64,000 nucleotides of DNA from Candidatus Micrarchaeota archaeon (GTDB taxonomy: Archaea > Micrarchaeota > Micrarchaeia > Micrarchaeales > CABMGC01), in assembly GCA_027334165.1 (NCBI GenBank), contig DAHWXM010000005.1, positions 955 to 64,954 of the forward strand, in the 5' to 3' direction. This document shows, one piece after another, positions 1 through 64,000 of this stretch (within the stretch, counting starts at the first letter, position 1; each line of letters opens with the position of its first letter). A program made the position numbers and the translations under genes. Under the pieces are notes generated by a model that was not told the origin of the DNA, did no database searches, and was given only the letters and a program-made list of their open reading frames with translations.

Positions 1-971
1 TCATCAACTTTACCAGTCAAATCAAGCATATTGTCCACTCTGACGCCACATGGCTGCAGAATTCCAATACGCGAAAGTCTTGCCTCATATCTACACCCTT
101 CAGTGCAGATATCACGATACGCGCACGCCACGTTTGGGCAGTTGTTAATTCTAGAATCTTTAAGGTCTATAAGCGCCCCGTTTATCGAGAATACGGTGCC
201 ATTGTATGGCGATGAGTAATTCCCATGGAAATCTGCGCGTTCCAAAAGCGCCTCACTAATTTTATCTATTAACGTGTCATAACTATTTTGCAATGCGCGA
301 TCTTTTGAAAGTAATGAAAAAAACTTTATTATTATCCCTTTCTTCTCCGAAAGGGCGATGAAGGAATCCAACTCGCTAATGGTTTTAGGTCCGATAACGC
401 AATTTATGCTTGTTTTAATCCCCGTTGCGATAGCGGCATCCACCCCTCTAAGCACTATCGGAAGTGAGTCTATTCCGGTTATTTCCTTGAACGTGTCCTT
501 ATTTAGCGAGTGCAAAGAGATATTAATATTATTAAGTCCCGCGTCTTTCAATCGCTCTATCAAAGACGGATTACCTAACGTCAGCAGCGTGCCATTACTC
601 GTGATCTTAACGCTGTGTATCACTGTGCTTTCTTTTAACATTTTTACTAAAAGTACCAATTCTTTGTTTAACATTGTTGGTTCCCCATCACCTGCAATGT
701 GGGCGCGTATCTTTTTTTTCGAAGCATAGCCTATTTTCTCAACTGCCTTAAGAATCTCTATGTTTGTTAGCGCGGAACCCCTATCATTATTGAATAAATC
801 GTCATTGCATCTGGCTCCCGTAGCGTAATCGAAAATGCAATTTTCGTTACACATTCTCTTGACGATGCTCTTGCCTTCTGGCACCGTTTTATCTATTCTC
901 ACACTAAGAAAATTGTCCCTCCCGCGTTTCTCCTTTATTATATCCGCAATGCGTGTTTCCGCGTCCTCCAT
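1..971 (-). CDS. radical SAM-like enzyme (MoaA/SPASM-like); 3' end runs off the window
   Basis: My own minus-strand translation from ATG at 971: MEDAETRIADIIKEKRGRDNFLSVRIDKTVPEGKSIVKRMCNENCIFDYATGARC...AHIAGDGEPTML...ITSNGTLL...NISLHSL...CPNVACAYRDICTEGC. It is absent from the ORF track because there is no stop inside the window. The GDGEPT / SNGTLL / ISLHS motifs resemble MoaA-type radical SAM. The first Cys motif reads CxxxCxxD, not CxxxCxxC. Confidence 0.6.
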   Translation of the reverse strand, partial: MEDAETRIADIIKEKRGRDNFLSVRIDKTVPEGKSIVKRMCNENCIFDYATGARCNDDLFNNDRGSALTNIEILKAVEKIGYASKKKIRAHIAGDGEPTMLNKELVLLVKMLKESTVIHSVKITSNGTLLTLGNPSLIERLKDAGLNNINISLHSLNKDTFKEITGIDSLPIVLRGVDAAIATGIKTSINCVIGPKTISELDSFIALSEKKGIIIKFFSLLSKDRALQNSYDTLIDKISEALLERADFHGNYSSPYNGTVFSINGALIDLKDSRINNCPNVACAYRDICTEGCRYEARLSRIGILQPCGVRVDNMLDLTGKVD

Positions 972-1047
972 CACTCAGATTGGACATCATCCCCTTATAA
1001 ACTAATAAAGTTATATAAAAGTTATTATATTAATATTATAATGTATT

Positions 1048-2262
1048 ATGATGGAAAAGGATGAAACGTGCCTGAGGTACATTACAAAATCTGTACCGGA
1101 TATTGGGACGCTTAACGTTACGGAAGCAATTTCCGGAGGTAAAGTCCACGTGATGATGCCGATTACGTATCTTTCACCAAACTATCTGGCAGTGCGCTTC
1201 ATTGCTACCGCTGCTTGTTTGAGTAGACTCGGAAACAGGGTTTCAATAGTGTTAAGCGATAGCAATATACCTGCACACAGGCTTGTTTCACAAAAAGGCA
1301 ATTCCCCATATTACTTGGTAAGTGGCCGGTATGCGCAACAAATAATAGATCAAATGTCCCATCTGTTGGGCGCCTTCGAAGCTAACATGCAAAATATAAA
1401 AATACTGAAAGCATCGGATTTTTGGATTGGAATAACTGGTAATTATAGCCAGTTCGTAAGTTTTTACGAAGTATTGGGGAAGTTGAAAATTTATGCGAAG
1501 GATTTTGAAAATGGCAAATATGAAGAAGCATACCACATATTAGAAAAACCATTTACTTCATTTATTTTTCAGAACTATTCGAATTTATCAAAATCTGATT
1601 TTGGCAATCCTGATTACTTATTGTTGAACAATAAGAGCCCCGAAATGTATAGGAGAGCATCTGCATCTATGCGGGCTGGTCAAAAAGACGTGCAGGCTAT
1701 AAAGAGCATTATTGCCACTCAACATTTGCCCGTTCTGGCAAGTGATGACATATATCCTAGTTGCTACATGAGCTTAAGCGGTATAAACAAGATTATAGAA
1801 AACTGCTCGATTAGAAAGGACGACATAGATTCGATAAAGTCGCATTTCATACTGCCAATTGTAGAACTTTTGAAAAACATGGGAAAGATGCCTGATAATT
1901 ATCGCAGTACAGACATTGAAAATTCCAATGCGTTAGGTTATTCCATGCATGAAATACTCGGTATTATTTCTAAACTTATTGATTCTGTAACTATTACGCA
2001 AGAGCCTGACATAAGAATATCTTCCTCCCTGCAGGCGAACAACATCAGGAAACTTTTGTCAAGTAGGCGAGTAATCACGGTTTTGCGCTATTGTACTGGA
2101 GATTACACAACTGTTGAAATAGCCAAAAAGACAAATTTGCAAGTGAGTAACGTTAGCCTTTACATAAACAAATTGCGCGAATCAGGACTCGTATCCTCTG
2201 ACAGGCGCCCGAGATTGCTTGTGAGCAACATAGTCTTGCCGGTAAATACACTAATTTCCTGA
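1048..2262 (+). CDS. hypothetical protein: degenerate class-I aaRS-like (TyrRS/TrpRS-like) N-terminal region + C-terminal winged HTH
   Basis: 404-aa ORF. The C-terminus VITVLRYCTGDYTTVEIAKKTNLQVSNVSLYINKLRESGLV is a typical wHTH. The N-terminus KVHVMMPITYLSPNYLAVRFIATAACLSRLGNRVSIVLSDSNIPAH aligns by eye with the HIGH-region strand-helix-strand of archaeal TyrRS, but HIGH and KMSKS are not conserved. The gene is markedly AT-rich. Confidence 0.5.
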   Translation: MMEKDETCLRYITKSVPDIGTLNVTEAISGGKVHVMMPITYLSPNYLAVRFIATAACLSRLGNRVSIVLSDSNIPAHRLVSQKGNSPYYLVSGRYAQQIIDQMSHLLGAFEANMQNIKILKASDFWIGITGNYSQFVSFYEVLGKLKIYAKDFENGKYEEAYHILEKPFTSFIFQNYSNLSKSDFGNPDYLLLNNKSPEMYRRASASMRAGQKDVQAIKSIIATQHLPVLASDDIYPSCYMSLSGINKIIENCSIRKDDIDSIKSHFILPIVELLKNMGKMPDNYRSTDIENSNALGYSMHEILGIISKLIDSVTITQEPDIRISSSLQANNIRKLLSSRRVITVLRYCTGDYTTVEIAKKTNLQVSNVSLYINKLRESGLVSSDRRPRLLVSNIVLPVNTLIS

Positions 2263-2282
2263 ATAGAGGAAAGGTTCTTAAT

Positions 2283-2747
2283 TTGTCAAATCTATTACCT
2301 AACATGGAATCAAATCCGACGCGTCCAGAACCAGTTGTAGGGCTCTATGTAACATATAAGGGCAGGATTGTGATGGTAAAGGGTCCTAAGTGGAACGGAT
2401 GGCGAGTCCCCGGTGGGCACATTGAATACGGGGAGGACATGTTTGATGCCGCAAGAAGGGAAGCAAAAGAGGAACTCGGGATAAACGTGATCCCAAAGGG
2501 TCTTATGGGTGTGGCACAGGCCATAAAACCTATGGACTTCAGGAAACAGGAAAAACATTTCATTTTCTTCGAGATACTTTGTGAGGCCGAGACAGACAAA
2601 CTTGTACTAGAAGAGCGAGAGATATCTGAATACAAGTGGGTTGCACTTGCAGACGCTGCAAATATGTTTGAATCTCCAATATCTAAAGCCGTAATAAGCA
2701 ATTACCTAAAATCCGGGGATGTCGACCGGTTCATAAAAGTGCTCTAG
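2283..2747 (+). CDS. Nudix hydrolase
   Basis: Complete Nudix box GGHIEYGEDMFDAARREAKEELGI (Gx5Ex7REUxEExGU). The start may be the ATG at 2304. Confidence 0.85.
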   Translation: MSNLLPNMESNPTRPEPVVGLYVTYKGRIVMVKGPKWNGWRVPGGHIEYGEDMFDAARREAKEELGINVIPKGLMGVAQAIKPMDFRKQEKHFIFFEILCEAETDKLVLEEREISEYKWVALADAANMFESPISKAVISNYLKSGDVDRFIKVL

Positions 2748-2964
2748 CCTACTCCTACAATTGAAATTAGGCACGCCATAGTCCGATGCTGGCATCCGCG
2801 CCATTCCTCTGCATCATGCAGAACACTCTGTCACTTCGTAGAGCCATTGCAGTGGGCGTATGGCCGTATCGATTCGAAGCCAGCCATCGGAACTTCTAGA
2901 GATCATTACCCGCTTTTACCTGCAGAATATGGCTCCCGCGTCCTTCGCATCCGAGTCAGCCGGA

Positions 2965-4014
2965 TCATGCTTCCCCGCTCGCGGCCTTCTCGTCCCATAC
3001 CACGGTGTCGTATTCCTTTGCCGTGTTCACCGTCCTTATGGGCAGCCTGCCTAAGAGGATGCGCTCTATCTGTCCGTACTCCACCCTGGCACGCTCCGGT
3101 TTCAGCACCTCCTTGTAATACTTTACCTGCCTCTTGTACGCGGTGTTGTAATCATCAAAGACGCCCATCGCGGCGAAGTCATAGCTGCCTATCAGCTGCG
3201 AGCAGAGGATGTACCTGCTTATGAGTGGGTTGTCTTCATCAGCTTTGTACTCCCTCCTTGTCTTCTGCATGTCCTGCTCGAAGGTCTTCGGCAGAACGTA
3301 CTTTCCGAAGTGGACCATCACGGCAACGTCTTTCGGTATTGACATGGCGATGGTGAATCTCTTCACGTAGTTCATCTTCATCAGCTTCCAGAACTCATAG
3401 GAGACGGTGTTGAAGTGCATGTCCATTTCCTTCGATATCTCCTGGAAGCTTGCCCGCGCGTTCCTGTTCAGGTGCAGGAGCAGATTCTTGTACTTTGGCT
3501 TCAGGTTTGCGGCTTCGATAAGTTTGTTCCGGATAGGGAAGAAGCCGAGTTGCCTGTGAGCTATCTCTGATGGATGCCACATAACATTGTAATCTGCCAG
3601 GGCCACCTGCGTGCCCTTATCCCAGCGCACGTACTCCTGCCTTGAAGGGGCGTTCGCGTATATCAGCATGTCGAACGTGCCTCTCACCTGCGCTACCATC
3701 TGCGGTACGCGCGAGGCGGATAGGAGCTTGCCTATCTCGTCGAAATCAGGTTTATCCTCAAACTTGACCGCTATAAGGTGCTGGTTGGAGAAACCGAGCG
3801 CATCCTCGTTCAGCTCCGGTACATAGTTTATGTCCAGTTCCCCCTCAAGCCGCTTTATCCGCGTTGCAATAGACCTGCGGGATACGTTAAGTTCCTTGGA
3901 AATGCTGGTCAGTGATGCGCGTGAATCCTCCGACAGCATGCGCAGTATCCGCTTGGATACTGTGTTGTAGCGCTGGTTGTACCTGCTGGTGAAGTCCCTC
4001 CCCAAAGATTCCAC
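2965..4014 (-). CDS. Lrp/AsnC-type transcriptional regulator with two HTH modules
   Basis: Two HTH_AsnC-like segments: ILRMLSEDSRASLTSISKELNVSRRSIATRIKRLEGE and LLLHLNRNARASFQEISKEMDMHFNTVSYEFWKL. Confidence 0.7.
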   Translation of the reverse strand: MESLGRDFTSRYNQRYNTVSKRILRMLSEDSRASLTSISKELNVSRRSIATRIKRLEGELDINYVPELNEDALGFSNQHLIAVKFEDKPDFDEIGKLLSASRVPQMVAQVRGTFDMLIYANAPSRQEYVRWDKGTQVALADYNVMWHPSEIAHRQLGFFPIRNKLIEAANLKPKYKNLLLHLNRNARASFQEISKEMDMHFNTVSYEFWKLMKMNYVKRFTIAMSIPKDVAVMVHFGKYVLPKTFEQDMQKTRREYKADEDNPLISRYILCSQLIGSYDFAAMGVFDDYNTAYKRQVKYYKEVLKPERARVEYGQIERILLGRLPIRTVNTAKEYDTVVWDEKAASGEA

Positions 4015-4101
4015 GCTTATATAATCACTGAAAGGCTTTTAACAGTTTCCGAAATAACAGCAATTCCTGGTATTTTTTAACATTTCTAATATGTTTAAAA
4101 A

Positions 4102-5421
4102 GTGCGGCGCGGAAGAGTCTCAGATGCAATGAACATAAGGTCGCGCGCAAGCATATTCCTATACACATCATTATTCTCGGGCGCATCATTCCCTGTGCTG
4201 CTGTACTTCCTAAGGGGAATAAACATCTCCGAACTGTTCTTTCTGGTTTTCCTGTTCAACGTCCCATCCGCTCTTTTCTTTGTCCTCGCATCCGGAAGGA
4301 AGGACATACTGCTTTCGTACCTGAAGAACAGGAAGACGTTGTTAATGATCGGCATAACTGGCGTGCTGATTTATGTGCCAACCGAGATGCTCATAGGGTA
4401 TGCCGAGCACTACGTGAGCGCCTCGCTCGCGACGGTCGTGTTCCGCACGTCCCCTCTCCTCATGCTGCTTCTTCTCCCGACCGTGCTGCGCGAGAGGCTT
4501 ACCAAGGCCCAGATCGTTGCGCTGATGCTCGGATTCATCGGGATATACGTGGCCATTACTTCCGGAAACGTTTCGTCAGTGCTGTCCGGAACGCACGGCA
4601 CCGACTACGCGATAATCGCAATGCTTCTCGTGGCTGCATTCTCGTACGCGCTCTCATCCGTTCTTGTAAAGAGATACGTTTTCGACATGCAGAGCTCACT
4701 CTTCATATACAGCGTCTTCATGCTTGCAATATCCGGCATATCGTTCGCGGCAAGCGGCTTCCCCCTCTCACACATAAGCATTCCCGAGATGGCGCTCATA
4801 CTCTACGCCGGTATCGTGTACAACGTGTACAGCTTCTACATCTACTTCTACGCGTTCAGGATACTCAAGACAACGTTTTCTACAAATCTTTACTTCCTTT
4901 CTCCGTTCATAACCTTCGTGTTCGCCTATCTGGTGCTCGGCGAAGCGATAAAGCCGTATTATCTTGTGATAGGTGCGCTCGTGAGCATAGGCATACTCAT
5001 TCAGAGGCTCGATGTTATCGGGGGCACGTATCGCGTCAGGAGGGCGTCTTCAGGGCTTAGAAATTCCGTCCTTTTCGACGTTACCGGCGCGTTTGCGGAC
5101 ACCGGTGAGGTCGCGATACGCAATACCCTTTCCGGAGGGGGCAGGGTGATAGCGCTAAAGGTTGACGGGAGGCACGCAGACGCAGTGCACGGATTCGTGT
5201 CGGAGAGCGGGATGCCGGGAATCTTCACGGACAGGCACGACAGGATAGTGCGCGAGGCGGAGTTCGTTCGCGGCGTTGTCGAGGCCGGCGAAAACGACCT
5301 CGTTGTAATGAAGGCCGGTCCTTCGGACGAGGCTGAGCGGTTTTTCGCAGACCTGAAGTCGAGGATAAATGGAATCCCGGAAGCTTCAGAGAGCAACGGT
5401 TCTCTAAATAACAAAGAATGA
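4102..5421 (+). CDS. DMT/EamA-family transporter with a ~130-aa soluble C-terminal extension
   Basis: About 10 hydrophobic helices in two EamA-like halves (e.g. FAYLVLGEAIKPYYLVIGALVSIGILIQRL). A non-hydrophobic tail follows with no motif I recognise. The start may be the internal ATG (MNIRSRAS). Confidence 0.7.
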   Translation: MRRGRVSDAMNIRSRASIFLYTSLFSGASFPVLLYFLRGINISELFFLVFLFNVPSALFFVLASGRKDILLSYLKNRKTLLMIGITGVLIYVPTEMLIGYAEHYVSASLATVVFRTSPLLMLLLLPTVLRERLTKAQIVALMLGFIGIYVAITSGNVSSVLSGTHGTDYAIIAMLLVAAFSYALSSVLVKRYVFDMQSSLFIYSVFMLAISGISFAASGFPLSHISIPEMALILYAGIVYNVYSFYIYFYAFRILKTTFSTNLYFLSPFITFVFAYLVLGEAIKPYYLVIGALVSIGILIQRLDVIGGTYRVRRASSGLRNSVLFDVTGAFADTGEVAIRNTLSGGGRVIALKVDGRHADAVHGFVSESGMPGIFTDRHDRIVREAEFVRGVVEAGENDLVVMKAGPSDEAERFFADLKSRINGIPEASESNGSLNNKE

Positions 5422-5454
5422 CAATATTATTTTGATTTTCAGCACGCTATTTAA

Positions 5455-5649
5455 ATGAGAAGCGCGGTATTCGATGTGATTGGTATGTCAAGCGGAAATG
5501 CTGTTGAGGCCGAAATCCAGAGGCACGGAAGTGCAGGTTCGAGTGGAAGCGCCAATGTTATGGAAGGCCATTACGCGTGCTGGATGTGCGGCAGCGAATT
5601 CGGCTCGCCAGCAGACTTCCTGTGGCACATACGCTCCTGCCGGGACTAA
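5455..5649 (+). CDS. small C2HC zinc-finger protein
   Basis: YACWMCGSEFGSPADFLWHIRSC fits CxxC-x12-H-x3-C. TATTTAAA lies at 5448-5455, so a leaderless start at the internal ATG 5485 (MSSGNAV...) is at least as likely. Confidence 0.4.
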   Translation: MRSAVFDVIGMSSGNAVEAEIQRHGSAGSSGSANVMEGHYACWMCGSEFGSPADFLWHIRSCRD

Positions 5650-5842
5650 TTCCGCCGGCGTTTAGCCGCGCCATCAGCATCATCAGTACCGGATGCGAAT
5701 GCTATTTATACCTTACTGCGCATTATACTAGACTAGGGCAACGCTGAGCATGTGCTCGCTGCGCGTGAGCACGAACCGTGCTTTGCGAAGCTTTTGGAGC
5801 AGCACACGCCGGTGCGTTCTGCTTCATACGGACGTGATTTCA

Positions 5843-6388
5843 ATGAAACTCAGACCAGCGCGATCAATAAGGGGCATAAGGAGCCAGGCATGGGCAAGGT
5901 ATTCGGTCAAGAAGCCGAGGAAGAACTACATAAAGGCGCTTCCTCACACAAGCCTGCTGGTATTCCAGATGGGCAACAACAAGTCGAACTACGACCTCGA
6001 ACTGTCGCTAATATCTGACCAGCAGGTGAACCTGCGGTCGAACACCCTCGAGGCCGCAAGGCAGGTCGCAAACAAGTATTTGGAGCGCGAACTGCTCTCC
6101 AACTATTTCCTGAAAATAATGCCTTATCCTCACATAGTGATAAGGGAAAAGAAGAGGGCAACAGGCGCCGGTGCAGACCGTATCTCCCAGGGTATGTCCC
6201 TATCCTTTGGCAGCCCGTCCTCAGTGGCCGCAAGGGTTCAGAAGGGACAGACCGTATTCAAGCTCAAGACCCAGAGCTCAAACAAGAACGTCGCGCGCGA
6301 GGCGCTCAGCAGGGCATCCAAGAAGCTGTCGGGCACTTACACTATAACGCTCAAGCAGATGCAGCCCGCAGGACAGATCCTGAATTGA
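5843..6388 (+). CDS. rpl10e: 50S ribosomal protein L10e (uL16)
   Basis: MKLRPARSIRGIRSQAWARYSVKKPRKNYIKALP...FQMGN matches the archaeal L10e N-terminus (M.LRP.R.YR). I trimmed the track ORF 5750..6388 to the internal ATG at 5843. Confidence 0.9.
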   Translation: MKLRPARSIRGIRSQAWARYSVKKPRKNYIKALPHTSLLVFQMGNNKSNYDLELSLISDQQVNLRSNTLEAARQVANKYLERELLSNYFLKIMPYPHIVIREKKRATGAGADRISQGMSLSFGSPSSVAARVQKGQTVFKLKTQSSNKNVAREALSRASKKLSGTYTITLKQMQPAGQILN

Positions 6389-6424
6389 GGCCAAAGCATC
6401 GCACGCGCGCGATTGGTAATATCA

Positions 6425-7891
6425 ATGGTCGTCAACGAGACCGGCATAAACGAGATAGTCGATCGCAGGCTTTTCTACTATCCTGGCTTTTCGATATACA
6501 ATGAGCTTGGCGGATTCTACGACTACGGACCCATAGGGCTCAGGATAAAGAGGAACATAGAGTCGGCATGGCGCAGGCTCTTTGTTGAAAGACTCGGCTC
6601 GCTCGAGATTGAATCTACAACAATACTCCCCGAGGCCGTGCTCAAGGCGAGTGGCCACGTGGCGACGTTCACCGATCCAATAGCGTCATGCGTTAAGTGC
6701 GGCACCGCGTACCGCATAGACAAGCTCCTCGAGGAGTTCTACGAGAAGATGAAGGACACCGCTAGCCTAAACGCGGTGAAGAAGCTATCGATAGAGGAGA
6801 TGGAAGACAGGATAGACGAGAACGAGATAGCATGCGAGAAGTGCGGTGGCAGGCTAACCAAGGTGGAGCGCTTCAACCTGATGTTCAGGACAAACATCGG
6901 CCAGAAGGGCGAGACCGCGTATTTGCGCCCTGAAACGGCACAAGGCGTCTTCCTGGACTTCAAGGACATATTCCGCTCGTACGGGCTAAAGCTTCCGTCA
7001 CCGATATGCCAGGTCGGCAAGGCTTACAGGAATGAGATATCGCCCAGGCAGAGGCTGGTGCGAATGCGCGAGTTCACTCAGATGGAGACGGAGCTATTCT
7101 TCGATCCCGAAAAGGATCAGTCGGAGCTAAACCGCACGCGCATGGATGACATACTCGACACAACGGTCAGGTTTGTGGAGGCAGGTCAGGAGATCGTGCT
7201 GGAGCAGAGCCTCCGTGACCTTGTCAGGAGCGGACTGGTGCCAAACAATTACTTCGCCATGATGCTTCACCTTGAGAAGAGGCTGCTCGCCCACTTGGGC
7301 ATAAGCGATGAGAAGTATAGGTTCAGGCAGCTTGAGAAGGAGGAGCTTCCCCACTACTCAAAGGGTAACGTGGACCTTGAGATCTCTACCGAGTACGGCT
7401 ACATAGAGGTTGCAGGAAACGCGTACCGCGGGGATTACGACCTCTCGGCTCATGCCAAGCTGTCCGGCAGCGACATGAGCGTCGTGAATGACGGGAAGAA
7501 GGTCGTGCCGCACGTCATAGAGGCAAGTATAGGCCTGGACCGCATGCTGCTCGCGATGCTATCCAACGCCATAACCGACGACCAGCGCGGGTGGCCGTGG
7601 CTCAACCTGCCGAGGCAGGTGGCGCCTTACGCGTACGCCATATTCCCGCTGCAAAAAGACACGAAGATACTCGAAACCGCATTCTCCCTCTACCAGCGCA
7701 TGGTGGATTCCGGGGTGCAGTGCTACTACTCCGAATCCGGAAGCATAGGGAAGAGGTACGCCAAGGCAGACGAGATGGGCGTGATGCACTGCGTCACCAT
7801 AGACTTCCAGAGCATTGAGGATGGCACAGCAACGATAAGGGACAGGAACACTACAAAGCAGGAAAGAAAGCCCATCGGTGAGATAAAGTGA
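6425..7891 (+). CDS. glyS: glycyl-tRNA synthetase (archaeal/eukaryal class II type)
   Basis: RRLFYYPGFSIYNELGGFYDYGPIGLRIKRNIESAWRRLFV, plus class II motifs (FRNEISPR, GIGLDR-type IGLDRMLLAM). An alternative TTG start lies at 6413. Confidence 0.9.
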   Translation: MVVNETGINEIVDRRLFYYPGFSIYNELGGFYDYGPIGLRIKRNIESAWRRLFVERLGSLEIESTTILPEAVLKASGHVATFTDPIASCVKCGTAYRIDKLLEEFYEKMKDTASLNAVKKLSIEEMEDRIDENEIACEKCGGRLTKVERFNLMFRTNIGQKGETAYLRPETAQGVFLDFKDIFRSYGLKLPSPICQVGKAYRNEISPRQRLVRMREFTQMETELFFDPEKDQSELNRTRMDDILDTTVRFVEAGQEIVLEQSLRDLVRSGLVPNNYFAMMLHLEKRLLAHLGISDEKYRFRQLEKEELPHYSKGNVDLEISTEYGYIEVAGNAYRGDYDLSAHAKLSGSDMSVVNDGKKVVPHVIEASIGLDRMLLAMLSNAITDDQRGWPWLNLPRQVAPYAYAIFPLQKDTKILETAFSLYQRMVDSGVQCYYSESGSIGKRYAKADEMGVMHCVTIDFQSIEDGTATIRDRNTTKQERKPIGEIK

Positions 7892-8766
7892 TTCGCGTAG
7901 CGGATTTCGATCTGCAGCTCACCGTGATGAGCGGGCAGCCGCTCGCGTTCCACTCGGACTGCTCCTTCGGTAATGTTCAGAACACGGTATCGTACGTCAC
8001 ATCTAGCGGCGTCATAAGCGTTAAGCAAACCGGAACTAGCCTGTCCGGCGCGCTAGAATACTCGTACGGCGGCGAATACACGGACGGGTCGGCCCGCGCA
8101 GAAATAATCCGGCGCTTTGGCCTTGACCATGACCTACCCTCAATCTATTCTCGGATCGGCACGGACGACCTGATGAAGGAGGCGGTATCGCAACTCCACG
8201 GCCTGCGCATAACGCGCAATGACCCTTGGGAAACGCTGCTGTGCTTCATTGTCTCACAGTTCAATAACATAAAGAGGATACGCAACACCACACGCATGTT
8301 CATATCGCGATTCGGAGAAGGCATCGACACCACCAGCGGAAAGCGTTTTCCTGGGCCAGAGCGGTTCGCGAACGCGAGCCTGAGCTCCATACGCGCGTGC
8401 GGAACCGGTTTTCGCGACGTTTACATCAAGAAAGCCGCGAAGGCATGCAGCATGGATTTCGATCTATCGGAGCTCGGATCGTATCCATACGCAGAGGCCA
8501 AGGCCATGCTAATGGGGCTGCCCGGGGTGGGAGACAAGGTTGCCGATTGCGTCCTTCTATTTGGCTATGGGAAGCTTGAGGCATTTCCAATAGACACATG
8601 GGTTAAAAAGACGGTTGAGTCATTGTACTTCAAGGGCAGCAATATGCCCATAAGGAAGATACACGAATTCGCCTACGAGCAATGGGGAGATATGCGCGGC
8701 TACGCGCAGCAGTACCTGTTCTGGCACGGACGCGAATCGGGATTCGGAGGAAGATTGGATGCTTGA
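7888..8766 (+). CDS. ogg: 8-oxoguanine DNA glycosylase / AP lyase (OGG family, HhH-GPD)
   Basis: HhH-GPD motif LPGVGDKVADCVLLFGYGKLEAFPIDTWV and N-terminal LTVMSGQPLAFH. The GTG start overlaps the glyS stop (GTGA). Confidence 0.75.
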   Translation: MIRVADFDLQLTVMSGQPLAFHSDCSFGNVQNTVSYVTSSGVISVKQTGTSLSGALEYSYGGEYTDGSARAEIIRRFGLDHDLPSIYSRIGTDDLMKEAVSQLHGLRITRNDPWETLLCFIVSQFNNIKRIRNTTRMFISRFGEGIDTTSGKRFPGPERFANASLSSIRACGTGFRDVYIKKAAKACSMDFDLSELGSYPYAEAKAMLMGLPGVGDKVADCVLLFGYGKLEAFPIDTWVKKTVESLYFKGSNMPIRKIHEFAYEQWGDMRGYAQQYLFWHGRESGFGGRLDA

Positions 8767-9319
8767 GGACAAGGATAGGATCGAAAAGAGGATACTTGAG
8801 CTGGAATCCAGCATGGATGCGGTGATGCAGCAGTCGCGCACTATAATACGCACTGCCGCAAAGCTCATAACCGCGATGCACGCGAAACGCATGGACGAGG
8901 CATGCGAAGGCCTGCAGAAGCTGAAGTCTGCAAACGCGAATCTGAAGAAATCCGAACGCGGCTTCGAGCACTACTCGCTTCAGGCACACCAGGAATACTC
9001 TGAGGCCGAGATATTATACCGGATACTAACCACCGGAAAGGTACCATCTGCAAGCCAGGTCGGGGAGGACGAGATCGCGTATCTGCTCGGTCTCATGGAC
9101 GTGGTTGGGGAACTGAAGCGCGAAGCATTCGACTCGATGCGTGACAAGGACGTAAAGAAGGCAGAGCTGTATTACGGCATAATGCTTGACATATACGATT
9201 CCACGATATCATTCAGGTCGTCATCGGCCGTCCTTCCCGACTTCCGCAGAAAGCAGGACGTCGCGCGCATACAGATAGAGAGCACCATCGGGGAGCTCGT
9301 AAGGAGAGACATCAAATGA
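8759..9319 (+). CDS. translin-family protein (COG2178-like)
   Basis: Helical protein with AYLLGLMDVVGELKREA, the Y.lGl.D..GEl.R signature of archaeal translin-like proteins. It overlaps ogg by 8 nt. Confidence 0.65.
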   Translation: MLEDKDRIEKRILELESSMDAVMQQSRTIIRTAAKLITAMHAKRMDEACEGLQKLKSANANLKKSERGFEHYSLQAHQEYSEAEILYRILTTGKVPSASQVGEDEIAYLLGLMDVVGELKREAFDSMRDKDVKKAELYYGIMLDIYDSTISFRSSSAVLPDFRRKQDVARIQIESTIGELVRRDIK

Positions 9320-9405
9320 CGCTATGCTGCGTCATGATGTCTTTCAAGAACAGCAAGACATTTAAATATCTACTCTCTATTACTTCAATAAAAGACTGTG
9401 ATAAA

Positions 9406-9984
9406 ATGAACAATATTGCGAGAGCAGGTAAGAAGTTTAGGCTTCAGAGTGCCATGGAGTATCTGATGACCTATGGTTGGGCAATTCTGATTATTGCCGT
9501 AGTGCTTGGAGTTCTTTACTCGTTGGGAATCTTCAACGGTAACACCGCGCTCGGCACGTCATGTATATCTATACCTGGCTATCTCTGCCAGAACCCGTCG
9601 ATGACGAGCGCTGGCCTGCTGTCGTTCACGTTCGGACAGAACACAAACACAAATGCGTACAACGTTGGATTCGCGTGCGCCGCGGTCGCCTCGAGCACCG
9701 GCATGCCTAACACAGGCGCAACGAACCCTTGGATGTTCCCTTCATCAACGAGCGGTGCAGTATCTGGAACGATACCGGCCAACACGTACACCGCGCTTCC
9801 TGGCGGCCAGCTTACAATAACTGGGCTGCAGTGCTATGGCAGCACTGGCTCGGCGTTCAACCCTGGCGCGATAGGCGCCACGTACACCGGAAAGATCTGG
9901 CTCAACTACACGTCAACATCGGGAACCCCTAGCAGTAACTGGCTCACGAATCCGATAGCGACGCTGACAGTGAGGACCACATAA
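9406..9984 (+). CDS. type-IV-pilin-like protein with class III signal peptide (short form)
   Basis: MNNIARAGKKFRL-QSAMEYLMTYGWAILIIAVVLGVLYSLGIF has a basic N-terminus, conserved Q, Glu at +5 from Q, and a hydrophobic helix. TTTAAATA lies at 9361-9368. I trimmed track ORF 9316 to the ATG at 9406. Confidence 0.7.
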   Translation: MNNIARAGKKFRLQSAMEYLMTYGWAILIIAVVLGVLYSLGIFNGNTALGTSCISIPGYLCQNPSMTSAGLLSFTFGQNTNTNAYNVGFACAAVASSTGMPNTGATNPWMFPSSTSGAVSGTIPANTYTALPGGQLTITGLQCYGSTGSAFNPGAIGATYTGKIWLNYTSTSGTPSSNWLTNPIATLTVRTT

Positions 9985-10000
9985 CGGATCCGTTACAAGA

Positions 10001-10038
10001 CTGCAAGGCGCTTTTTGCCTTGCAGCCGTTCTTTTTTT
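10001..10038 (+). terminator. hairpin + oligo-T terminator after the pilin gene
   Basis: Perfect 9-bp stem CTGCAAGGC / GCCTTGCAG (10001-10009 / 10017-10025) with loop GCTTTTT, followed by T7 at 10032-10038. Confidence 0.5.
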
Positions 10039-10145
10039 CTTTCAAGTCTCGCTTGATAGAGCGTTTTTATAACCTTTTCCTGTTTATCTAATTGCGCGAC
10101 ACCGTAACGGCTCCGCGCCGTGCGTACGGTGTTTGGAGTGTTCAA

Positions 10146-11450
10146 ATGGATGTTCTTCACATATCGGATGTAAGGGAAACGGGAGCAAGCGTCAAATTAA
10201 GGGGATGGGTGCACAGGAAGAGGGTCAGCGGGGGCATAGCGTTCATAGTGATAAGGGACAGGACAGGCACGATACAGGTTGCTGTGAAGAAGGACGGCGT
10301 AGATCCTGAATCATGGAGGGCCGCCGAGGCGGTCACAGTGGAGTCCAGCGTGGAGGTCAACGGGATTGTGAAGGCGGATCCGCGCGCGCCAACTGGGTAC
10401 GAAGTCCAGGCGAGCAGCTTTTCCAGCACCGCCATATCGGAGCCTTATCCGATAACCGAGTATCAGAGCACAGAGCTCCTGCTCGACAAGAGGCACCTGT
10501 GGCTCAGGAGCCAGGGCATGACCGCAGTCATGCGTGCCAGGTCGTACGTATTCAGGCACGCAAGGGAGTTTCTGGACGGCCAGGAGTTCTTCGAGGTCAC
10601 TCCTCCGGTAATAACCAGCGCCGGCGGTGAGACTGGGGCCGACCTGTTCGAAGTGGATTACTTCGGAAAGAAGGCCTACCTTACGGAGTCGTCGCAGCTC
10701 TACGCCGAGGCCATGATATTCTCACTGGAGCGCGTGTACTCGTTCGTGCCGTCATTCAGGGCCGAGAAGTCGCGGACAACAAAGCACCTGGCCGAGTATT
10801 GGCACCTGGAGCCCGAGATGGCGTACTTCGACAACGAGATGAACATGAAACTGCAGGAGGGACTTATCAGCCACATAGCGACGAAGCTTGCAAGCGAGCA
10901 CGGAGACGTGCTCAAGGTGCTGAATGTGGACAGGGCCTCTCTGGAACGCATAAAGCCGCCGTTCAAGCGGCTGAGCTATGAGGACGCAATATCAATACTG
11001 AACGGCAAGGGTTTCAAGCTCAAGTGGGGCGACGACCTCGGCGTGGAGGAGGAGCGTGCCATAACTGCCGATGAGGACAAGCCCATATTCATATGCAATT
11101 GGCCAAAGGAGATAAAGCCTTTCTACATGCCGATAAATCCTGACGATCCGAGAACGGTCGTGTGTTCCGATATGCAGGCCCCTCACGGTCACGGCGAGAT
11201 AATAGGCGGCAGCGAGAGGATCTGGAAGTACGAGGAGCTCATAGCGCGCATGCGCGAGGTCGAGAAGGCAAAAGGGGTGAAGTTCAACATGGACAACTAC
11301 GGCTGGTGGATCGACCTCCGCCGCTACGGCTCGGTGCCTCACGCGGGATTTGGCATGGGCATAGAGCGCGTGATAAAGTGGATGCTCAATCTTGACCACA
11401 TCCGCGATGCGATACCTTTTCCAAGGATGTCCAACCGGCTGGAGCCGTGA
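10146..11450 (+). CDS. asnS: asparaginyl-tRNA synthetase
   Basis: Class IIb aaRS. FRAEKSRTTKHLAEYWHLEPEMAY matches the AsnRS-type EFWM.EPE.AF motif. The C-terminus is IPFPRMSNRLEP. I trimmed the start to ATG 10146 (MDVLHISDV). Confidence 0.8.
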   Translation: MDVLHISDVRETGASVKLRGWVHRKRVSGGIAFIVIRDRTGTIQVAVKKDGVDPESWRAAEAVTVESSVEVNGIVKADPRAPTGYEVQASSFSSTAISEPYPITEYQSTELLLDKRHLWLRSQGMTAVMRARSYVFRHAREFLDGQEFFEVTPPVITSAGGETGADLFEVDYFGKKAYLTESSQLYAEAMIFSLERVYSFVPSFRAEKSRTTKHLAEYWHLEPEMAYFDNEMNMKLQEGLISHIATKLASEHGDVLKVLNVDRASLERIKPPFKRLSYEDAISILNGKGFKLKWGDDLGVEEERAITADEDKPIFICNWPKEIKPFYMPINPDDPRTVVCSDMQAPHGHGEIIGGSERIWKYEELIARMREVEKAKGVKFNMDNYGWWIDLRRYGSVPHAGFGMGIERVIKWMLNLDHIRDAIPFPRMSNRLEP

Positions 11451-11540
11451 GCTTCAGGCAAAAAAGCATGTATGGCCCAGCCGCAAAAAGCTTAGATAAC
11501 TTATTTAAATCTCTTTTTTTATTGGTTAATAAGTGATATA

Positions 11541-12311
11541 ATGAGTGGAATTGAAACTCCGAGCGGAGCGGCAGTTGTTATTGGTTGCATGGACAGGAGG
11601 CTCGTCGGCACCCTGAGGCTTTTCGAGAACGATGCAGATTCGCCGATGACACTCGCGCAGAAGCTGGGAAATCTCTCAAACCTGTACAAGGTACACGATA
11701 GGAACTATGAAGAACTTCGCCGACTCATAACCGAGACTCACGGAAAGAAAGTCATCATACTGTCAAACGCTGGCGCCAACGTGCGTGGTCTTGAAGCGAC
11801 GCTAAAAGGCATATCCAAAACTGACGGCATATCACGCATAATCCTGTTGCCGCACAACATGTGCGGAGGCATGTCTCTGGTAGCAAAGGGCTTATACGAG
11901 CACGCAACGGAGGAGTCCGATGCGTTCTTCGGGCACCTCCACGGCTCTCTGTACTCGGCTGCGCTCACTTCCGGCGCAGAACTCAAGGACGTGCAGGAAA
12001 AGGCGGAACGCCTGAATCCGGATATACAGCGCGAAGCGGCTGGGAAATTCTCGAAGTCGGTCGATGTCGTTTTCGTAGATCTCAACAAAATCAATCTTAA
12101 CGAGGAAGGAATCGAACACTACGCGATCGTTGCCTTGCCTGGCAGATACGCGGTAAATTTCAATGGCACTCCGCGTGACCAGACGTACGGCATATTTGGC
12201 CTCACGGGCGACACGAAAATCGATGTGAAGATAGCCGGAGATGCACTTGGAATACACCACTTCATAGACCTGACCGTCAAGGGCGGCCCGAGGAAAAAAC
12301 TCAAGTCCTGA
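11541..12311 (+). CDS. beta-carbonic-anhydrase-like protein with extra C-terminal region
   Basis: VVIGCMDRRL and ILLPHNMCGGM resemble the C.D.R ... H..CG zinc-ligand motifs of cab-type beta-CA. The remainder is unassigned. Confidence 0.45.
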   Translation: MSGIETPSGAAVVIGCMDRRLVGTLRLFENDADSPMTLAQKLGNLSNLYKVHDRNYEELRRLITETHGKKVIILSNAGANVRGLEATLKGISKTDGISRIILLPHNMCGGMSLVAKGLYEHATEESDAFFGHLHGSLYSAALTSGAELKDVQEKAERLNPDIQREAAGKFSKSVDVVFVDLNKINLNEEGIEHYAIVALPGRYAVNFNGTPRDQTYGIFGLTGDTKIDVKIAGDALGIHHFIDLTVKGGPRKKLKS

Positions 12312-12366
12312 TGCCGACATCGGCGTGCATTTCCAACGAATTCGGACGCAGTTTAATCGTCAGCGG

Positions 12367-12942
12367 TTATCCCTTTTCGCTGCCAAACAAATTCCTCAGT
12401 ATGGCTGCCAACTCCGGCTCCATGCCAGATTCCGCCTTTCTGAACGCTTCTCTCGCGGCATCGAATTTTTCCGTTGAAATCCGCGTGGAGGAAGAAGACA
12501 CATCGCGTTCCGTGCGCTCCAGCCGCTCATCAACGCACACCACGCTCGCGTTTATTATGAATCTCATATCCGCTCTCGCATCCACGTCGAGCCCCCTGTT
12601 TGGATCGTCGAAATCGACAATTACGTAACCGCTTCCCGAAAAGTGATACGACCTTTCGCGCTCCGTCACCGTTTCCGGCGCGTCTATCCTTACGAATCCC
12701 CCCTCTGCGTTTATCCCGTAATAACCTGAACTTAGAAGGCCCTTCTGCGCCACGAATGCCGGACCGTTTTCCATGAGCTCTTTCCTGAACCGCCTGTTTT
12801 TTCTGTATTCCCGCGCCGCTTCCATTAGCGTGGCATAGCGGCAGCCTTCAGGTACCGCAACTTGCATGTCCTGCAGGGAAACGCGTTTCTCCGACAGGAA
12901 CACCCTGAATGTCTCCCTATTTGAAAATGATTTTTTCTCCAT
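12367..12942 (-). CDS. hypothetical protein
   Basis: 191-aa ORF with genome-typical codon usage (AGG/ATA/AAG). I recognise no motif. The opposite-strand ORF 12311..12628 looks like a shadow. Confidence 0.5.
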   Translation of the reverse strand: MEKKSFSNRETFRVFLSEKRVSLQDMQVAVPEGCRYATLMEAAREYRKNRRFRKELMENGPAFVAQKGLLSSGYYGINAEGGFVRIDAPETVTERERSYHFSGSGYVIVDFDDPNRGLDVDARADMRFIINASVVCVDERLERTERDVSSSSTRISTEKFDAAREAFRKAESGMEPELAAILRNLFGSEKG

Positions 12943-13033
12943 CCGCTACACTCTAGTCTTTCCGTAAACCATGCGAGTGTGGTTTTTCCAACATTATAAA
13001 GTTAAGCTCTCATGTCTTCGTGCCTATAAAAAG

Positions 13034-13108
13034 CGGGCATGACGGGATTTGAACCCGCAACCAACGGCTCCGCAAGCCGACATGCTATCCAAGTTACACC
13101 ACATGCCC
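13034..13108 (-). tRNA. tRNA-Arg (anticodon GCG)
   Basis: The reverse complement GGGCATGTGGTGTAACTTGGATAGCATGTCGGCTTGCGGAGCCGTTGGTTGCGGGTTCAAATCCCGTCATGCCCG folds as a cloverleaf. Acceptor is GGGCATG/CATGCCC, anticodon loop TTGCGGA, T-arm GCGGG-TTCAAAT-CCCGT. No CCA is encoded. Confidence 0.85.
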
Positions 13109-13301
13109 TTTGTACCTATTACTTATCCTACCACATATTAATATTATGGCGTAGTGCCAAAGGCAGCGTTCTCTTCCGTCGTAAGCCGGCCGGGATTTTT
13201 GCAAAACATGCGCAATATTGCGACGTATATATGTATTTTACTGACGGACGGAATAGAATAGGTATAAAAAGATATCTGTTATATGTATAATCGGTGAACA
13301 A

Positions 13302-13547
13302 ATGCCAGAAAGAGTTGTAGACGAAAAAATAAGCAGGGAAGACGGGTATCTGTATTTCCTTGGGAAGGACGGTTATGCGTGGAGAACCCCAATGAAAAAC
13401 AACCCTAGGGGCAGAAAGCAGAAGGTCGGGTCCGAGAAGGTCTCAAGAGAGGAAGGCTACCTTTATTTCATCGACAAGAACGGATACGTCGCAAGGACGA
13501 AGATGAACAGGAAGGGAAGAGTCGCCGCGAAGAGAAGAAGGAGATAA
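13302..13547 (+). CDS. small basic protein with internal tandem repeat
   Basis: There are two copies of the same ~25-aa unit: ISREDGYLYFLGKDGYAWRTPMKNNPRGRK and VSREEGYLYFIDKNGYVARTKMNRKGR. The tail is RRRR. SD-like GGTGA sits 5 nt upstream and TATAAAAA about 35 nt upstream. Confidence 0.55.
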   Translation: MPERVVDEKISREDGYLYFLGKDGYAWRTPMKNNPRGRKQKVGSEKVSREEGYLYFIDKNGYVARTKMNRKGRVAAKRRRR

Positions 13548-13567
13548 ACGCTCAAGCTCTTAAAATC

Positions 13568-13589
13568 TTTTTGTTTTTTTACCCTTTTT
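13568..13589 (+). terminator. oligo-T terminator region
   Basis: T5, T7 and T5 runs lie within 22 nt, just after the stop at 13547. Confidence 0.35.
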
Positions 13590-13693
13590 ATTTTATTTTC
13601 TATTCCTTTTGTTTTTACTTTTCGAATTGCGCCCTCATCGGGATTGCAGACGCACCGATAACCTTAAAACACCAGCGTACATGTTAATACTGC

Positions 13694-14284
13694 ATGGAAT
13701 CCGCTGACGATGTGGAGTCGCTGAAAAAATATAACGGGCTGTATCTAGAGATCATAAACAGGTACAGGGATTACATAGAGGAGCATGAGAATCTTTACAT
13801 CGCTGAGCTCCCCAAGCTCGTCAAACCGGATGAAAAGTCGGTTGCCGCATTCGCTTCTGCGCTGACCGCCAAGATGGATGGGTACGGCTACGACCGCGAT
13901 TTTCCAAAGGCCGCCATGGCTGCGTTTGCCCATGTGAACGAGGCAATAGCCTCCGCGGTGACTCCGGTGCAGTTCTGGCTCGCCCCGGAGCAGACCCTTT
14001 CTCTCAGGTGCGGCGATTCGTTCGACAAGGCCGTACTGCTGTGCAGCCTGATCATAGCGCTGGGGAACCCTTCCTCAAGAATAATCATAGCGACTGGGGA
14101 CAACTACCGCGTTTTCCTTGTTTACTTCGAATTCAACGGAGAACTGACAGTAATGGACATAGAGGCAAAGAAGAGCAGCGCGTTCAAGAGCAAGGAGGAG
14201 ATACTTCGCGCGTACGATATAAAGGACGGCGAGAGCTCGTCCGCATACGAGTTCAACAACAAGATGTACATAGACATAGCGTAG
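13694..14284 (+). CDS. hypothetical protein, transglutaminase-like core (Cys present, His not evident)
   Basis: RCGDSFDKAVLLCSLIIALGNPSSRIIIA resembles the G.C.dfa.l...l.ra.G.p.R segment of transglutaminase-like cysteine peptidases. Confidence 0.45.
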   Translation: MESADDVESLKKYNGLYLEIINRYRDYIEEHENLYIAELPKLVKPDEKSVAAFASALTAKMDGYGYDRDFPKAAMAAFAHVNEAIASAVTPVQFWLAPEQTLSLRCGDSFDKAVLLCSLIIALGNPSSRIIIATGDNYRVFLVYFEFNGELTVMDIEAKKSSAFKSKEEILRAYDIKDGESSSAYEFNNKMYIDIA

Positions 14285-14311
14285 CGGACCGTGCGCCCCA
14301 AGCGCGCGCGG

Positions 14312-14428
14312 CTATTTCCTGTACTTCTTGAATCTCTTCTTGGCTATCTTCCTGAGCCTTGCGCGCTTAGTTATCTTCCTCTGCGCCTTGCCAACTCTCC
14401 TTTTCTTCTTGCTAACAGTTCTCTGCAT
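14312..14428 (-). CDS. 38-aa ultra-basic small protein (ribosomal-protein-like); below ORF-track cutoff
   Basis: My translation: MQRTVSKKKRRVGKAQRKITKRARLRKIAKKRFKKYRK*. GAGGT sits 7 nt upstream of the ATG (cactGAGGTattcgaATG). TTTATATA lies on the same strand near 14510-14517. Confidence 0.4.
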   Translation of the reverse strand: MQRTVSKKKRRVGKAQRKITKRARLRKIAKKRFKKYRK

Positions 14429-14557
14429 TCGAATACCTCAGTGTGTTGCACGCCGCGACAGAGCCTGCTGCGGATGCAAATTCCTGACGCTAAGGATTAC
14501 ACGCAGAAATATATAAATCATGCTGAAGCGAGCCTTTTCGCCAACCACCATTGCGGC

Positions 14558-15616
14558 TTACATCCAGTTGCCGATGCCTCTCTGCCCCCTTTTCTGCCTG
14601 GATGCCGAAAGCTTCTCGACCGACTTCCTTATCCGCTCCTCAGAGAACCCGTGCTCCCTGCACATGAAATCGACCAGGGCTTCCTCGTCAAGCGAGCACC
14701 TTTTTCCGATCTCATTGAAATCCGACATGCTCATGCCGGTAACCTCCGGCTCGAGGAACAGTCTCTCGACCTCTTCGGGATCCGAGTCAAACTCCTTGCC
14801 GTACTTCTCCTTTATGTGGGCGGTTATCTCCCGCAAGCTTGCATGGCTTTTCGCTATCTTTAGCGCGGTCATCGGGCCTATCCCTCTTATGCCGGAATTG
14901 AAGTCCGTGCCTATCATCATGCCTATCCACACCAGCTGCCTGCGGCTGATGCCGAACCGCCCGAGCAAGCTTTCCAGTTCTATCCTTTCCAATTCCACAT
15001 TCACGTACACATTCTTTCCCTGGAGTTTTCTCCTGCCGCTCAGGGCAAAATTCCTGATAACTATGTCGGCTCCGAAAAGGAACGAATCGTAATCCTGGCT
15101 TGCAGATGCGTAAACCAGCCCGTCCCTCACCATGCTGGCCGCCTGTGCCTCTCCCTCGCTTGGAGCCTGCACGTATGGGATGCCCATCAGCTCGAGCAGC
15201 TCCTTGGAACTGTCTATTATCTCCTTGTTTATCTTTGTGCTGACCATCGCGTATGCCCTTGCCTCCGCGAGCATGCCCTCGGCCCTCGCCGCCTCCCATT
15301 TCCTCTCAGCCTCCCGCCTCCTGCTGGCCCTTGCCTGTAGTGTGCGCTCCTTCAGCACCGGAGGTATGCCATCGAATACGAATACCGGGCTTATTCCGTA
15401 CTCAAGGAAGTTTGACGTTCTGTACAGCAGTCCTGACAGATGGCTCGTAACACGCCCATGCTCATCGCGCAGCGGCGTGCCGTCTGGCTGCCGTATTATC
15501 GAAAGGAATTGGTAAATGGTATTGAATGCATCAATGGCGACTCCCTTTCCAGACAGGTCATCGAAGTCTATCTTCTGCTTCACCACAGAGACTAACTTGC
15601 TTATGTCTACAGCCAA
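14558..15616 (-). CDS. fen: flap endonuclease 1
   Basis: MAVDISKLV...GKGVAIDAFNTIYQFLSIIRQPDGTPLRDEHGRVTSHLSGLLYRTSNFLEYGISPVFVFDG is the canonical archaeal FEN-1 N-domain. Confidence 0.95.
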   Translation of the reverse strand: MAVDISKLVSVVKQKIDFDDLSGKGVAIDAFNTIYQFLSIIRQPDGTPLRDEHGRVTSHLSGLLYRTSNFLEYGISPVFVFDGIPPVLKERTLQARASRRREAERKWEAARAEGMLAEARAYAMVSTKINKEIIDSSKELLELMGIPYVQAPSEGEAQAASMVRDGLVYASASQDYDSFLFGADIVIRNFALSGRRKLQGKNVYVNVELERIELESLLGRFGISRRQLVWIGMMIGTDFNSGIRGIGPMTALKIAKSHASLREITAHIKEKYGKEFDSDPEEVERLFLEPEVTGMSMSDFNEIGKRCSLDEEALVDFMCREHGFSEERIRKSVEKLSASRQKRGQRGIGNWM

Positions 15617-15631
15617 GCGAAATCACCCTAT

Positions 15632-16090
15632 TCACTTCTTGTCCTTCCTTATGGCAAGGTCGCCGAGAGTCAATGGCTCATTGGGCCCGCGTGCAGGCGC
15701 GCTCTTCTCTGCCTTTACCTCCTGCGTGAGCCTGACATTAAGTTCCCGTTCCAGCTTCATGATCATCCTGTCATCCGGAAGCAGCTTCTGGTTCTCTATC
15801 CTCACTAGGACGCTCTCCTTCTCGTTTATCCTCTCTGCCAGCACCTTTGTCGGTATTCCGACCGCCATGCGCGCATTCCTTATCCTGCGGCCATAGTCCT
15901 GGACGATCTCGAACTCCTGCTCCTGCGACTGCCTGCGTATTGCGGTTGGCTGCCTTTCCTGCTGACTTTTTATCACCCTTATCGGGGTCTTTCCCCTTGC
16001 ACAACCTGCACACAGGTTCATCACCGCGCTCTCCACCTCGACAACGTATATCGTATCGGTCTTTCTTCCGCATATATCGCAATCGTCCAT
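15632..16090 (-). CDS. mbf1: archaeal multiprotein bridging factor 1 (Zn-ribbon + HTH)
   Basis: N-terminal CDICGRK...CAGCARGK zinc ribbon plus cro/C1-type HTH IRNARMAVGIPTKVLAERINEKESVLVRIE. Confidence 0.85.
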   Translation of the reverse strand: MDDCDICGRKTDTIYVVEVESAVMNLCAGCARGKTPIRVIKSQQERQPTAIRRQSQEQEFEIVQDYGRRIRNARMAVGIPTKVLAERINEKESVLVRIENQKLLPDDRMIMKLERELNVRLTQEVKAEKSAPARGPNEPLTLGDLAIRKDKK

Positions 16091-16151
16091 GGCGTTCCCC
16101 TCTTCACCAATACTTATATATTCTGATAGAAATAAAAGCTAACTGCATACC

Positions 16152-17636
16152 ATGTCCTCAAAGCCGAGCGGGAAAACGCCGAATCCGCGTGCACCGCGGA
16201 GAGGCGTCGAATCCGCAATAATAGTCCTAGCCGAGATTCTGCTGCTCTACGCGATGTGGAACGGCGGGCTCCCTCTGCCAGTTTCGATAACCGTCGCACT
16301 AATATCTCTTATCGTGTCTGGCACCCTCATATCCCGTGCAAATGGCTTTCCCGGGGGCTACGGCCTGTATCTTGTCAAGACCAGGCGCGGCCTGAGAACC
16401 ATAGATGAAGTGGCCGTGAAGCACCGTCGCATCTGGACCGCAATTGTGGACTGGGGATTCGTGCTCTCGTTCGGCATACTCTCATACGTGTTCTTCAGGA
16501 AGTACGTCTCAAGGAAGATGCTCGCACTTGGCACGCTTTCCATAATAATCTTTCAGATAGCTATATTGCCATACCTTGCAGTATCCATGTCGTTGGTAAG
16601 CCTGCCACGGTTTGCAGTGCAGCAGCAGGCCACATACGCACAGAGTCCCGGAGTGATGCAATACATCGGCGTTGCGTTTGCCGTGATATCCGTCATCGGG
16701 GGATTTGCTTCATACATGATGGCGCAGCTGCTGTTCCTGGCAGGAATAGTCATCAAGGACATAGCGCTCTTTGCAATAAACGCGCTCACTTTGCATGGCA
16801 TAACCGTGACGGCGCAATCTCTTCCAGCACCAGCAGGCGTGCCCGTGCTAATAATCCCGTTCCTTGAACCGCAGATAGCACTCCCACTGGTGCTCTCACT
16901 GATCCTCTTGATAACACTGCACGAGGTGTCGCACGGCGTTATAGCAAGGCACAGCCGTATACGCCTGAAATCCGTCGGGTCAATACTTTTCGGCATAATC
17001 CCCGCCGGTGCGTTCGTGGAACCAGATGAAAAGAGCATACTAAAACTTCCTAAGATGCAGCAGGACAAGATATCCATCGCGGGCATATCCATGAACATGT
17101 TCCTCGCGGCGCTGTCATTTGTGCCACTGGTGTTGATGCTGTACCTCGTGATGCCCGGCATTATGGCGAACCACATCGTAGTGACATCAACCGCCCATGG
17201 ATCTCCCGCGGCAAACGCGTCGCTTGCAGGTTCGACAATACTCGAATGGAATCACCACCAGATAAGCAATCTGTCGGACTTGGAAACCGCGGCGTCTTCA
17301 GACCTCCCTGGAAGTACCGTCGTGATTACCACGCAGAATAGGACCCTAAGCCTCACCGCCAACAGTACTGGCAAGGTTGGCGTGTTCCTGTCTGAAGAGT
17401 CGGTGCCGAAGAGCAATGACCCGGCATCGTCTCTGGTGTATTTCGTGTACGTCTTCCTTGCGCTCTCGTTCATGCTGAACTTCTACCTAGCCGTGTTCAA
17501 CGTGCTCCCGATACCGTTCTTTGACGGTTTCAGGATATACAAGCTGAACATGAATCCCAGAATGCTAAACCTGCTCGTGGCTGTGACGCTTGCGGCATTC
17601 TTCCTGCTGTTCGTACCCTGGCTTTGGAGTGCCTGA
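16152..17636 (+). CDS. site-2 protease (M50 metalloprotease) with inserted PDZ-like region
   Basis: Polytopic membrane protein with HEVSHGVIA (HExxH) and NVLPIPFFDGFRI (NxxPxxxxDG). Confidence 0.85.
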   Translation: MSSKPSGKTPNPRAPRRGVESAIIVLAEILLLYAMWNGGLPLPVSITVALISLIVSGTLISRANGFPGGYGLYLVKTRRGLRTIDEVAVKHRRIWTAIVDWGFVLSFGILSYVFFRKYVSRKMLALGTLSIIIFQIAILPYLAVSMSLVSLPRFAVQQQATYAQSPGVMQYIGVAFAVISVIGGFASYMMAQLLFLAGIVIKDIALFAINALTLHGITVTAQSLPAPAGVPVLIIPFLEPQIALPLVLSLILLITLHEVSHGVIARHSRIRLKSVGSILFGIIPAGAFVEPDEKSILKLPKMQQDKISIAGISMNMFLAALSFVPLVLMLYLVMPGIMANHIVVTSTAHGSPAANASLAGSTILEWNHHQISNLSDLETAASSDLPGSTVVITTQNRTLSLTANSTGKVGVFLSEESVPKSNDPASSLVYFVYVFLALSFMLNFYLAVFNVLPIPFFDGFRIYKLNMNPRMLNLLVAVTLAAFFLLFVPWLWSA

Positions 17637-17647
17637 GCCAACGGCGT

Positions 17648-18601
17648 TCAGGCGAGATCGAGGTAGGAATACATGATTGGCAATATTATCGTCGCATCTC
17701 CATCCACGGTCACGTAACGGGCCTTCTCCTTTATCTTGCCCCACGAAACCGCCTCCGTGAGCCTTGCGCCGGATAGGCTCCCGTCGTACTGGCTTGCCGT
17801 GGTTATGTAGACCGCATAATCAAGGCCCCCCTTGAATTGGTTCCACCATATGACGTGGTGCTTGCTTATGCCTCCCCCAATCATTAACGCACCGGTCACT
17901 TTCTGGTCGAAGGAGATGTTGCTCAGCGCTATCTCATCCTTTATCAGGTTGAGCTTGAACTTCCTATCCTGTGCGAACATCGTAAGCTGCGTGCCGAAGG
18001 CGCCATCGAGTATGCCAGGACAGAATATGGGCACCTTGTTAAGGTAAGCCTGCCTTATTATGGAGTGCTCATCTTCGATCCTCTTGCCGAACTCGTTTAT
18101 GAGCTCCGATGCGCTGTACTCTTCCTTGTAATCCGGAGACTTGTATATGTCCTCCATTATTTCGGTGAAGTACCTCTCCACCGAGAGGCCGTACTCGTCC
18201 CTCCCTATGAATATGTTTCCCAGTCTGTAGATGTCGAGCTGGTGCAGTTTGTTGTCATCCGCCTCGAAACTCCCCTTGCTGTACTTGCCACCGAATGCCT
18301 TTGCCAGATCGTGGTCCAGCGTGCCTCCGGTTGTCATGATGGCATCGAAGTGCTTCACCGAGTCCGCTATCATGCCCCGCATCCCTGTTGCGATTATGTC
18401 CGCCGGAAACGATAGGAAGTTGAAGGACTTCTTGTCGGCCATCATGTCCTGCAGTATGTCAATGCCGGTTATCATGTTCTGCGCAGAGAAGCCGCCCATA
18501 TCCCTCATGTTGTCTATGAGCTGCCTTGTTGTCATGCTCTTCTCTATGCATATGTCCTTAACCCTGTTCTTCAGAAGCGCGTTCTTGTTTACCTTTGCCA
18601 T
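17648..18601 (-). CDS. dys: deoxyhypusine synthase
   Basis: MIGGGISKHHVIWWNQ...YITTASQYDGSLSGARLTEAVSWGKI is the DHS signature. Confidence 0.9.
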   Translation of the reverse strand: MAKVNKNALLKNRVKDICIEKSMTTRQLIDNMRDMGGFSAQNMITGIDILQDMMADKKSFNFLSFPADIIATGMRGMIADSVKHFDAIMTTGGTLDHDLAKAFGGKYSKGSFEADDNKLHQLDIYRLGNIFIGRDEYGLSVERYFTEIMEDIYKSPDYKEEYSASELINEFGKRIEDEHSIIRQAYLNKVPIFCPGILDGAFGTQLTMFAQDRKFKLNLIKDEIALSNISFDQKVTGALMIGGGISKHHVIWWNQFKGGLDYAVYITTASQYDGSLSGARLTEAVSWGKIKEKARYVTVDGDATIILPIMYSYLDLA

Positions 18602-18828
18602 TCATAACACCAGTCACTTTACAATACAGTAAATGGGACGCGAATTGATATAAAGCAGGCGGTGCGCCACGCCATTACCTCGGAAACCAGCACCTGAAAA
18701 CCTCCATAAATATAAACCTTTCACGGAAGAGAATCATGGTTCTGCCGCTATTCGGGAAATTTGCTCATACTTTTAAAGCTTGTTATCTAATCCTATTTTG
18801 CTTCTTTTAGAGCAGTGGTGGTAACAAG

Positions 18829-19146
18829 ATGGGTTCAAGAAAATTCAGTCTTTATGACATAGAGCAGTTCATGAGGGAAGCCGGTGCTGAGAGGATAACT
18901 GAGGATGCCATAATGGACCTGGAAAGAGAGATGGAACGCCTCGCAGAGAAAATAACCAACAAGGCGCTGAGGTACGCAGAGCATGCGGGGAGGCGCAAGC
19001 TCATAAAGCGCTCAGACGTGGCACTTACCAGAAGGCAGACGGCACCGCAGGCAAACCTCCAATACGGCCGCGCAGACTATATGAGTCCGGCAACCTTGAG
19101 GAGAAGCGCAAGGATTACAAATCCCGCCTCAATTGCAGACAGGTAG
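18829..19146 (+). CDS. archaeal histone with 35-aa C-terminal extension
   Basis: The histone fold FMREAGAERITEDAIMDLEREMERLAEKITNKALRYAEHAGRRKLIKRSDVALT matches HMf-type AGAERVS...HAGRKT. The ORF continues for another 35 aa to the stop at 19146. Confidence 0.8.
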   Translation: MGSRKFSLYDIEQFMREAGAERITEDAIMDLEREMERLAEKITNKALRYAEHAGRRKLIKRSDVALTRRQTAPQANLQYGRADYMSPATLRRSARITNPASIADR

Positions 19147-20117
19147 AGCGTGACCTCCTCCTCCCTGACTTTCTTCAGATTCATGATCAGGTGGGCCAGG
19201 CTGTAAATCCTTTTCCCGTATGGGGCGGCAAGCGTGCCATCCCGTTGCCTTATTCCCAAGTCGCTGACCTTGAATTTTCTTCTGAGGTGGAGTACGAATT
19301 CTATTATCCAGGGCATGAATATTATCACTCCGAAGACCTCCGCGTTTCCCATGACCATTATGCCTACAAGGGCGGCTCCTACTGCGTAAGTGAAGCTATC
19401 TCCGGGTATGACCTTCGCCCTGTACATGTTGAACGGCAGGAAGGCGAGCACCGAGCCGACCAGCAGCGCAGAGAGCAGGGTTCCCATGTAGTTTCCATAC
19501 ATTAGGGAGTAGGCGAGGAGACCCAGCCCTGCTATTATGGCCATCATTGGCTGCAGACCGTCAAACCCTCCTAAGAGGTTGAAGGAATTCGAAACGAATA
19601 TTATGGCAAGCGGCAGCACTACCAATGGATAGAGCAGCCCAAGGTTCACGCTTCCTAAGAATGGGAGGAGGATGCTGCTCACCCCGGCGTTTATCGCTAT
19701 CAACGGCAGCGCACCCACCAGCGTGAGCACTGGCTTCTGCCATTGCTTTAAGCCTTCCCGTATGTCCATCCTGTCCGTGCTCTTAACCCTCTTGCCCTTA
19801 ACGTTTATGTCGTCAAGGAATCCGATGAATGCAATCAGCGTTATGGAGAGCGCGGCCGCGAGCAGCCTGGTAAGCGCGTCGCGCACCGGCACAAAGATGA
19901 ATGTGGCTCCGAACGTATACACCAGTATGCCCACTATGATTCCGAATGCCACCGCAAGCCCGCCGCTGCTCGCCACCGTCACCGGCTTGTCCTTGTTCCT
20001 GTCCTCCGCTACGACTCCCGCGCCGTAAAGGTACGACATCAGGAACCTGGTGCTTATCACGGTTATGATGAATGCCAGCACTGACGGTATTATTATGGTG
20101 AGGAAACTGCTGTACAT
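19077..20117 (-). CDS. aglH: polyprenyl-phosphate GlcNAc-1-phosphate transferase (GT4 MraY/WecA/AglH family)
   Basis: Polytopic membrane protein with FIGFLDDINV and NSFNLLGGFDGL motifs. Confidence 0.8.
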   Translation of the reverse strand: MYSSFLTIIIPSVLAFIITVISTRFLMSYLYGAGVVAEDRNKDKPVTVASSGGLAVAFGIIVGILVYTFGATFIFVPVRDALTRLLAAALSITLIAFIGFLDDINVKGKRVKSTDRMDIREGLKQWQKPVLTLVGALPLIAINAGVSSILLPFLGSVNLGLLYPLVVLPLAIIFVSNSFNLLGGFDGLQPMMAIIAGLGLLAYSLMYGNYMGTLLSALLVGSVLAFLPFNMYRAKVIPGDSFTYAVGAALVGIMVMGNAEVFGVIIFMPWIIEFVLHLRRKFKVSDLGIRQRDGTLAAPYGKRIYSLAHLIMNLKKVREEEVTLYLSAIEAGFVILALLLKVAGLI

Positions 20118-20184
20118 GTTACAATAATCTTATTATATCCTTAAAAACCATACGTGCAATCGGCTCGCATTCCGGTGCCTTGCC

Positions 20185-21273
20185 ATGACGATAATTTATA
20201 CTTTGTTACTGGCCTTCACTGGGCTGGTGTTCATTTCAATGCTGTTGCTTGACGCCCGCGGCCTTCTCGGAACGAAGGGACGGACAGCAAATAGCCGTTC
20301 AGGGTTCAAACCGCGCGCTCTTGTAATAGTCCCCTGCCGCGGCACGGATCTTACCCTGACGAACAACCTGCGCTCGCTCGCGATGCAGGATTATGGCAAC
20401 TATGATCTGGTCGCGGTCGTAGATTCGAAGAACGATGCCGCAGTGCCAACACTGAAAAAGGAAGGGATCGACTTCCTGGTATGCGGGAATCCGCGCAGAA
20501 GCAGCAGCGGCAAGGTGCATGCGATACTCCATGCAATAGGGCACACGCGTTTGCAGAAGGTCATAGTCATTGCGGATTCCGACATAACTGCCGGGAAGCG
20601 CTGGCTATCCGGGCTCGTTGCGCCTCTTGCGGACGAGAGCATCGGCATCTCCACCACATTTCCATTCTTCAATCCTGTAGGGGGATTCTGGTCCAGGGTC
20701 AAGATGGTCTGGGGATTCGTCGGAGAGGGCATGATGGGATCTGAGTTCACGCGTTTCGGGTGGGGCGGATCCCTGGCATTCAGACGCGACCTGATAGACA
20801 AGGATTTTCTGCACATGGCAACGGATTCCCCCTACGCGATATCCGATGACATATGTGTCACTAGGGCTGCAAGGGAACGCGGGCTGGGAATAGCGTATGT
20901 CAAGGACGCTCAACCGACAGTGAATTCTGCCGAAAACTTCGCCGCGTTTTGGGAATGGGCCAACAGACAGACGGCGCTGAGTCGCATGGGGTATCCTGCA
21001 ACGTCCTGGTTTGGAATCGCATACTATTCTGCCGAGATACTCCTGATGCTTTCTGGGGTTGCACTCTCTGCCTTTGTATCACCCCTGTTTGTCGTGTACC
21101 TGCTTCATGCCGCAAGGGGCTCAGTGAGGGACGCATCGAGGGCCAGGGTCCATCGCGCGTTCTCCGCAGTCATGTCACCTTTCATGCCATTCATATACAT
21201 GGCAAATCTTCTCTCCGCAAGCCGAATGCGGAAAATCACGTGGAGAGGCAGGCAATACTCCCTGCGGCGGTAA
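20185..21273 (+). CDS. membrane glycosyltransferase, GT2 (GT21-like)
   Basis: ALVIVPCRGTD...DLVAVVDSKND...VIADSDI...GGSLAFRR are DxD-type GT-A motifs. There is an N-terminal TM helix and C-terminal TM helices. Confidence 0.7.
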   Translation: MTIIYTLLLAFTGLVFISMLLLDARGLLGTKGRTANSRSGFKPRALVIVPCRGTDLTLTNNLRSLAMQDYGNYDLVAVVDSKNDAAVPTLKKEGIDFLVCGNPRRSSSGKVHAILHAIGHTRLQKVIVIADSDITAGKRWLSGLVAPLADESIGISTTFPFFNPVGGFWSRVKMVWGFVGEGMMGSEFTRFGWGGSLAFRRDLIDKDFLHMATDSPYAISDDICVTRAARERGLGIAYVKDAQPTVNSAENFAAFWEWANRQTALSRMGYPATSWFGIAYYSAEILLMLSGVALSAFVSPLFVVYLLHAARGSVRDASRARVHRAFSAVMSPFMPFIYMANLLSASRMRKITWRGRQYSLRR

Positions 21274-21383
21274 CCGTTTGCGCACGACTTGCGCATCACA
21301 CCTAAGAGTAAAAACAATTAATAACCTAACAAACAGTATATCTTTACGCACAACAATGCGATTGCGCGCTTACGGATGGTTGC

Positions 21384-22052
21384 ATGCTCCTTGACAGACT
21401 GTTCAAAACAAAAAAGCCCAAAGGCAGGATAACCGGCATAAACATACGATTCATGGGCGAGACCCACACGCTTCCCGGTAAGGAGATAACCGGCAGTACC
21501 ATGGAAATTGAAATACCCTTCCAGAACAAGATTGGTGGAAACCTCCTCCCGGACATGCTTAAGGTGCCGCCGATAACCGTCGAGAAGGTCGATGTGGCTC
21601 AGCCGTTCAAGCTCCTCGACATGGAGCCCAAGCTTCCCACAAAGGTGGAGTTCATGTCACACGTGATATTCAAATTGAGGGTGGCTTCTCCGCAGACAGG
21701 GTACAGCGGCCCGATGTCCGTGTCGTTCTCCAATTCATCCTCTGATCTTATCTCGATAAATGTGAATGGGGTGACGATAAGCTCAAAAAGTGACAGCATA
21801 GCGCTGGACGACTCCGCATTCATAATGAATCTCCAGAAGGGTCAAATATTCAAGAAGAGCGTCCAGATGTTCAAGCTTTTCGGGTATAACGACAGGGTAG
21901 ATTCGGTTGGGGTGAGCAAGCCGTTTGAGGTGGTGAGCACTTCACCACGCATGCCGATATCGCTAGATCACAAGGACAGTTACATAGTGGACATTTACAT
22001 AAAGGCCCCGGACTTCAACTACGCCGGCGGGCTCGATATTAAATTTGGCTGA
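21384..22052 (+). CDS. hypothetical protein with two beta-sandwich-like repeats
   Basis: Internal repeat: VEKVDVAQPFKLLDMEPKLP...YSGPMSVSF versus VDSVGVSKPFEVVSTSPRMP...YAGGLDIKF. It overlaps the next gene by 8 nt. Confidence 0.5.
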   Translation: MLLDRLFKTKKPKGRITGINIRFMGETHTLPGKEITGSTMEIEIPFQNKIGGNLLPDMLKVPPITVEKVDVAQPFKLLDMEPKLPTKVEFMSHVIFKLRVASPQTGYSGPMSVSFSNSSSDLISINVNGVTISSKSDSIALDDSAFIMNLQKGQIFKKSVQMFKLFGYNDRVDSVGVSKPFEVVSTSPRMPISLDHKDSYIVDIYIKAPDFNYAGGLDIKFG

Positions 22053-22956
22053 TCTCATGAATCATATCGTTTCGATACCCTTAGATTCCGAACTCGCATC
22101 GTTCATTGGAAAGAAAGGCTCGGAGGACGGTCTGACGTTCTTTGACCGGAAGGTCGGAAACGACATCATCGTGCTCCTGTACCCTACTAACGCAAAGGAG
22201 AAGCCGTACAGCATAGCAGAATCGATGCTCGTATCGGAACAGATACTGCTAAGCACAAAAAACGTGGACAAGGAGTTCGGCGAGGCTCTTGTTGCGGCAT
22301 CCCTTCTGGAGAAGCGTGTCATACTCACTGACGATAATGACGTCAATGGTCTCCTGGCAAACGGCATATTGAAGGACTTCAGCGTTACGCCGCGCGACAA
22401 GTTGCTTGATAAGATACTTGAACATGGGGCAAGGGCGGGCACAGAAATGGTCCGCATAGACATAGACAAGGCGTTTCCCGTGCATGGTGTAGGCACGGTT
22501 GTGCTTGGCGTTGTCATCTCGGGAACGGTGAAGGTGCACGATACGCTATATCACAGCTCGGGAAAGCAGGGTAGCGTCAGGTCTATACAGAGCCAGGATG
22601 TGGATGTGCAGGCTGCCGGCCCCGGCACGCGCGTAGGGCTCGCCATGAAGGGCATAGAGCATGAAGATATGGGCAAGGGTTCCACGCTCTCATCAGTGAG
22701 GATATCTCCTGCTAAAAGAATCTCGGTTAAGGTAAAAACAAGCCCCATAGCGAAGGAAGAAGTTAAGGACGGCGCAACTTATCTTGTGGTGTCAAACTTC
22801 TCGCATTCGATGGCAAAGGTCCTGCGCTCAGGAGAAACAATGGAGCTCGAGCTCGAGAAGCCCATACCTGTGCTCAGCGGTGACGGGATTTTCCTGGTAA
22901 GGAATCAAACACCGCGACTGTTCGCTTCCGGAAGCATAGTGAGTGCTTCTGCCTGA
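22045..22956 (+). CDS. EF-Tu domain-2 protein with degenerate G-domain
   Basis: VHGVGTVVLGVVISGTVKVHDTLYHSSGKQGSVRSIQSQDVDVQAAGPGTRVGLAMKGI is a clear EF-Tu/SelB domain II. The N-terminal 140 aa lack the G1/G3/G4 motifs. Confidence 0.6.
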   Translation: MADLMNHIVSIPLDSELASFIGKKGSEDGLTFFDRKVGNDIIVLLYPTNAKEKPYSIAESMLVSEQILLSTKNVDKEFGEALVAASLLEKRVILTDDNDVNGLLANGILKDFSVTPRDKLLDKILEHGARAGTEMVRIDIDKAFPVHGVGTVVLGVVISGTVKVHDTLYHSSGKQGSVRSIQSQDVDVQAAGPGTRVGLAMKGIEHEDMGKGSTLSSVRISPAKRISVKVKTSPIAKEEVKDGATYLVVSNFSHSMAKVLRSGETMELELEKPIPVLSGDGIFLVRNQTPRLFASGSIVSASA

Positions 22957-22957
22957 G

Positions 22958-23521
22958 CTACACCGATCCCCAAAGGTCCCAGAATTCCCTCCTCAGTTTC
23001 TCCACCGCGGCTTTCTCTGTGGTTATCTCTATGTGCTCTATATTGCTGTGCATTCCCCTGTACGTGAGATTCGCAGAGCCGTTTATCGCCATCCTGTCAG
23101 ACACATAAATCTTGGCGTGCACGAAGTTCTTGGGCATCCTGAGCGATATCATGTTCCTGCCAAAGACCTTGAACACGGCGAATCTAAGGAATATCACGGA
23201 TGCGGAAAGCAGCAGTATCGCTGCGGACAGGAAGCCCAGCACGGATACAGCGTAATCTATGCAAAGGACAAGCGTCGCGAACAGCACTACCCCTATCGGG
23301 GAGCTCCTCGAGGTGAGTATCCTTGCCGCGCCTCTATCCAGTGACGATGACACCACGTAGAATCTTCTGGCGTGTGCGTTCTTCCTTATGAATGCGGCAT
23401 AATACGGATCTATGTACGGCGAGACTATGCAGACCTCATTTCCGCTCCTTATCAACTTTTCCACGTACCTGTAGCTCTCTCGACCGTGCACGTATCTGTT
23501 TCCATCGGAAAGCAAGGCCAT
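22958..23521 (-). CDS. single-HKD phospholipase D/nuclease-family protein with internal TM hairpin
   Basis: HKD motif HAKIYVSDRMAINGSANLT. Two hydrophobic helices (IGVVLFATLVLCIDYAVSVLGFLSAAILLLSASVIFL) lie upstream of it. I trimmed track ORF 22958..24067 to ATG 23521. Confidence 0.7.
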   Translation of the reverse strand: MALLSDGNRYVHGRESYRYVEKLIRSGNEVCIVSPYIDPYYAAFIRKNAHARRFYVVSSSLDRGAARILTSRSSPIGVVLFATLVLCIDYAVSVLGFLSAAILLLSASVIFLRFAVFKVFGRNMISLRMPKNFVHAKIYVSDRMAINGSANLTYRGMHSNIEHIEITTEKAAVEKLRREFWDLWGSV

Positions 23522-23558
23522 GATATAAATTAGTTGGGCAAAGTATAAATTGCATCTG
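23522..23558. promoter_or_regulatory. compact divergent promoter (two TATA-like boxes, both genes probably leaderless)
   Basis: The 37-nt spacer is gATATAAATtagttgggcaaaGTATAAATtgcatctg. ATATAAAT sits about 30 nt before ATG 23559 on the plus strand. The complement of GTATAAAT (ATTTATAC) sits about 25 nt before ATG 23521 on the minus strand. Confidence 0.35.
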
Positions 23559-24518
23559 ATGGGCGATCGCTTGGACACAGCGGAACTTGCTAGGCAAACG
23601 AGGTACTTCTTCAACGAGGAATACCTGCACTGTAGAATATACGGGGAACTGGCTGCGAAAGAGAAGAATGGCCACCTGAAGCGCATACTGGGTCGCCTGT
23701 CAGAAGACGAAAAAAGGCACATGAGGTTCTGGGAAGGAATCTCCGGTACATATCTGCACAGACAAATCTCCGTCTCAGCGCTCACACGGGCAAAGGTGCG
23801 AGTCTTCATGTTACTCAGGAATGCGTTCAGCATAGCGTTTGTCAACCGGCTCATGGAGCGAAACGAGCGCGCGGTGCTTGGGCGATACGGGTGCATCCTT
23901 TCCGCAGGCCTGCTCAAAGAGAGAGATGCGACAAGGATCCGGGCCATAATGTCGGATGAGGCTTCACACGGCAAGAGGCTGGGCGGAGACGTGGCATCGT
24001 ACGAGGAGAACATCAACCACATTCGTTCAGTAATACTCGGCCTGAATGACGGCATAGTAGAGGTCATGGCTGCAATAGCGGGCTTTGCGGTCCTGGCCCA
24101 ATCTCACCTGACCGTTGTGCTAGTCGGTGCGATCCTCGGCATATCCGGCACCTTATCCATGGCCGGCGGCGCATACCTGTCCTCAAAATCCGAGATGCTG
24201 CTTGACGGAAATTCTGGTTCTGACGAAAATGGGCGGTCACCTCTGTCGGAGGCCATGTACACGGGACTTTACTACCTATCCGGCGCAATTATTGTGGTCG
24301 CCCCGTTCATATTCGGCTTTTCGGGATTCGTTGGCATAGGCATCTCAATCCTTCTGGCGGCGATCGTCCTTTCCATTGCGTCAACTCTTGTGGCGGTGAT
24401 AAGCCGAACCAGCATCGTAAAAAGGGTATTCGAGATGCTTGCCATAACACTTACCGCGTCCGCATTAACCATACTGCTCGGACTCGTGTTGAAGACACGC
24501 TTCGGTGTCAGCATCTGA
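23559..24518 (+). CDS. VIT1/CCC1-family Fe/Mn transporter with N-terminal ferritin-like domain
   Basis: The ferritin/rubrerythrin-like segment is EEYLHCRIYGELA...EDEKRHMRFWE. The VIT1 motifs are VILGLNDGIVEV and SMAGGAYLSSKSE, followed by C-terminal TM helices. Confidence 0.8.
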   Translation: MGDRLDTAELARQTRYFFNEEYLHCRIYGELAAKEKNGHLKRILGRLSEDEKRHMRFWEGISGTYLHRQISVSALTRAKVRVFMLLRNAFSIAFVNRLMERNERAVLGRYGCILSAGLLKERDATRIRAIMSDEASHGKRLGGDVASYEENINHIRSVILGLNDGIVEVMAAIAGFAVLAQSHLTVVLVGAILGISGTLSMAGGAYLSSKSEMLLDGNSGSDENGRSPLSEAMYTGLYYLSGAIIVVAPFIFGFSGFVGIGISILLAAIVLSIASTLVAVISRTSIVKRVFEMLAITLTASALTILLGLVLKTRFGVSI

Positions 24519-24521
24519 TTC

Positions 24522-25775
24522 TCACAGTTTGCTAAAGCCGTACGCGCTGACTATCATGAGCGCACCGGCTCCAACAAACACGGACCAGAAACCGAAGTCC
24601 ACCGCCATGAGTCCTGATGCGAATGCGCCTATGAAGTTGCCTACCCCTGCTATCGTGCTGTAGTATCCAAGCCACCTGCCACCCTGTTCGCCTTTCAGCG
24701 TGTTGAACAGGAGCGTGTACGAGCCCACGTAGAACACCGAGTAAGCTATGCCGGCTGCGGTTATGTACAGTAGCATGTTGGCGTAAAAGAAGTGCGACCC
24801 CCCAAGGATCACGAAACTGATGCCTATGAGCATGTAGCAGATGCCCCTAACCCCGACGAACTTGAACGGTATCGGATTCCTCTTCGTTGCGCTTATCACA
24901 AGATGCGAGTACCTGAATGCTATTGCCTGGAGGACCATCGCTATGAATATTATCTCGAACACGCCCGATTGGGAAATTCCATGGTACTTCAGGCCTACCA
25001 CATACTCCCCGTTGAAGATTCCGGTGCCTAAGTAGAATATCAGGCTTGTCAGGTACAGCAGGTACAGGTAGCTTCTCCTGAACTCGTTTATCTTCTTCAG
25101 GCTTATGGTGTTCATCAGGTAGTATACCGGCATCTTCACTATCAGGTTCTGCGGCATGAACAGATTCTTCAGGAACCTTCCGAAATCGCGTATGTGCACT
25201 TCGTGCCTCTGCGGCCTGAACTTGTCGTTTATCATGAATATCGATAGTAGGAACGAGGCGAACACTGATGCTGATAGCACTACTATCAGCACGCTCAGGC
25301 TCGAGTAGATGGTTGCAACAACACCGATTATTAGCCCTATCACGTTGCCAAAGCTGGTTATTGTCTGCAGTAGTGAGAACCTGCCAGACCACATGTCCTT
25401 AGGAGACGTGTCCATGACCAGCAGATTGAGTGGAGTCGAGCTCGCTCCTGTCATGAATGCTATGCCTGCGTAGGAGAATATTATTGCTGTTATATCCTTC
25501 TCGAAAAGCAGGAAGCCGAGCAGCACAGCAGTCACAAGGTACGACAGCAGTATGAGCGTCTTGCGCCTCACCGTGTCGGCTATCCTGCCCCAGACGAAAG
25601 ACGACGGTATGGAGACCGCGTTGTAAACAGCTATGGCCAGCGCAACCGCGATGACGCTGCCGCCCGTAGCGAGTATGTACAATGGTATGAGCGTGCTAAG
25701 TGGGCCAGAGGCGATGTTCGCCGGTATCGTGGTGTACATCCACGCGCTGCTGCTTACCTGTTTGTCTTCAGGCAT
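24522..25775 (-). CDS. MFS transporter
   Basis: About 12 hydrophobic helices. An MFS loop-2/3-like GRIADTVRRK motif is present. Confidence 0.75.
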   Translation of the reverse strand: MPEDKQVSSSAWMYTTIPANIASGPLSTLIPLYILATGGSVIAVALAIAVYNAVSIPSSFVWGRIADTVRRKTLILLSYLVTAVLLGFLLFEKDITAIIFSYAGIAFMTGASSTPLNLLVMDTSPKDMWSGRFSLLQTITSFGNVIGLIIGVVATIYSSLSVLIVVLSASVFASFLLSIFMINDKFRPQRHEVHIRDFGRFLKNLFMPQNLIVKMPVYYLMNTISLKKINEFRRSYLYLLYLTSLIFYLGTGIFNGEYVVGLKYHGISQSGVFEIIFIAMVLQAIAFRYSHLVISATKRNPIPFKFVGVRGICYMLIGISFVILGGSHFFYANMLLYITAAGIAYSVFYVGSYTLLFNTLKGEQGGRWLGYYSTIAGVGNFIGAFASGLMAVDFGFWSVFVGAGALMIVSAYGFSKL

Positions 25776-25903
25776 AATGGTCGCTGGGGTTCTAGGCCCC
25801 TTGCCTTGGAACTTAAAGGACTGGCAATTGAGTATCGCTGCGCATATTTATAAACATCTCCATGAATGCGTCCAATCCTGTGTTACGTCATCGTTGCGGT
25901 GGC

Positions 25904-27322
25904 TCAGGCGTCCCTGTCCATCCTGTCCTTTATAACGGATACTAGGTCTCGCACAATGCGCCCTTTCTCGTCCTGCGCAGCAAGTTTTATGCCGGATGCG
26001 CTCCTGTGTCCTCCTCCGGCCTCTATCTCTTCCGGATGCCTGTCCTTCATCTCGCCTATCACATCTACAAGGTCCACACGCTCGGCGAGCTCCGCTCCGA
26101 CCCTCACCGATATGTACTTTCCCGAGTGCACTATCAGCACAGCCGGCTTTTGGTCCGTCTCGGTTATCTTGTCAAGGAGCTTGGAGGAGAAACGGCCGGG
26201 TAGCGGGTACTTGGTCTGCTCACTCTTGACTGCTTCGAAGTCGAGCACGTACACGCTTCCTTGCGCTGCGGCATGCTTTTTCATCTGCATCATTGCATCC
26301 CCGATGGCCTCGGAGAGCCGCATCCTCGCGTACGACACGAGCTCACCCATCCTGCCAGGGTCCTGCACCACCTTGTCTATCTCGTACGGCGTTATGCTGG
26401 TTACCGCCGGGCCGAACGCGACCTTGACATCGCTTGTCAGCATGTCAAGAAGAATCGAGAGATCCTCGCCGCCCTCGCTGTCCGCTGCGTATTTGCTGTA
26501 ATCTCCTATCAACGACGCGCTCTCCATGGCAGAAGTGTCGACTCCGGAAAAGGTCTTGCCGAGCATGCATGCCAGAAAACCTGCCGTGTACGCCGAATCT
26601 CCCCCATGAAGCCACGGGTTTACATAGTGCGCAAGCTTCTTTCCAGAGAATTCCTCTACAACGGGGTGATGGTCCAGCCACACTACATCAAACGCATCCG
26701 ATATCCTTCGAATTCCGTCATTACTCTCGGTCGTGGTGCCGAAGTCTATCACTATCAGCAATGGTTTCTCTATAGATGTGTAGCTTCCCGCTATCATGAG
26801 ATCGGTCTCGGCATCGTACCTTCCGTACGATATCCCCGCATGCATGATCCAGACTGTGTTGCCTTTGTTGGCGAAGTGGCCGCTGTTGCTAGAGAATTCG
26901 TTGAGTGACGCAAAGAGCCCATAAGCTCCGCCAGCGCCGTCCGAATCGTTATGGAACCGGACTATTATAGGAGCAGCACAGCCAAGTTTCTTCAGTACAA
27001 GAGCCCCGCATGCCGAGAGCTGCTTCCACAGTGTCTTTGTAACCGTGTCAAGGCCGTCTATCCCTGAAGAGTGTGCCTTCTTTCCTATGCCTCTGTCAAC
27101 AAATTCGTTCAGCCAAGCCGCATGCTCCTTTGCAAGTTCCGCACCGTCCCCTATCTCTGCACTGTGAATCTCCCCCTCGTCTCCGGTGGAGATCGATTCC
27201 CCGGGTTTAAGTGAGAGTGTGCTATCGATGTCCCGAATCACTCCGCCACCGTCGGGAGTCCAGACACTGTAGCTCGCGCTCTCCCCCGCCCTTGCCTTAG
27301 AAGTCAATATCAGGCCTTTCAT
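25904..27322 (-). CDS. DHH/DHHA1 phosphoesterase (archaeal RecJ-like)
   Basis: Motifs FHNDSDGAGGAYGL, VIDFGTT, VVWLDHHP and GGGHRSASG. Confidence 0.8.
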   Translation of the reverse strand: MKGLILTSKARAGESASYSVWTPDGGGVIRDIDSTLSLKPGESISTGDEGEIHSAEIGDGAELAKEHAAWLNEFVDRGIGKKAHSSGIDGLDTVTKTLWKQLSACGALVLKKLGCAAPIIVRFHNDSDGAGGAYGLFASLNEFSSNSGHFANKGNTVWIMHAGISYGRYDAETDLMIAGSYTSIEKPLLIVIDFGTTTESNDGIRRISDAFDVVWLDHHPVVEEFSGKKLAHYVNPWLHGGDSAYTAGFLACMLGKTFSGVDTSAMESASLIGDYSKYAADSEGGEDLSILLDMLTSDVKVAFGPAVTSITPYEIDKVVQDPGRMGELVSYARMRLSEAIGDAMMQMKKHAAAQGSVYVLDFEAVKSEQTKYPLPGRFSSKLLDKITETDQKPAVLIVHSGKYISVRVGAELAERVDLVDVIGEMKDRHPEEIEAGGGHRSASGIKLAAQDEKGRIVRDLVSVIKDRMDRDA

Positions 27323-27354
27323 TCCAAACCCTGCTCAAAACGCAGCCTGCCGTC

Positions 27355-28515
27355 TCAAGGGATCTGCTGCGGTGTAGAATTAAGTATGTTGCTCTGATTG
27401 ATAATCATGTATGCCTGGCACGCCTGATTGGCGGTTGCGTTGCCTATGTAAGAGCAATAGCTGATGTTCTTGTAATTGGATGCCAACGCCGTATAGCAGT
27501 TGTACGATGCGTTTCTGCCCAGCGTGCCGCACAGCGTCGCATTCTTGGTGCTTACCGCCCGTATGATGTTCACTGTGTCGTTGCAATTGCTATAGTTCTG
27601 CCCGCTGCTCAGGCACGCAGAGAGTATGCTAGTGTAATTTGCCTGTTCGTGTACCGTGGCATTTGCGGCAGCCTGCTGTGCAACTGCAACATTGCAGCTG
27701 CTTTCAAGAGTCGAATTTGATATACCCGCACAACTTTCATTGTTGCTGTACTGGGTGGCTACGGACAAGTAGCAAAGGTCCCTCGCGCTGTAAGCGGCGG
27801 AATTCCCAAACGACATCAGCATGAGATAATAATCCACACTATCGTACGCCCTGGAGTAGTTCAGCAGGTTCACCCTCTCCATTATCGCACTCACTATTCC
27901 AGCATCCGGGCTGGAGGTCACGTTGCCGCAATACGCGTTCCGCCCGGTGCCTAGCGCATTTCCGAACCATATAGAAGAGTAACACACCGTCCTGTTATTC
28001 AGAGAGAGGAGGCTTCCACACAGGCTCATGTTCTGATTAGAACTGGCAATCTGCATGATGCACCCGTCCCTGTATCCTCCATTCAAGCCGCTGCAGGCCT
28101 TGTATGAGTTTGTTGCAGATGCGATCTCGCTAACGCACCCAGCGGTCAGGTTGGAATCGCTAATCTTATAGCAAAGGCTCGTGTCGTTAGTGCTCTCTCC
28201 TATGGCCATGTAACACGTTGCAACGTTGCCCTGCTGGGAAAGCATTCCGCATACGCTGCCGTTCTGCGTCGCTAGTGCGAGGTTATACAAGCACTGCTCC
28301 CTATCCCCTGCCACAGGAACGCTCTCGCACCTGTGGAGCTGGGACCCCCTTGGCACAAGAAGCACGGACACCGCGGCGAGCACCATCAGGATACCAACTA
28401 TGACGGCAAGCAGTCTCAACCTTTCCGACGCGCTGTGCTCTTCCCCGTTTTTTTTCTCCACTGCCATCCAAAAATCACTGTCCAATTCAATAAGGCGCGA
28501 TGTCCTCCGCGGCAA
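27355..28515 (-). CDS. membrane-anchored extracellular Cys-paired repeat protein
   Basis: An N-terminal TM helix (LLAVIVGILMVLAAVSVLLV) is followed by more than 10 units of C-x10-13-C-[YIV]-x3-[IAL]A-x6-9-[SL]-x-C. Many N-x-S/T sequons are present. An alternative start lies at ATG 28467. Confidence 0.6.
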   Translation of the reverse strand: MPRRTSRLIELDSDFWMAVEKKNGEEHSASERLRLLAVIVGILMVLAAVSVLLVPRGSQLHRCESVPVAGDREQCLYNLALATQNGSVCGMLSQQGNVATCYMAIGESTNDTSLCYKISDSNLTAGCVSEIASATNSYKACSGLNGGYRDGCIMQIASSNQNMSLCGSLLSLNNRTVCYSSIWFGNALGTGRNAYCGNVTSSPDAGIVSAIMERVNLLNYSRAYDSVDYYLMLMSFGNSAAYSARDLCYLSVATQYSNNESCAGISNSTLESSCNVAVAQQAAANATVHEQANYTSILSACLSSGQNYSNCNDTVNIIRAVSTKNATLCGTLGRNASYNCYTALASNYKNISYCSYIGNATANQACQAYMIINQSNILNSTPQQIP

Positions 28516-29221
28516 ATATCCTGAACCCCGCAGGGGTTATCTCGTACGGCGTGGTCACGAAGCTGTGCTTGCTGCCTCGTATCTTCAGTATTTCGGTGGC
28601 CAGCATCCTTTTGGATTCCTCTCCTGTCTGGTACAGTGCGATTATGCCGTCAAATATGAAGTATTCTGGCTTGAACACGAGCTTGTGTCTCTCCGGTGAC
28701 TCCATCTCCGTGGTCATTATGGATGTGACCCCGAGCCTGCGCATGCTCAATATCAGTGCAAGCATGTACTTTCTGTAAAGTGCATCGTCCCGTATGAGCA
28801 TGTTGAACACTGAGAGAGAATCTACCACTACCCTGTTCGCCTTTGTAGACATTATTAGCGACTCCATGTCCGCAAGCACCTTGCCGAATTCGTAGGCCGA
28901 ATGGCCATCGTCAGAAGCTCCGAGTATGCTGTCGGAAGGCGTTTTCCCGTCTATTATCAGCTTGCCGTCCCTTACCAAGTCGTCTATATCGGTTAATTCC
29001 GAGAAAGCCGATTTCACATTCTCGAGTATCCTGGCGGGCTCCTCCTCAAATGCAAATAGTACGCTAGTGTTTCCCATCTTCGCGTTTCTGTAAAGGTATT
29101 CGAATGACATCAATGTTTTCCCTGCGCCTGGACCACCGCTTATTAGGATCTGGCTGGTCTCCGGTATCCCGCCATAAAGCATCTTGTCTATCCCACTTAT
29201 TCCTGTTTGTATCTTGTTCAC
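28487..29221 (-). CDS. KaiC/RadA-like RecA-superfamily ATPase
   Basis: GISGIDKMLYGGIPETSQILISGGPGAGKT (Walker A) and NRVVVDSLS (Walker B). It is a single KaiC-like domain. Confidence 0.8.
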   Translation of the reverse strand: MNKIQTGISGIDKMLYGGIPETSQILISGGPGAGKTLMSFEYLYRNAKMGNTSVLFAFEEEPARILENVKSAFSELTDIDDLVRDGKLIIDGKTPSDSILGASDDGHSAYEFGKVLADMESLIMSTKANRVVVDSLSVFNMLIRDDALYRKYMLALILSMRRLGVTSIMTTEMESPERHKLVFKPEYFIFDGIIALYQTGEESKRMLATEILKIRGSKHSFVTTPYEITPAGFRIFAAEDIAPY

Positions 29222-29296
29222 GATATCCCCGATCTCAATAGTCTGATAATACCTGCAGAGCAGAGTTTTATATAGATATAGCAGAAATCGTTATTC

Positions 29297-30049
29297 ATGA
29301 ATAAAAACCTCCTTATACTTGGCGCCGTAATGCTGCTTTTAGGCATAGTGATAACGTTCGAATCCGGACAGCAGTTCTTCAACGGCCTTGCGAATTCCAA
29401 CTCCTCGCACACCGGGACTCTCGTTCTCGGCAGCGGGTCTACTCTGTACATGAGGATGCAGTTCAACACGTCGATGCTGGTAGTGCTTGCATACAATTCC
29501 ACCAAGGCGATAAATTTCTACCTGACTAACGCGTCCGTCTTCAATGCGCTATCCCAGTTCTTCAATTCAAGCTCCACGCTCGATGCTCGCGCGAAGGCGC
29601 TGCACGGCACCGGCATGCTGGTTATCTATTCAGATAGCGCCCATGGCACCTTTCCTTACCTTCAACAACCGGGCTCAGACCCAACGCCCGAATATTACGC
29701 GCCGAATTCATCCTACTTCCTTCCGGCAGGCACCTTCTATGCGATATTCAGCAATCCAAACCCGACCAACACCACGGTGGTATATTCCATATACAACAAG
29801 CCTTCAAGCAGCATAAACGTGGCCAATTCCGGCAACTTGTTTGGATTTGGAATGTTCAGCAGCGCGCTATCAATAATAGGCGTAATCCTGATCGCGTGGG
29901 CCTTGTTGCAAAAGGACCAATCCGGTTCAGATAAGAACGCGAAAGGCGACGAAGCGATAGAGAGGATGTATGATGAGATAGAGGCTGAACGCACACCACG
30001 CTCGCGTGCCGCCCGGCCAACAAGAAAGAGGGTTAAGGCGGCAAGATAG
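29297..30049 (+). CDS. hypothetical bitopic membrane protein with N-x-S/T-rich ectodomain and basic tail
   Basis: An N-terminal TM helix (LLILGAVMLLLGIVITF), a C-terminal TM helix (SSALSIIGVILIAWALL) and a K/R-rich tail. Confidence 0.5.
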   Translation: MNKNLLILGAVMLLLGIVITFESGQQFFNGLANSNSSHTGTLVLGSGSTLYMRMQFNTSMLVVLAYNSTKAINFYLTNASVFNALSQFFNSSSTLDARAKALHGTGMLVIYSDSAHGTFPYLQQPGSDPTPEYYAPNSSYFLPAGTFYAIFSNPNPTNTTVVYSIYNKPSSSINVANSGNLFGFGMFSSALSIIGVILIAWALLQKDQSGSDKNAKGDEAIERMYDEIEAERTPRSRAARPTRKRVKAAR

Positions 30050-30134
30050 CACAATACCGCCTCGCACCGCTCGCACGACTGTCTAACCCTACTTCGTCAC
30101 ATACCTTTATTAAGGCAAAAACAGTAACAGAATC

Positions 30135-30824
30135 ATGGACAGCCTGCAGGAACGCATAGCTGGAGAGATAACGCTTTCTGACAGTCCAGGCAGCACCATG
30201 AAGAAGTGGAGGGAGCTATTCGGAATATCTCAGATAGAGCTGGCCAAGCACCTCAAGATATCGACATCCACCATAAGCGATTACGAGGGCAATAGGCGGG
30301 CAAGCCCTGGCGTTGGCATAATCAAGAGGCTCGTCACGTCCCTCATAACGATAGACGAGCAACGCGGTGGAGAAGTCATACGAAACCTGGAGAAGTTCGA
30401 CAAGTCAGAAGCCAAGGACCCGTTCTACTTCATACACGACTTCTCCGCGCCTATAAGCGGCATGGACTTCGCCAGGCTGATAGACGCAAAGATAGTTGCA
30501 AACCCCGGATACCTCGACACGATGAAGCTGTTCGGCTACACGCTAATCGATTCGCTGCGCGTTATACTAGAGATATCCCCAAACGAGTATCCCAAGCTCT
30601 TCGGCACCACGAACGAACGCGCATTCGTCTTCGACCAGGTGAGCACCGGAAGATCTCCGATGGTTGTGATAAGGGTTGCGCCGATAAAGCCCCGGCTCGT
30701 CGTGATACAGAACATAGATCAGGTTGACAAGCTAGCGATAAAGATATCGCAGATAGAGCGCATACCCCTGCTCACAACTCGGCTGACGACCGAGGAGGTG
30801 AGGACACGTCTCAACAACATATGA
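30135..30824 (+). CDS. XRE-family HTH transcriptional regulator (COG1395-like)
   Basis: MKKWRELFGISQIELAKHLKISTSTISDYEGNRR, plus the conserved archaeal C-terminal domain. Confidence 0.75.
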   Translation: MDSLQERIAGEITLSDSPGSTMKKWRELFGISQIELAKHLKISTSTISDYEGNRRASPGVGIIKRLVTSLITIDEQRGGEVIRNLEKFDKSEAKDPFYFIHDFSAPISGMDFARLIDAKIVANPGYLDTMKLFGYTLIDSLRVILEISPNEYPKLFGTTNERAFVFDQVSTGRSPMVVIRVAPIKPRLVVIQNIDQVDKLAIKISQIERIPLLTTRLTTEEVRTRLNNI

Positions 30825-30900
30825 CAGCGGTGTCGGGTACTGGCTGGAACACTTAATACTCTTTGCGTCAAATTACACTCTTAGAGCAAAAGCTGATGCT

Positions 30901-31248
30901 ATGATGCCTAACATGGACCCTAGACAACTAAAAAAGATGATGGAGCGCATGGGCATAAGGAGCGACGAGATAGACGCTCAGCGCGTAGTCATAGAGACCA
31001 AGGACGCGGACATAGTCATAGACAATCCGCAGGTAATACGGATAAATGCACAGGGTTCGAGTTCATTCCAGATAAGCGGAGACATCTCGGAACGCGCAAA
31101 GGAGGAAGCCCTTCCTGAAATAAGCGAGGAAGATGTGAAGGTTGTCATGGAACAGTCCGGACTCTTCGATGAGCAGAAAGCGAGGGATGCCCTGCTGGAA
31201 GCGAAGGGCAACATTGCAGAAGCCATACTCAAATTGAAGGGCGCATGA
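30901..31248 (+). CDS. nac: nascent polypeptide-associated complex protein (NAC + UBA)
   Basis: MDPRQLKKMMERMGI...NAC beta-barrel...C-terminal UBA-like KARDALLEAKGNIAEAILKL. Confidence 0.85.
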   Translation: MMPNMDPRQLKKMMERMGIRSDEIDAQRVVIETKDADIVIDNPQVIRINAQGSSSFQISGDISERAKEEALPEISEEDVKVVMEQSGLFDEQKARDALLEAKGNIAEAILKLKGA

Positions 31249-31270
31249 TCTCCAAACGTGCGCAAGACGC

Positions 31271-32941
31271 TCATGCCCCTGTCACGTAAAGCACGTCGGG
31301 CGCACAAATGGCTCTGAAGAATTCCGATGCACGCATCACCCTCACCCTATCCATACGTGCCGCATCATACGCCTTCTCATGTGCGTCGTTCACGATCACT
31401 GTTACCCGCGGATAAATGTTAAGCCTGAACTTCAGCATCTGCAGTGTCTTATCGATGCTCTTCGATCCTGTCTCATACTCGAACGCGATCCTCTCCCTGC
31501 CATAGTATGCGATCACGTCTGGCCCGTACGAGTTGTTGTACATCCTGCTCTCCATGCCAAGCGATCGCAGGTGCCTGCTTATCACGCCTGTGCACACGTC
31601 GTGTTCCGCGCTGTTCCTGTTACCGGATACGTACCATTTTCCATCGTACGCGGATTCGCAGCTAATTCCGTACGACTCGATAGTGCCATCGCGTTTCATG
31701 TCCGCCAACTTCACGTATGTGCTCTCAGCGTCGAAGCCTAATTTTTCCATCGCCACAAGCACCTCCTTTTCATGAGACGCCGTTTCGCACAGCTTCATGA
31801 TCTCGTATTCCAAGCCAGGCCTGCTCTCGTACAGGCGGAACGACACGATGCAAGGGTTCCCGGTTCCGGAGCCATTGACCATTGCGCGGCCCACACCAAG
31901 GCTCCTCAGTCCCTTCTTCACCTCTATGAATCTGTTTAACTCGTTGCCTCCAGACATGAGGTTCGCAAGATAATTTGTCTCTTCGGGTTCCCGCTGACAC
32001 ATGGCAAGGATGACCGAGGAATTGGCTCGTATGTCCTTGTCCACGCTCTTAATGCGCTGCGCTATGGCAACAATTCCTATGCCGTATTTTCGCCCCTCTG
32101 CCGCTATCCTTCCTGCAACGGAGCGCTGGCCTAGCTTCTCCGCTTCATCTATAACCACGTAAAATGCACGTCTATCCTCCTTTCTCATGAGAAGCATGCG
32201 CCCGTACACTTTCCTAATGAAGCTCTCTATGTACACCGCCTGTGCCTCTCCCGTGTGCAAGCCCGACAGAAGGAACACGCTGTTGCCATTCATCACCTCG
32301 TCCATGTTTGCGCTTCTCGAAGCGCTTCCGGTGTCCAGTAGAACCAGCCTTCGCGTGATGCCATCAAGTGTTCTCGACTCCCCCACGCCTGCCTTCGAAC
32401 TAAGCGCCTTGAGAGAATATAGCAGATCGTGCACGTTTGGCGTTCTGCCAGTCCCCGCCATGCGGGCGTACGTGCACATTATGCCCCTGTAAAGCTGATA
32501 GCCCTGCACCTCGCCGAGCCTGAATGCCTTCTTCAGCATGTTGGTTATCTCACTCGCCTTCTCCCGTTCCGTCTTGCCATCAAGCTCGAACGCATTGACC
32601 CCGTTGCGTGCGGCGTCGTAGACCTTTGCGCCCATGTCCTCTGCCATACCCGCATACTCATTGTGCGGATCCAGTATGGCCACATTGGCGCCCTTCCTTA
32701 CCAGATGCCTTACTATTACCCTGCAGGCATTTGATTTCCCGCTTCCGCTCTCCCCGACTATTACCATGTGCGGATTCATTCTCGAATCCAGCCACGGGGA
32801 GAATCCCGTAGACTCTCTCCTCCATTCCCACCTGGGCCTGTCGAAATACACTCTCTTGATCGTGAGCCTGCTATCGACAATACCTACTTCATCACGCTTT
32901 TCGAATAATCTATCCAACAAAGATCCCATTAAAATCACCAT
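31271..32941 (-). CDS. HerA/DUF87-like ATPase fused to wHTH-like and PD-(D/E)xK-like C-terminal modules
   Basis: Walker A is MVIVGESGSGKSN and Walker B is FYVVIDEAEKL. The C-terminus has EKEVLVAMEKLGFDAESTYVKLADMKRDGTIESY (wHTH-like), followed by HDVCTGVISRHL...GPDVIAYYGRERIAFEYETGSKS (D...ExE/T nuclease-core-like). Confidence 0.7.
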   Translation of the reverse strand: MVILMGSLLDRLFEKRDEVGIVDSRLTIKRVYFDRPRWEWRRESTGFSPWLDSRMNPHMVIVGESGSGKSNACRVIVRHLVRKGANVAILDPHNEYAGMAEDMGAKVYDAARNGVNAFELDGKTEREKASEITNMLKKAFRLGEVQGYQLYRGIMCTYARMAGTGRTPNVHDLLYSLKALSSKAGVGESRTLDGITRRLVLLDTGSASRSANMDEVMNGNSVFLLSGLHTGEAQAVYIESFIRKVYGRMLLMRKEDRRAFYVVIDEAEKLGQRSVAGRIAAEGRKYGIGIVAIAQRIKSVDKDIRANSSVILAMCQREPEETNYLANLMSGGNELNRFIEVKKGLRSLGVGRAMVNGSGTGNPCIVSFRLYESRPGLEYEIMKLCETASHEKEVLVAMEKLGFDAESTYVKLADMKRDGTIESYGISCESAYDGKWYVSGNRNSAEHDVCTGVISRHLRSLGMESRMYNNSYGPDVIAYYGRERIAFEYETGSKSIDKTLQMLKFRLNIYPRVTVIVNDAHEKAYDAARMDRVRVMRASEFFRAICAPDVLYVTGA

Positions 32942-33017
32942 TCACATCAAGGCCGTGTTGCAGGGCCTTGCAAAAGGAATAAAAGGAATCGGCAGCACAT
33001 GTTATCCGGCAGGTTGC

Positions 33018-33590
33018 ATGGAGCTTAAGTTCGTAACCACTAACCCGGCAAAGTTCTCTATAGCGCGCCGGATATTGAAACGCTACGGCATACGTGTAGT
33101 TGCCACTCCCATGGACCTGCAGGAGCTGCAGTCAATAGACACTAGGGAAGTGGCGATGGACAAGGCGCGTCAAGTGTCAAGGTTGATAGGGAACACCTCC
33201 TTCATGGTGGAGGATTCGGGAGTCAACATAGACGCGCTGCACGGGTTTCCAGGGGCACTCCTAAAGCCCGTCATCAGCGCCATAGGCGAGGAAGGCCTTC
33301 TGAAGATGATGAAGGGCATGGGAAGGAGCGCGAGATTCATAAATACTGCCGTGCTGTACAACCGCGCCACTAAAAAGTTTCACTCCTTTACTTCCTGTTC
33401 AAGAGGCAGCATAGGTTACTCGATATCTGGGACCAGGATCCCGGGATGGGCCATAGATCGGATATTCGTCCCAGAAGGCGCAGAAAAGCCCATAGCGTCA
33501 ATGACCCCCGGTCAGCGCAGGCAATTTTCAGAAGGGCTGGCGAAGGGGCTGCACTACAATAAGGTGGGCCGCATACTCTCTGGAAAGTAG
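33018..33590 (+). CDS. non-canonical purine NTP pyrophosphatase (Ham1/RdgB/ITPase)
   Basis: MELKFVTTNPAKF...MDLQELQS...FMVEDSGVNIDALHGFPGALLK. I trimmed track ORF 32634 to ATG 33018. Confidence 0.8.
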   Translation: MELKFVTTNPAKFSIARRILKRYGIRVVATPMDLQELQSIDTREVAMDKARQVSRLIGNTSFMVEDSGVNIDALHGFPGALLKPVISAIGEEGLLKMMKGMGRSARFINTAVLYNRATKKFHSFTSCSRGSIGYSISGTRIPGWAIDRIFVPEGAEKPIASMTPGQRRQFSEGLAKGLHYNKVGRILSGK

Positions 33591-33601
33591 CGTTCCGCTT
33601 T

Positions 33602-34441
33602 TCAATTCCTTTCTGCAAGACTCCTTATGAGCGATATCTCGTCCTTCCACGTGACGCTCGCGCATTCCGGGGTCTCAAGTATCAACAGCTTGCGATTCAC
33701 ATCTTTGTACTCGAGCAGCGTCCTGAAACCCCCAACGCCTACGGATCCCATGCCTATGTTGTCATGCCTGTCGTGACGTTCGCCAAATCCGAATTTTGCG
33801 TCATTGACATGGAATGCATGCACCTTTTGTAGGTCCACACGTTCGAACATTTTCACTATCGCATCCTTCTTCCTTATATCATAGCCGGCCTCGAACAAAT
33901 GACACGTGTCAAGACAGAACCCCAGGTTTCCCGACTCCGCGAGCCTCGTCCTTGAGTATATCGTCTCCAAGTCGGACAGGTCTGCGCCTATGCTGTTCCT
34001 GTGTCCTGCCTGATTCTCAAGCAGTATAATTACATCTGCAGCATCTCCAGCTACCCTGTCAAGGGCATCTATCACTCTATCAATTCCAAGGCCGTGGCCA
34101 GCACCCTTGTCGCTTCCAAGATGCGTCACAAGGTAACGTATGCCAAGGTCGTTGCACCTGGCCAGGTTTTCCTTTAGTGACGCGATAGATTTTCTGTGTA
34201 TATCGGGATCAGGAGAAGCTAGATTGGGAAGATACGGCATGTGTGCACACATCGGCACAAGGCCGCTCTGTTCTGCGAGATCAGAAAACTCAGAATCCGC
34301 CGCTTTTTCCCCAGCACTCACGGCCCAGCCCCTTGGATTTGTCACGAAGACCTGCATGGTGTTGCATCCCAACTCCATGGCTCTTTCAACAGAAAAGGAA
34401 ATGCTCCCAGCCGCTGAAATGTGTCTGCCAACTTTTGCCAT
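33602..34441 (-). CDS. nfo: endonuclease IV (AP endonuclease family 2)
   Basis: MAKVGRHISAAGS...NTMQVFVTNPRGW...HMPYLPNLASPD...LVTHLGS...ILLENQAG...CLDTCHLFEAGYD...HVNDAK. I trimmed the start to ATG 34441. Confidence 0.85.
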   Translation of the reverse strand: MAKVGRHISAAGSISFSVERAMELGCNTMQVFVTNPRGWAVSAGEKAADSEFSDLAEQSGLVPMCAHMPYLPNLASPDPDIHRKSIASLKENLARCNDLGIRYLVTHLGSDKGAGHGLGIDRVIDALDRVAGDAADVIILLENQAGHRNSIGADLSDLETIYSRTRLAESGNLGFCLDTCHLFEAGYDIRKKDAIVKMFERVDLQKVHAFHVNDAKFGFGERHDRHDNIGMGSVGVGGFRTLLEYKDVNRKLLILETPECASVTWKDEISLIRSLAERN

Positions 34442-34469
34442 GTGTGACCCCCTTAGCGTAAAACACGCC

Positions 34470-35033
34470 TCAAGACGCCCTGATTTTCTGATACGCGTTT
34501 CTAAAGGCCGCGGCCTCTTCAGTGTCCAAGGCTTCGCTCCGCGCAAACGTGATGCTTGAGAGTACAAATCCCAGTGCATCCACCCGTTCCCCGTTTCCCA
34601 CAATGCTATGTTCCAGTATCTCCTCGGTGCTTCCTGCGAAGTGGTACTTGCCCATGTCCTCTGCCCACGAACCGAACACCCTGCTCATATCCATAAGCAT
34701 CTCCATCGCGTTTACGGCCATCAGGAATCTCCGTAATTCCTCGGCGCGTTCCACTGTCGCACTTTCAGCACCGCTTCCGTTTACAAGCTCCTTTTCATAC
34801 CCGGCGAGCCTGTCCAGTATGCTGTTAGTATTCTCCAGTATCTTGTTTATAAGGAACAGGTTCTCTTCCAGTTCCGGACCCTTCTCGGGCATGACAGGCA
34901 CATAACCAGATATGCCAACGCGGCCGCTCTTCCTTTCCGCTTCCAGTATATCTATCGCTTCGAGCACAAGCTCGTCCTTAATGCGCGTGAGCATATCCTC
35001 ACAAATCAGCCATGCCTTTGCGCCGTCGTCCAT
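34470..35033 (-). CDS. hypothetical helical protein
   Basis: 187-aa acidic, helix-rich ORF co-directional with nfo. I recognise no motif. Confidence 0.5.
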   Translation of the reverse strand: MDDGAKAWLICEDMLTRIKDELVLEAIDILEAERKSGRVGISGYVPVMPEKGPELEENLFLINKILENTNSILDRLAGYEKELVNGSGAESATVERAEELRRFLMAVNAMEMLMDMSRVFGSWAEDMGKYHFAGSTEEILEHSIVGNGERVDALGFVLSSITFARSEALDTEEAAAFRNAYQKIRAS

Positions 35034-35056
35034 AAACCCGTATCTGCTTAGTCCGT

Positions 35057-35473
35057 TCAGGTATAAAAAACTCTGTGCAAAAGGGCTACCAGGCCATGCC
35101 GCATGAGGCCGCAGAGGGGATGGCGGTTTTCGACCGCCACCCTGTATCTCTGCCAGGTGAGTCCGGTATTCGTAACGAATACCTCGATCTCATAGCAAAA
35201 GTGCTTTCCCCCGGCCGCGCCTTCCCTGCATATCCATGCAAGTTCAGCTATCTCGCAGGAGAGTCTGCCGAAGTCCTCGCACGCAACGGACGTTTCCGTC
35301 ACGCCAAGCCTGCTTCCCCATGCGTCTATTGCAGCCGTCAACACCTTGCTCAATCCGTACACCTTTCCCCTATGGTTTACACTCACTCTCATGCCTACAC
35401 CCCGAAACCGGAACCATGCACCCAGGAACAGACCGCCTTTTTTATAGCGCAGGCACCGCTTTCTTAAAATCAT
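35057..35473 (-). CDS. hypothetical protein; possibly a truncated GNAT-like remnant
   Basis: VNHRGKVYGLSKVLTAAIDAWGSRLG resembles GNAT motif A (R.xGxG), but there is too little sequence upstream for a full fold. Codon usage fits this strand better than the overlapping plus-strand ORF 35075..35467. Confidence 0.3.
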   Translation of the reverse strand: MILRKRCLRYKKGGLFLGAWFRFRGVGMRVSVNHRGKVYGLSKVLTAAIDAWGSRLGVTETSVACEDFGRLSCEIAELAWICREGAAGGKHFCYEIEVFVTNTGLTWQRYRVAVENRHPLCGLMRHGLVALLHRVFYT

Positions 35474-35559
35474 TTACTACGGTAAAATATATATACTTTA
35501 TTATCCTTTCATGTACCTAATGAAAAGTATTATATATGAGTCCTGATACGTTATCCATA

Positions 35560-35718
35560 CCGGGCCGTTCCCGGAGCACCTAGAAACGGAATCGGGGCGG
35601 CGAAAGCCGCCCCAACTGCTTCTCACGATGCCGTTCATGTGGTCCGTACTCCGCCATGCTTCTGCGCATGGAAGTACCCCTTGCCGGGCTGTCCTGCGGC
35701 ATGCCATCGCGGTGCTTC
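35560..35718 (+). ncRNA. candidate structured ncRNA of unknown class
   Basis: A GC-rich island lies inside an AT-rich ~440-nt spacer. It has a GNRA-capped 8-bp hairpin GGGGCGGC-GAAA-GCCGCCCC (35594-35613) and nested long-range complementarities, detailed in the findings. TATTATATAT lies at 35528-35537 upstream. A G:U pair in the closing helix favours the plus strand. Confidence 0.35.
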
Positions 35719-35867
35719 TTTCGGCGTCACAATTTCCAAAATGTTATGTATTTTCATGCATCTGAGGATAGAAAGATTTAAATACGTTAGTATCTATATG
35801 TTAAGTGCGTGTTATTCCACAGAAAGTGTAATAAGCGTAATCTATTGACTGCAATGCATTCTCTAGA

Positions 35868-35906
35868 TTTTTATACTTTTGAGTATCAAGAGTTTAATAT
35901 TGGTGA
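35868..35906 (+). promoter_or_regulatory. tuf promoter TATA box and Shine-Dalgarno
   Basis: TTTTTATAC lies at 35868-35876. GGTGA at 35902-35906 sits 7 nt upstream of ATG 35913. Confidence 0.4.
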
Positions 35907-35912
35907 ATTGAA

Positions 35913-37178
35913 ATGGCAGAAAAACCACACATGAATTTGATTTTCATAGGGCACATAGACCACGGAAAGTCAACGACGGTCGGAAGGCTGCTCTACGAAA
36001 CCAAGGCTGTCAGCGAACAGGATCTAAAGAAGCTTAAGGACGAGGTTGTAAAGTACAACAGGCCTACGTTTGAATTTGCGTTCGTCATGGACCAGCTCAA
36101 AGAGGAGAGGGAAAGGGGAATCACCATCGACATAATGCACAGAGATTTCCAGACCCCGAAGTACTACTTCACAATAATAGACGCACCTGGACACAGGGAC
36201 TTTGTCAAGAACATGATAACGGGCGCCAGCCAGGCTGACGCTGCTGTTCTCGTGGTTTCATGCGTTGATGGGATACAGTCCCAGACGAGGGAGCACGCGT
36301 ACCTTGCAAAGGTTCTCGGCATATCACAGGTAATAGTTGGAATAAACAAGATGGATGCCGCAGAATTCGACAAGGCAAAGTTCGAAGATACGAAGGCGAA
36401 GGTCAGCGAACTGCTCAAGACAGTAGGTTACGATGTCAGCAAGATAATGTTCGTGCCTTACTCTGCACTTGAGGGATCTAATGTTTCAGCGAAGCCGGAG
36501 AAGATGCCTTGGTATAATGGACCGACGCTTCTCGGGTCTCTCGATCTGCTTACCCTGCCGCAGAAGCCTCTAGACAAGCCGTTGAGGCTTCCTGTACAGG
36601 ACGTTTACAGCATAGCGGGATTCGGAACTGTCCCTGTAGGAAGGGTGGAAACCGGAGTCATGAAGCCTGGAGATCAGATAATAGTTATGCCGAGTGGCGC
36701 AAAGACCGAGGTCAGGAGCATAGAAATGCATCACCAGCAATTGCAGAAGGCGGAGCCTGGAGACAACGTCGGCTTTAACGTTAAGGGCGTGGACAAGAAG
36801 GACATAAAGAGGGGAGATGTGATAGGACCTGTTTCAAACCCTCCTACCGTAGCATCAGAGTTCACGGCGCAGATCGTGGTAATAAACCACCCTACCGCAA
36901 TTGCCCCTGGATACACTCCGGTGTTCCACATACACACGATGCAGATAGCATCTACGCTGGTGGAGATAGTTGAAAAGAAGGACCCTAAGACCGGGCAGAC
37001 AGTCCAGAAAAACCCCGAGTTCATAAAGAACGGCGATGTTGCAATCGTTAGAATAAAGCCGAGCAAACCAATATGCATAGAGAAGTTCGGCGAGTTCCCC
37101 CAACTCGGGAGGTTCGCCATAAGGGACATGGGCCAGACGGTTGCCGCTGGAGTGGTACTGGACGTCAAGAAAGCATAG
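35913..37178 (+). CDS. tuf: translation elongation factor EF-1 alpha
   Basis: [28 protein letters not shown] and NKMD G-motifs, with full-length collinearity to aEF-1alpha. Confidence 0.97.
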
Positions 37179-37185
37179 TGAGCAA

Positions 37186-37491
37186 ATGCCTACAACACGC
37201 ATAAAGCTTATCAGCAGGAACAAGGACGATGTCGTAAAGATAGCAAAGCAGATAATCGAGATAGCGAAGACTGTCGGGATCAAGTTCAAGGGGCCGATAC
37301 CCCTTCCGACGAAGGTCTTAAACATCTCGACAAGAAAGACGCCTTGCGGAGACGGCTCGCACACCTATGAACACTGGGAGATGCGCATACACAAGTGGCT
37401 CGTCGAGATAGACGGAAGCGAACAGGCTCTCAGGCAGCTCATGAGGATAACAGTTCCTGACACCGTGCAGATAGAGATGACGCTGTCCTGA
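37186..37491 (+). CDS. rps10: 30S ribosomal protein S10 (uS10)
   Basis: MPTTRIKLISRNKDDVVKIAKQIIEIAKTVGIKFKGPIPLPTKVL...RKTPCGDGSHTYEHWEMRIHKWLVEI. This is the conserved tuf-rps10 pair. I trimmed the start to ATG 37186. Confidence 0.93.
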   Translation: MPTTRIKLISRNKDDVVKIAKQIIEIAKTVGIKFKGPIPLPTKVLNISTRKTPCGDGSHTYEHWEMRIHKWLVEIDGSEQALRQLMRITVPDTVQIEMTLS

Positions 37492-37540
37492 TTTTTTGGG
37501 CACGCCATCCATTTCTATTCCTTTCTCTTTTTCCTTTTTT
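37492..37540 (+). terminator. oligo-T terminator region after rps10
   Basis: T6 begins immediately after the stop (37492-37497). Further T5/T6 runs lie at 37528-37540. Confidence 0.4.
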
Positions 37541-37760
37541 AAACGCGCGCACGTTAACGGAATGAGCGACAGCTATGCTAGTTTACCCTTTTCGTCACAG
37601 GACCGCCGTGTACGCGTAGTCGTTCGTTTTGGCTTCCGGAAAAGTTCCGCAAATTCCCCCACGCAATGGGTTATAGGATATTCGGGAACGTCTTTGGCCT
37701 CCTAAAAGTAGCAAAGGTTAGATTCTCGGGCACGTGCCTTCACCGAATCCATGAAATCCT

Positions 37761-38960
37761 TTAGAACGTCTTGTACTTTCCTAGGGAGATGTCCATCGTC
37801 AGTTTGTTGATTTCCTCTAGCCAGCCGTTAGCTATGTACGTGGCTTTGCTGCTTATGTCGTTGAAGTTGGCACCGCTCTCAACTATCACGTTCATGTTCA
37901 GGTTTAGCGGTTCATCTATTCTCTTTCCTATCTGCGAGAGCACAGCTATGTCGCACTCCTGTATCTGTGGATACTGCTTCACCACATCATCCGCCAACTG
38001 TGTGGCGAGTATGTTGTATATCTTGCCTATGTGGTTAACAGGGTTCTTTCCGGAGGCAGCCTCAAGGCTCATGTGCCTGAATGGCGTTATTAGCCCGTTC
38101 ACCCTATTGCCCCTTCCTACAGATCCGTCGTCTCCCGCTTCACAGCTGAGTCCCGACTTGGTCAGGTAAACGTTTTCTCCCTCTATGGTGTCTCCGGTGT
38201 TTATCTCAACAATGACCTCCTTCTTGGTGAACTTGGATGTGAGCTTGAGCACGTCCTCCCGTATCCGCTCCTTGAGCTTTACATATTCGTCTATGTTTGG
38301 AACAAGGCTTGCCACGAACGCTATCGCGATGGTGAGCGTTATGCTGTTTCCATCCCTGCAGCCCATGACCTTGATGTCCTCTCCAACGGCCGGTACCCTG
38401 CTCTTGTACTCCTTGCTATTGAGGTAGTTCTCAGTCTGCAGGACTAAGGTTTCCGTGTCAGTGAAAGGCGCGAATCCAATTCCAAATGACGTGTCGTTCG
38501 CCAACGGGACTGCCGCATTCCTGCCGAAGATGTGCGTCAGGTCGGCGCTTCCTTCGGCTATCTTGGAGTTGAATTCCACATCCGTGTCGAAATCGAGGAA
38601 ACGCGTGTTGTCCTTGAGGTACTTAAGTGCAACATCCTTAGCTATCTGGTTGACGTCTATAGTCTTGCCCTCTATCTTGCTCGTGGCTCTTCCTGTGACG
38701 ATAACCTCTATCTTCTTTGTTATCCTTCCCTTTCCGAAGTCTGCCTCTGATGCACCCCCTATTATGAGTCCCTTGTCAACGTTGTGGTGTAGAATGCTAC
38801 CGGTAACGTCGAGGTACTCCCTGCAAAGCGCATGGCTTGTCTCATCAACTATTCCGTCTATGAGACTGTCGGGGTGTCCTACCCCCTTCCTCTCGACGTA
38901 CTCCGTTCTCTGTTCACCCACCGGCTTCAGCTCTAGCCTCTCTATGGTTATGTTTCTCAT
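37761..38960 (-). CDS. mat: archaeal-type S-adenosylmethionine synthetase
   Basis: MRNITIERL...ERKGVGHPDSLIDGI...CEAGDDGSVGRGNRVNGLITP is the archaeal MAT family. Confidence 0.93.
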   Translation of the reverse strand: MRNITIERLELKPVGEQRTEYVERKGVGHPDSLIDGIVDETSHALCREYLDVTGSILHHNVDKGLIIGGASEADFGKGRITKKIEVIVTGRATSKIEGKTIDVNQIAKDVALKYLKDNTRFLDFDTDVEFNSKIAEGSADLTHIFGRNAAVPLANDTSFGIGFAPFTDTETLVLQTENYLNSKEYKSRVPAVGEDIKVMGCRDGNSITLTIAIAFVASLVPNIDEYVKLKERIREDVLKLTSKFTKKEVIVEINTGDTIEGENVYLTKSGLSCEAGDDGSVGRGNRVNGLITPFRHMSLEAASGKNPVNHIGKIYNILATQLADDVVKQYPQIQECDIAVLSQIGKRIDEPLNLNMNVIVESGANFNDISSKATYIANGWLEEINKLTMDISLGKYKTF

Positions 38961-39053
38961 TGCATCACAGAATTAAGCGAAAGTTATGACTTTAATTAAG
39001 TCGGCACAAAGTATTTATAATTATTGATACAGTAAATATTACTAACAGTAATC

Positions 39054-39647
39054 GTGTTTTTCATGGACACTCTGCACGAAATTTCTTCGTCGATAAGAAC
39101 CAAAAGGGAGGTCTTAAACCTGAGCCAGAAAAGACTCGCCCGGCTCGTCAGGATGAGTCAGAGCACAATAGCCAGGATAGAGAATGATATAGAGCGGCTA
39201 AATCCGAGCTACGAGACTATCTTCAAGGTTGTAAATGTCCTTGATAGACTTGGAAAGATGGAAGAGAAGAGCGGCTTGCAGGTAAAGACTGCACAGAGCA
39301 TAATGCAGAAGAGGATAGTATTCGCGCGTCCCGGCGACACCGTAGCCGAGACGATAAAGGCAATAAAGAACTACGACTTTCCTCGCCTCCCCGTCCTTAA
39401 CAAGGAGATGAACGTGATGGGTGCCGTGTCGCAGAAGAGGGTCATGGACATAGCGACGAAGGACCCCGAGAGCCTGGACAAGATACGCGTAAGCGACATA
39501 ATAGACACCGAACTGCCACAGGTTGGCGTGGACACCGAATTCTCAAAGATAAAGCGCATACTTGAGGATTGGGATGCCGTCATGGTGGTTGAGAAAGGTC
39601 GCGCAGTAGGCATAATAACCATATATGACATACTCAAGCAGATATGA
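39054..39647 (+). CDS. HTH (XRE-type) + CBS-pair regulator
   Basis: LNLSQKRLARLVRMSQSTIARIENDIE, then two CBS motifs (IVFARPGDTVAETIKAIKNYDFPRLPVLN ... AVMVVEKGRAVGIITIYDIL). Confidence 0.75.
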   Translation: MFFMDTLHEISSSIRTKREVLNLSQKRLARLVRMSQSTIARIENDIERLNPSYETIFKVVNVLDRLGKMEEKSGLQVKTAQSIMQKRIVFARPGDTVAETIKAIKNYDFPRLPVLNKEMNVMGAVSQKRVMDIATKDPESLDKIRVSDIIDTELPQVGVDTEFSKIKRILEDWDAVMVVEKGRAVGIITIYDILKQI

Positions 39648-39660
39648 GCCGTTTCATGCC

Positions 39661-40536
39661 CTACTGCCTTCCAGAAACCATCGCCGCTGTGAAGTACTCG
39701 CCTGCCTTATAAGAACTGCGCACGAGGGGCCCCGCGGCAGCGTACCGGAATCCTTTTTGCAGTGCAAGTTTCCTTATGCTATCGAATCTCTCCGGCCTGA
39801 TAAATTCCTTTATCTCTGCGTGGCGCGCAGAGGGTCGCAGATACTGCCCTATGGACACAAAATCCGTACCCATCTCCCTGAGGTCGTCAAGCGTCTTGCT
39901 TATCTCATCTTCCGTTTCCCCAAGCCCGAGCATCATTGCAGATTTGGTGTACTTCTGCCCAAGTTCCTTCGCGATGCGGAGTACTCCAAGCGATTGTCTG
40001 TAAGATGCCCGTCTGTCCCTGACGTTCGGGCTTATCCTCTCCACGGTTTCTATGTTGTGTCCGAGAACATCTGGACGGGCCTCGACTATGGTCCTTATGC
40101 ACTCCGGTTCCCCACTGAAGTCGGGTATCAGTACCTCCACCAGGGTCTTTGGATTAAATCGCCTTATCTCGGCAACGCACGCTGCAAAGTGGCCTGCCCC
40201 CTGATCGTCGAGGTCGTCCCTACACACGGAAGTCACAACAACGTAGTCCAATTTCCAGTCTTTCACGGTCATGCCAAGCTTCCTGGGCTCTTCGGGGTCC
40301 TGTGCAGGGTTTTTCGCCATCTTTTTGACTGCACAGAACCTGCATCCACGCGTGCACGTATCACCAAGAACCATGAACGTGGCAGTGCCCCCGCTCCAAC
40401 ATTCAGATGCGTTTGGGCAATGCGCTTCGGTGCACACCGTGTGGAGACCAGATGTGCCAACCCTGCTGCGTATATCACGGTATCTCGGGGTCGTTGCAGG
40501 GCTTATCATGAACCATTCCGGAAGCAAATCCCTCAC
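39661..40536 (-). CDS. lipA: lipoyl synthase
   Basis: CTEAHCPNASEC plus the radical SAM motif CTRGCRFCAV. Confidence 0.93.
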   Translation of the reverse strand: MRDLLPEWFMISPATTPRYRDIRSRVGTSGLHTVCTEAHCPNASECWSGGTATFMVLGDTCTRGCRFCAVKKMAKNPAQDPEEPRKLGMTVKDWKLDYVVVTSVCRDDLDDQGAGHFAACVAEIRRFNPKTLVEVLIPDFSGEPECIRTIVEARPDVLGHNIETVERISPNVRDRRASYRQSLGVLRIAKELGQKYTKSAMMLGLGETEDEISKTLDDLREMGTDFVSIGQYLRPSARHAEIKEFIRPERFDSIRKLALQKGFRYAAAGPLVRSSYKAGEYFTAAMVSGRQ

Positions 40537-40603
40537 CAGAGTATCTTAGCACGCGACTTATAAAAAGAATCCGTGGTGTTTGCGACATGGCTCTACAATG
40601 CGG

Positions 40604-41350
40604 TTACCTGCTGAAGTTCCATTCGTCACTGCCATACACACGGGCTGCAAGTTCGGAGGCGCGCTTTTCTTCCCTGCCCTCGAGCTTCCCGAAGGAAAAG
40701 TTCTTTCCTTTCACGAAGCCCCTCATGAGCGCCTCATACAGTCCATCCTGCGTTACATCGACGTAGTCAAGCACGCGAGTTACCCTTTCCTCAACATTCT
40801 TTATCATCTTGTCAGATATCTTCTCCTTGCTCACGTTGAGCACGCTGAACATCCTCTTCACGTCAAGATCATACAGTATCGTGCCGTGCTGCAGAAGAAC
40901 GCCATCTCTTCGGGTCTGCGCGTTTCCCGATATTTTCTTTCCATTCACCGTTATGTCATTTATCGGAGAAAACGCCGCTGATATTCCGATGGTTGCAAGT
41001 CCCGCGATTATCCATCCGCACACCTCGGCATAGCTCTCGCGTATGCCGTTGCTGAACAGTCCCTCCTTTCCGATGATGCTGTATGTGACCTCCCCATGTT
41101 CATCGTGATACACGGCTCCGCCACCCGTGATCCTCCTTATGCGATCAATGCCTAACTCTTCGCACTTATCCACATTGACCTCGTCACGCATGCTCTGGAA
41201 TCGTCCTATGGACACCGCGCTGGGCTTCCACGTGTAGAAGCGTATTGTTGGCAGCGAATGTCCGTCGCGCACTGCTTCCAGCACCGCTTCGTCTATCCCC
41301 ATGTTCGTTTTCGCATCGTGCGCTTCAAGTCCTATAACTCGCCACTCCAT
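40604..41350 (-). CDS. lplA: lipoate-protein ligase A, catalytic domain
   Basis: Motifs ...TIRFYTWKPSAVSIGRFQ...RRITGGGAVYHD...GKKISGNAQ... are typical of the BPL/LPL catalytic domain. Confidence 0.88.
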   Translation of the reverse strand: MEWRVIGLEAHDAKTNMGIDEAVLEAVRDGHSLPTIRFYTWKPSAVSIGRFQSMRDEVNVDKCEELGIDRIRRITGGGAVYHDEHGEVTYSIIGKEGLFSNGIRESYAEVCGWIIAGLATIGISAAFSPINDITVNGKKISGNAQTRRDGVLLQHGTILYDLDVKRMFSVLNVSKEKISDKMIKNVEERVTRVLDYVDVTQDGLYEALMRGFVKGKNFSFGKLEGREEKRASELAARVYGSDEWNFSR

Positions 41351-41636
41351 TTTGCATCGCCATCCTTATAGTTTCCGCTATGGAATCAGGGTCTATGCCG
41401 ATCAGCGTGATGCCGGATTTTTCAATCGCCGTGGCTATCACCGCAGACATCTCCTTCCTGTGGGTGTCGGCATCCATTCCGCGAACCGATTTCTCCACCA
41501 AGGCAAGTCCCTCGTCAGGATACACAAAGAAATCTCCGGTTATCTCTACACCGTCTATCTTTTCAGAGAAAGAGACCCTCACGGTAAGGAGCTTCCCATT
41601 CCGCACCTTCTGCCTTGCGAATCCTTGGTGTGCCAT
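41325..41636 (-). CDS. lplB: lipoate-protein ligase accessory (C-terminal) domain protein
   Basis: GKLLTVRVSFSEKIDGVEITGDFFVYPDEGL matches the LplA C-terminal domain, encoded here as a separate ORF that overlaps lplA by 26 nt. Confidence 0.75.
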   Translation of the reverse strand: MAHQGFARQKVRNGKLLTVRVSFSEKIDGVEITGDFFVYPDEGLALVEKSVRGMDADTHRKEMSAVIATAIEKSGITLIGIDPDSIAETIRMAMQNGVASYRT

Positions 41637-41696
41637 TGCAATGGCTCATTGGCACACTGCATTATTTATAATTTGCCGGACTTTGCGCGAATGCCT

Positions 41697-42197
41697 CTAC
41701 CATGGAACGTCCTTAAGCTTCGCCTTGTGGGCTCCCATGTTCGTGAGCTTGTGCAGCACACCTGTCAGCATCACAAGGAATACCAGGCCATATATCGATG
41801 GCATGTGCCCGAATGGGAGGGCAAACAGAAGTGCGAATATGAAGAAGAAGTACTGGTCGAACAGAAGAAATGGCCTGCCCTCTTTGAAGCCAAGCTGCCT
41901 TTTCAGGAAACTGCCTAAGAGATCTCCAAAATGTGTCCCTAGCGCCATCGCTATTCCGGCAAGCAGCATGTACGGCAGGAACGCGGATTCCACAGCCGCC
42001 ATCACCATGCCAGATAGTATTCCTGCAATCAGGCCGATTATGGTCTTATGCTTCCCGAAAACAGGCTTCCCCCTAAACATTCTGCCCAGATCAAGTGCTG
42101 GTCCCCTGCCGAAGATGACGGGTGCGCCGTTCGCCACATATGCGGGCCATATATATATTATGGGGTAGAGCACCACGCTGTAAATAAGGTCCGCCAT
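41697..42197 (-). CDS. carS: CDP-archaeol synthase (DUF46/CarS)
   Basis: WPAYVANGAPVIFG...GKPVFGKHKTIIGLIAGILSG in a five-TM small membrane protein. Confidence 0.8.
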   Translation of the reverse strand: MADLIYSVVLYPIIYIWPAYVANGAPVIFGRGPALDLGRMFRGKPVFGKHKTIIGLIAGILSGMVMAAVESAFLPYMLLAGIAMALGTHFGDLLGSFLKRQLGFKEGRPFLLFDQYFFFIFALLFALPFGHMPSIYGLVFLVMLTGVLHKLTNMGAHKAKLKDVPW

Positions 42198-42214
42198 TTA
42201 GCCACCGGTTAACG

Positions 42215-44908
42215 TTACTGCTGCATTTTCCCTTCCGCGTACTTCTTGGAGCCTCCGCCTACGAAACGCCTATTCCCTGCACGGTTCCTGAGCTCGTCTA
42301 CCGCGCTCTTCCCGGAATCATCTCCGGCTATGCAGAGCACGTCTCCTCTCCTGTTTTCAAGGATGACGAGTCTCGATTTATCATAACTTACCATTCTGTC
42401 CGCTATGCGCCTCATGATGTCTCTGTCAAAATCCACCACGCGCGTTATCTCCTTCCCGCTTCCGGCATTCTCTGCGATTTCATTGACCACGAGTTCCACG
42501 CTCCTCTTTAGTTCTTCGTGCATGTTCTCTTTTTCCCTGAGCGTGTCGTTTATCTTAACAGAAACTCCAAAGAGTTCGGCATTCAGTTGCCTTGATGCCT
42601 CATGAAGTTCCATGTCCTCCCTGCCAAAGTATTCAAGTGCGGCTGGTCCGGCAACGAACTCTATCCTGACTATGCCATCGTGCGACCGATACGAGTTTAT
42701 TATCTTCACTATCCCGAGTATGCTCTCCCTGCCTATCGCGTGCAGGCCGCCGCATGCCTGTGCGTCAAGAAGCTTGCCACTCCGGTCATGGACTGTTACT
42801 ATCCTCATGGTCTTTGAAGGCACCCCATGGCCTTGGTATATCTCGAAGCCGTACTTCATCTCGGCCTCGCCCCTGGGTTCATACTCCGCGTTGACCGAAA
42901 TGCCGTTGAATATCCATCCATTGACCATCGACTCAATCGATCCAAGCTCTTTCTCGCTCAACTTGTCGTAGTGCGCAACGTCTATGTGCGCCTTCTCAGG
43001 TTCCTTTCTCGTCCCTTCCTGCCACGCATGCCTTCCTAGCACATTTCTGGCCGCAGCGCTTATTAGGTGTGTTGCCGTATGGTGCGCAGTCAGCCTCATC
43101 CTAGCATCCTTGTCGACCTCTGCGTACACGCTTGCGCCGACCCTGAATTCCGATTCATTGTCTACGCTTCTGTCAAGCGTGTGCACTATTACGCCTCCGT
43201 GTTTCTGGACATCAGTAACTATCACTCCGTTTATCTTGCCCCTGTCTGCCGCTTGCCCTCCTCCCTCCGGATAAAACGGCGTCTGATCAAGCACCACGTA
43301 CCTGCCACTTGAGAACAGCACACGTGACTCGGACTCTGTCTTGAAATCGTAATACAGCTGCTTTGTCTCTTGCACGTCGTCGGGCACCGCAGGCCCTTCC
43401 TTTTTCTTCTTCTCACGCTTTGCGAGGTCTCCCTCTATAATGTTTCCGTAGACGTTCTCGGGGAGCTTCAGCTCTATGCCCCTGGCCGTGGCCTCGTTCA
43501 GGAGGAATTCTGGGGTTATGCCATTGCTCTCGTAAAGCGTTCGGAACTGCTGTGCGTCTATGTTGCTTCTCTTGTTTATCAGGTTGGACACCACCTGCCT
43601 TGCATTTTCCCTGCTCCTGTTGTGCCTCTGCCTTTCAACCTTGATTATCCTGTCGAACTCATCAAAGTCGAAAGTCTCGGAAAGCTCGGGATACACGCCC
43701 TGGAGCTCCTCCGCCATTTCCCTGGCAAGTTCCGGTATGCTTATGTCAAATCCAAATTTGTCTATAAAGTCGAACGCGCGCCTCAGTATTATCCTAAGGT
43801 TGTATCCCCCGCCTATATTGGACGGAAGCGCACCATCCGATATCGCGAACATCAACGTCCTTGTGTGGTCGAGTATTGCGTAAAGGGCCTGCACTGGCTT
43901 GACCTTCTTCTCGTACTCCGCCTTAGATATGCCTGCGCGTGCCAGAAGCTGTCTCTCCTTCTCCCTCGCGTTCCTTATTTCATCCACGTCGAGCTCTCCG
44001 GCGAACCGGGAGAACTTCCTGAAAGAGTCCGTCTCAAGGCTAAGGCCGCGTTTCCGGAGCTTTTCAAGTACGCCATGGAACACCGCCTCATAAGCGTCAT
44101 CGTAACCCGTGTAGAACCACAGCAGCCTCTCAAATCCCCAGCCAACGTCAACGACCTTGCCGTTCAGCTCCCTGATCCCGCCGTTCACGTACTCAAACTG
44201 TGTGAATACGCTGTTCACCAGCTCGGCTCCATTTGCAAAGCTCTCTAGGTCTGGACCGAATTCTGAAAAGTCGGGCATGGCCCATGCGTCCTCGCTGTAA
44301 ATCACGTTCTCCTTCTTTATGCCTATGACCTTGGTAAGAAACTCGAAGTTAAGCTCTATCGTCCTGTCCTTCCAGTACCCTTCCTTTGGGTAGTTGAACG
44401 CATGCTGCCCGGCCATCATGAATCCGGTAAAGTGCCTCCCCGTGACGCCCACGTTTTCTATATCGCTGAATCTGAGGCACATCTGTGGAACTATGAGTGG
44501 ATTTGCAGAGTACTCGAAGCTCATCTTGCCCCCCTCAATCCTCTGAAAGTCCTGTATGCTTGCTATGGTGAAATAAAGGTCTCTGCGCCATCTGCTGACC
44601 ACTGGATATTTCGGGACCTCCGTGTGCCCGTTCTTCTTGAAGAAATCAGAAAATTTTTTCCAGAATTCGACATATCCTATATCGCGCGGTTTCTCCTTAA
44701 AGAACGTGTATTCGGTGTGTGAGGAATCCTCACACACATCGCGATCCTCAACGCTCCAAAAGTTAATCCCGCAGATACGACACTTCTTTCTTGTGAAACC
44801 CTCCCTCTCAAATAGCTCTACCTTGTAGTACTCTTCAGGGCTCTTTGCGAATTCCGCCCTCAGGGTCGGTTTGTCCAGTCTGTCTAGCTTAAGCATTGTT
44901 AGCACCAT
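42215..44908 (-). CDS. alaS: alanyl-tRNA synthetase (archaeal type)
   Basis: 897 aa. The N-terminus has a C-x2-C zinc motif (KKCRICGINFWS). The class II core and the editing domain HTATHL...CGGLH are present. Confidence 0.95.
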   Translation of the reverse strand: MVLTMLKLDRLDKPTLRAEFAKSPEEYYKVELFEREGFTRKKCRICGINFWSVEDRDVCEDSSHTEYTFFKEKPRDIGYVEFWKKFSDFFKKNGHTEVPKYPVVSRWRRDLYFTIASIQDFQRIEGGKMSFEYSANPLIVPQMCLRFSDIENVGVTGRHFTGFMMAGQHAFNYPKEGYWKDRTIELNFEFLTKVIGIKKENVIYSEDAWAMPDFSEFGPDLESFANGAELVNSVFTQFEYVNGGIRELNGKVVDVGWGFERLLWFYTGYDDAYEAVFHGVLEKLRKRGLSLETDSFRKFSRFAGELDVDEIRNAREKERQLLARAGISKAEYEKKVKPVQALYAILDHTRTLMFAISDGALPSNIGGGYNLRIILRRAFDFIDKFGFDISIPELAREMAEELQGVYPELSETFDFDEFDRIIKVERQRHNRSRENARQVVSNLINKRSNIDAQQFRTLYESNGITPEFLLNEATARGIELKLPENVYGNIIEGDLAKREKKKKEGPAVPDDVQETKQLYYDFKTESESRVLFSSGRYVVLDQTPFYPEGGGQAADRGKINGVIVTDVQKHGGVIVHTLDRSVDNESEFRVGASVYAEVDKDARMRLTAHHTATHLISAAARNVLGRHAWQEGTRKEPEKAHIDVAHYDKLSEKELGSIESMVNGWIFNGISVNAEYEPRGEAEMKYGFEIYQGHGVPSKTMRIVTVHDRSGKLLDAQACGGLHAIGRESILGIVKIINSYRSHDGIVRIEFVAGPAALEYFGREDMELHEASRQLNAELFGVSVKINDTLREKENMHEELKRSVELVVNEIAENAGSGKEITRVVDFDRDIMRRIADRMVSYDKSRLVILENRRGDVLCIAGDDSGKSAVDELRNRAGNRRFVGGGSKKYAEGKMQQ

Positions 44909-45761
44909 ACCATGCCGTGCACTGCTTTCCGAAGAACTCGCATCGCGTGCACTTCCATCTCTCGGACTCGGGCACCGGCCGCGCCTCGCGCTGACCGTTC
45001 CAATATCCCATAACGTCTATAAGCTCCTTGCTGAATTCACTATCCTCATAGGACACCGTTATCTCACCGAAGACGTCTCCCGAAGTCATGTCGCTGTATC
45101 TCAGGATGAGGTTGTTGTCCAGCTCAGGCATGGCGTTTATCGAACTGAACATCTGCTTGAACATGGCAGGCAAGGATCTCAGCTCGTCTCTTATTCCTAT
45201 CTCCACAAGGCCTTTCTGGAATTCGTCAGACATTCTCGCGGTCTCTATGCCGTACGACGCGGCGATGTTCTGATACGCATACTTGGATTCCTTGAGGTCC
45301 TGGAGCAGTTTCCTATAGAGCATGATCTGTATCATGTGAGACTTCTTATAGATGTTGTCAAGGTTGTCCGACTTCGTGGTTTTGTCCTCAACGACCACGA
45401 CCTTGCCGTTGGCTATCCTCAGCTCGTCTATCTTGCCGGTTATCTTGTAGCCGTTTATTGAGCCGTAAAGGAAGAGCTCCCTGCCGACGTGCTTCTCCGA
45501 AAGGCTGCGCATAGTTTGGTAGTTCTCATACGCCGTCTTGTACATCCAGTCGGCACTGTTCCTTGTCTCTACAGTCAAAGGTACGAATACCTTTGACTGC
45601 CACTTCTCATGCAGCTGGGAACCCCGCTCCATATACTTGGTGCGTTTAGCACCGTACATGTGTCCCAACTCAACTTTCTTCTCGCACCAGAACTGGCCGG
45701 CGATGTCAGTAGCCGAGATCTTTGTGATCCCGAGTTTTTCCAAGACAGTGCGCCCAGCCAT
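44889..45761 (-). CDS. stand-alone Cas4/DUF83-family PD-(D/E)xK nuclease with Fe-S cysteines
   Basis: N-terminal Cys (QFWCEKK), GKIDEL...VVVVEDKT (D, ExK), QIMLY (QxxxY) and C-terminal CTRCEFFGKQC. It overlaps alaS by 20 nt. Confidence 0.65.
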   Translation of the reverse strand: MAGRTVLEKLGITKISATDIAGQFWCEKKVELGHMYGAKRTKYMERGSQLHEKWQSKVFVPLTVETRNSADWMYKTAYENYQTMRSLSEKHVGRELFLYGSINGYKITGKIDELRIANGKVVVVEDKTTKSDNLDNIYKKSHMIQIMLYRKLLQDLKESKYAYQNIAASYGIETARMSDEFQKGLVEIGIRDELRSLPAMFKQMFSSINAMPELDNNLILRYSDMTSGDVFGEITVSYEDSEFSKELIDVMGYWNGQREARPVPESERWKCTRCEFFGKQCTAWYGANNA

Positions 45762-45889
45762 GCCGATCGTCTCCGTGCAAACAAAGTAGTTGATGTATCA
45801 GACCGCCTACCTGTCGTCATCGCAAAAGCTCAGCGATCACCAGTCACATCACATACATTTTTAATGTATTTGATAATATTAATAACCCT

Positions 45890-46522
45890 ATGCCCATCAA
45901 CAAATACAAACTCTACGTATTCGACTGGGATGGCACTCTTAGCACCTCTACTCCTCTGGTAAGGTTCGTAAGGATTTTCAAACGCAGATACAGTGTGAAT
46001 TACGTTCGCAGCCATGCTAGCTCATACGGCCGCGCCAGGCTCGACAGGATAGTTTACAAGGAGGAAGTGAACCGCCTGTACGCAAGCCTGTATGACCTTT
46101 ACCTCATGTTTGTTAAACCAAAACTGCAGGTAGGCGCACTCGACTTGCTTAAAACCCTCAGTGAGAGCGGGAAAAAGGTCGCCATTTTCAGCGATTCAAA
46201 GAAGTACCGACTTCTCAAGGAGATCCGGCTTCTCGGTGCCCTTGACTACGTGGACTTCGTCCTCAGCGCTGACGCAATAAAGCGATTTAAGCCAAATCCA
46301 GACGGTCTTCTCATCATGGCAAGGAAGTTCAGGGTCGGAAAGAGGGAGTGTGTTTATGTCGGTGACATGGCATCTGATATACTCACGGCAAAGTTCGCAG
46401 GGTTCGATTCCTGCAGCGTCGGCAATGGCGTTGATCCGTACGGGTTGCTAAAGCGCATCGGACCGGATTACCTGTTTAGGGATCTCATAGAGTTCTATCG
46501 CGCCTTCTGGTCAAAGAAATGA
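45890..46522 (+). CDS. HAD-superfamily phosphatase
   Basis: LYVFDWDGTL (DxDGT), FSDSKK and VYVGDMASDILTAKFAG. Confidence 0.8.
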   Translation: MPINKYKLYVFDWDGTLSTSTPLVRFVRIFKRRYSVNYVRSHASSYGRARLDRIVYKEEVNRLYASLYDLYLMFVKPKLQVGALDLLKTLSESGKKVAIFSDSKKYRLLKEIRLLGALDYVDFVLSADAIKRFKPNPDGLLIMARKFRVGKRECVYVGDMASDILTAKFAGFDSCSVGNGVDPYGLLKRIGPDYLFRDLIEFYRAFWSKK

Positions 46523-46545
46523 CTGTTGACGCTGTCCAGAAAGGC

Positions 46546-46553
46546 ATATAAAT
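46546..46553 (+). promoter_or_regulatory. TATA box for the pilin-like operon (leaderless start)
   Basis: ATATAAAT is centred about 26 nt upstream of ATG 46575. No SD lies between them. Confidence 0.4.
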
Positions 46554-46574
46554 CTGCGATTTTTTATACTCTTA

Positions 46575-48113
46575 ATGTCAAGAGCAAAATCGAAGCGCCG
46601 TGGTGGCGTGGGCGCACGAAAGGATCGCAGCGACGAACACGCGCAGGCAGCTATAGAGTATCTGACAACCTACGGGTGGGCGATACTCGTGCTCGTAATC
46701 ATAGTCTCATTGCTATACGCGTTTTTCTTCGCCCCATCCTTCATAACTCCTGAAAAGTGCACGATCACTTCCGGCGCGTACTGCAACGACGTTGTCCTGG
46801 GCACCACAGCAAATGCATCTAAACTTGTCATGCTGCTGTCAAACTCTCAGCAGTATCCGATTTCCGAGCTCGGTGTCATACTGAACACGCAGCAGGCCGG
46901 CAACGTTACTGGTAGGTGCTATCCATCCTACGTGCTTCCTGGCGGATCGATAGTCTGCAACGTAACCGTCCCGATAGGATACTCGGTAGGCTCTCTGGTT
47001 TCCGGATCAATATTCGTCAGTGGCAAAAACTGCCCCTCGAATTCCACATCGTGCGCATCAGGGCAGGCGCAGACCTTCACCGGGACAGTTGTCGCGCACG
47101 CGCAACCCGTTCTAGCATCCGAACCTGTAACAATTTCCCTTTACTCTTCCAATCTTACTCCATCAATAAACAGCGGCCAGACGCAGGTCACGGCAAGGGT
47201 GATGCTGCTTGGCTATCCCCTGTCTGGAGCCACTGTAAACTTCACACACAGCGGCGGGTCGAATTACACCCTCGTGCCCTCGGAGGCAACGACTGGCTCA
47301 AACGGGGAAGCCGCAAGCTACCTGTCAGGGCTGAAGCTTGGCCCGGTTCTTGTGAACGCCTCCTTTGCCGGTCATTCGTCATCCATAACGATCAGCTACC
47401 AGCCGCCCAGGTACTACACTACGCTGCCGTACACTACTACTGGAACATCAAATGGCACATACACTACCCAACCCTACTCTCCGCTCTGTTCTCCCACAAT
47501 CTCATTTTCCGGCCAGAACACCGTAACAATAACTTGGTGCGGTGGAACGCCATCGTATTCCGTAACACTCTATTCTGGCACTTCGGCTAACTGTGCCAGC
47601 GACACCAATGTCGTTGCCCTTAATTCCGGCATATCGACTACTTCGACGTCGTTCTCCATTCCTTCCGGCAGCTACTACTACTGCGCTACTGTTACCGACT
47701 CTTCTACGTCCCAACAGACTACGGGCTCCAGCATTGGCACCTCGTCCACTACTTCAACATCCACATCAACAACATCCACTACGTCCTCTACGTCAACCAC
47801 TGTATCCACTTCCGTTTCGACGTCGGTCTCGACCTCCGCCAGTACCACCGCATCAACATCCTCGACTTCCGTTGCAAGCTCCTCGTCAACTACTGCATCA
47901 ACCTCGACATCAAGCATCGCATCTACTTCAACAATAAAGACAACTTCAACCACGGTATCTACGTCAACCACTGTTTCTACTTCGACTACAGTGGCTTCGA
48001 CATCCACGACTGTCTGCGGGGGAGGATGCATAAGCCCTAGCACGGGCATACAATGCTGTGCAAACCCGTGCTCGGTGTACTACGGCGATTGCAGCAACAA
48101 GTGCCTATGCTGA
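46575..48113 (+). CDS. giant pilin-like surface protein A1: class III signal peptide, pilin head, Ig-like domains, S/T stalk, 8-Cys C-terminal knot
   Basis: MSRAKSKRRGGVGARKDRSDEHA-QAAIEYLTTYGWAILVLVIIVSLLYAFFF. A Big_1-like segment follows (ISLYSSNLTPSINSGQTQVTARVMLLGYPLSGATVNFTHSGGS...TTGSNGEAASYLSG...VNASFAGHS). Then come a ~90-aa S/T tract and the ending CGGGCISPSTGIQCCANPCSVYYGDCSNKCLC. Confidence 0.75.
   Translation: MSRAKSKRRGGVGARKDRSDEHAQAAIEYLTTYGWAILVLVIIVSLLYAFFFAPSFITPEKCTITSGAYCNDVVLGTTANASKLVMLLSNSQQYPISELGVILNTQQAGNVTGRCYPSYVLPGGSIVCNVTVPIGYSVGSLVSGSIFVSGKNCPSNSTSCASGQAQTFTGTVVAHAQPVLASEPVTISLYSSNLTPSINSGQTQVTARVMLLGYPLSGATVNFTHSGGSNYTLVPSEATTGSNGEAASYLSGLKLGPVLVNASFAGHSSSITISYQPPRYYTTLPYTTTGTSNGTYTTQPYSPLCSPTISFSGQNTVTITWCGGTPSYSVTLYSGTSANCASDTNVVALNSGISTTSTSFSIPSGSYYYCATVTDSSTSQQTTGSSIGTSSTTSTSTSTTSTTSSTSTTVSTSVSTSVSTSASTTASTSSTSVASSSSTTASTSTSSIASTSTIKTTSTTVSTSTTVSTSTTVASTSTTVCGGGCISPSTGIQCCANPCSVYYGDCSNKCLC
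47740..48014 (+). repeat. S/T-coding low-complexity tract (stalk) of A1
   Basis: It encodes TSSTTSTSTSTTSTTSSTSTTVSTSVSTSVSTSAS...TTVSTSTTVSTSTTVASTSTTV. Synonymous codons are mixed and the periodicity is imperfect. Confidence 0.7.
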
Positions 48114-48127
48114 ACAAGTGATATAGA

Positions 48128-48916
48128 ATGCCAAACGGCAAATCCAACGGTGCAGGGCCATACCACTACGCGTACGGCGAAGCAGACGGTAACCACAGGC
48201 TTGCATACGCCACGGTAGTGATCTCAGCAGTTCTTGTCCTTGCGATCGCATATTTCATATTACATACAAAATACTCCCCTGCACCAGCCAACGCAACGGG
48301 TAATGCATCTTATGGCGCCGCATGGAGGGCCGCATTTCTTGAGTCGTTCCCTCTAAACAGTTCATTGTCCAATATAACGATAATCAACAATCTTACATTC
48401 TACCAGGGCGGCCCATGCAGCGGAACCGCCGCGATAAAATCGGCTGTGTCATCATCCTCTGCCACTTCACAACGCGGTACCGACCTTTCGAGCCTCAATC
48501 CAAGGTTCCCCTTCCTGCAGTATGCTGCGATATATACGGTAAATCAGTCTGATGCTTCGGCGTATGAGAGTGCTATAAGCAACACGGGTCTATGCGAAAA
48601 TTCCTACACCTCCCTGGTGCCGATACTTTCCAGGTCCGAATCTTCATACAGCACAATACAATTCGAAGGGGTCACCCTGCACATATACCTAATATCCAAC
48701 CTTACCGCGGATGAGTTGAACAGCACTGGGTATTACTTCACCGGAAGCAAACCTGACGTTTATTGGTACATGGCCACTACCTCCTACGGAAATTCTGGAT
48801 TGCAATTTGGGTCCCGTGGCTTTGTTTCCAGTGAGAATGTTACGTCGCTGATCGACATGACGAAGGGCTTCGTTTCCGGGTTCATAAATGCATACAATTC
48901 CAACGCTAAAGCGTGA
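48128..48916 (+). CDS. membrane-anchored extracellular partner protein B1
   Basis: An N-terminal TM helix (LAYATVVISAVLVLAIAYFIL) and an N-x-S/T-rich ectodomain. It is a paralog of 51013..51825, sharing ASAY, [ST]GLC, LH.Y and KPD.YWY.ATT.Y...GLQFGS. Confidence 0.6.
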   Translation: MPNGKSNGAGPYHYAYGEADGNHRLAYATVVISAVLVLAIAYFILHTKYSPAPANATGNASYGAAWRAAFLESFPLNSSLSNITIINNLTFYQGGPCSGTAAIKSAVSSSSATSQRGTDLSSLNPRFPFLQYAAIYTVNQSDASAYESAISNTGLCENSYTSLVPILSRSESSYSTIQFEGVTLHIYLISNLTADELNSTGYYFTGSKPDVYWYMATTSYGNSGLQFGSRGFVSSENVTSLIDMTKGFVSGFINAYNSNAKA

Positions 48917-48921
48917 TAAGC

Positions 48922-50988
48922 ATGACAGACCACAAAGGCAGTAAAGAGTTTGCGCAGGCAGCTATAGAGTATCTGACAACCTACGGGTGGGCGATACTGA
49001 TAATAGCCATAATGATCTCGTTCCTCTACGCATTCGTCTTCGCGCCTTCCTTCGTGGTGCCCCAAAAGTGCTCTTTGACATCCGGGGCGTACTGCAATGA
49101 CGTAGTATTCGGAACTTCGCAGGGTGCATCTAGGCTCGTGATGCTGTTATCCAATACGCAGCAATACCCATTCAGTGCCCCCTCCGTGATCGTATCGGTT
49201 CCTGAGTCCGGAAACGTTTCCGGTTCGTGCTATCCGTCCTACGTGCTTCCCGGTGGGGTAATGGTGTGCAATGTCACGATACCTACTGGATATGCGCAAG
49301 GAGCCTTAGTCTCCGGATCAATGTATCTCAACGGTAGGAGCTGCGTGTCAGGCGCAGAAGAATGCGCAGAGGCGCCTTATCAGACATACGCCGGAACGGT
49401 GGTCCTCCATGCCCAGCCCCTGTTGGCGTCAGAGCCTGTGTCCATATCACTGTATTCCTCTAGTCTTGCGCCATCGATAAACAATGGCCAGACGATGCTC
49501 ACTGCAAAGGTCACATTGCTCGGGTATCCCCTTCCTGGAGCAACGGTTAACTTCACCCAGAATGGCGGTAGCAATTACACGATTTTGCCGTCACAATCCG
49601 CAACAGGGTCTGACGGCCGCGCCACGAGCTATATATCTGGCACTCGTGTCGGCCCTGTGGTGGTCAATGCTTCATTTGCAGGACACTCCGCTTCGTTGAA
49701 TCTGAGTTTCCAGCCAAAGGGTTATTACACAACAATTCCGTACACCACAGTTGGAACTGCCAACGGTACCTTCACAACACAGCAATACAGTTCGCTATGC
49801 TCGCCTTCACTCGTCTTTTCTGGGCAATCTTCAATAACCGTGTCATGGTGCGGCGGTACTGCCCCATACTCCGTTACACTGCGCTCAGGAACTTCGCCGA
49901 ACTGCACGCTTGACACTAATGTAGTGGCCACGAACTCCGGAGTAACTACAACATCCACCTCTTTCTCGATATCGCCCGGAAGCTACTATTACTGTGCAGA
50001 AGTTACAGATTCGTCATCATCCCAGCAGACCACCAACTCAAGTGCCGGCGTATCCTCTACGACTTCCACATCGACATCATCTACTACTTCTTCCTCTACA
50101 TCAACATCGAGCACAACCTCCACGTCCGTCTTAACCACTGTTTCGACCGTGGTGACTAACGCCGCAACCAATGCGGGCACCGTGCAACACCTGGGTACAT
50201 GCACATACACCACACCCGTGGGAATACTCGGGTGCCCTTCTGGTGCTTACAACACCACCGAGGAGACATTTCTGCCGTGTTCCTGTTTTGATACGCCTCC
50301 GGGAGGATCGTGTCAGCCGCCATCCTATCCTGTAGGTTACGGATACAGCGGCACGTACGAGGCCTGTGTGTATCCGACGACTTCCACCGTAGCCTCCACG
50401 TCTGTGTCAACATCGGTTTCGACATCAGTTTCCACGTCCGTCTCGACATCAGTAGCTACGACATCCACAACGAAAGCCACAACATCAACAACCAAATCTA
50501 CGACATCTACGGTAAAAACAACGTCTACCACTGTCGCTTCAACCAATGCAGCCACATCGACCGGCGGTGGATGCGTCCTTTGGAATGACACAGTAACGAT
50601 GTACAATGGACAATCCGTGCCGGTGTCGTTCCTATCCGTTGGCGACTACGTGCTTGGATACGATGTTCTAACAGGAAAAACGCAGGCGGTCCGCGTCTCT
50701 CTAATAACCGAGACCAGCACATCTGAGATAGAATTCATAAACGGGAAAATAGGGGTAACACCGTACGATCAGCCAATGTACATAAGCAACTCAACGTACA
50801 CCGGATGGATAAGCAACCCATCGTCCATCCGTGTCGGCTGGTACCTATTCGAACCTGCCACGGATTCGTGGGTCGCAGTGCACAATGTCAGCTATTCTAC
50901 CGGATCGTTCATGGTGTACAACGTGTACACGAATGCTACCAACACCTACGTTGTGGGTGGTGTGCTTGTGGACACAAAGGTCGCGTAA
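48922..50988 (+). CDS. giant pilin-like surface protein A2: as A1 but with extra 6-Cys insert and C-terminal Hint domain
   Basis: MTDHKGSKEFA-QAAIEYLTTYGWAILIIAIMISFLYAFVF. It is collinear with A1 through the Ig-like domains and has two S/T tracts. The C-terminus is GGGCVLWNDTVTMYNGQSVPVSFLSVGDYVLGYD...FMVYNVYTNATNTYVVGGVLVDTKVA. An alternative GTG start lies at 48913. Confidence 0.75.
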   Translation: MTDHKGSKEFAQAAIEYLTTYGWAILIIAIMISFLYAFVFAPSFVVPQKCSLTSGAYCNDVVFGTSQGASRLVMLLSNTQQYPFSAPSVIVSVPESGNVSGSCYPSYVLPGGVMVCNVTIPTGYAQGALVSGSMYLNGRSCVSGAEECAEAPYQTYAGTVVLHAQPLLASEPVSISLYSSSLAPSINNGQTMLTAKVTLLGYPLPGATVNFTQNGGSNYTILPSQSATGSDGRATSYISGTRVGPVVVNASFAGHSASLNLSFQPKGYYTTIPYTTVGTANGTFTTQQYSSLCSPSLVFSGQSSITVSWCGGTAPYSVTLRSGTSPNCTLDTNVVATNSGVTTTSTSFSISPGSYYYCAEVTDSSSSQQTTNSSAGVSSTTSTSTSSTTSSSTSTSSTTSTSVLTTVSTVVTNAATNAGTVQHLGTCTYTTPVGILGCPSGAYNTTEETFLPCSCFDTPPGGSCQPPSYPVGYGYSGTYEACVYPTTSTVASTSVSTSVSTSVSTSVSTSVATTSTTKATTSTTKSTTSTVKTTSTTVASTNAATSTGGGCVLWNDTVTMYNGQSVPVSFLSVGDYVLGYDVLTGKTQAVRVSLITETSTSEIEFINGKIGVTPYDQPMYISNSTYTGWISNPSSIRVGWYLFEPATDSWVAVHNVSYSTGSFMVYNVYTNATNTYVVGGVLVDTKVA
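50050..50160 (+). repeat. first S/T tract of A2
   Basis: It encodes VSSTTSTSTSSTTSSSTSTSSTTSTSVLTTVSTVV. Confidence 0.6.
50377..50562 (+). repeat. second S/T(K) tract of A2
   Basis: It encodes TTSTVASTSVSTSVSTSVSTSVSTSVATTSTTKATTSTTKSTTSTVKTTSTTVASTNAATST and lies directly before GGGC. Confidence 0.65.
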
Positions 50989-51012
50989 GTTTATAATTCT
51001 TACCTGGCACAT

Positions 51013-51825
51013 ATGTCATTATTACAAAATGTGGATGTCATGGTCGTAAGGAAGAACGTTCGCATAAAAAGGCATTACGAAACAAGGGGCAGAGTCGGAA
51101 AGGGTACGGGCGCATCAATCCCAGTCATCGTGTTCCTGATCGCTGTCGCAGCCGTGCTTTTCGTATACACTAGTTCTCCAACGCAGAAAACCGCAGATTC
51201 CTCCTCCACAATCGTGGCGCCATCCCTCTCCGCCGTGCCGCCTTCCGGATCAGGCTTTCTGTATTCGTATGCGATGCAAAATTCCCCTGCCCGTATAATA
51301 ACGTATGCCAACATTACCTTCGATAACAGTGGCTCGTGCCAGGGAATAAAGCTTGTCAAGTGGTTTGCACAGCCAGGAATAAACGTAACGTACACATACG
51401 CAAATTTCTCCTCGTTCAATCAGAGTGCGCCTCTTGCCCAATATGTGGCACTGTCATACGTGAATCCAGCCAATGCGTCCGCTTATGCCGCAAACATAAA
51501 TCAGAGCGGCCTGTGTCCTAGCACCGAACTCGACAGCATCTTTGAGAACTCCGCACACAACTACAGCACCGTCGGATTCGATGGGATCATCCTGCACGTA
51601 TACAATGTGTACAATTTCACCAATACCGGGATGCACCTTACCAACAACTACTATGTTGGCAAAAAGCCAGACATATACTGGTACTTTGCTACTACTGCGT
51701 ACAAGGGCACTGGACTTCAGTTTGGATCCTGGGGCTATTCGAACAGCGAGAATTCGACAGCACTGCTGAGTCAGGCCGAGGCCATGATTGGCAGCTACAT
51801 AAATGCGGATAACGGGGTGGCGTGA
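51013..51825 (+). CDS. membrane-anchored extracellular partner protein B2
   Basis: An N-terminal TM helix (IPVIVFLIAVAAVLFVY). It is a paralog of B1, as described for 48128..48916. Confidence 0.6.
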   Translation: MSLLQNVDVMVVRKNVRIKRHYETRGRVGKGTGASIPVIVFLIAVAAVLFVYTSSPTQKTADSSSTIVAPSLSAVPPSGSGFLYSYAMQNSPARIITYANITFDNSGSCQGIKLVKWFAQPGINVTYTYANFSSFNQSAPLAQYVALSYVNPANASAYAANINQSGLCPSTELDSIFENSAHNYSTVGFDGIILHVYNVYNFTNTGMHLTNNYYVGKKPDIYWYFATTAYKGTGLQFGSWGYSNSENSTALLSQAEAMIGSYINADNGVA

Positions 51826-51826
51826 C

Positions 51827-52420
51827 ATGCGATTTAATTACGCCGCAATTAGCGTGGCATTTGTTGCACTGATGGCGGCACTGCTTCTTTATGCGGCTCT
51901 GCGGGGTCCCGCTACGACTGGCCTTCGTCAGAACCTTAACGCATCCCAGATATCATCCATGTTCCTGGACGTTGCACCGGGATTCTTCAGCACTGGCGGC
52001 TATCTTGTCGCTGGCAACACCATTGCAACAAAATTTCCCCAGTACGGATCGGGTAACATAAGCGGCTACGTCAGCACCGACATGATGGGCGACTCGTCTC
52101 TTGGAAACAAGATAATTGCATTCATCTATGGAAACAACTCCGCACCGTCAGAGTACCTGAACACGCCTACCCTAGAATCTGCATTCTCATTCGAATCAAA
52201 TTCCAAAACAACACCGCTTGGAACGCAAGCCTTCGGAAACATAACCGTGCACTTCTATTCGATACGCACGACGCTCGGCACCGGAAATCAATCCCTGACG
52301 CTTGCGTCTTACGGATCCGCTTTCTCGTATCGAAACATACTTTTTGTGGGGCTCTTTGAAAACGAATCCCTATCGGTCAACGTGACAGGTTCTCTTGCAG
52401 AAAGACTCTCTGGTGGATAA
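51827..52420 (+). CDS. membrane-anchored extracellular protein B3 (divergent, shorter)
   Basis: An N-terminal TM helix (AAISVAFVALMAALLLYAAL). Similarity to B1/B2 is weak (GNITVHFYS versus GVTLHIYL / GIILHVYN). It starts 1 nt after the B2 stop. I trimmed the start to ATG 51827. Confidence 0.5.
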   Translation: MRFNYAAISVAFVALMAALLLYAALRGPATTGLRQNLNASQISSMFLDVAPGFFSTGGYLVAGNTIATKFPQYGSGNISGYVSTDMMGDSSLGNKIIAFIYGNNSAPSEYLNTPTLESAFSFESNSKTTPLGTQAFGNITVHFYSIRTTLGTGNQSLTLASYGSAFSYRNILFVGLFENESLSVNVTGSLAERLSGG

Positions 52421-52483
52421 AAGAAGGTACGGCCGGCGTGCCCTCTTGCCTTAATATAAACATTTCCAACCCTATCTATACAC

Positions 52484-53350
52484 ATGTCGATTATCGGAGC
52501 GATACTGCGGCTAACCAGGATAGAGCATAGCGTCATGCTGTGCATAGCGGTGGTGTCTGCTGAGATGCTTTCCGGAGGGATTCCATCCCCAGAAATCCTG
52601 GTACTCAGTCTCTTGACTCCAATATTCATCAGCATGTCGGCATTTGCCATAAACGACTACTTCGATGTCGAAGTTGATAGGGCTAACAAGAAAATGCGGC
52701 CGTTGGTAACCGGGGAATTGTCAATGAACACTGCCCTGTACGTGACCGGGGTGTCTATGTTTGTTGGCCTCGTGGCAAGCCTTTTCATCAACACGTACGC
52801 GTTTTCAATAGCCGTGTTATTCGGTGTCGCGTCTCTTCTGTACGGATACAGGCTAAAGGAAATGCTCTTTTGGGGCAATGCATACATAGCCTTCTCAATG
52901 GCCATACCGTTCATATTCGGAAACTTCGTTGTTTCTAGGGATCTGGCACCAGCAATAATCCCGGTGTCAACCATGATCTTCCTGAGTGGCCTATCGCGTG
53001 AAATACACGGAACGATAAGGGACCTAAAGGGAGACTTGAGGGCAAGGGATGTGCACACTCTTCCGAAGGTCATCGGAAGAAGCGCATCGTCGGTGCTCGC
53101 TTTGCTCCTCTATGCAATTGCGATAGCCATAAGCGCTTACCTTTTTATATCCGTTGCGCCGTTTGAGCGCAATGTCACTTACGTATTCCCGATACTCCTC
53201 GTGGATGTCATGCTTGCGTACGTAGGCATTGGATACGTATACCGTAAAACCCAAAGGTTCTATTCTCTGGCAAGAAATGTGTCTCTCTTTGCAATGGCTC
53301 TGGCCCTTATAACCATACTTGCCGCCGCGGTCGTGCACGTGGGCGTCTGA
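52484..53350 (+). CDS. UbiA-family prenyltransferase (DGGGP-synthase-like)
   Basis: AFAINDYFDVEVDRANKKMRPLVTG (NDxxDxxxD) and a second Asp-rich region RDLKGDLRARD. It has 8-9 TM helices. Confidence 0.8.
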   Translation: MSIIGAILRLTRIEHSVMLCIAVVSAEMLSGGIPSPEILVLSLLTPIFISMSAFAINDYFDVEVDRANKKMRPLVTGELSMNTALYVTGVSMFVGLVASLFINTYAFSIAVLFGVASLLYGYRLKEMLFWGNAYIAFSMAIPFIFGNFVVSRDLAPAIIPVSTMIFLSGLSREIHGTIRDLKGDLRARDVHTLPKVIGRSASSVLALLLYAIAIAISAYLFISVAPFERNVTYVFPILLVDVMLAYVGIGYVYRKTQRFYSLARNVSLFAMALALITILAAAVVHVGV

Positions 53351-53353
53351 GAT

Positions 53354-53818
53354 TTACCGCGTGCTGCCTCGCTTGGCGAATACGTTCTTCAGTCTTGCTA
53401 TCTGCTCCTTGACGTGCGTCTTTCCTAGTCCCTTCCTGGACCTCTCTATGTCGGTATAGAGCGCATTGTTTCTCTTTTGGTATCTGTCCGTTTTGTTCCG
53501 GGGTATGATGTGCATGTGCAGGTGCCGTATTGACATGCCAGAGTACTTTCCGGCCTGTATTATCAGGTTGTAGGAGCTGTCATCAGCGTCGTACTCTTTC
53601 AGGAGCACTGGGATAACGGCTTTCAGTGCGGCGTGCATGTACCGCATCTCCTCAGAGTCCAATTCCGTTATGTGCTCCACGTGCCTTTTTGGTATGAGCA
53701 GCACGTGTCCCGGCACGGTAGGCCGTATGTTATACAGCACGAAAAAACGCCTGTTCGTATAAACCGATTCGCTGTTCACGATCTCGGCATTGCAAAAGGG
53801 GTCATCTTCTGTTGCCAT
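53354..53818 (-). CDS. HIT-family nucleotide hydrolase/transferase
   Basis: HLHMHIIP histidine triad and PTVPGHVLLIPKRHV. I trimmed the start to ATG 53818 (MATEDDPFC). Confidence 0.85.
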   Translation of the reverse strand: MATEDDPFCNAEIVNSESVYTNRRFFVLYNIRPTVPGHVLLIPKRHVEHITELDSEEMRYMHAALKAVIPVLLKEYDADDSSYNLIIQAGKYSGMSIRHLHMHIIPRNKTDRYQKRNNALYTDIERSRKGLGKTHVKEQIARLKNVFAKRGSTR

Positions 53819-55637
53819 TTGTCCTACCCCTCTTAGCCTCGTGAATCTGGGCGCCTCTTCGAAATGTGAGCACAATCGCGGTCAGCATGACTATCAGCAG
53901 GATCAACACGGCCAGTATTATCAGCAGCATGGCGTATATGCCGTACACGTCGCCCTGGATGCGGTCTAGCCTGTCCATTATTGTCGAATTTATTGGTGTC
54001 GTTTGGGCTTGTATTGCCGTGCTGTTTACGAATGACCCGGATATCATGCCGTTGTATCTGTCTAGGTACTGTGCAAGAATGCCAGTAGTGTACGCCTGAT
54101 ATGCGTATGACTGCGACAGTGATGCGTTGTTGCTGTTCATTTCGGCCTCGTAAAGATAGAATTTGGACTGCAACGCAAATTCTGTCGGCCATATTCCGTC
54201 ATTGTAGCCGGAAAGGTTTTGGAACAGGGAGTTCTGACTGGTGAGATTTCCAACAACAGAAACATCGCCTGAAAACGCGTTCGCATAAGCCGCATCGTAT
54301 ATTGCAGCGCCGTAGTTGCCTGCCTTATAGCTGCTTATCGCCGACTCCACGTAGAGATTGCCAGTGCCGTACCTGCTTATGCTATTTATAAGCTCGGATG
54401 CATTTCCGCTTACGGATGGACCGTATGACACCGGAGTGCCGCCCTGGTTTGCCGCTATACCATACATCTGTGCGGCAGCCCCACACCACGCGTTTGCGCT
54501 TCCAGCAAGGTACATGCTGCTTACAAGTTCATCGGACGTCTGTGAACTGTTGACACTCTGGTTGGCCTCCGATGCGTATATCTGGCCCCACGACTGCCTC
54601 AGCTCGCCCCCTAGGACATATTCATAATTAAGATTCGTCAGTCTTGGAGACACTATAGCAGAACAGTAATCGCTTACGTTCTGAACAACAGCCTGTGCGC
54701 TCGCCTTTGTTATGTGTTCGGAATTGGAGAAGGTGAATGCGTTTATGTATTCGAGGAAGGAGAGGTCTGATGCGCTGTACAGGTAACCCTTTGCCCCTAT
54801 GCTCTCGTATTGTAACATCTGCCTCTGCATCTGCATGGCGGCATTACCATAGCTGCTGCCCATGTCGGCTATCTGGTTCTCCGTGGAGTTAAGGGTGAAA
54901 TTCTTCAGACTTTCAAATGCGCTCATGTTGCACGTTCCACACGCTATGTTTGCGTAAGGCAATCCAGACGTGTGGTAGTCAACAGTAAGGTTGTACGTCA
55001 AGGGGATCGGTGTCTTATTCCCCAACGCGTATCCGAGTGCCTGTGACGCATTCGCCACTTCCACAATGGGCAGGCCGAACGTCTGCTGTGAGATGTAATA
55101 AAGTTCGTTCTCGAAGCTGCCATTCTGCGCGTATGGAACCATGGCAAAGGTCATTCCGTTTGTGCTCGCTGCCCATATCTTATCGTAGATGCCGCCTATC
55201 TGCCCCACTGTGCCGTTGGGCGAGATAGTGCCTGTGACAGTGAAGTTGCCAAGGAGCTGTTTGTGCTCCAGCCCGGATATTGCAAGCAGTGTAAACGCAA
55301 GCCCCGCGCTAGGGCCGCTCACATCTGTGGTGCTTGCCTGAGGGTCCGATATATAGTAATTGAAATTATACAGCTTCTCATTCACGTTGAGATATGACGT
55401 CGCGTACCGAACAGCGGTCTGCGCCGACCCTATGGTGCTGTTCCCGACGCTCGCAGGACCGGTTATGCTGATAGTTCCATTGCCACGTGTTATGTTAAGG
55501 TACACATGTGTCAGCGTGCCTGTGTCCTGATTTAGATAAACCGCAGGCGCGTGTATGTTTGTCGTGTACGCGTTGGCAATGCCTAGAAGAAGCACAAGCC
55601 CGAACGCCAATATCGATACCCTTGAAATAGGCTCCAT
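53802..55637 (-). CDS. secreted, C-terminally anchored Lon-like S16 serine protease
   Basis: A signal peptide (ILAFGLVLLLGIANA) is present. The S16 core is VSGPSAGLAFTLLAISG...VTGTISPNGTVGQIGGIYDKIWAA (Ser-Lys dyad). A ~400-aa N/S/A/Y-rich region follows, then a C-terminal TM helix (YAMLLIILAVLILLIVMLTAIVL). Confidence 0.7.
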   Translation of the reverse strand: MEPISRVSILAFGLVLLLGIANAYTTNIHAPAVYLNQDTGTLTHVYLNITRGNGTISITGPASVGNSTIGSAQTAVRYATSYLNVNEKLYNFNYYISDPQASTTDVSGPSAGLAFTLLAISGLEHKQLLGNFTVTGTISPNGTVGQIGGIYDKIWAASTNGMTFAMVPYAQNGSFENELYYISQQTFGLPIVEVANASQALGYALGNKTPIPLTYNLTVDYHTSGLPYANIACGTCNMSAFESLKNFTLNSTENQIADMGSSYGNAAMQMQRQMLQYESIGAKGYLYSASDLSFLEYINAFTFSNSEHITKASAQAVVQNVSDYCSAIVSPRLTNLNYEYVLGGELRQSWGQIYASEANQSVNSSQTSDELVSSMYLAGSANAWCGAAAQMYGIAANQGGTPVSYGPSVSGNASELINSISRYGTGNLYVESAISSYKAGNYGAAIYDAAYANAFSGDVSVVGNLTSQNSLFQNLSGYNDGIWPTEFALQSKFYLYEAEMNSNNASLSQSYAYQAYTTGILAQYLDRYNGMISGSFVNSTAIQAQTTPINSTIMDRLDRIQGDVYGIYAMLLIILAVLILLIVMLTAIVLTFRRGAQIHEAKRGRTNGNRR

Positions 55638-55695
55638 GCTTGTTCTTATACACGTGAACGTTTAAAAATTACTATCAGGCCATGGAAGCAATGCA

Positions 55696-56958
55696 CTAAA
55701 AGTCCTGCATTGTCCTCTGGCTTCCCGACGTCTTTTTGTTCACCGTGCCCATTATGTCAACTATGCCGAAGACCCCATCATATCCTGGAATGACATTCAC
55801 CTTCTCATCCCTTATTCTAGATATCGCATTGCCCAATCCCTCATCGACCCCGTCCAGGCTGTCAGCATCGCACTTGAGGAGCACCCCCATCTCGCTTCCA
55901 AACGCCCTTATCAGACGATCATACGTCTCTCGCACGCGCTTGGTATTGATCCCCATGCCTGATACGCCGGCTATGACCTCAAGCAGAGGCACAGCGTGCA
56001 CGTATGGCTTGCCACTGATTGGTCTCGCACCCTCTTCCCTATCCGCAAGCTCCTCTATCCTATGCAAGACGCCTATCGTGAGCCTTCTCCTGCACTTAGG
56101 ACATAAGTTGTTATATTTCTTAGACTCTTCCGGACTCAGAGAGACATTGCAATTCCTATGCCCGTCAAAATGATACTTGCCTTCCTCCGGATAGAACTCC
56201 ACTGTCATACTTGTGTCATGCTCTCGGATCTTTCTCTCCAGTCCAGCAAAGCTCGGCTTTTTATCTCCGAAATCGAATGACGTAACTTCACGGCCTATCT
56301 TGTCCAGAGAATGCGCATCGCTTCCCGACAGCAGTGTGTACTTGTCCAGGGCAGATACCCGCCAATTCATCCCGGGGTCACTGCTTAATCCCGTCTCTAC
56401 GGCATGCACGTGCTGTGCCTGATCTTCGTATGCATCATCTATGGAATCGAAACCGGAAAATGCCCCAAGAGCGCCGAACCATGGCGTCCACACGTGTGCG
56501 CCAAACAGGACAATCCTGTTGTCAATACCATGGAGGATCTCTGACAGCCCTGCTGCGCTCAACCTGAGTACGGGCCTTCCGTCAGCAGCGAGGTTGCCAA
56601 ACTTTGACAGCGCCCCATTTATCTGGGAAACCGCCTCGAGGCTTGGCGCCAGAACGCAGTTGTGCACTTTTTTTACGTGGCCGCTCTTATCGCCCGCCTC
56701 GAATATCGTGGCTATTTCACATGACAGCACGAATTTTGTGCCAGTGTCGCTTCCTCTGAGCGTGTAGAGTCCACTTTCATCCGCATCTATCAGTTTCTTT
56801 TCAAGCTCAGAGAACCATACGGGGTGCGTGAAGTCCCCTGTGCCTATGATGTCAATGCCCTTCATCTTTGCCGCAGCTCCTATATTTTCCAGGGTAAGCT
56901 TGTCGCTGCATGCGACCGCATGTCGTGAATGGATGTGAAGATCGGTAATATGCTCCAT
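55696..56958 (-). CDS. endoQ: endonuclease Q-like PHP-domain nuclease
   Basis: ITDLHIHSRHAVACS...KGIDIIGTGDFTHPVWF (PHP N-terminus) and the Zn finger CPKCRRRLT. The size of about 420 aa is as in archaeal EndoQ. Confidence 0.7.
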   Translation of the reverse strand: MEHITDLHIHSRHAVACSDKLTLENIGAAAKMKGIDIIGTGDFTHPVWFSELEKKLIDADESGLYTLRGSDTGTKFVLSCEIATIFEAGDKSGHVKKVHNCVLAPSLEAVSQINGALSKFGNLAADGRPVLRLSAAGLSEILHGIDNRIVLFGAHVWTPWFGALGAFSGFDSIDDAYEDQAQHVHAVETGLSSDPGMNWRVSALDKYTLLSGSDAHSLDKIGREVTSFDFGDKKPSFAGLERKIREHDTSMTVEFYPEEGKYHFDGHRNCNVSLSPEESKKYNNLCPKCRRRLTIGVLHRIEELADREEGARPISGKPYVHAVPLLEVIAGVSGMGINTKRVRETYDRLIRAFGSEMGVLLKCDADSLDGVDEGLGNAISRIRDEKVNVIPGYDGVFGIVDIMGTVNKKTSGSQRTMQDF

Positions 56959-57621
56959 CTAATCACTTCTGGTTACGCCGTTCCTCCTGCACCTTCCGTT
57001 AAGGAAGCACTTGCTACACACCGGCACAACTGATTTGCAGATAGCATGACCGTGCGCCTTCATCACGTACGCAAAGTTCCTCCAATACTTTCTTTTTACG
57101 ATCCGCTTGAGATCCTCCTCTATGAGATCGGGTTTTGCCGAAATCGAAAGGCCTGTCCTGTTCGATATCTTAATGACCCATGTGTCCACTGGTATTCCAT
57201 CCACTATCCCATACGCGTTTATCAGTATGGTGTTTGCCGTCTTCCTGCCGATTCCTGGAAGTTTGAGCAGGGCGTCCATGCTGTCCGGAACTTTTCCGCA
57301 GTAGTCTTTGACGATGATATTGCATGCCTTTATTATGTTTCTTGCCTTGTTTCCTGCAAAGCTAACGCTCTTCACGCAATCCTCCAGCTCTTTCAGGTCG
57401 GCATTGGCATAGTCCTTTGCCGTCCTATACCTGTCGAATAGCACAGGCGTAGATCTGTTAACAATCTCATCTTTTGTCTGCGCCGATAATATTGCCGCCA
57501 CTAGAAGGTCTATGGGAGTCTTGAAATTCAGATAGTAATGGGAATCCGGATAGTTCTCCTCCAATAGCTCTATGGTCTCAGCGGCATCCTTGGCGTCGAG
57601 CATCACCGGCACGAGCTTCAC
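56959..57621 (-). CDS. nth: endonuclease III
   Basis: HhH motif LPGIGRKTANTILINAYG and an Fe-S cluster loop CKSVVPVCSKCFLNGRC. Confidence 0.9.
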   Translation of the reverse strand: MKLVPVMLDAKDAAETIELLEENYPDSHYYLNFKTPIDLLVAAILSAQTKDEIVNRSTPVLFDRYRTAKDYANADLKELEDCVKSVSFAGNKARNIIKACNIIVKDYCGKVPDSMDALLKLPGIGRKTANTILINAYGIVDGIPVDTWVIKISNRTGLSISAKPDLIEEDLKRIVKRKYWRNFAYVMKAHGHAICKSVVPVCSKCFLNGRCRRNGVTRSD

Positions 57622-58103
57622 CTCTTATATCCGAGCTTCCTGAGAAGGGCGTGCCTGGCCTCCTCATCCTCCCTACTCTCAAATCCATTGGGTGTGCGGC
57701 CATCTATCACCCCCAATATGCCATTACCCTGCTCTGTACCGGCAATTATGACCTCTACCGGATTTGACGTTGCGCAGTGAACGACCTGCACCTCGCTGAT
57801 GCTCTTTATCGCATTCACCACGTTTATTGGGTATGCTCCCTTGAATAGCACTATGAAACTGTGTCCGGCCGCCAGTGCCGCCATATTCTTCCTCGCAAGT
57901 GCTATCAGCTCGTCGTTGTTGCCATCCGACCGTATGAGACAAGGGCCACTGGCCTCGGCGAATGCAAGGCCAAATTTCACCCCGGGGACGGACTCTGTCA
58001 TGCACTCGTAAAGGTCCTCAACCGTCTTGATGAAACTGGCATGGCCTATCACGACCTGCGTTTCCTCATCCTTATCGATTCTTATTGCGTCTATTGATAC
58101 CAT
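57618..58103 (-). CDS. COG1839/PF04008-family protein (annotated elsewhere as adenosine-specific kinase)
   Basis: FIKTVEDLYECM...PGVKFGLAFAEASGPCLIRSDGN...AGHSFIVLFKGAYPINVVNAIK...VHCATSNPVEVIIA...GILGVIDG...LRKLGYK. Confidence 0.65.
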   Translation of the reverse strand: MVSIDAIRIDKDEETQVVIGHASFIKTVEDLYECMTESVPGVKFGLAFAEASGPCLIRSDGNNDELIALARKNMAALAAGHSFIVLFKGAYPINVVNAIKSISEVQVVHCATSNPVEVIIAGTEQGNGILGVIDGRTPNGFESREDEEARHALLRKLGYKR

Positions 58104-58107
58104 ATGA

Positions 58108-59466
58108 TCACGGCGTCAGCCTTTCCCGGTCGCGCGGGAACATGGCGCACTCCCGTATATTAGTACTGCCTGTCAACTTCATCGTTATTCTCTCCAGTCC
58201 GAGGCTCCATCCCGCATGCGGAGGAGCTCCCATCCTAAAGGCATTTATGTAGAACTCGAATTCCTTCGGGTCTAGGCCCCTCTTTTCAAGGGCGCCGATG
58301 AGTAGCGATGGTTTGTGTATACGCTGGGCTCCGCTCGATATTTCCAGTCCCTTGTATATAAGATCATAGCTGTTTGAGACTTCGGGGTCGCCGGAGTTCG
58401 GCATGCTGTAAAATGCCCTTATGCTCGTCGGATATTCTTTCACTATGATCGCGTCACCATACAGCCGTGTGAGCATCGTTTCATCATCACGGCTGAAATC
58501 TTGCCCGAACTCAATCTTAGAGCCATTAGCCGCTAGCTTGGATATTGCTTTTTTGTACGTAACGTCCTTCACCCTGCTCTTCTGAAACTCGACTCCGAGA
58601 GTCTCAAGGTCGGCAGCGCTCTCCTTAAGCACAGCGTCTAATATCGAGGAAAATGCCTTCTTCAGCATTGCTATCGCGTCATTGTGATCTGCAAATCCCA
58701 TCTCGATATCCATCTGTGTGCTCTCGTTCAGATGGAATATGGTGTTGTGCTTTTCGGCTCTGAACACCGGAACGGTCATGAACACCCTGTCCATACCTCC
58801 TATGACTGCCAATTGCTTGTATATCTGCGGAGACTGTGCCAGGTACGCCTTCTTCTCAAAGTAGCCTATCTGGAACAAGTCTGCACCGCCTTCGGTTGCC
58901 GCTTCGACTATGCTGGGTGGTCTTATCTCCTGGAAGCCGTTCTTTGCTGCAAAGTTCCTAAAGCCATGAAGCACAGCGGACTGTATGTTGAAAATGGCCG
59001 TGGTCTCCTTCCTCCTGAGATCCACGTACCTGTAGTTTAGCCTTACATCAAGCTCGGCCGGAACCTTCCCAGTAACCTCAAACGGCATGCTGCGCTCAAG
59101 CGGATTCAGGTCGATTACGCGCACAGGAAGCAGCTCGAACCCGTTCCTCACCTGCGGATTCTTCTTAATCCTTCCACGTATCGTCACTACGCTTTCCTTA
59201 GGAAGATCCATGGCCTTCATGACCTGCGGATCAGATGTGCCCTCCTTTGCCGTGACCTGCACTATGCCGCTGTGATCTCTTAGCAGGAGGAATATGATCT
59301 TTCCTATGTTCCGGGTCTCATGTACCCATCCCGCCACCTCCACTTCGGAACCTTCCGGAACAGATGCCAATTCCGAAACGTAGTGGCTCCTGTATTCGTT
59401 TCTCAATGTAACACCACATATCTCTTGGCGTGAGGTATTAAAATACTCTGCTGTGTACGCCATCAC
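58108..59466 (-). CDS. aspS: aspartyl-tRNA synthetase (archaeal type)
   Basis: Class IIb aaRS with [37 protein letters not shown] and C-terminus [10 protein letters not shown]. Confidence 0.88.
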
Positions 59467-59507
59467 CGGTATAGACTGTCGGATTTGCGGGTGTCGGAAA
59501 AATTAAA

Positions 59508-59933
59508 ATGCTTATGCATCCCAGTGCTTTTGTTGGCATGGTGTCCGTATCCTCTATAATGCAGAAGCACATCGTCGGAGTATCGGTTGGGACGAATGTG
59601 AGGCTCGCTATCACACTCATGAAAAAGACGCACATCGCGGTGATGCCGGTTCTTGACAACGGCATCCTGGTTGGGCTGTTGGCAATCGACCAGCTTGAGA
59701 AACGGCATCTGACGAATGAACCTGTTGGCGTTGTGATGGAACCTCCGGAATTTGTGGAGGAATCTAGCAGCGCGGAATCCGCAGCCTCAATCCTGGTCAA
59801 GACAGGGCATTCCCGCCTTCCGGTAGTCGACAACAGGCATGATCTGCGTGTCGTAGGCACAATAACATCTACCGGTATCGTACATACCCTTGAGAACGGC
59901 CCGAATCCCATCTCACGCCGGCGAGGCGCGTAG
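59508..59933 (+). CDS. CBS-pair domain protein
   Basis: Two CBS motifs: IMQKHIVGVSVGTNVRLAITLMKKTHIAVMPVLDNGILVGLLA and AASILVKTGHSRLPVVDNRHDLRVVGTITSTGI. Confidence 0.75.
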   Translation: MLMHPSAFVGMVSVSSIMQKHIVGVSVGTNVRLAITLMKKTHIAVMPVLDNGILVGLLAIDQLEKRHLTNEPVGVVMEPPEFVEESSSAESAASILVKTGHSRLPVVDNRHDLRVVGTITSTGIVHTLENGPNPISRRRGA

Positions 59934-59940
59934 ATACGCG

Positions 59941-60576
59941 TTATCGCGACTCGTCCTTCTCCAACAGTATCTCTATGGAACTAACCTTGGACGTGCTTCC
60001 ATCCTCGTTTTCTATCGCTTCGGAATTTATTGCGATACTGTCAGTGCTGGGGTTTTTCGCAGCGGCGACGAACCGGTTCCTTGCAATTTCCACTACGTCG
60101 ACGGCCTTGCTTATGGCATTGCCGCGCGCCTTCACCGTAACGCTGTCACGACCGTTGTTCATCTGCGTGACTACTGCGAGCACGTAGTTCATGGTTGGCT
60201 TCTTTCCTATCAGCACAGAATTCTCAATAAGGTTTTCTACAACAGGGTGCTCTCCATCAAGCTTTGATAGCAGTATCTGGATCGAACTGACCTTCGACTT
60301 TGTACCATCCTCGTTCGATATCTCCTCCGAGCCTATCTGTATGTTTGCGCTGCTGGGGCTTTTCAGTGATGTCATGAACCTATTCCGGACTATCTCGGCG
60401 ACATCGACGGCCTTGCTTATGGCATTGCCCCTTGCTCGTATCCGTACGTTATCCGCACCGTTGTTAAACTGCGTGACTACTGCGAGCACGTAGTTCATTG
60501 GCGGCTTCTTCCCAACCAAAACGACGTTGTTCCGAACTGCCACGTTGCCATCCATGTTGTTGTTTTCCTCCTCCAT
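59941..60576 (-). CDS. albA: tandem-Alba chromatin/RNA-binding protein (two Alba domains in one chain)
   Basis: The first domain is [51 protein letters not shown]...[12 protein letters not shown]. The second is [51 protein letters not shown]...[12 protein letters not shown]. Confidence 0.85.
59961..60531 (-). repeat. intragenic tandem duplication (~270 nt x2) encoding the two Alba domains
   Basis: The DNA units at 59961-60228 and 60264-60531 share long near-identical runs, for example ctactgcgagcacgtagttcat in both. Confidence 0.75.
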
Positions 60577-60694
60577 ATGTTCACCGGTCGTTGATCGTGT
60601 TTAGTACTTCGTCAATCGCTGCTTTCCGTATCAATTTTGCGTGGCCCAAATTTATAACCCTTGTCGCTTGCTGCATGAATGCCTCTGTTCAACA

Positions 60695-61753
60695 TCACGA
60701 GGCGCCCTGGCACATGGTGCTGTTTGCATAGCACACTGCGTTGTTTGCCGTTTGAGGTATAGCCAGGTATTTGCAGTCCACCACGACCGCGGGCACACTG
60801 GTTATGTTGTAGTACGATGCAAATAATGCCTGTGCATTTACGGTGCTGGATGCGCTGTTCACACAGGCATCAAGCGCGGTCACGTTCAGCCCCGCGGTAC
60901 CGGATATGCTCTCCAGGGTATTCTGCGATATGTAATCGCCTCCATAGATGCTGTTCAGTGCTGATGAAAAGTTTCCAAATCCACTTTGCAGTGAGGCACA
61001 CATGACGTACTTTCCGAGGTACTGCGCATCGAGCGCCCCGACCTGATCGGCTATGCGCTGGTATGAGCTGCCGTACACCGTCTTGATCGATATGTTTATC
61101 CCGTTACCGTACTCCTTTTTTAATGCCGTTATATTTTCGAGGCTCTGCACCGCGCCAGGAGCGTATGGATCCATGAACCAGTACGCCTGCAGCGGAGACC
61201 TTACAAGGCACGTCGGTTTTCCGGACAGAGCTACTACTCCGCGTGATACCACCATGTCACCGGTAGGATATGGTCGCGCGAGCTGTATGAATGGGGTAAC
61301 CAGCGAGCCATTCGCATCGCTTATCAGTGCCGATACGTAAAACGTTCCATTTCCAGCGGCGGAGTATGAGGGGATGCTAACGTACCAGTCTTTCAACTGC
61401 GGAATGTAACTGGCATTTGTCATGGAGGTGTCAGTGTAGAAAGGAAGCAGGGAAAGGGAGCTGTTTGTCTGCAGGTAACCCGCAACCATGCCATCAGCGA
61501 TCTTCTTTATCTGACTGGCGGTGTACCTGGTTGTGTTTCCCGGTGTGCTTGCGTTCTGGGTGGCGTTCTGCTGCGGCATTACAACCGGCTTGTAGTACGA
61601 CACTATCAACAACAAAGCAATCAATACAAGCGCGAGCACTATTAGCGCAACGTGAATCCCGTCAAGGCCACCGAATCCCTTGACAGGACGTACGAGTACG
61701 CTCGGCTCATTTATGCTCCCGGAAATTCCCTTCTTTCCTCCCTTGCCTGCCAT
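60695..61753 (-). CDS. membrane-anchored DsbA-like thioredoxin-fold protein lacking the CxxC active site
   Basis: An N-terminal TM helix (IHVALIVLALVLIALLLIV) is present. The C-terminal half aligns by eye with DsbA/Thioredoxin_4. AYWFMDPYAPGAV sits where ..F.D..CP.C. is expected, and NITSVPAVVVDCKY where g.gTPtfvvnGk is expected. Confidence 0.55.
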   Translation of the reverse strand: MAGKGGKKGISGSINEPSVLVRPVKGFGGLDGIHVALIVLALVLIALLLIVSYYKPVVMPQQNATQNASTPGNTTRYTASQIKKIADGMVAGYLQTNSSLSLLPFYTDTSMTNASYIPQLKDWYVSIPSYSAAGNGTFYVSALISDANGSLVTPFIQLARPYPTGDMVVSRGVVALSGKPTCLVRSPLQAYWFMDPYAPGAVQSLENITALKKEYGNGINISIKTVYGSSYQRIADQVGALDAQYLGKYVMCASLQSGFGNFSSALNSIYGGDYISQNTLESISGTAGLNVTALDACVNSASSTVNAQALFASYYNITSVPAVVVDCKYLAIPQTANNAVCYANSTMCQGAS

Positions 61754-61766
61754 GTTAACACCAAAA

Positions 61767-61870
61767 CGGGTCCGACGGGAATTTCATGGGATGCATGCTG
61801 CATGCCCAATTTGAACCCGCGACCATCACCTTAGGACGGTGCTGCTCTATCCAAGCTGAGCTACGGACCC
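61767..61870 (-). tRNA. tRNA-Arg (anticodon CCU) with a 29-nt BHB intron in the T-loop (59/60)
   Basis: The reverse complement is GGGTCCGTAGCTCAGCTTGGATAGAGCAGCACCGTCCTAAGGTGATGGTCGCGGGTTCAAATTGGGCATGCAGCATGCATCCCATGAAATTCCCGTCGGACCCG. Acceptor is GGGTCCG/CGGACCC, D-arm GCTC/GAGC, anticodon loop GTCCTAA. The T-stem GCGGG/CCCGT is interrupted by 36 nt instead of 7. The intron is at about 61781-61809. TTTT follows the 3' end. Confidence 0.8.
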
Positions 61871-62050
61871 ATTATGTGATTAAAATGTGCGTATCAACAA
61901 ATAAAAACCTGTTGGAAGGCAGGGATGCTTTCCGGTGTTTGAACTTCAAATGTATCATATAGCACAATAAAGTCAGATTTTGTACTTCATACTACGATAC
62001 GTTATTAATTGTGATTTGCCATTTCCCATAATAGCAATCCTAGTGATTAG

Positions 62051-63325
62051 ATGGTTGGGAATAAGGTAGTATTGGCGTATAGCGGAGGACTTGACACGTC
62101 TGTGATACTGAAGTGGTTGGTAAACAAGGGATACGATGTCGTGTGCTTTGTTGGAAACATTGGCCAGAGGGAAGACTTTGACGCGATAAGGAAGAAAGCG
62201 ATAGCCACGGGAGCGTCAATGGTACACGTGAAGGACCTGAGAGAGGAATTTGTGAGGGACTTCATATTCCCAGCAATGCAGGGTAACGCATTGTATGAAG
62301 GCAGATACCTTCTTGGTACCTCGATAGCCAGGCCACTTCTAGCAAAGGCCCAGATAGAAATAGCAAGATCCGAGGGGGCGAAGTACGTATCGCATGGAGC
62401 CACTGGAAAAGGGAATGACCAGGTGCGGTTTGAGCTCACTTATTATGCCTTGCATCCAGGCATAAACGTCATATCCCCGTGGAAGGATCCCGAATTTCTG
62501 CAGGAATTCAGGGGCAGGAGCGACATGATAGCATTTGCCAAGAGACAGGGTATCCCAGTGAAAGCTACCGCCGCGAAGCCATACAGCGAGGATGAGAACC
62601 TGATGCATATAAGTCATGAGGCCGGTATCCTTGAAGATCCTTCATTCAGGCCTCCAGAACACGTATTTTCCAGGACAGCGTCTGTTGGTCAAGCACCACA
62701 AAAAGAGACGATCATAGACATTCATTTCAAGGACGGCGTACCGACAAAGGTATTTGACAAGACGCACGGGATCACGAAGACTGGTCCGTTGGAAATGTTC
62801 GAATACCTGAACAAGCTTGGCAGCGAGAATGGAATAGGAAGGATAGACATGGTGGAGAACAGATTTGTAGGGATAAAGTCTCGTGGCGTTTATGAGGCTC
62901 CAGGCGCAACTATACTATGGGCTGCGCACAGGGACATTGAGGGCATAGCGATGGACAAAGAGGTAATGCACCTGCGTGACACCCTGTCCCCCACTTTTTC
63001 AGAAATAATCTACAATGGGTTCTGGTTCTCCCCAGAAATGGATTTCCTGATGAGCGCATTCCTTAAAAGCCAGGAGAGGGTAGACGGAAAAGTCACGCTG
63101 TCGCTTCACAAGGGCAACGTGTTTACCATAGGGAGAGAGGCGTCAACTTCGCTTTACGATCAGAAGCAGTCCAGCATGGACGAGGACGGGGGCTTCGATG
63201 CTACGGACTCTAAAGGGTTCATAAACATAAATGCGATAAGGCTCAAGGCGCATTACGGCGCGATGGGTGGAAGGTTGAATTACGGCTGGATAAAAAAAGG
63301 GCAGGATAAAAATGGCAAAAAGTAA
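62051..63325 (+). CDS. argG: argininosuccinate synthase
   Basis: [13 protein letters not shown]...[17 protein letters not shown]...[14 protein letters not shown]. Confidence 0.95.
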
Positions 63326-64000
63326 ACTCTGGGACAAGGGATATGAGATTGACGGAAAAATAGGGCATTTTGTGGTTGGCGAGGAATATTTATTGGACCA
63401 ACGGTTGGTCAAATACGACTGCGCTGCATCGGCCGCCCATGCAAAAATGCTGGGAAAGATAGGTATACTCACAAAGGCGGAAACCGGGAAACTGGTAAAC
63501 GAATTGGAGAGAATAGGGTTTCTTGCAGAAGCCGAAAAGTTTCGCGTATCGGAAGAGGAGGAGGATTGCCACACCGCAATAGAAAACAGGCTAGTTGAAC
63601 GCCTTGGCGATCTCGGAAAGAAGATACATTCCGGAAGGTCACGTAACGACCAAGTCATAGTGGCTCTGCGGCTTTACTACAAAGATCATGTAACTAGATG
63701 TATTCAACTTGCCGATCTATTCGTAAAGAATGCGAATGGGTTTGCAGCTCGGTATAGGGGCATAAAATTACCAGGCTACACCCATACCAGAAAGGCCATG
63801 CCATCTTCGATAAGGCTCTGGTCTGGCGCATTCGTCGAATCCATGCGGGACAACATCCGTCTGCTCCGTGAGGCATACGAGCTGCTAGACCAGTCACCGC
63901 TGGGAACGGGTGCGGGATACGGATCTCCAATAAAACTCGACAGGGAATTCACAATGAAAGAACTCGGATTTTCAAAAGTGCAGCAAAATCCAATATACGT
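63312..64000 (+). CDS. argH: argininosuccinate lyase (5' part; runs off window)
   Basis: My translation from ATG 63312: [15 protein letters not shown]...[18 protein letters not shown]...[32 protein letters not shown]...[14 protein letters not shown]. It overlaps argG by 14 nt and is absent from the ORF track because there is no stop in the window. Confidence 0.9.

Follow-up and report, generated by a model that had tools for sequence, protein, structure and literature searches.

Structure and Genomic Context of the tRNA-Arg(CCU) Locus

The window (here, the whole 64-kb stretch of DNA that was analysed) carries a tRNA-Arg(CCU) gene on its minus strand, at 61870..61767, and direct reading of the sequence gives a pre-tRNA of 104 nt. 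The two strands of its T-stem are separated by an insert, an A/T-rich box lies upstream, and an open reading frame (ORF) follows closely downstream. In the direction of the gene, the features of the locus are:

61899..61907, minus strand: TATA-like A/T-rich box TTTTTATTT, a putative archaeal promoter that precedes tRNA position 1 by 29-37 nt
61767..61870, minus strand: complete pre-tRNA-Arg(CCU), tRNA positions 1-73; CCA is not encoded
61810..61870, minus strand: 5' exon, tRNA positions 1-59, extending through T-loop nucleotides 54-59 (TTCAAA)
61781..61809, minus strand: predicted bulge-helix-bulge (BHB) intron of 29 nt at position 59/60, T-TGGG-C-ATGCA-GCA-TGCAT-CCCA-TGAA-AT
61767..61780, minus strand: 3' exon, tRNA positions 60-73, with U60, CCCGT, CGGACCC and the discriminator G
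60695..61753, minus strand: ORF of 352 aa from a Micrarchaeota-specific family, possibly DsbA-like, with its ATG 13 nt after the tRNA 3' end

Read 5' to 3', the gene begins GGGTCCG-TA-GCTC-AGCTTGGATA-GAGC-A-GCACC-GTCCTAA-GGTGA-TGGTC-GCGGG, so that the 5' exon holds the 5' strand of the acceptor stem, the D-arm, the anticodon arm, the variable loop and the 5' strand of the T-stem (GCGGG). After this strand it continues TTCAAATTGGGCATGCAGCATGCATCCCATGAAATT-CCCGT-CGGACCC-G. The acceptor stem (GGGTCCG/CGGACCC) is paired at all seven positions, and the D-stem is GCTC/GAGC. The anticodon arm, GCACC-GTCCTAA-GGTGA, has a 7-nt loop with U33 and places the anticodon CCT at 61835..61833. Its stem contains one mismatch, G27.A43 (window positions 61842 and 61826). 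A pair other than Watson-Crick is kept at 27:43 in 24 of 25 distinct orthologues, and by this comparison the mismatch is a conserved feature of tRNA-Arg(CCU) and not an error. In the D-loop AGCTTGGATA, the base after G18G19 is an A, and C35 is present in the anticodon; C35 and the D-loop A20 may be Arg identity nucleotides here, an assignment carried over from E. coli and yeast. A similar A/T-rich box occurs about 25-40 nt upstream of the tRNA in most of the archaeal orthologous loci, and the position of TTTTTATTT at -37..-29 is consistent with a putative archaeal promoter.

An initial annotation of this DNA, made from the sequence, had proposed a tRNA-Arg(CCU) with an intron in the T-loop and had described the acceptor, D-arm and anticodon arm as normal. 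The assignment stands, with the addition that the gene lies on the minus strand, which had been left unstated. The description of the arms is correct for the fully paired acceptor stem and for the presence of the D-arm and the anticodon arm, but "normal" is slightly generous in view of G27.A43.

The window has a G+C content of 51% and encodes archaeal housekeeping proteins, including EF-1alpha, deoxyhypusine synthase, FEN1, Alba, an archaeal SAM synthetase and several aminoacyl-tRNA synthetases. The best match to the aspartyl-tRNA synthetase (AspRS) encoded at 58108..59466 (minus strand) is 75% identical (locus L084), and its best named homologues, at 60-71% identity, come from genomes labelled Candidatus Micrarchaeota, Micrarchaeia, Micrarchaeales or Micrarchaeaceae. 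These labels bear out the earlier suggestion of an ARMAN-type lineage, and on the basis of the protein matches the host is a member of the Micrarchaeota, ARMAN-2 lineage, within the DPANN archaea. Among about 55 ORFs in the window, none has a Pfam family corresponding to the splicing endonuclease EndA or the ligase RtcB; the type of EndA (epsilon2) is therefore assumed from the lineage.

Several other genes of the window are recorded here in their own right. Two class-II aminoacyl-tRNA synthetases of the Asp/Asn/Lys type are encoded within the 64 kb, at 10092..11450 (plus strand) and 58108..59466 (minus strand), and the latter is named a non-discriminating AspRS in relatives. A 211-aa protein encoded at 59941..60576 (minus strand) has two tandem Alba domains. 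L084/L085 also have such a protein, of 205 aa, and at the syntenic position five other loci (L087, L088, L089, L091 and L095) have a gene for just one Alba of about 90-100 aa. Two adjacent large ORFs at 46575..50988 (plus strand), of 512 and 691 aa, each contain a Big_1 domain of the bacterial Ig-like type and may encode surface proteins of an episymbiont-type archaeon.

A 29-nt Insert Forms a Strict Bulge-Helix-Bulge Motif

The strands of the T-stem, GCGGG (61820..61816) and CCCGT (61779..61775), lie 36 nt apart. The intervening sequence can be divided into the elements of a BHB motif as follows, where a slash marks the predicted cut:

61812..61815, minus strand: central 4-bp helix H, 5' strand TTCA (T-loop positions 54-57), pairing with TGAA at 61783..61786
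61809..61811, minus strand: 5' bulge AA/T, with the 5' splice site predicted by the BHB rule between 61810 and 61809
61787..61808, minus strand: intron-side helix h', TGGG/CCCA, extended by ATGCA/TGCAT around the loop GCA
61783..61786, minus strand: central helix H, 3' strand TGAA, within the intron, the partner of TTCA
61780..61782, minus strand: 3' bulge AT/T, with the 3' splice site predicted by the BHB rule between 61781 and 61780

This arrangement is a strict hBHBh' motif: two 3-nt bulges on opposite strands enclose the 4-bp helix TTCA/TGAA, and both flanking helices are present. The first of these, h, is the T-stem GCGGG/CCCGT itself (100% paired), and the second, h', consists of TGGG/CCCA plus ATGCA/TGCAT. 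The TGGG strand occupies 61808..61805 and the CCCA strand 61790..61787, with CATGCAGCATGCAT (61804..61791) in between. Because one strand of the central helix is UUCA, a T-loop sequence that is universally conserved, the 3' part of the intron is fixed as UGAA. If each bulge is cut after its second nucleotide, exactly 61809..61781 is lost and the remaining T-loop reads TTCAAAT; the T-arm then becomes GCGGG-TTCAAAT-CCCGT, identical to that of the intron-less tRNA-Arg(GCG) encoded at 13033..13108 (minus strand). The initial annotation had read the locus in this way, from the 36-nt spacing and the bulges AAT and ATT to the removal of 29 nt and the match with tRNA-Arg(GCG), and each of these elements is found in the sequence. 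The motif is also conserved in orthologues, in which h' covaries.

A strict hBHBh' motif arose in 2.2e-4 of 1,000,000 shuffles of the intron. A gapped pattern built on the exons had its sole match in the window at this locus, where two overlapping registers of the variable gap fitted, and it matched in 0 of 100 shuffles of the window. When the T-arm and intron were folded together, the BHB structure had a free energy of -18.6 kcal/mol vs -18.7 kcal/mol for the minimum free energy (MFE) structure, and the pairs of the central helix had probabilities of 0.44-0.48. The BHB fold is thus co-optimal and not the unique MFE structure. It need not be, we infer, because nearest-neighbour energy rules penalise the two bulges.

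When the window sequence is taken by itself, a cut at 59/60 and one at 60/61 yield an identical product, and the exact register therefore rests on the BHB rule and on the comparison with relatives. No other copy of the insert was found in the window, and no direct repeats flank it. A group I or group II intron and an IS insertion, which would bring a catalytic RNA core or an ORF, a length of hundreds of nucleotides and terminal repeats, were considered as candidates and ruled out, given the length of 29 nt and this absence of repeats and of further copies in the window. No Rfam family other than tRNA matched at the locus.

Common tRNA Finders Overlook the Gene

A search of the window with ARAGORN and with Rfam at the gathering threshold found only the tRNA-Arg(GCG) gene. 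ARAGORN, which the initial annotation had named as a check, called no tRNA in the 104-nt precursor, even with its intron option, but it called a 75-nt tRNA-Arg(cct) once 61809..61781 had been deleted. A permissive Rfam search of the unspliced gene returned a partial match that skipped the T-arm and scored 21.8 bits vs a gathering score of 29. ARAGORN and the Rfam tRNA model also miss every orthologue with a T-loop intron. Micrarchaeota genomes annotated with these tools will therefore seem to lack the AGG-decoding tRNA-Arg(CCU), and both their completeness and their decoding capacity will be misjudged as a result. The main value of the finding is accordingly practical and concerns annotation, since common tRNA finders miss the gene. 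We found no further missed tRNAs in the window. Across 577 kb of loci, a search for T-loop BHB inserts in other tRNAs returned only Arg(CCU) genes and chance matches in bacterial contigs.

The Insert Is Conserved at an Orthologous Site Across Micrarchaeota

The gapped exon pattern was checked on the window and then run over metagenome contigs, where it returned 76 loci. Of these matches, 44 were archaeal tRNA-Arg(CCU) genes in which an insert occupies the same site; they represent 31 distinct genes with the window included. About 30 of the 76 loci were bacterial tRNA-Arg(CCU) genes in which a downstream CCCG fitted the gapped pattern by chance; these were excluded by requiring the acceptor stem and the BHB layout. 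Because the search pattern required an insert, this metagenome set is biased to intron-bearing genes. Syntenic look-ups through AspRS homologues yielded the closest relatives, L084/L085 (GCA_027371795.1) and L086 (GCA_964419095.1), and eight homologues of the downstream ORF gave an unbiased sample (L088-L095). In this small, unbiased sample the tRNA adjoins the ORF in seven loci, six of which have the intron. The total comes to 38 distinct intron-bearing orthologous genes on Micrarchaeota contigs, all with the insert at the same site and with lengths of 13-47 nt. Splicing in silico gave a 75-nt product that ARAGORN called as tRNA-Arg(cct) in every case (38/38).

The exons and the introns of these genes have very different patterns of conservation. 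Exons are nearly invariant across 25 distinct spliced sequences, and the anticodon CCU is invariant. Between the window and L084, the exons are identical at 75/75 positions and the AspRS at 75%, and the two 29-nt introns agree little beyond their ends (TGGG...CCCA in the window vs TTGCC...GGCAA in L084). Relatives show compensatory replacements of h': TTGCC/GGCAA in L084, TGTCAAG/CTTGGTA in L086, TACC/GGTA in L088 and TGCCA/TGGCA in L089. The interiors of the orthologous introns are unrelated and unconstrained in sequence, whereas the BHB elements are conserved. In the metagenome-scan set, the bulge length of 3 nt is kept in all orthologues, and the central helix is fully paired in 23 of the 31 distinct genes (window included).

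BHB pairs were counted in the 21 long-intron genes. In this set, 89.5% of BHB cells are paired vs 37-55% with the 3' partner slid out of register, and 91.7% of central-helix cells are paired. The first four pairs of h' are paired in 83% of cells vs 31-64% in slid registers, and all six h' pairs change on both sides across the orthologues. None of 500 shuffles reached the observed paired percentage, the number of cells changed on both sides, or the covariation score. The tRNA body gives a comparable picture: in the spliced sequences, 95.4% of cloverleaf cells are paired vs 23-46% in slid registers, the acceptor stem is 100% paired in the 25 sequences, and its pairs 4:69, 5:68 and 6:67 covary across the intron.

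The short introns depart from this pattern. Several orthologues, among them L013 and L091, have introns of 13-16 nt without a credible h', which look relaxed. Their relaxed appearance would fit the broad-specificity epsilon2 enzyme of the lineage.

Two further observations concern individual loci. One gene (L090; GCA_028866995.1, at about 2850..2990) contains two introns, a relaxed one of 14 nt at 37/38 and one of 47 nt at 59/60. Three independent Logan assemblies of the ArgG locus (contigs L003, L004 and L005) share a start 207 nt before ArgG, at a point inside the 5' exon of the tRNA that corresponds to about position 61844 of the window. These starts likely reflect a break in the assembly graph at exon sequence common to co-occurring Micrarchaeota species.

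An Intron-Less Orthologue Fixes the Exon Junction

One member of the unbiased sample, L094 (GCA_028866905.1, 1414..1488), has the same genomic context but its tRNA-Arg(CCU) gene contains no intron; this gene scores 61.9 bits against the Rfam tRNA model. Its sequence equals the predicted spliced product of five intron-bearing genes (L032, L033, L036, L037 and L093) at 75/75 positions. The exon junction is therefore fixed as ...TTCAAA/T CCCG.... Moreover, the bulges in most relatives read AAA and AAT, so that only the 59/60 register gives the TTCAAAT loop seen in L094. This gene may represent either a precise natural loss of the intron or the ancestral state. The junction between the tRNA and the downstream ORF is kept in L094, and the intron is therefore not required for that junction.

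A Tight Junction With a Downstream ORF

The spacer between the tRNA and the 352-aa ORF, TTTTGGTGTTAAC, contains a Shine-Dalgarno (SD)-like GGTG. At about 45 loci the tRNA is followed by a homologue of this ORF. Among 37 distinct loci, 35 have a spacer of 1-18 nt that contains no T5 run, and an SD-like motif is present in 18 of these 35 spacers. The family comprises 64 homologues, whose source names are mostly Micrarchaeota (two are Marsarchaeota) and some of which are labelled "DsbA family" by NCBI; protein identity falls to 32-33% across the clade, and Pfam gave no match to the 352-aa ORF. The arrangement suggests a conserved tRNA-mRNA co-transcript, in which RNase Z, with a predicted site at 61766, would make the 5' end of the mRNA.

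In the searchable literature we found no description of this tight tRNA-ORF junction, nor of this intron being kept at an orthologous site across a clade so diverged. As the tRNA tables in the supplement to Fujishima et al. (2011) fell outside the search, both negatives count only weakly towards novelty.

Interpretation of the Interrupted Gene

The interval 61870..61767 (minus strand) is very probably a functional tRNA-Arg(CCU) gene that is split at 59/60 by a 29-nt archaeal BHB intron. Three other explanations were weighed. The gene might be a pseudogene, inactivated by a chance 29-nt insertion in the T-loop or by the scar of an integrated element. Standard finders do fail to recognise it, and tRNA 3' halves are common targets of integration (Randau and Soll, cited in PMC3488258). 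Yet the exons are intact and constrained, being identical at 75/75 positions to those of a relative whose AspRS is only 75% identical, and the acceptor stem covaries across the insert. An origin by chance is also at odds with the 38 distinct orthologues that have an insert at the exact site, with a conserved BHB and a covarying h', and with an insert that lacks flanking direct repeats and occurs nowhere else in the window. We consider inactivation extremely unlikely.

Retention of the insert in the mature RNA, either as an enlarged T-arm with an extra hairpin or as part of a tRNA-like RNA with another role, seems very unlikely as well. The T-stem and intron hairpin would be stable on its own (MFE of -18.7 kcal/mol), but a T-loop carrying the insert could not make the interaction with the D-loop that is conserved in tRNA structure. 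What varies and what is kept also speaks against retention: the length ranges over 13-47 nt, the interior is unconstrained, only the BHB elements that EndA requires are conserved, and the intron-less orthologue equals the spliced form. Furthermore, in vitro cleavage has been demonstrated for the ARMAN-2 tRNA-Cys intron, which occupies the same position (PMC3488258). A last alternative accepts cleavage of the BHB but assigns the tRNA and BHB chiefly the role of a maturation signal for the mRNA of the 352-aa ORF. Its appeal lies in the proximity of the ORF, 13 nt after the tRNA in the window and after 1-18 nt without a T5 run in 35/37 loci, with SD-like motifs in 18/35. The conservation and covariation of the cloverleaf and the invariant anticodon CCU nevertheless point to a decoding tRNA, and the intron-less orthologue keeps the tRNA-ORF junction. 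The two roles are in any case mutually compatible, and a role confined chiefly to mRNA maturation appears exceedingly improbable.

A broader proposition goes beyond the functional, intron-containing tRNA gene that we favour. It holds that the 59/60 intron is ancient, orthologously retained in Micrarchaeia and selected within a tRNA-mRNA unit, as opposed to being a recent and neutral gain of the transposition type. On this proposition, the 3' end of the tRNA would form the 5' boundary of the mRNA for the downstream membrane protein of 350 aa, and splicing in the T-loop would be functional. We regard it as unlikely. What the comparison shows is a position conserved in 38 distinct genes and a close tRNA-ORF junction; the precise loss of the intron in one lineage, with the junction kept, argues that the intron is dispensable. 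If the proposition were true, splicing might keep integrases away from the gene's 3' half; alternatively, it might set the order in which the T-loop folds and RNase Z cleaves, and thereby time the release of the downstream mRNA.

Predicted Splicing Pathway

Recognition of the BHB by archaeal EndA does not depend on the mature tRNA domain, and the enzyme cuts inside each bulge (PMC3488258, PMC4090602), after the second bulge nucleotide according to the BHB rule (PMC3488258), and RtcB-type ligation then joins the exons (PMC3488258, PMC4090602). Applied to the precursor described here, this would mean that the T-stem (h), the helix of UUCA (54-57) with UGAA (H), the two 3-nt bulges and the intron hairpin (h') assemble into the strict hBHBh' substrate. 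EndA, expected to be of the epsilon2 type in this lineage, would by analogy cut after the second nucleotide of each bulge, and an RtcB-type ligase would then join A59 to U60. The predicted product is a tRNA of 75 nt with the canonical T-loop UUCAAAU and the junction ...GGGUUCAAA/UCCCGU.... We infer transcription, cleavage and ligation in vivo, as well as the type of EndA.

The types of EndA differ in the substrates that they accept: alpha4 and alpha'2 enzymes accept only strict motifs, while alpha2beta2 and epsilon2 enzymes also accept relaxed ones (PMC3488258, PMC4090602). The intron in the window is strict, and therefore it should in principle be cleavable by any archaeal EndA type and not only by those with broad specificity. 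The 38 natural variants, which span lengths of 13-47 nt and grade from strict into relaxed motifs, together with one precise deletion, are possible substrates for work on EndA specificity.

Comparison With Known Archaeal tRNA Introns

At this locus, the strict BHB intron at position 59/60 is a clean example, validated by sequence comparison, and adds one more to a well-described class in the expected lineage. It leaves knowledge of archaeal tRNA splicing unchanged. The 59/60 site is a listed non-canonical intron position (PMC4090602). In ARMAN-2, introns are reported in 56% of tRNA genes (PMC3488258); the 59/60 intron of its tRNA-Cys(GCA) is relaxed, and that of its tRNA-Pro(GGG) is strict and accompanied by an intron at 53/54 (PMC3239211). 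The initial annotation had called introns at 59/60 rare and had treated the intron as a lineage marker. The first statement is overstated for a lineage in which so many tRNA genes are interrupted (PMC3488258, PMC3239211). As a marker the intron is imperfect: it is present in Micrarchaeota, but 59/60 introns are also found in Crenarchaeota and Nanoarchaeota (PMC4090602), and L094 does not have it.

In the Thermoproteales, Crenarchaeota and Nanoarchaeota, BHB introns likewise lie outside 37/38, with 59/60 among the listed positions, and are missed by finders that consider only the anticodon loop. These introns are described as having been acquired recently through transposition, and different tRNAs carry similar intron sequences (Sugahara, 2008; Fujishima, 2010; both as cited in PMC4090602). 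The gene in the window differs from them in belonging to another phylum, their EndA being of the alpha2beta2 type. It also differs from such transposed introns in that a single tRNA is affected, the site is orthologous across the clade, and the intron interiors are unrelated.

The likeness to the canonical BHB intron at 37/38 is one of geometry. In both, an exon stem is followed by a 4-bp helix formed between the first four loop nucleotides and the intron, by 3-nt bulges that are cut after their second nucleotide and by an intron helix. As in the 37/38 type, the 5' bulge here takes in two nucleotides from the end of the exon and one from the start of the intron, and the 3' bulge mirrors it. 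The difference is that the T-arm replaces the anticodon arm.

The nearest counterparts come from ARMAN-2 itself, from which epsilon2 EndA is known (PMC3239211). Its pre-tRNA-Cys shares the lineage and the intron position with the gene described here, and the short introns of 13-16 nt in some orthologues look similarly relaxed. The T-loop intron of this tRNA-Cys is excised in vitro by epsilon2 EndA, the only experimental case in which a Micrarchaeota EndA removes a T-loop intron (PMC3488258). Unlike that relaxed intron, the intron in the window is strict, with both bulges and both flanking helices. In this respect it resembles the pre-tRNA-Pro(GGG) of ARMAN-2 (Ca. Micrarchaeum acidiphilum), which shares with it the lineage, the 59/60 position and a strict hBHBh' built on the T-stem (Fujishima et al., 2011, Fig. 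1C; PMC3239211). The two differ in tRNA identity and in intron number: the Pro gene has a second intron at 53/54, whereas the tRNA-Arg(CCU) gene of the window has a single intron.
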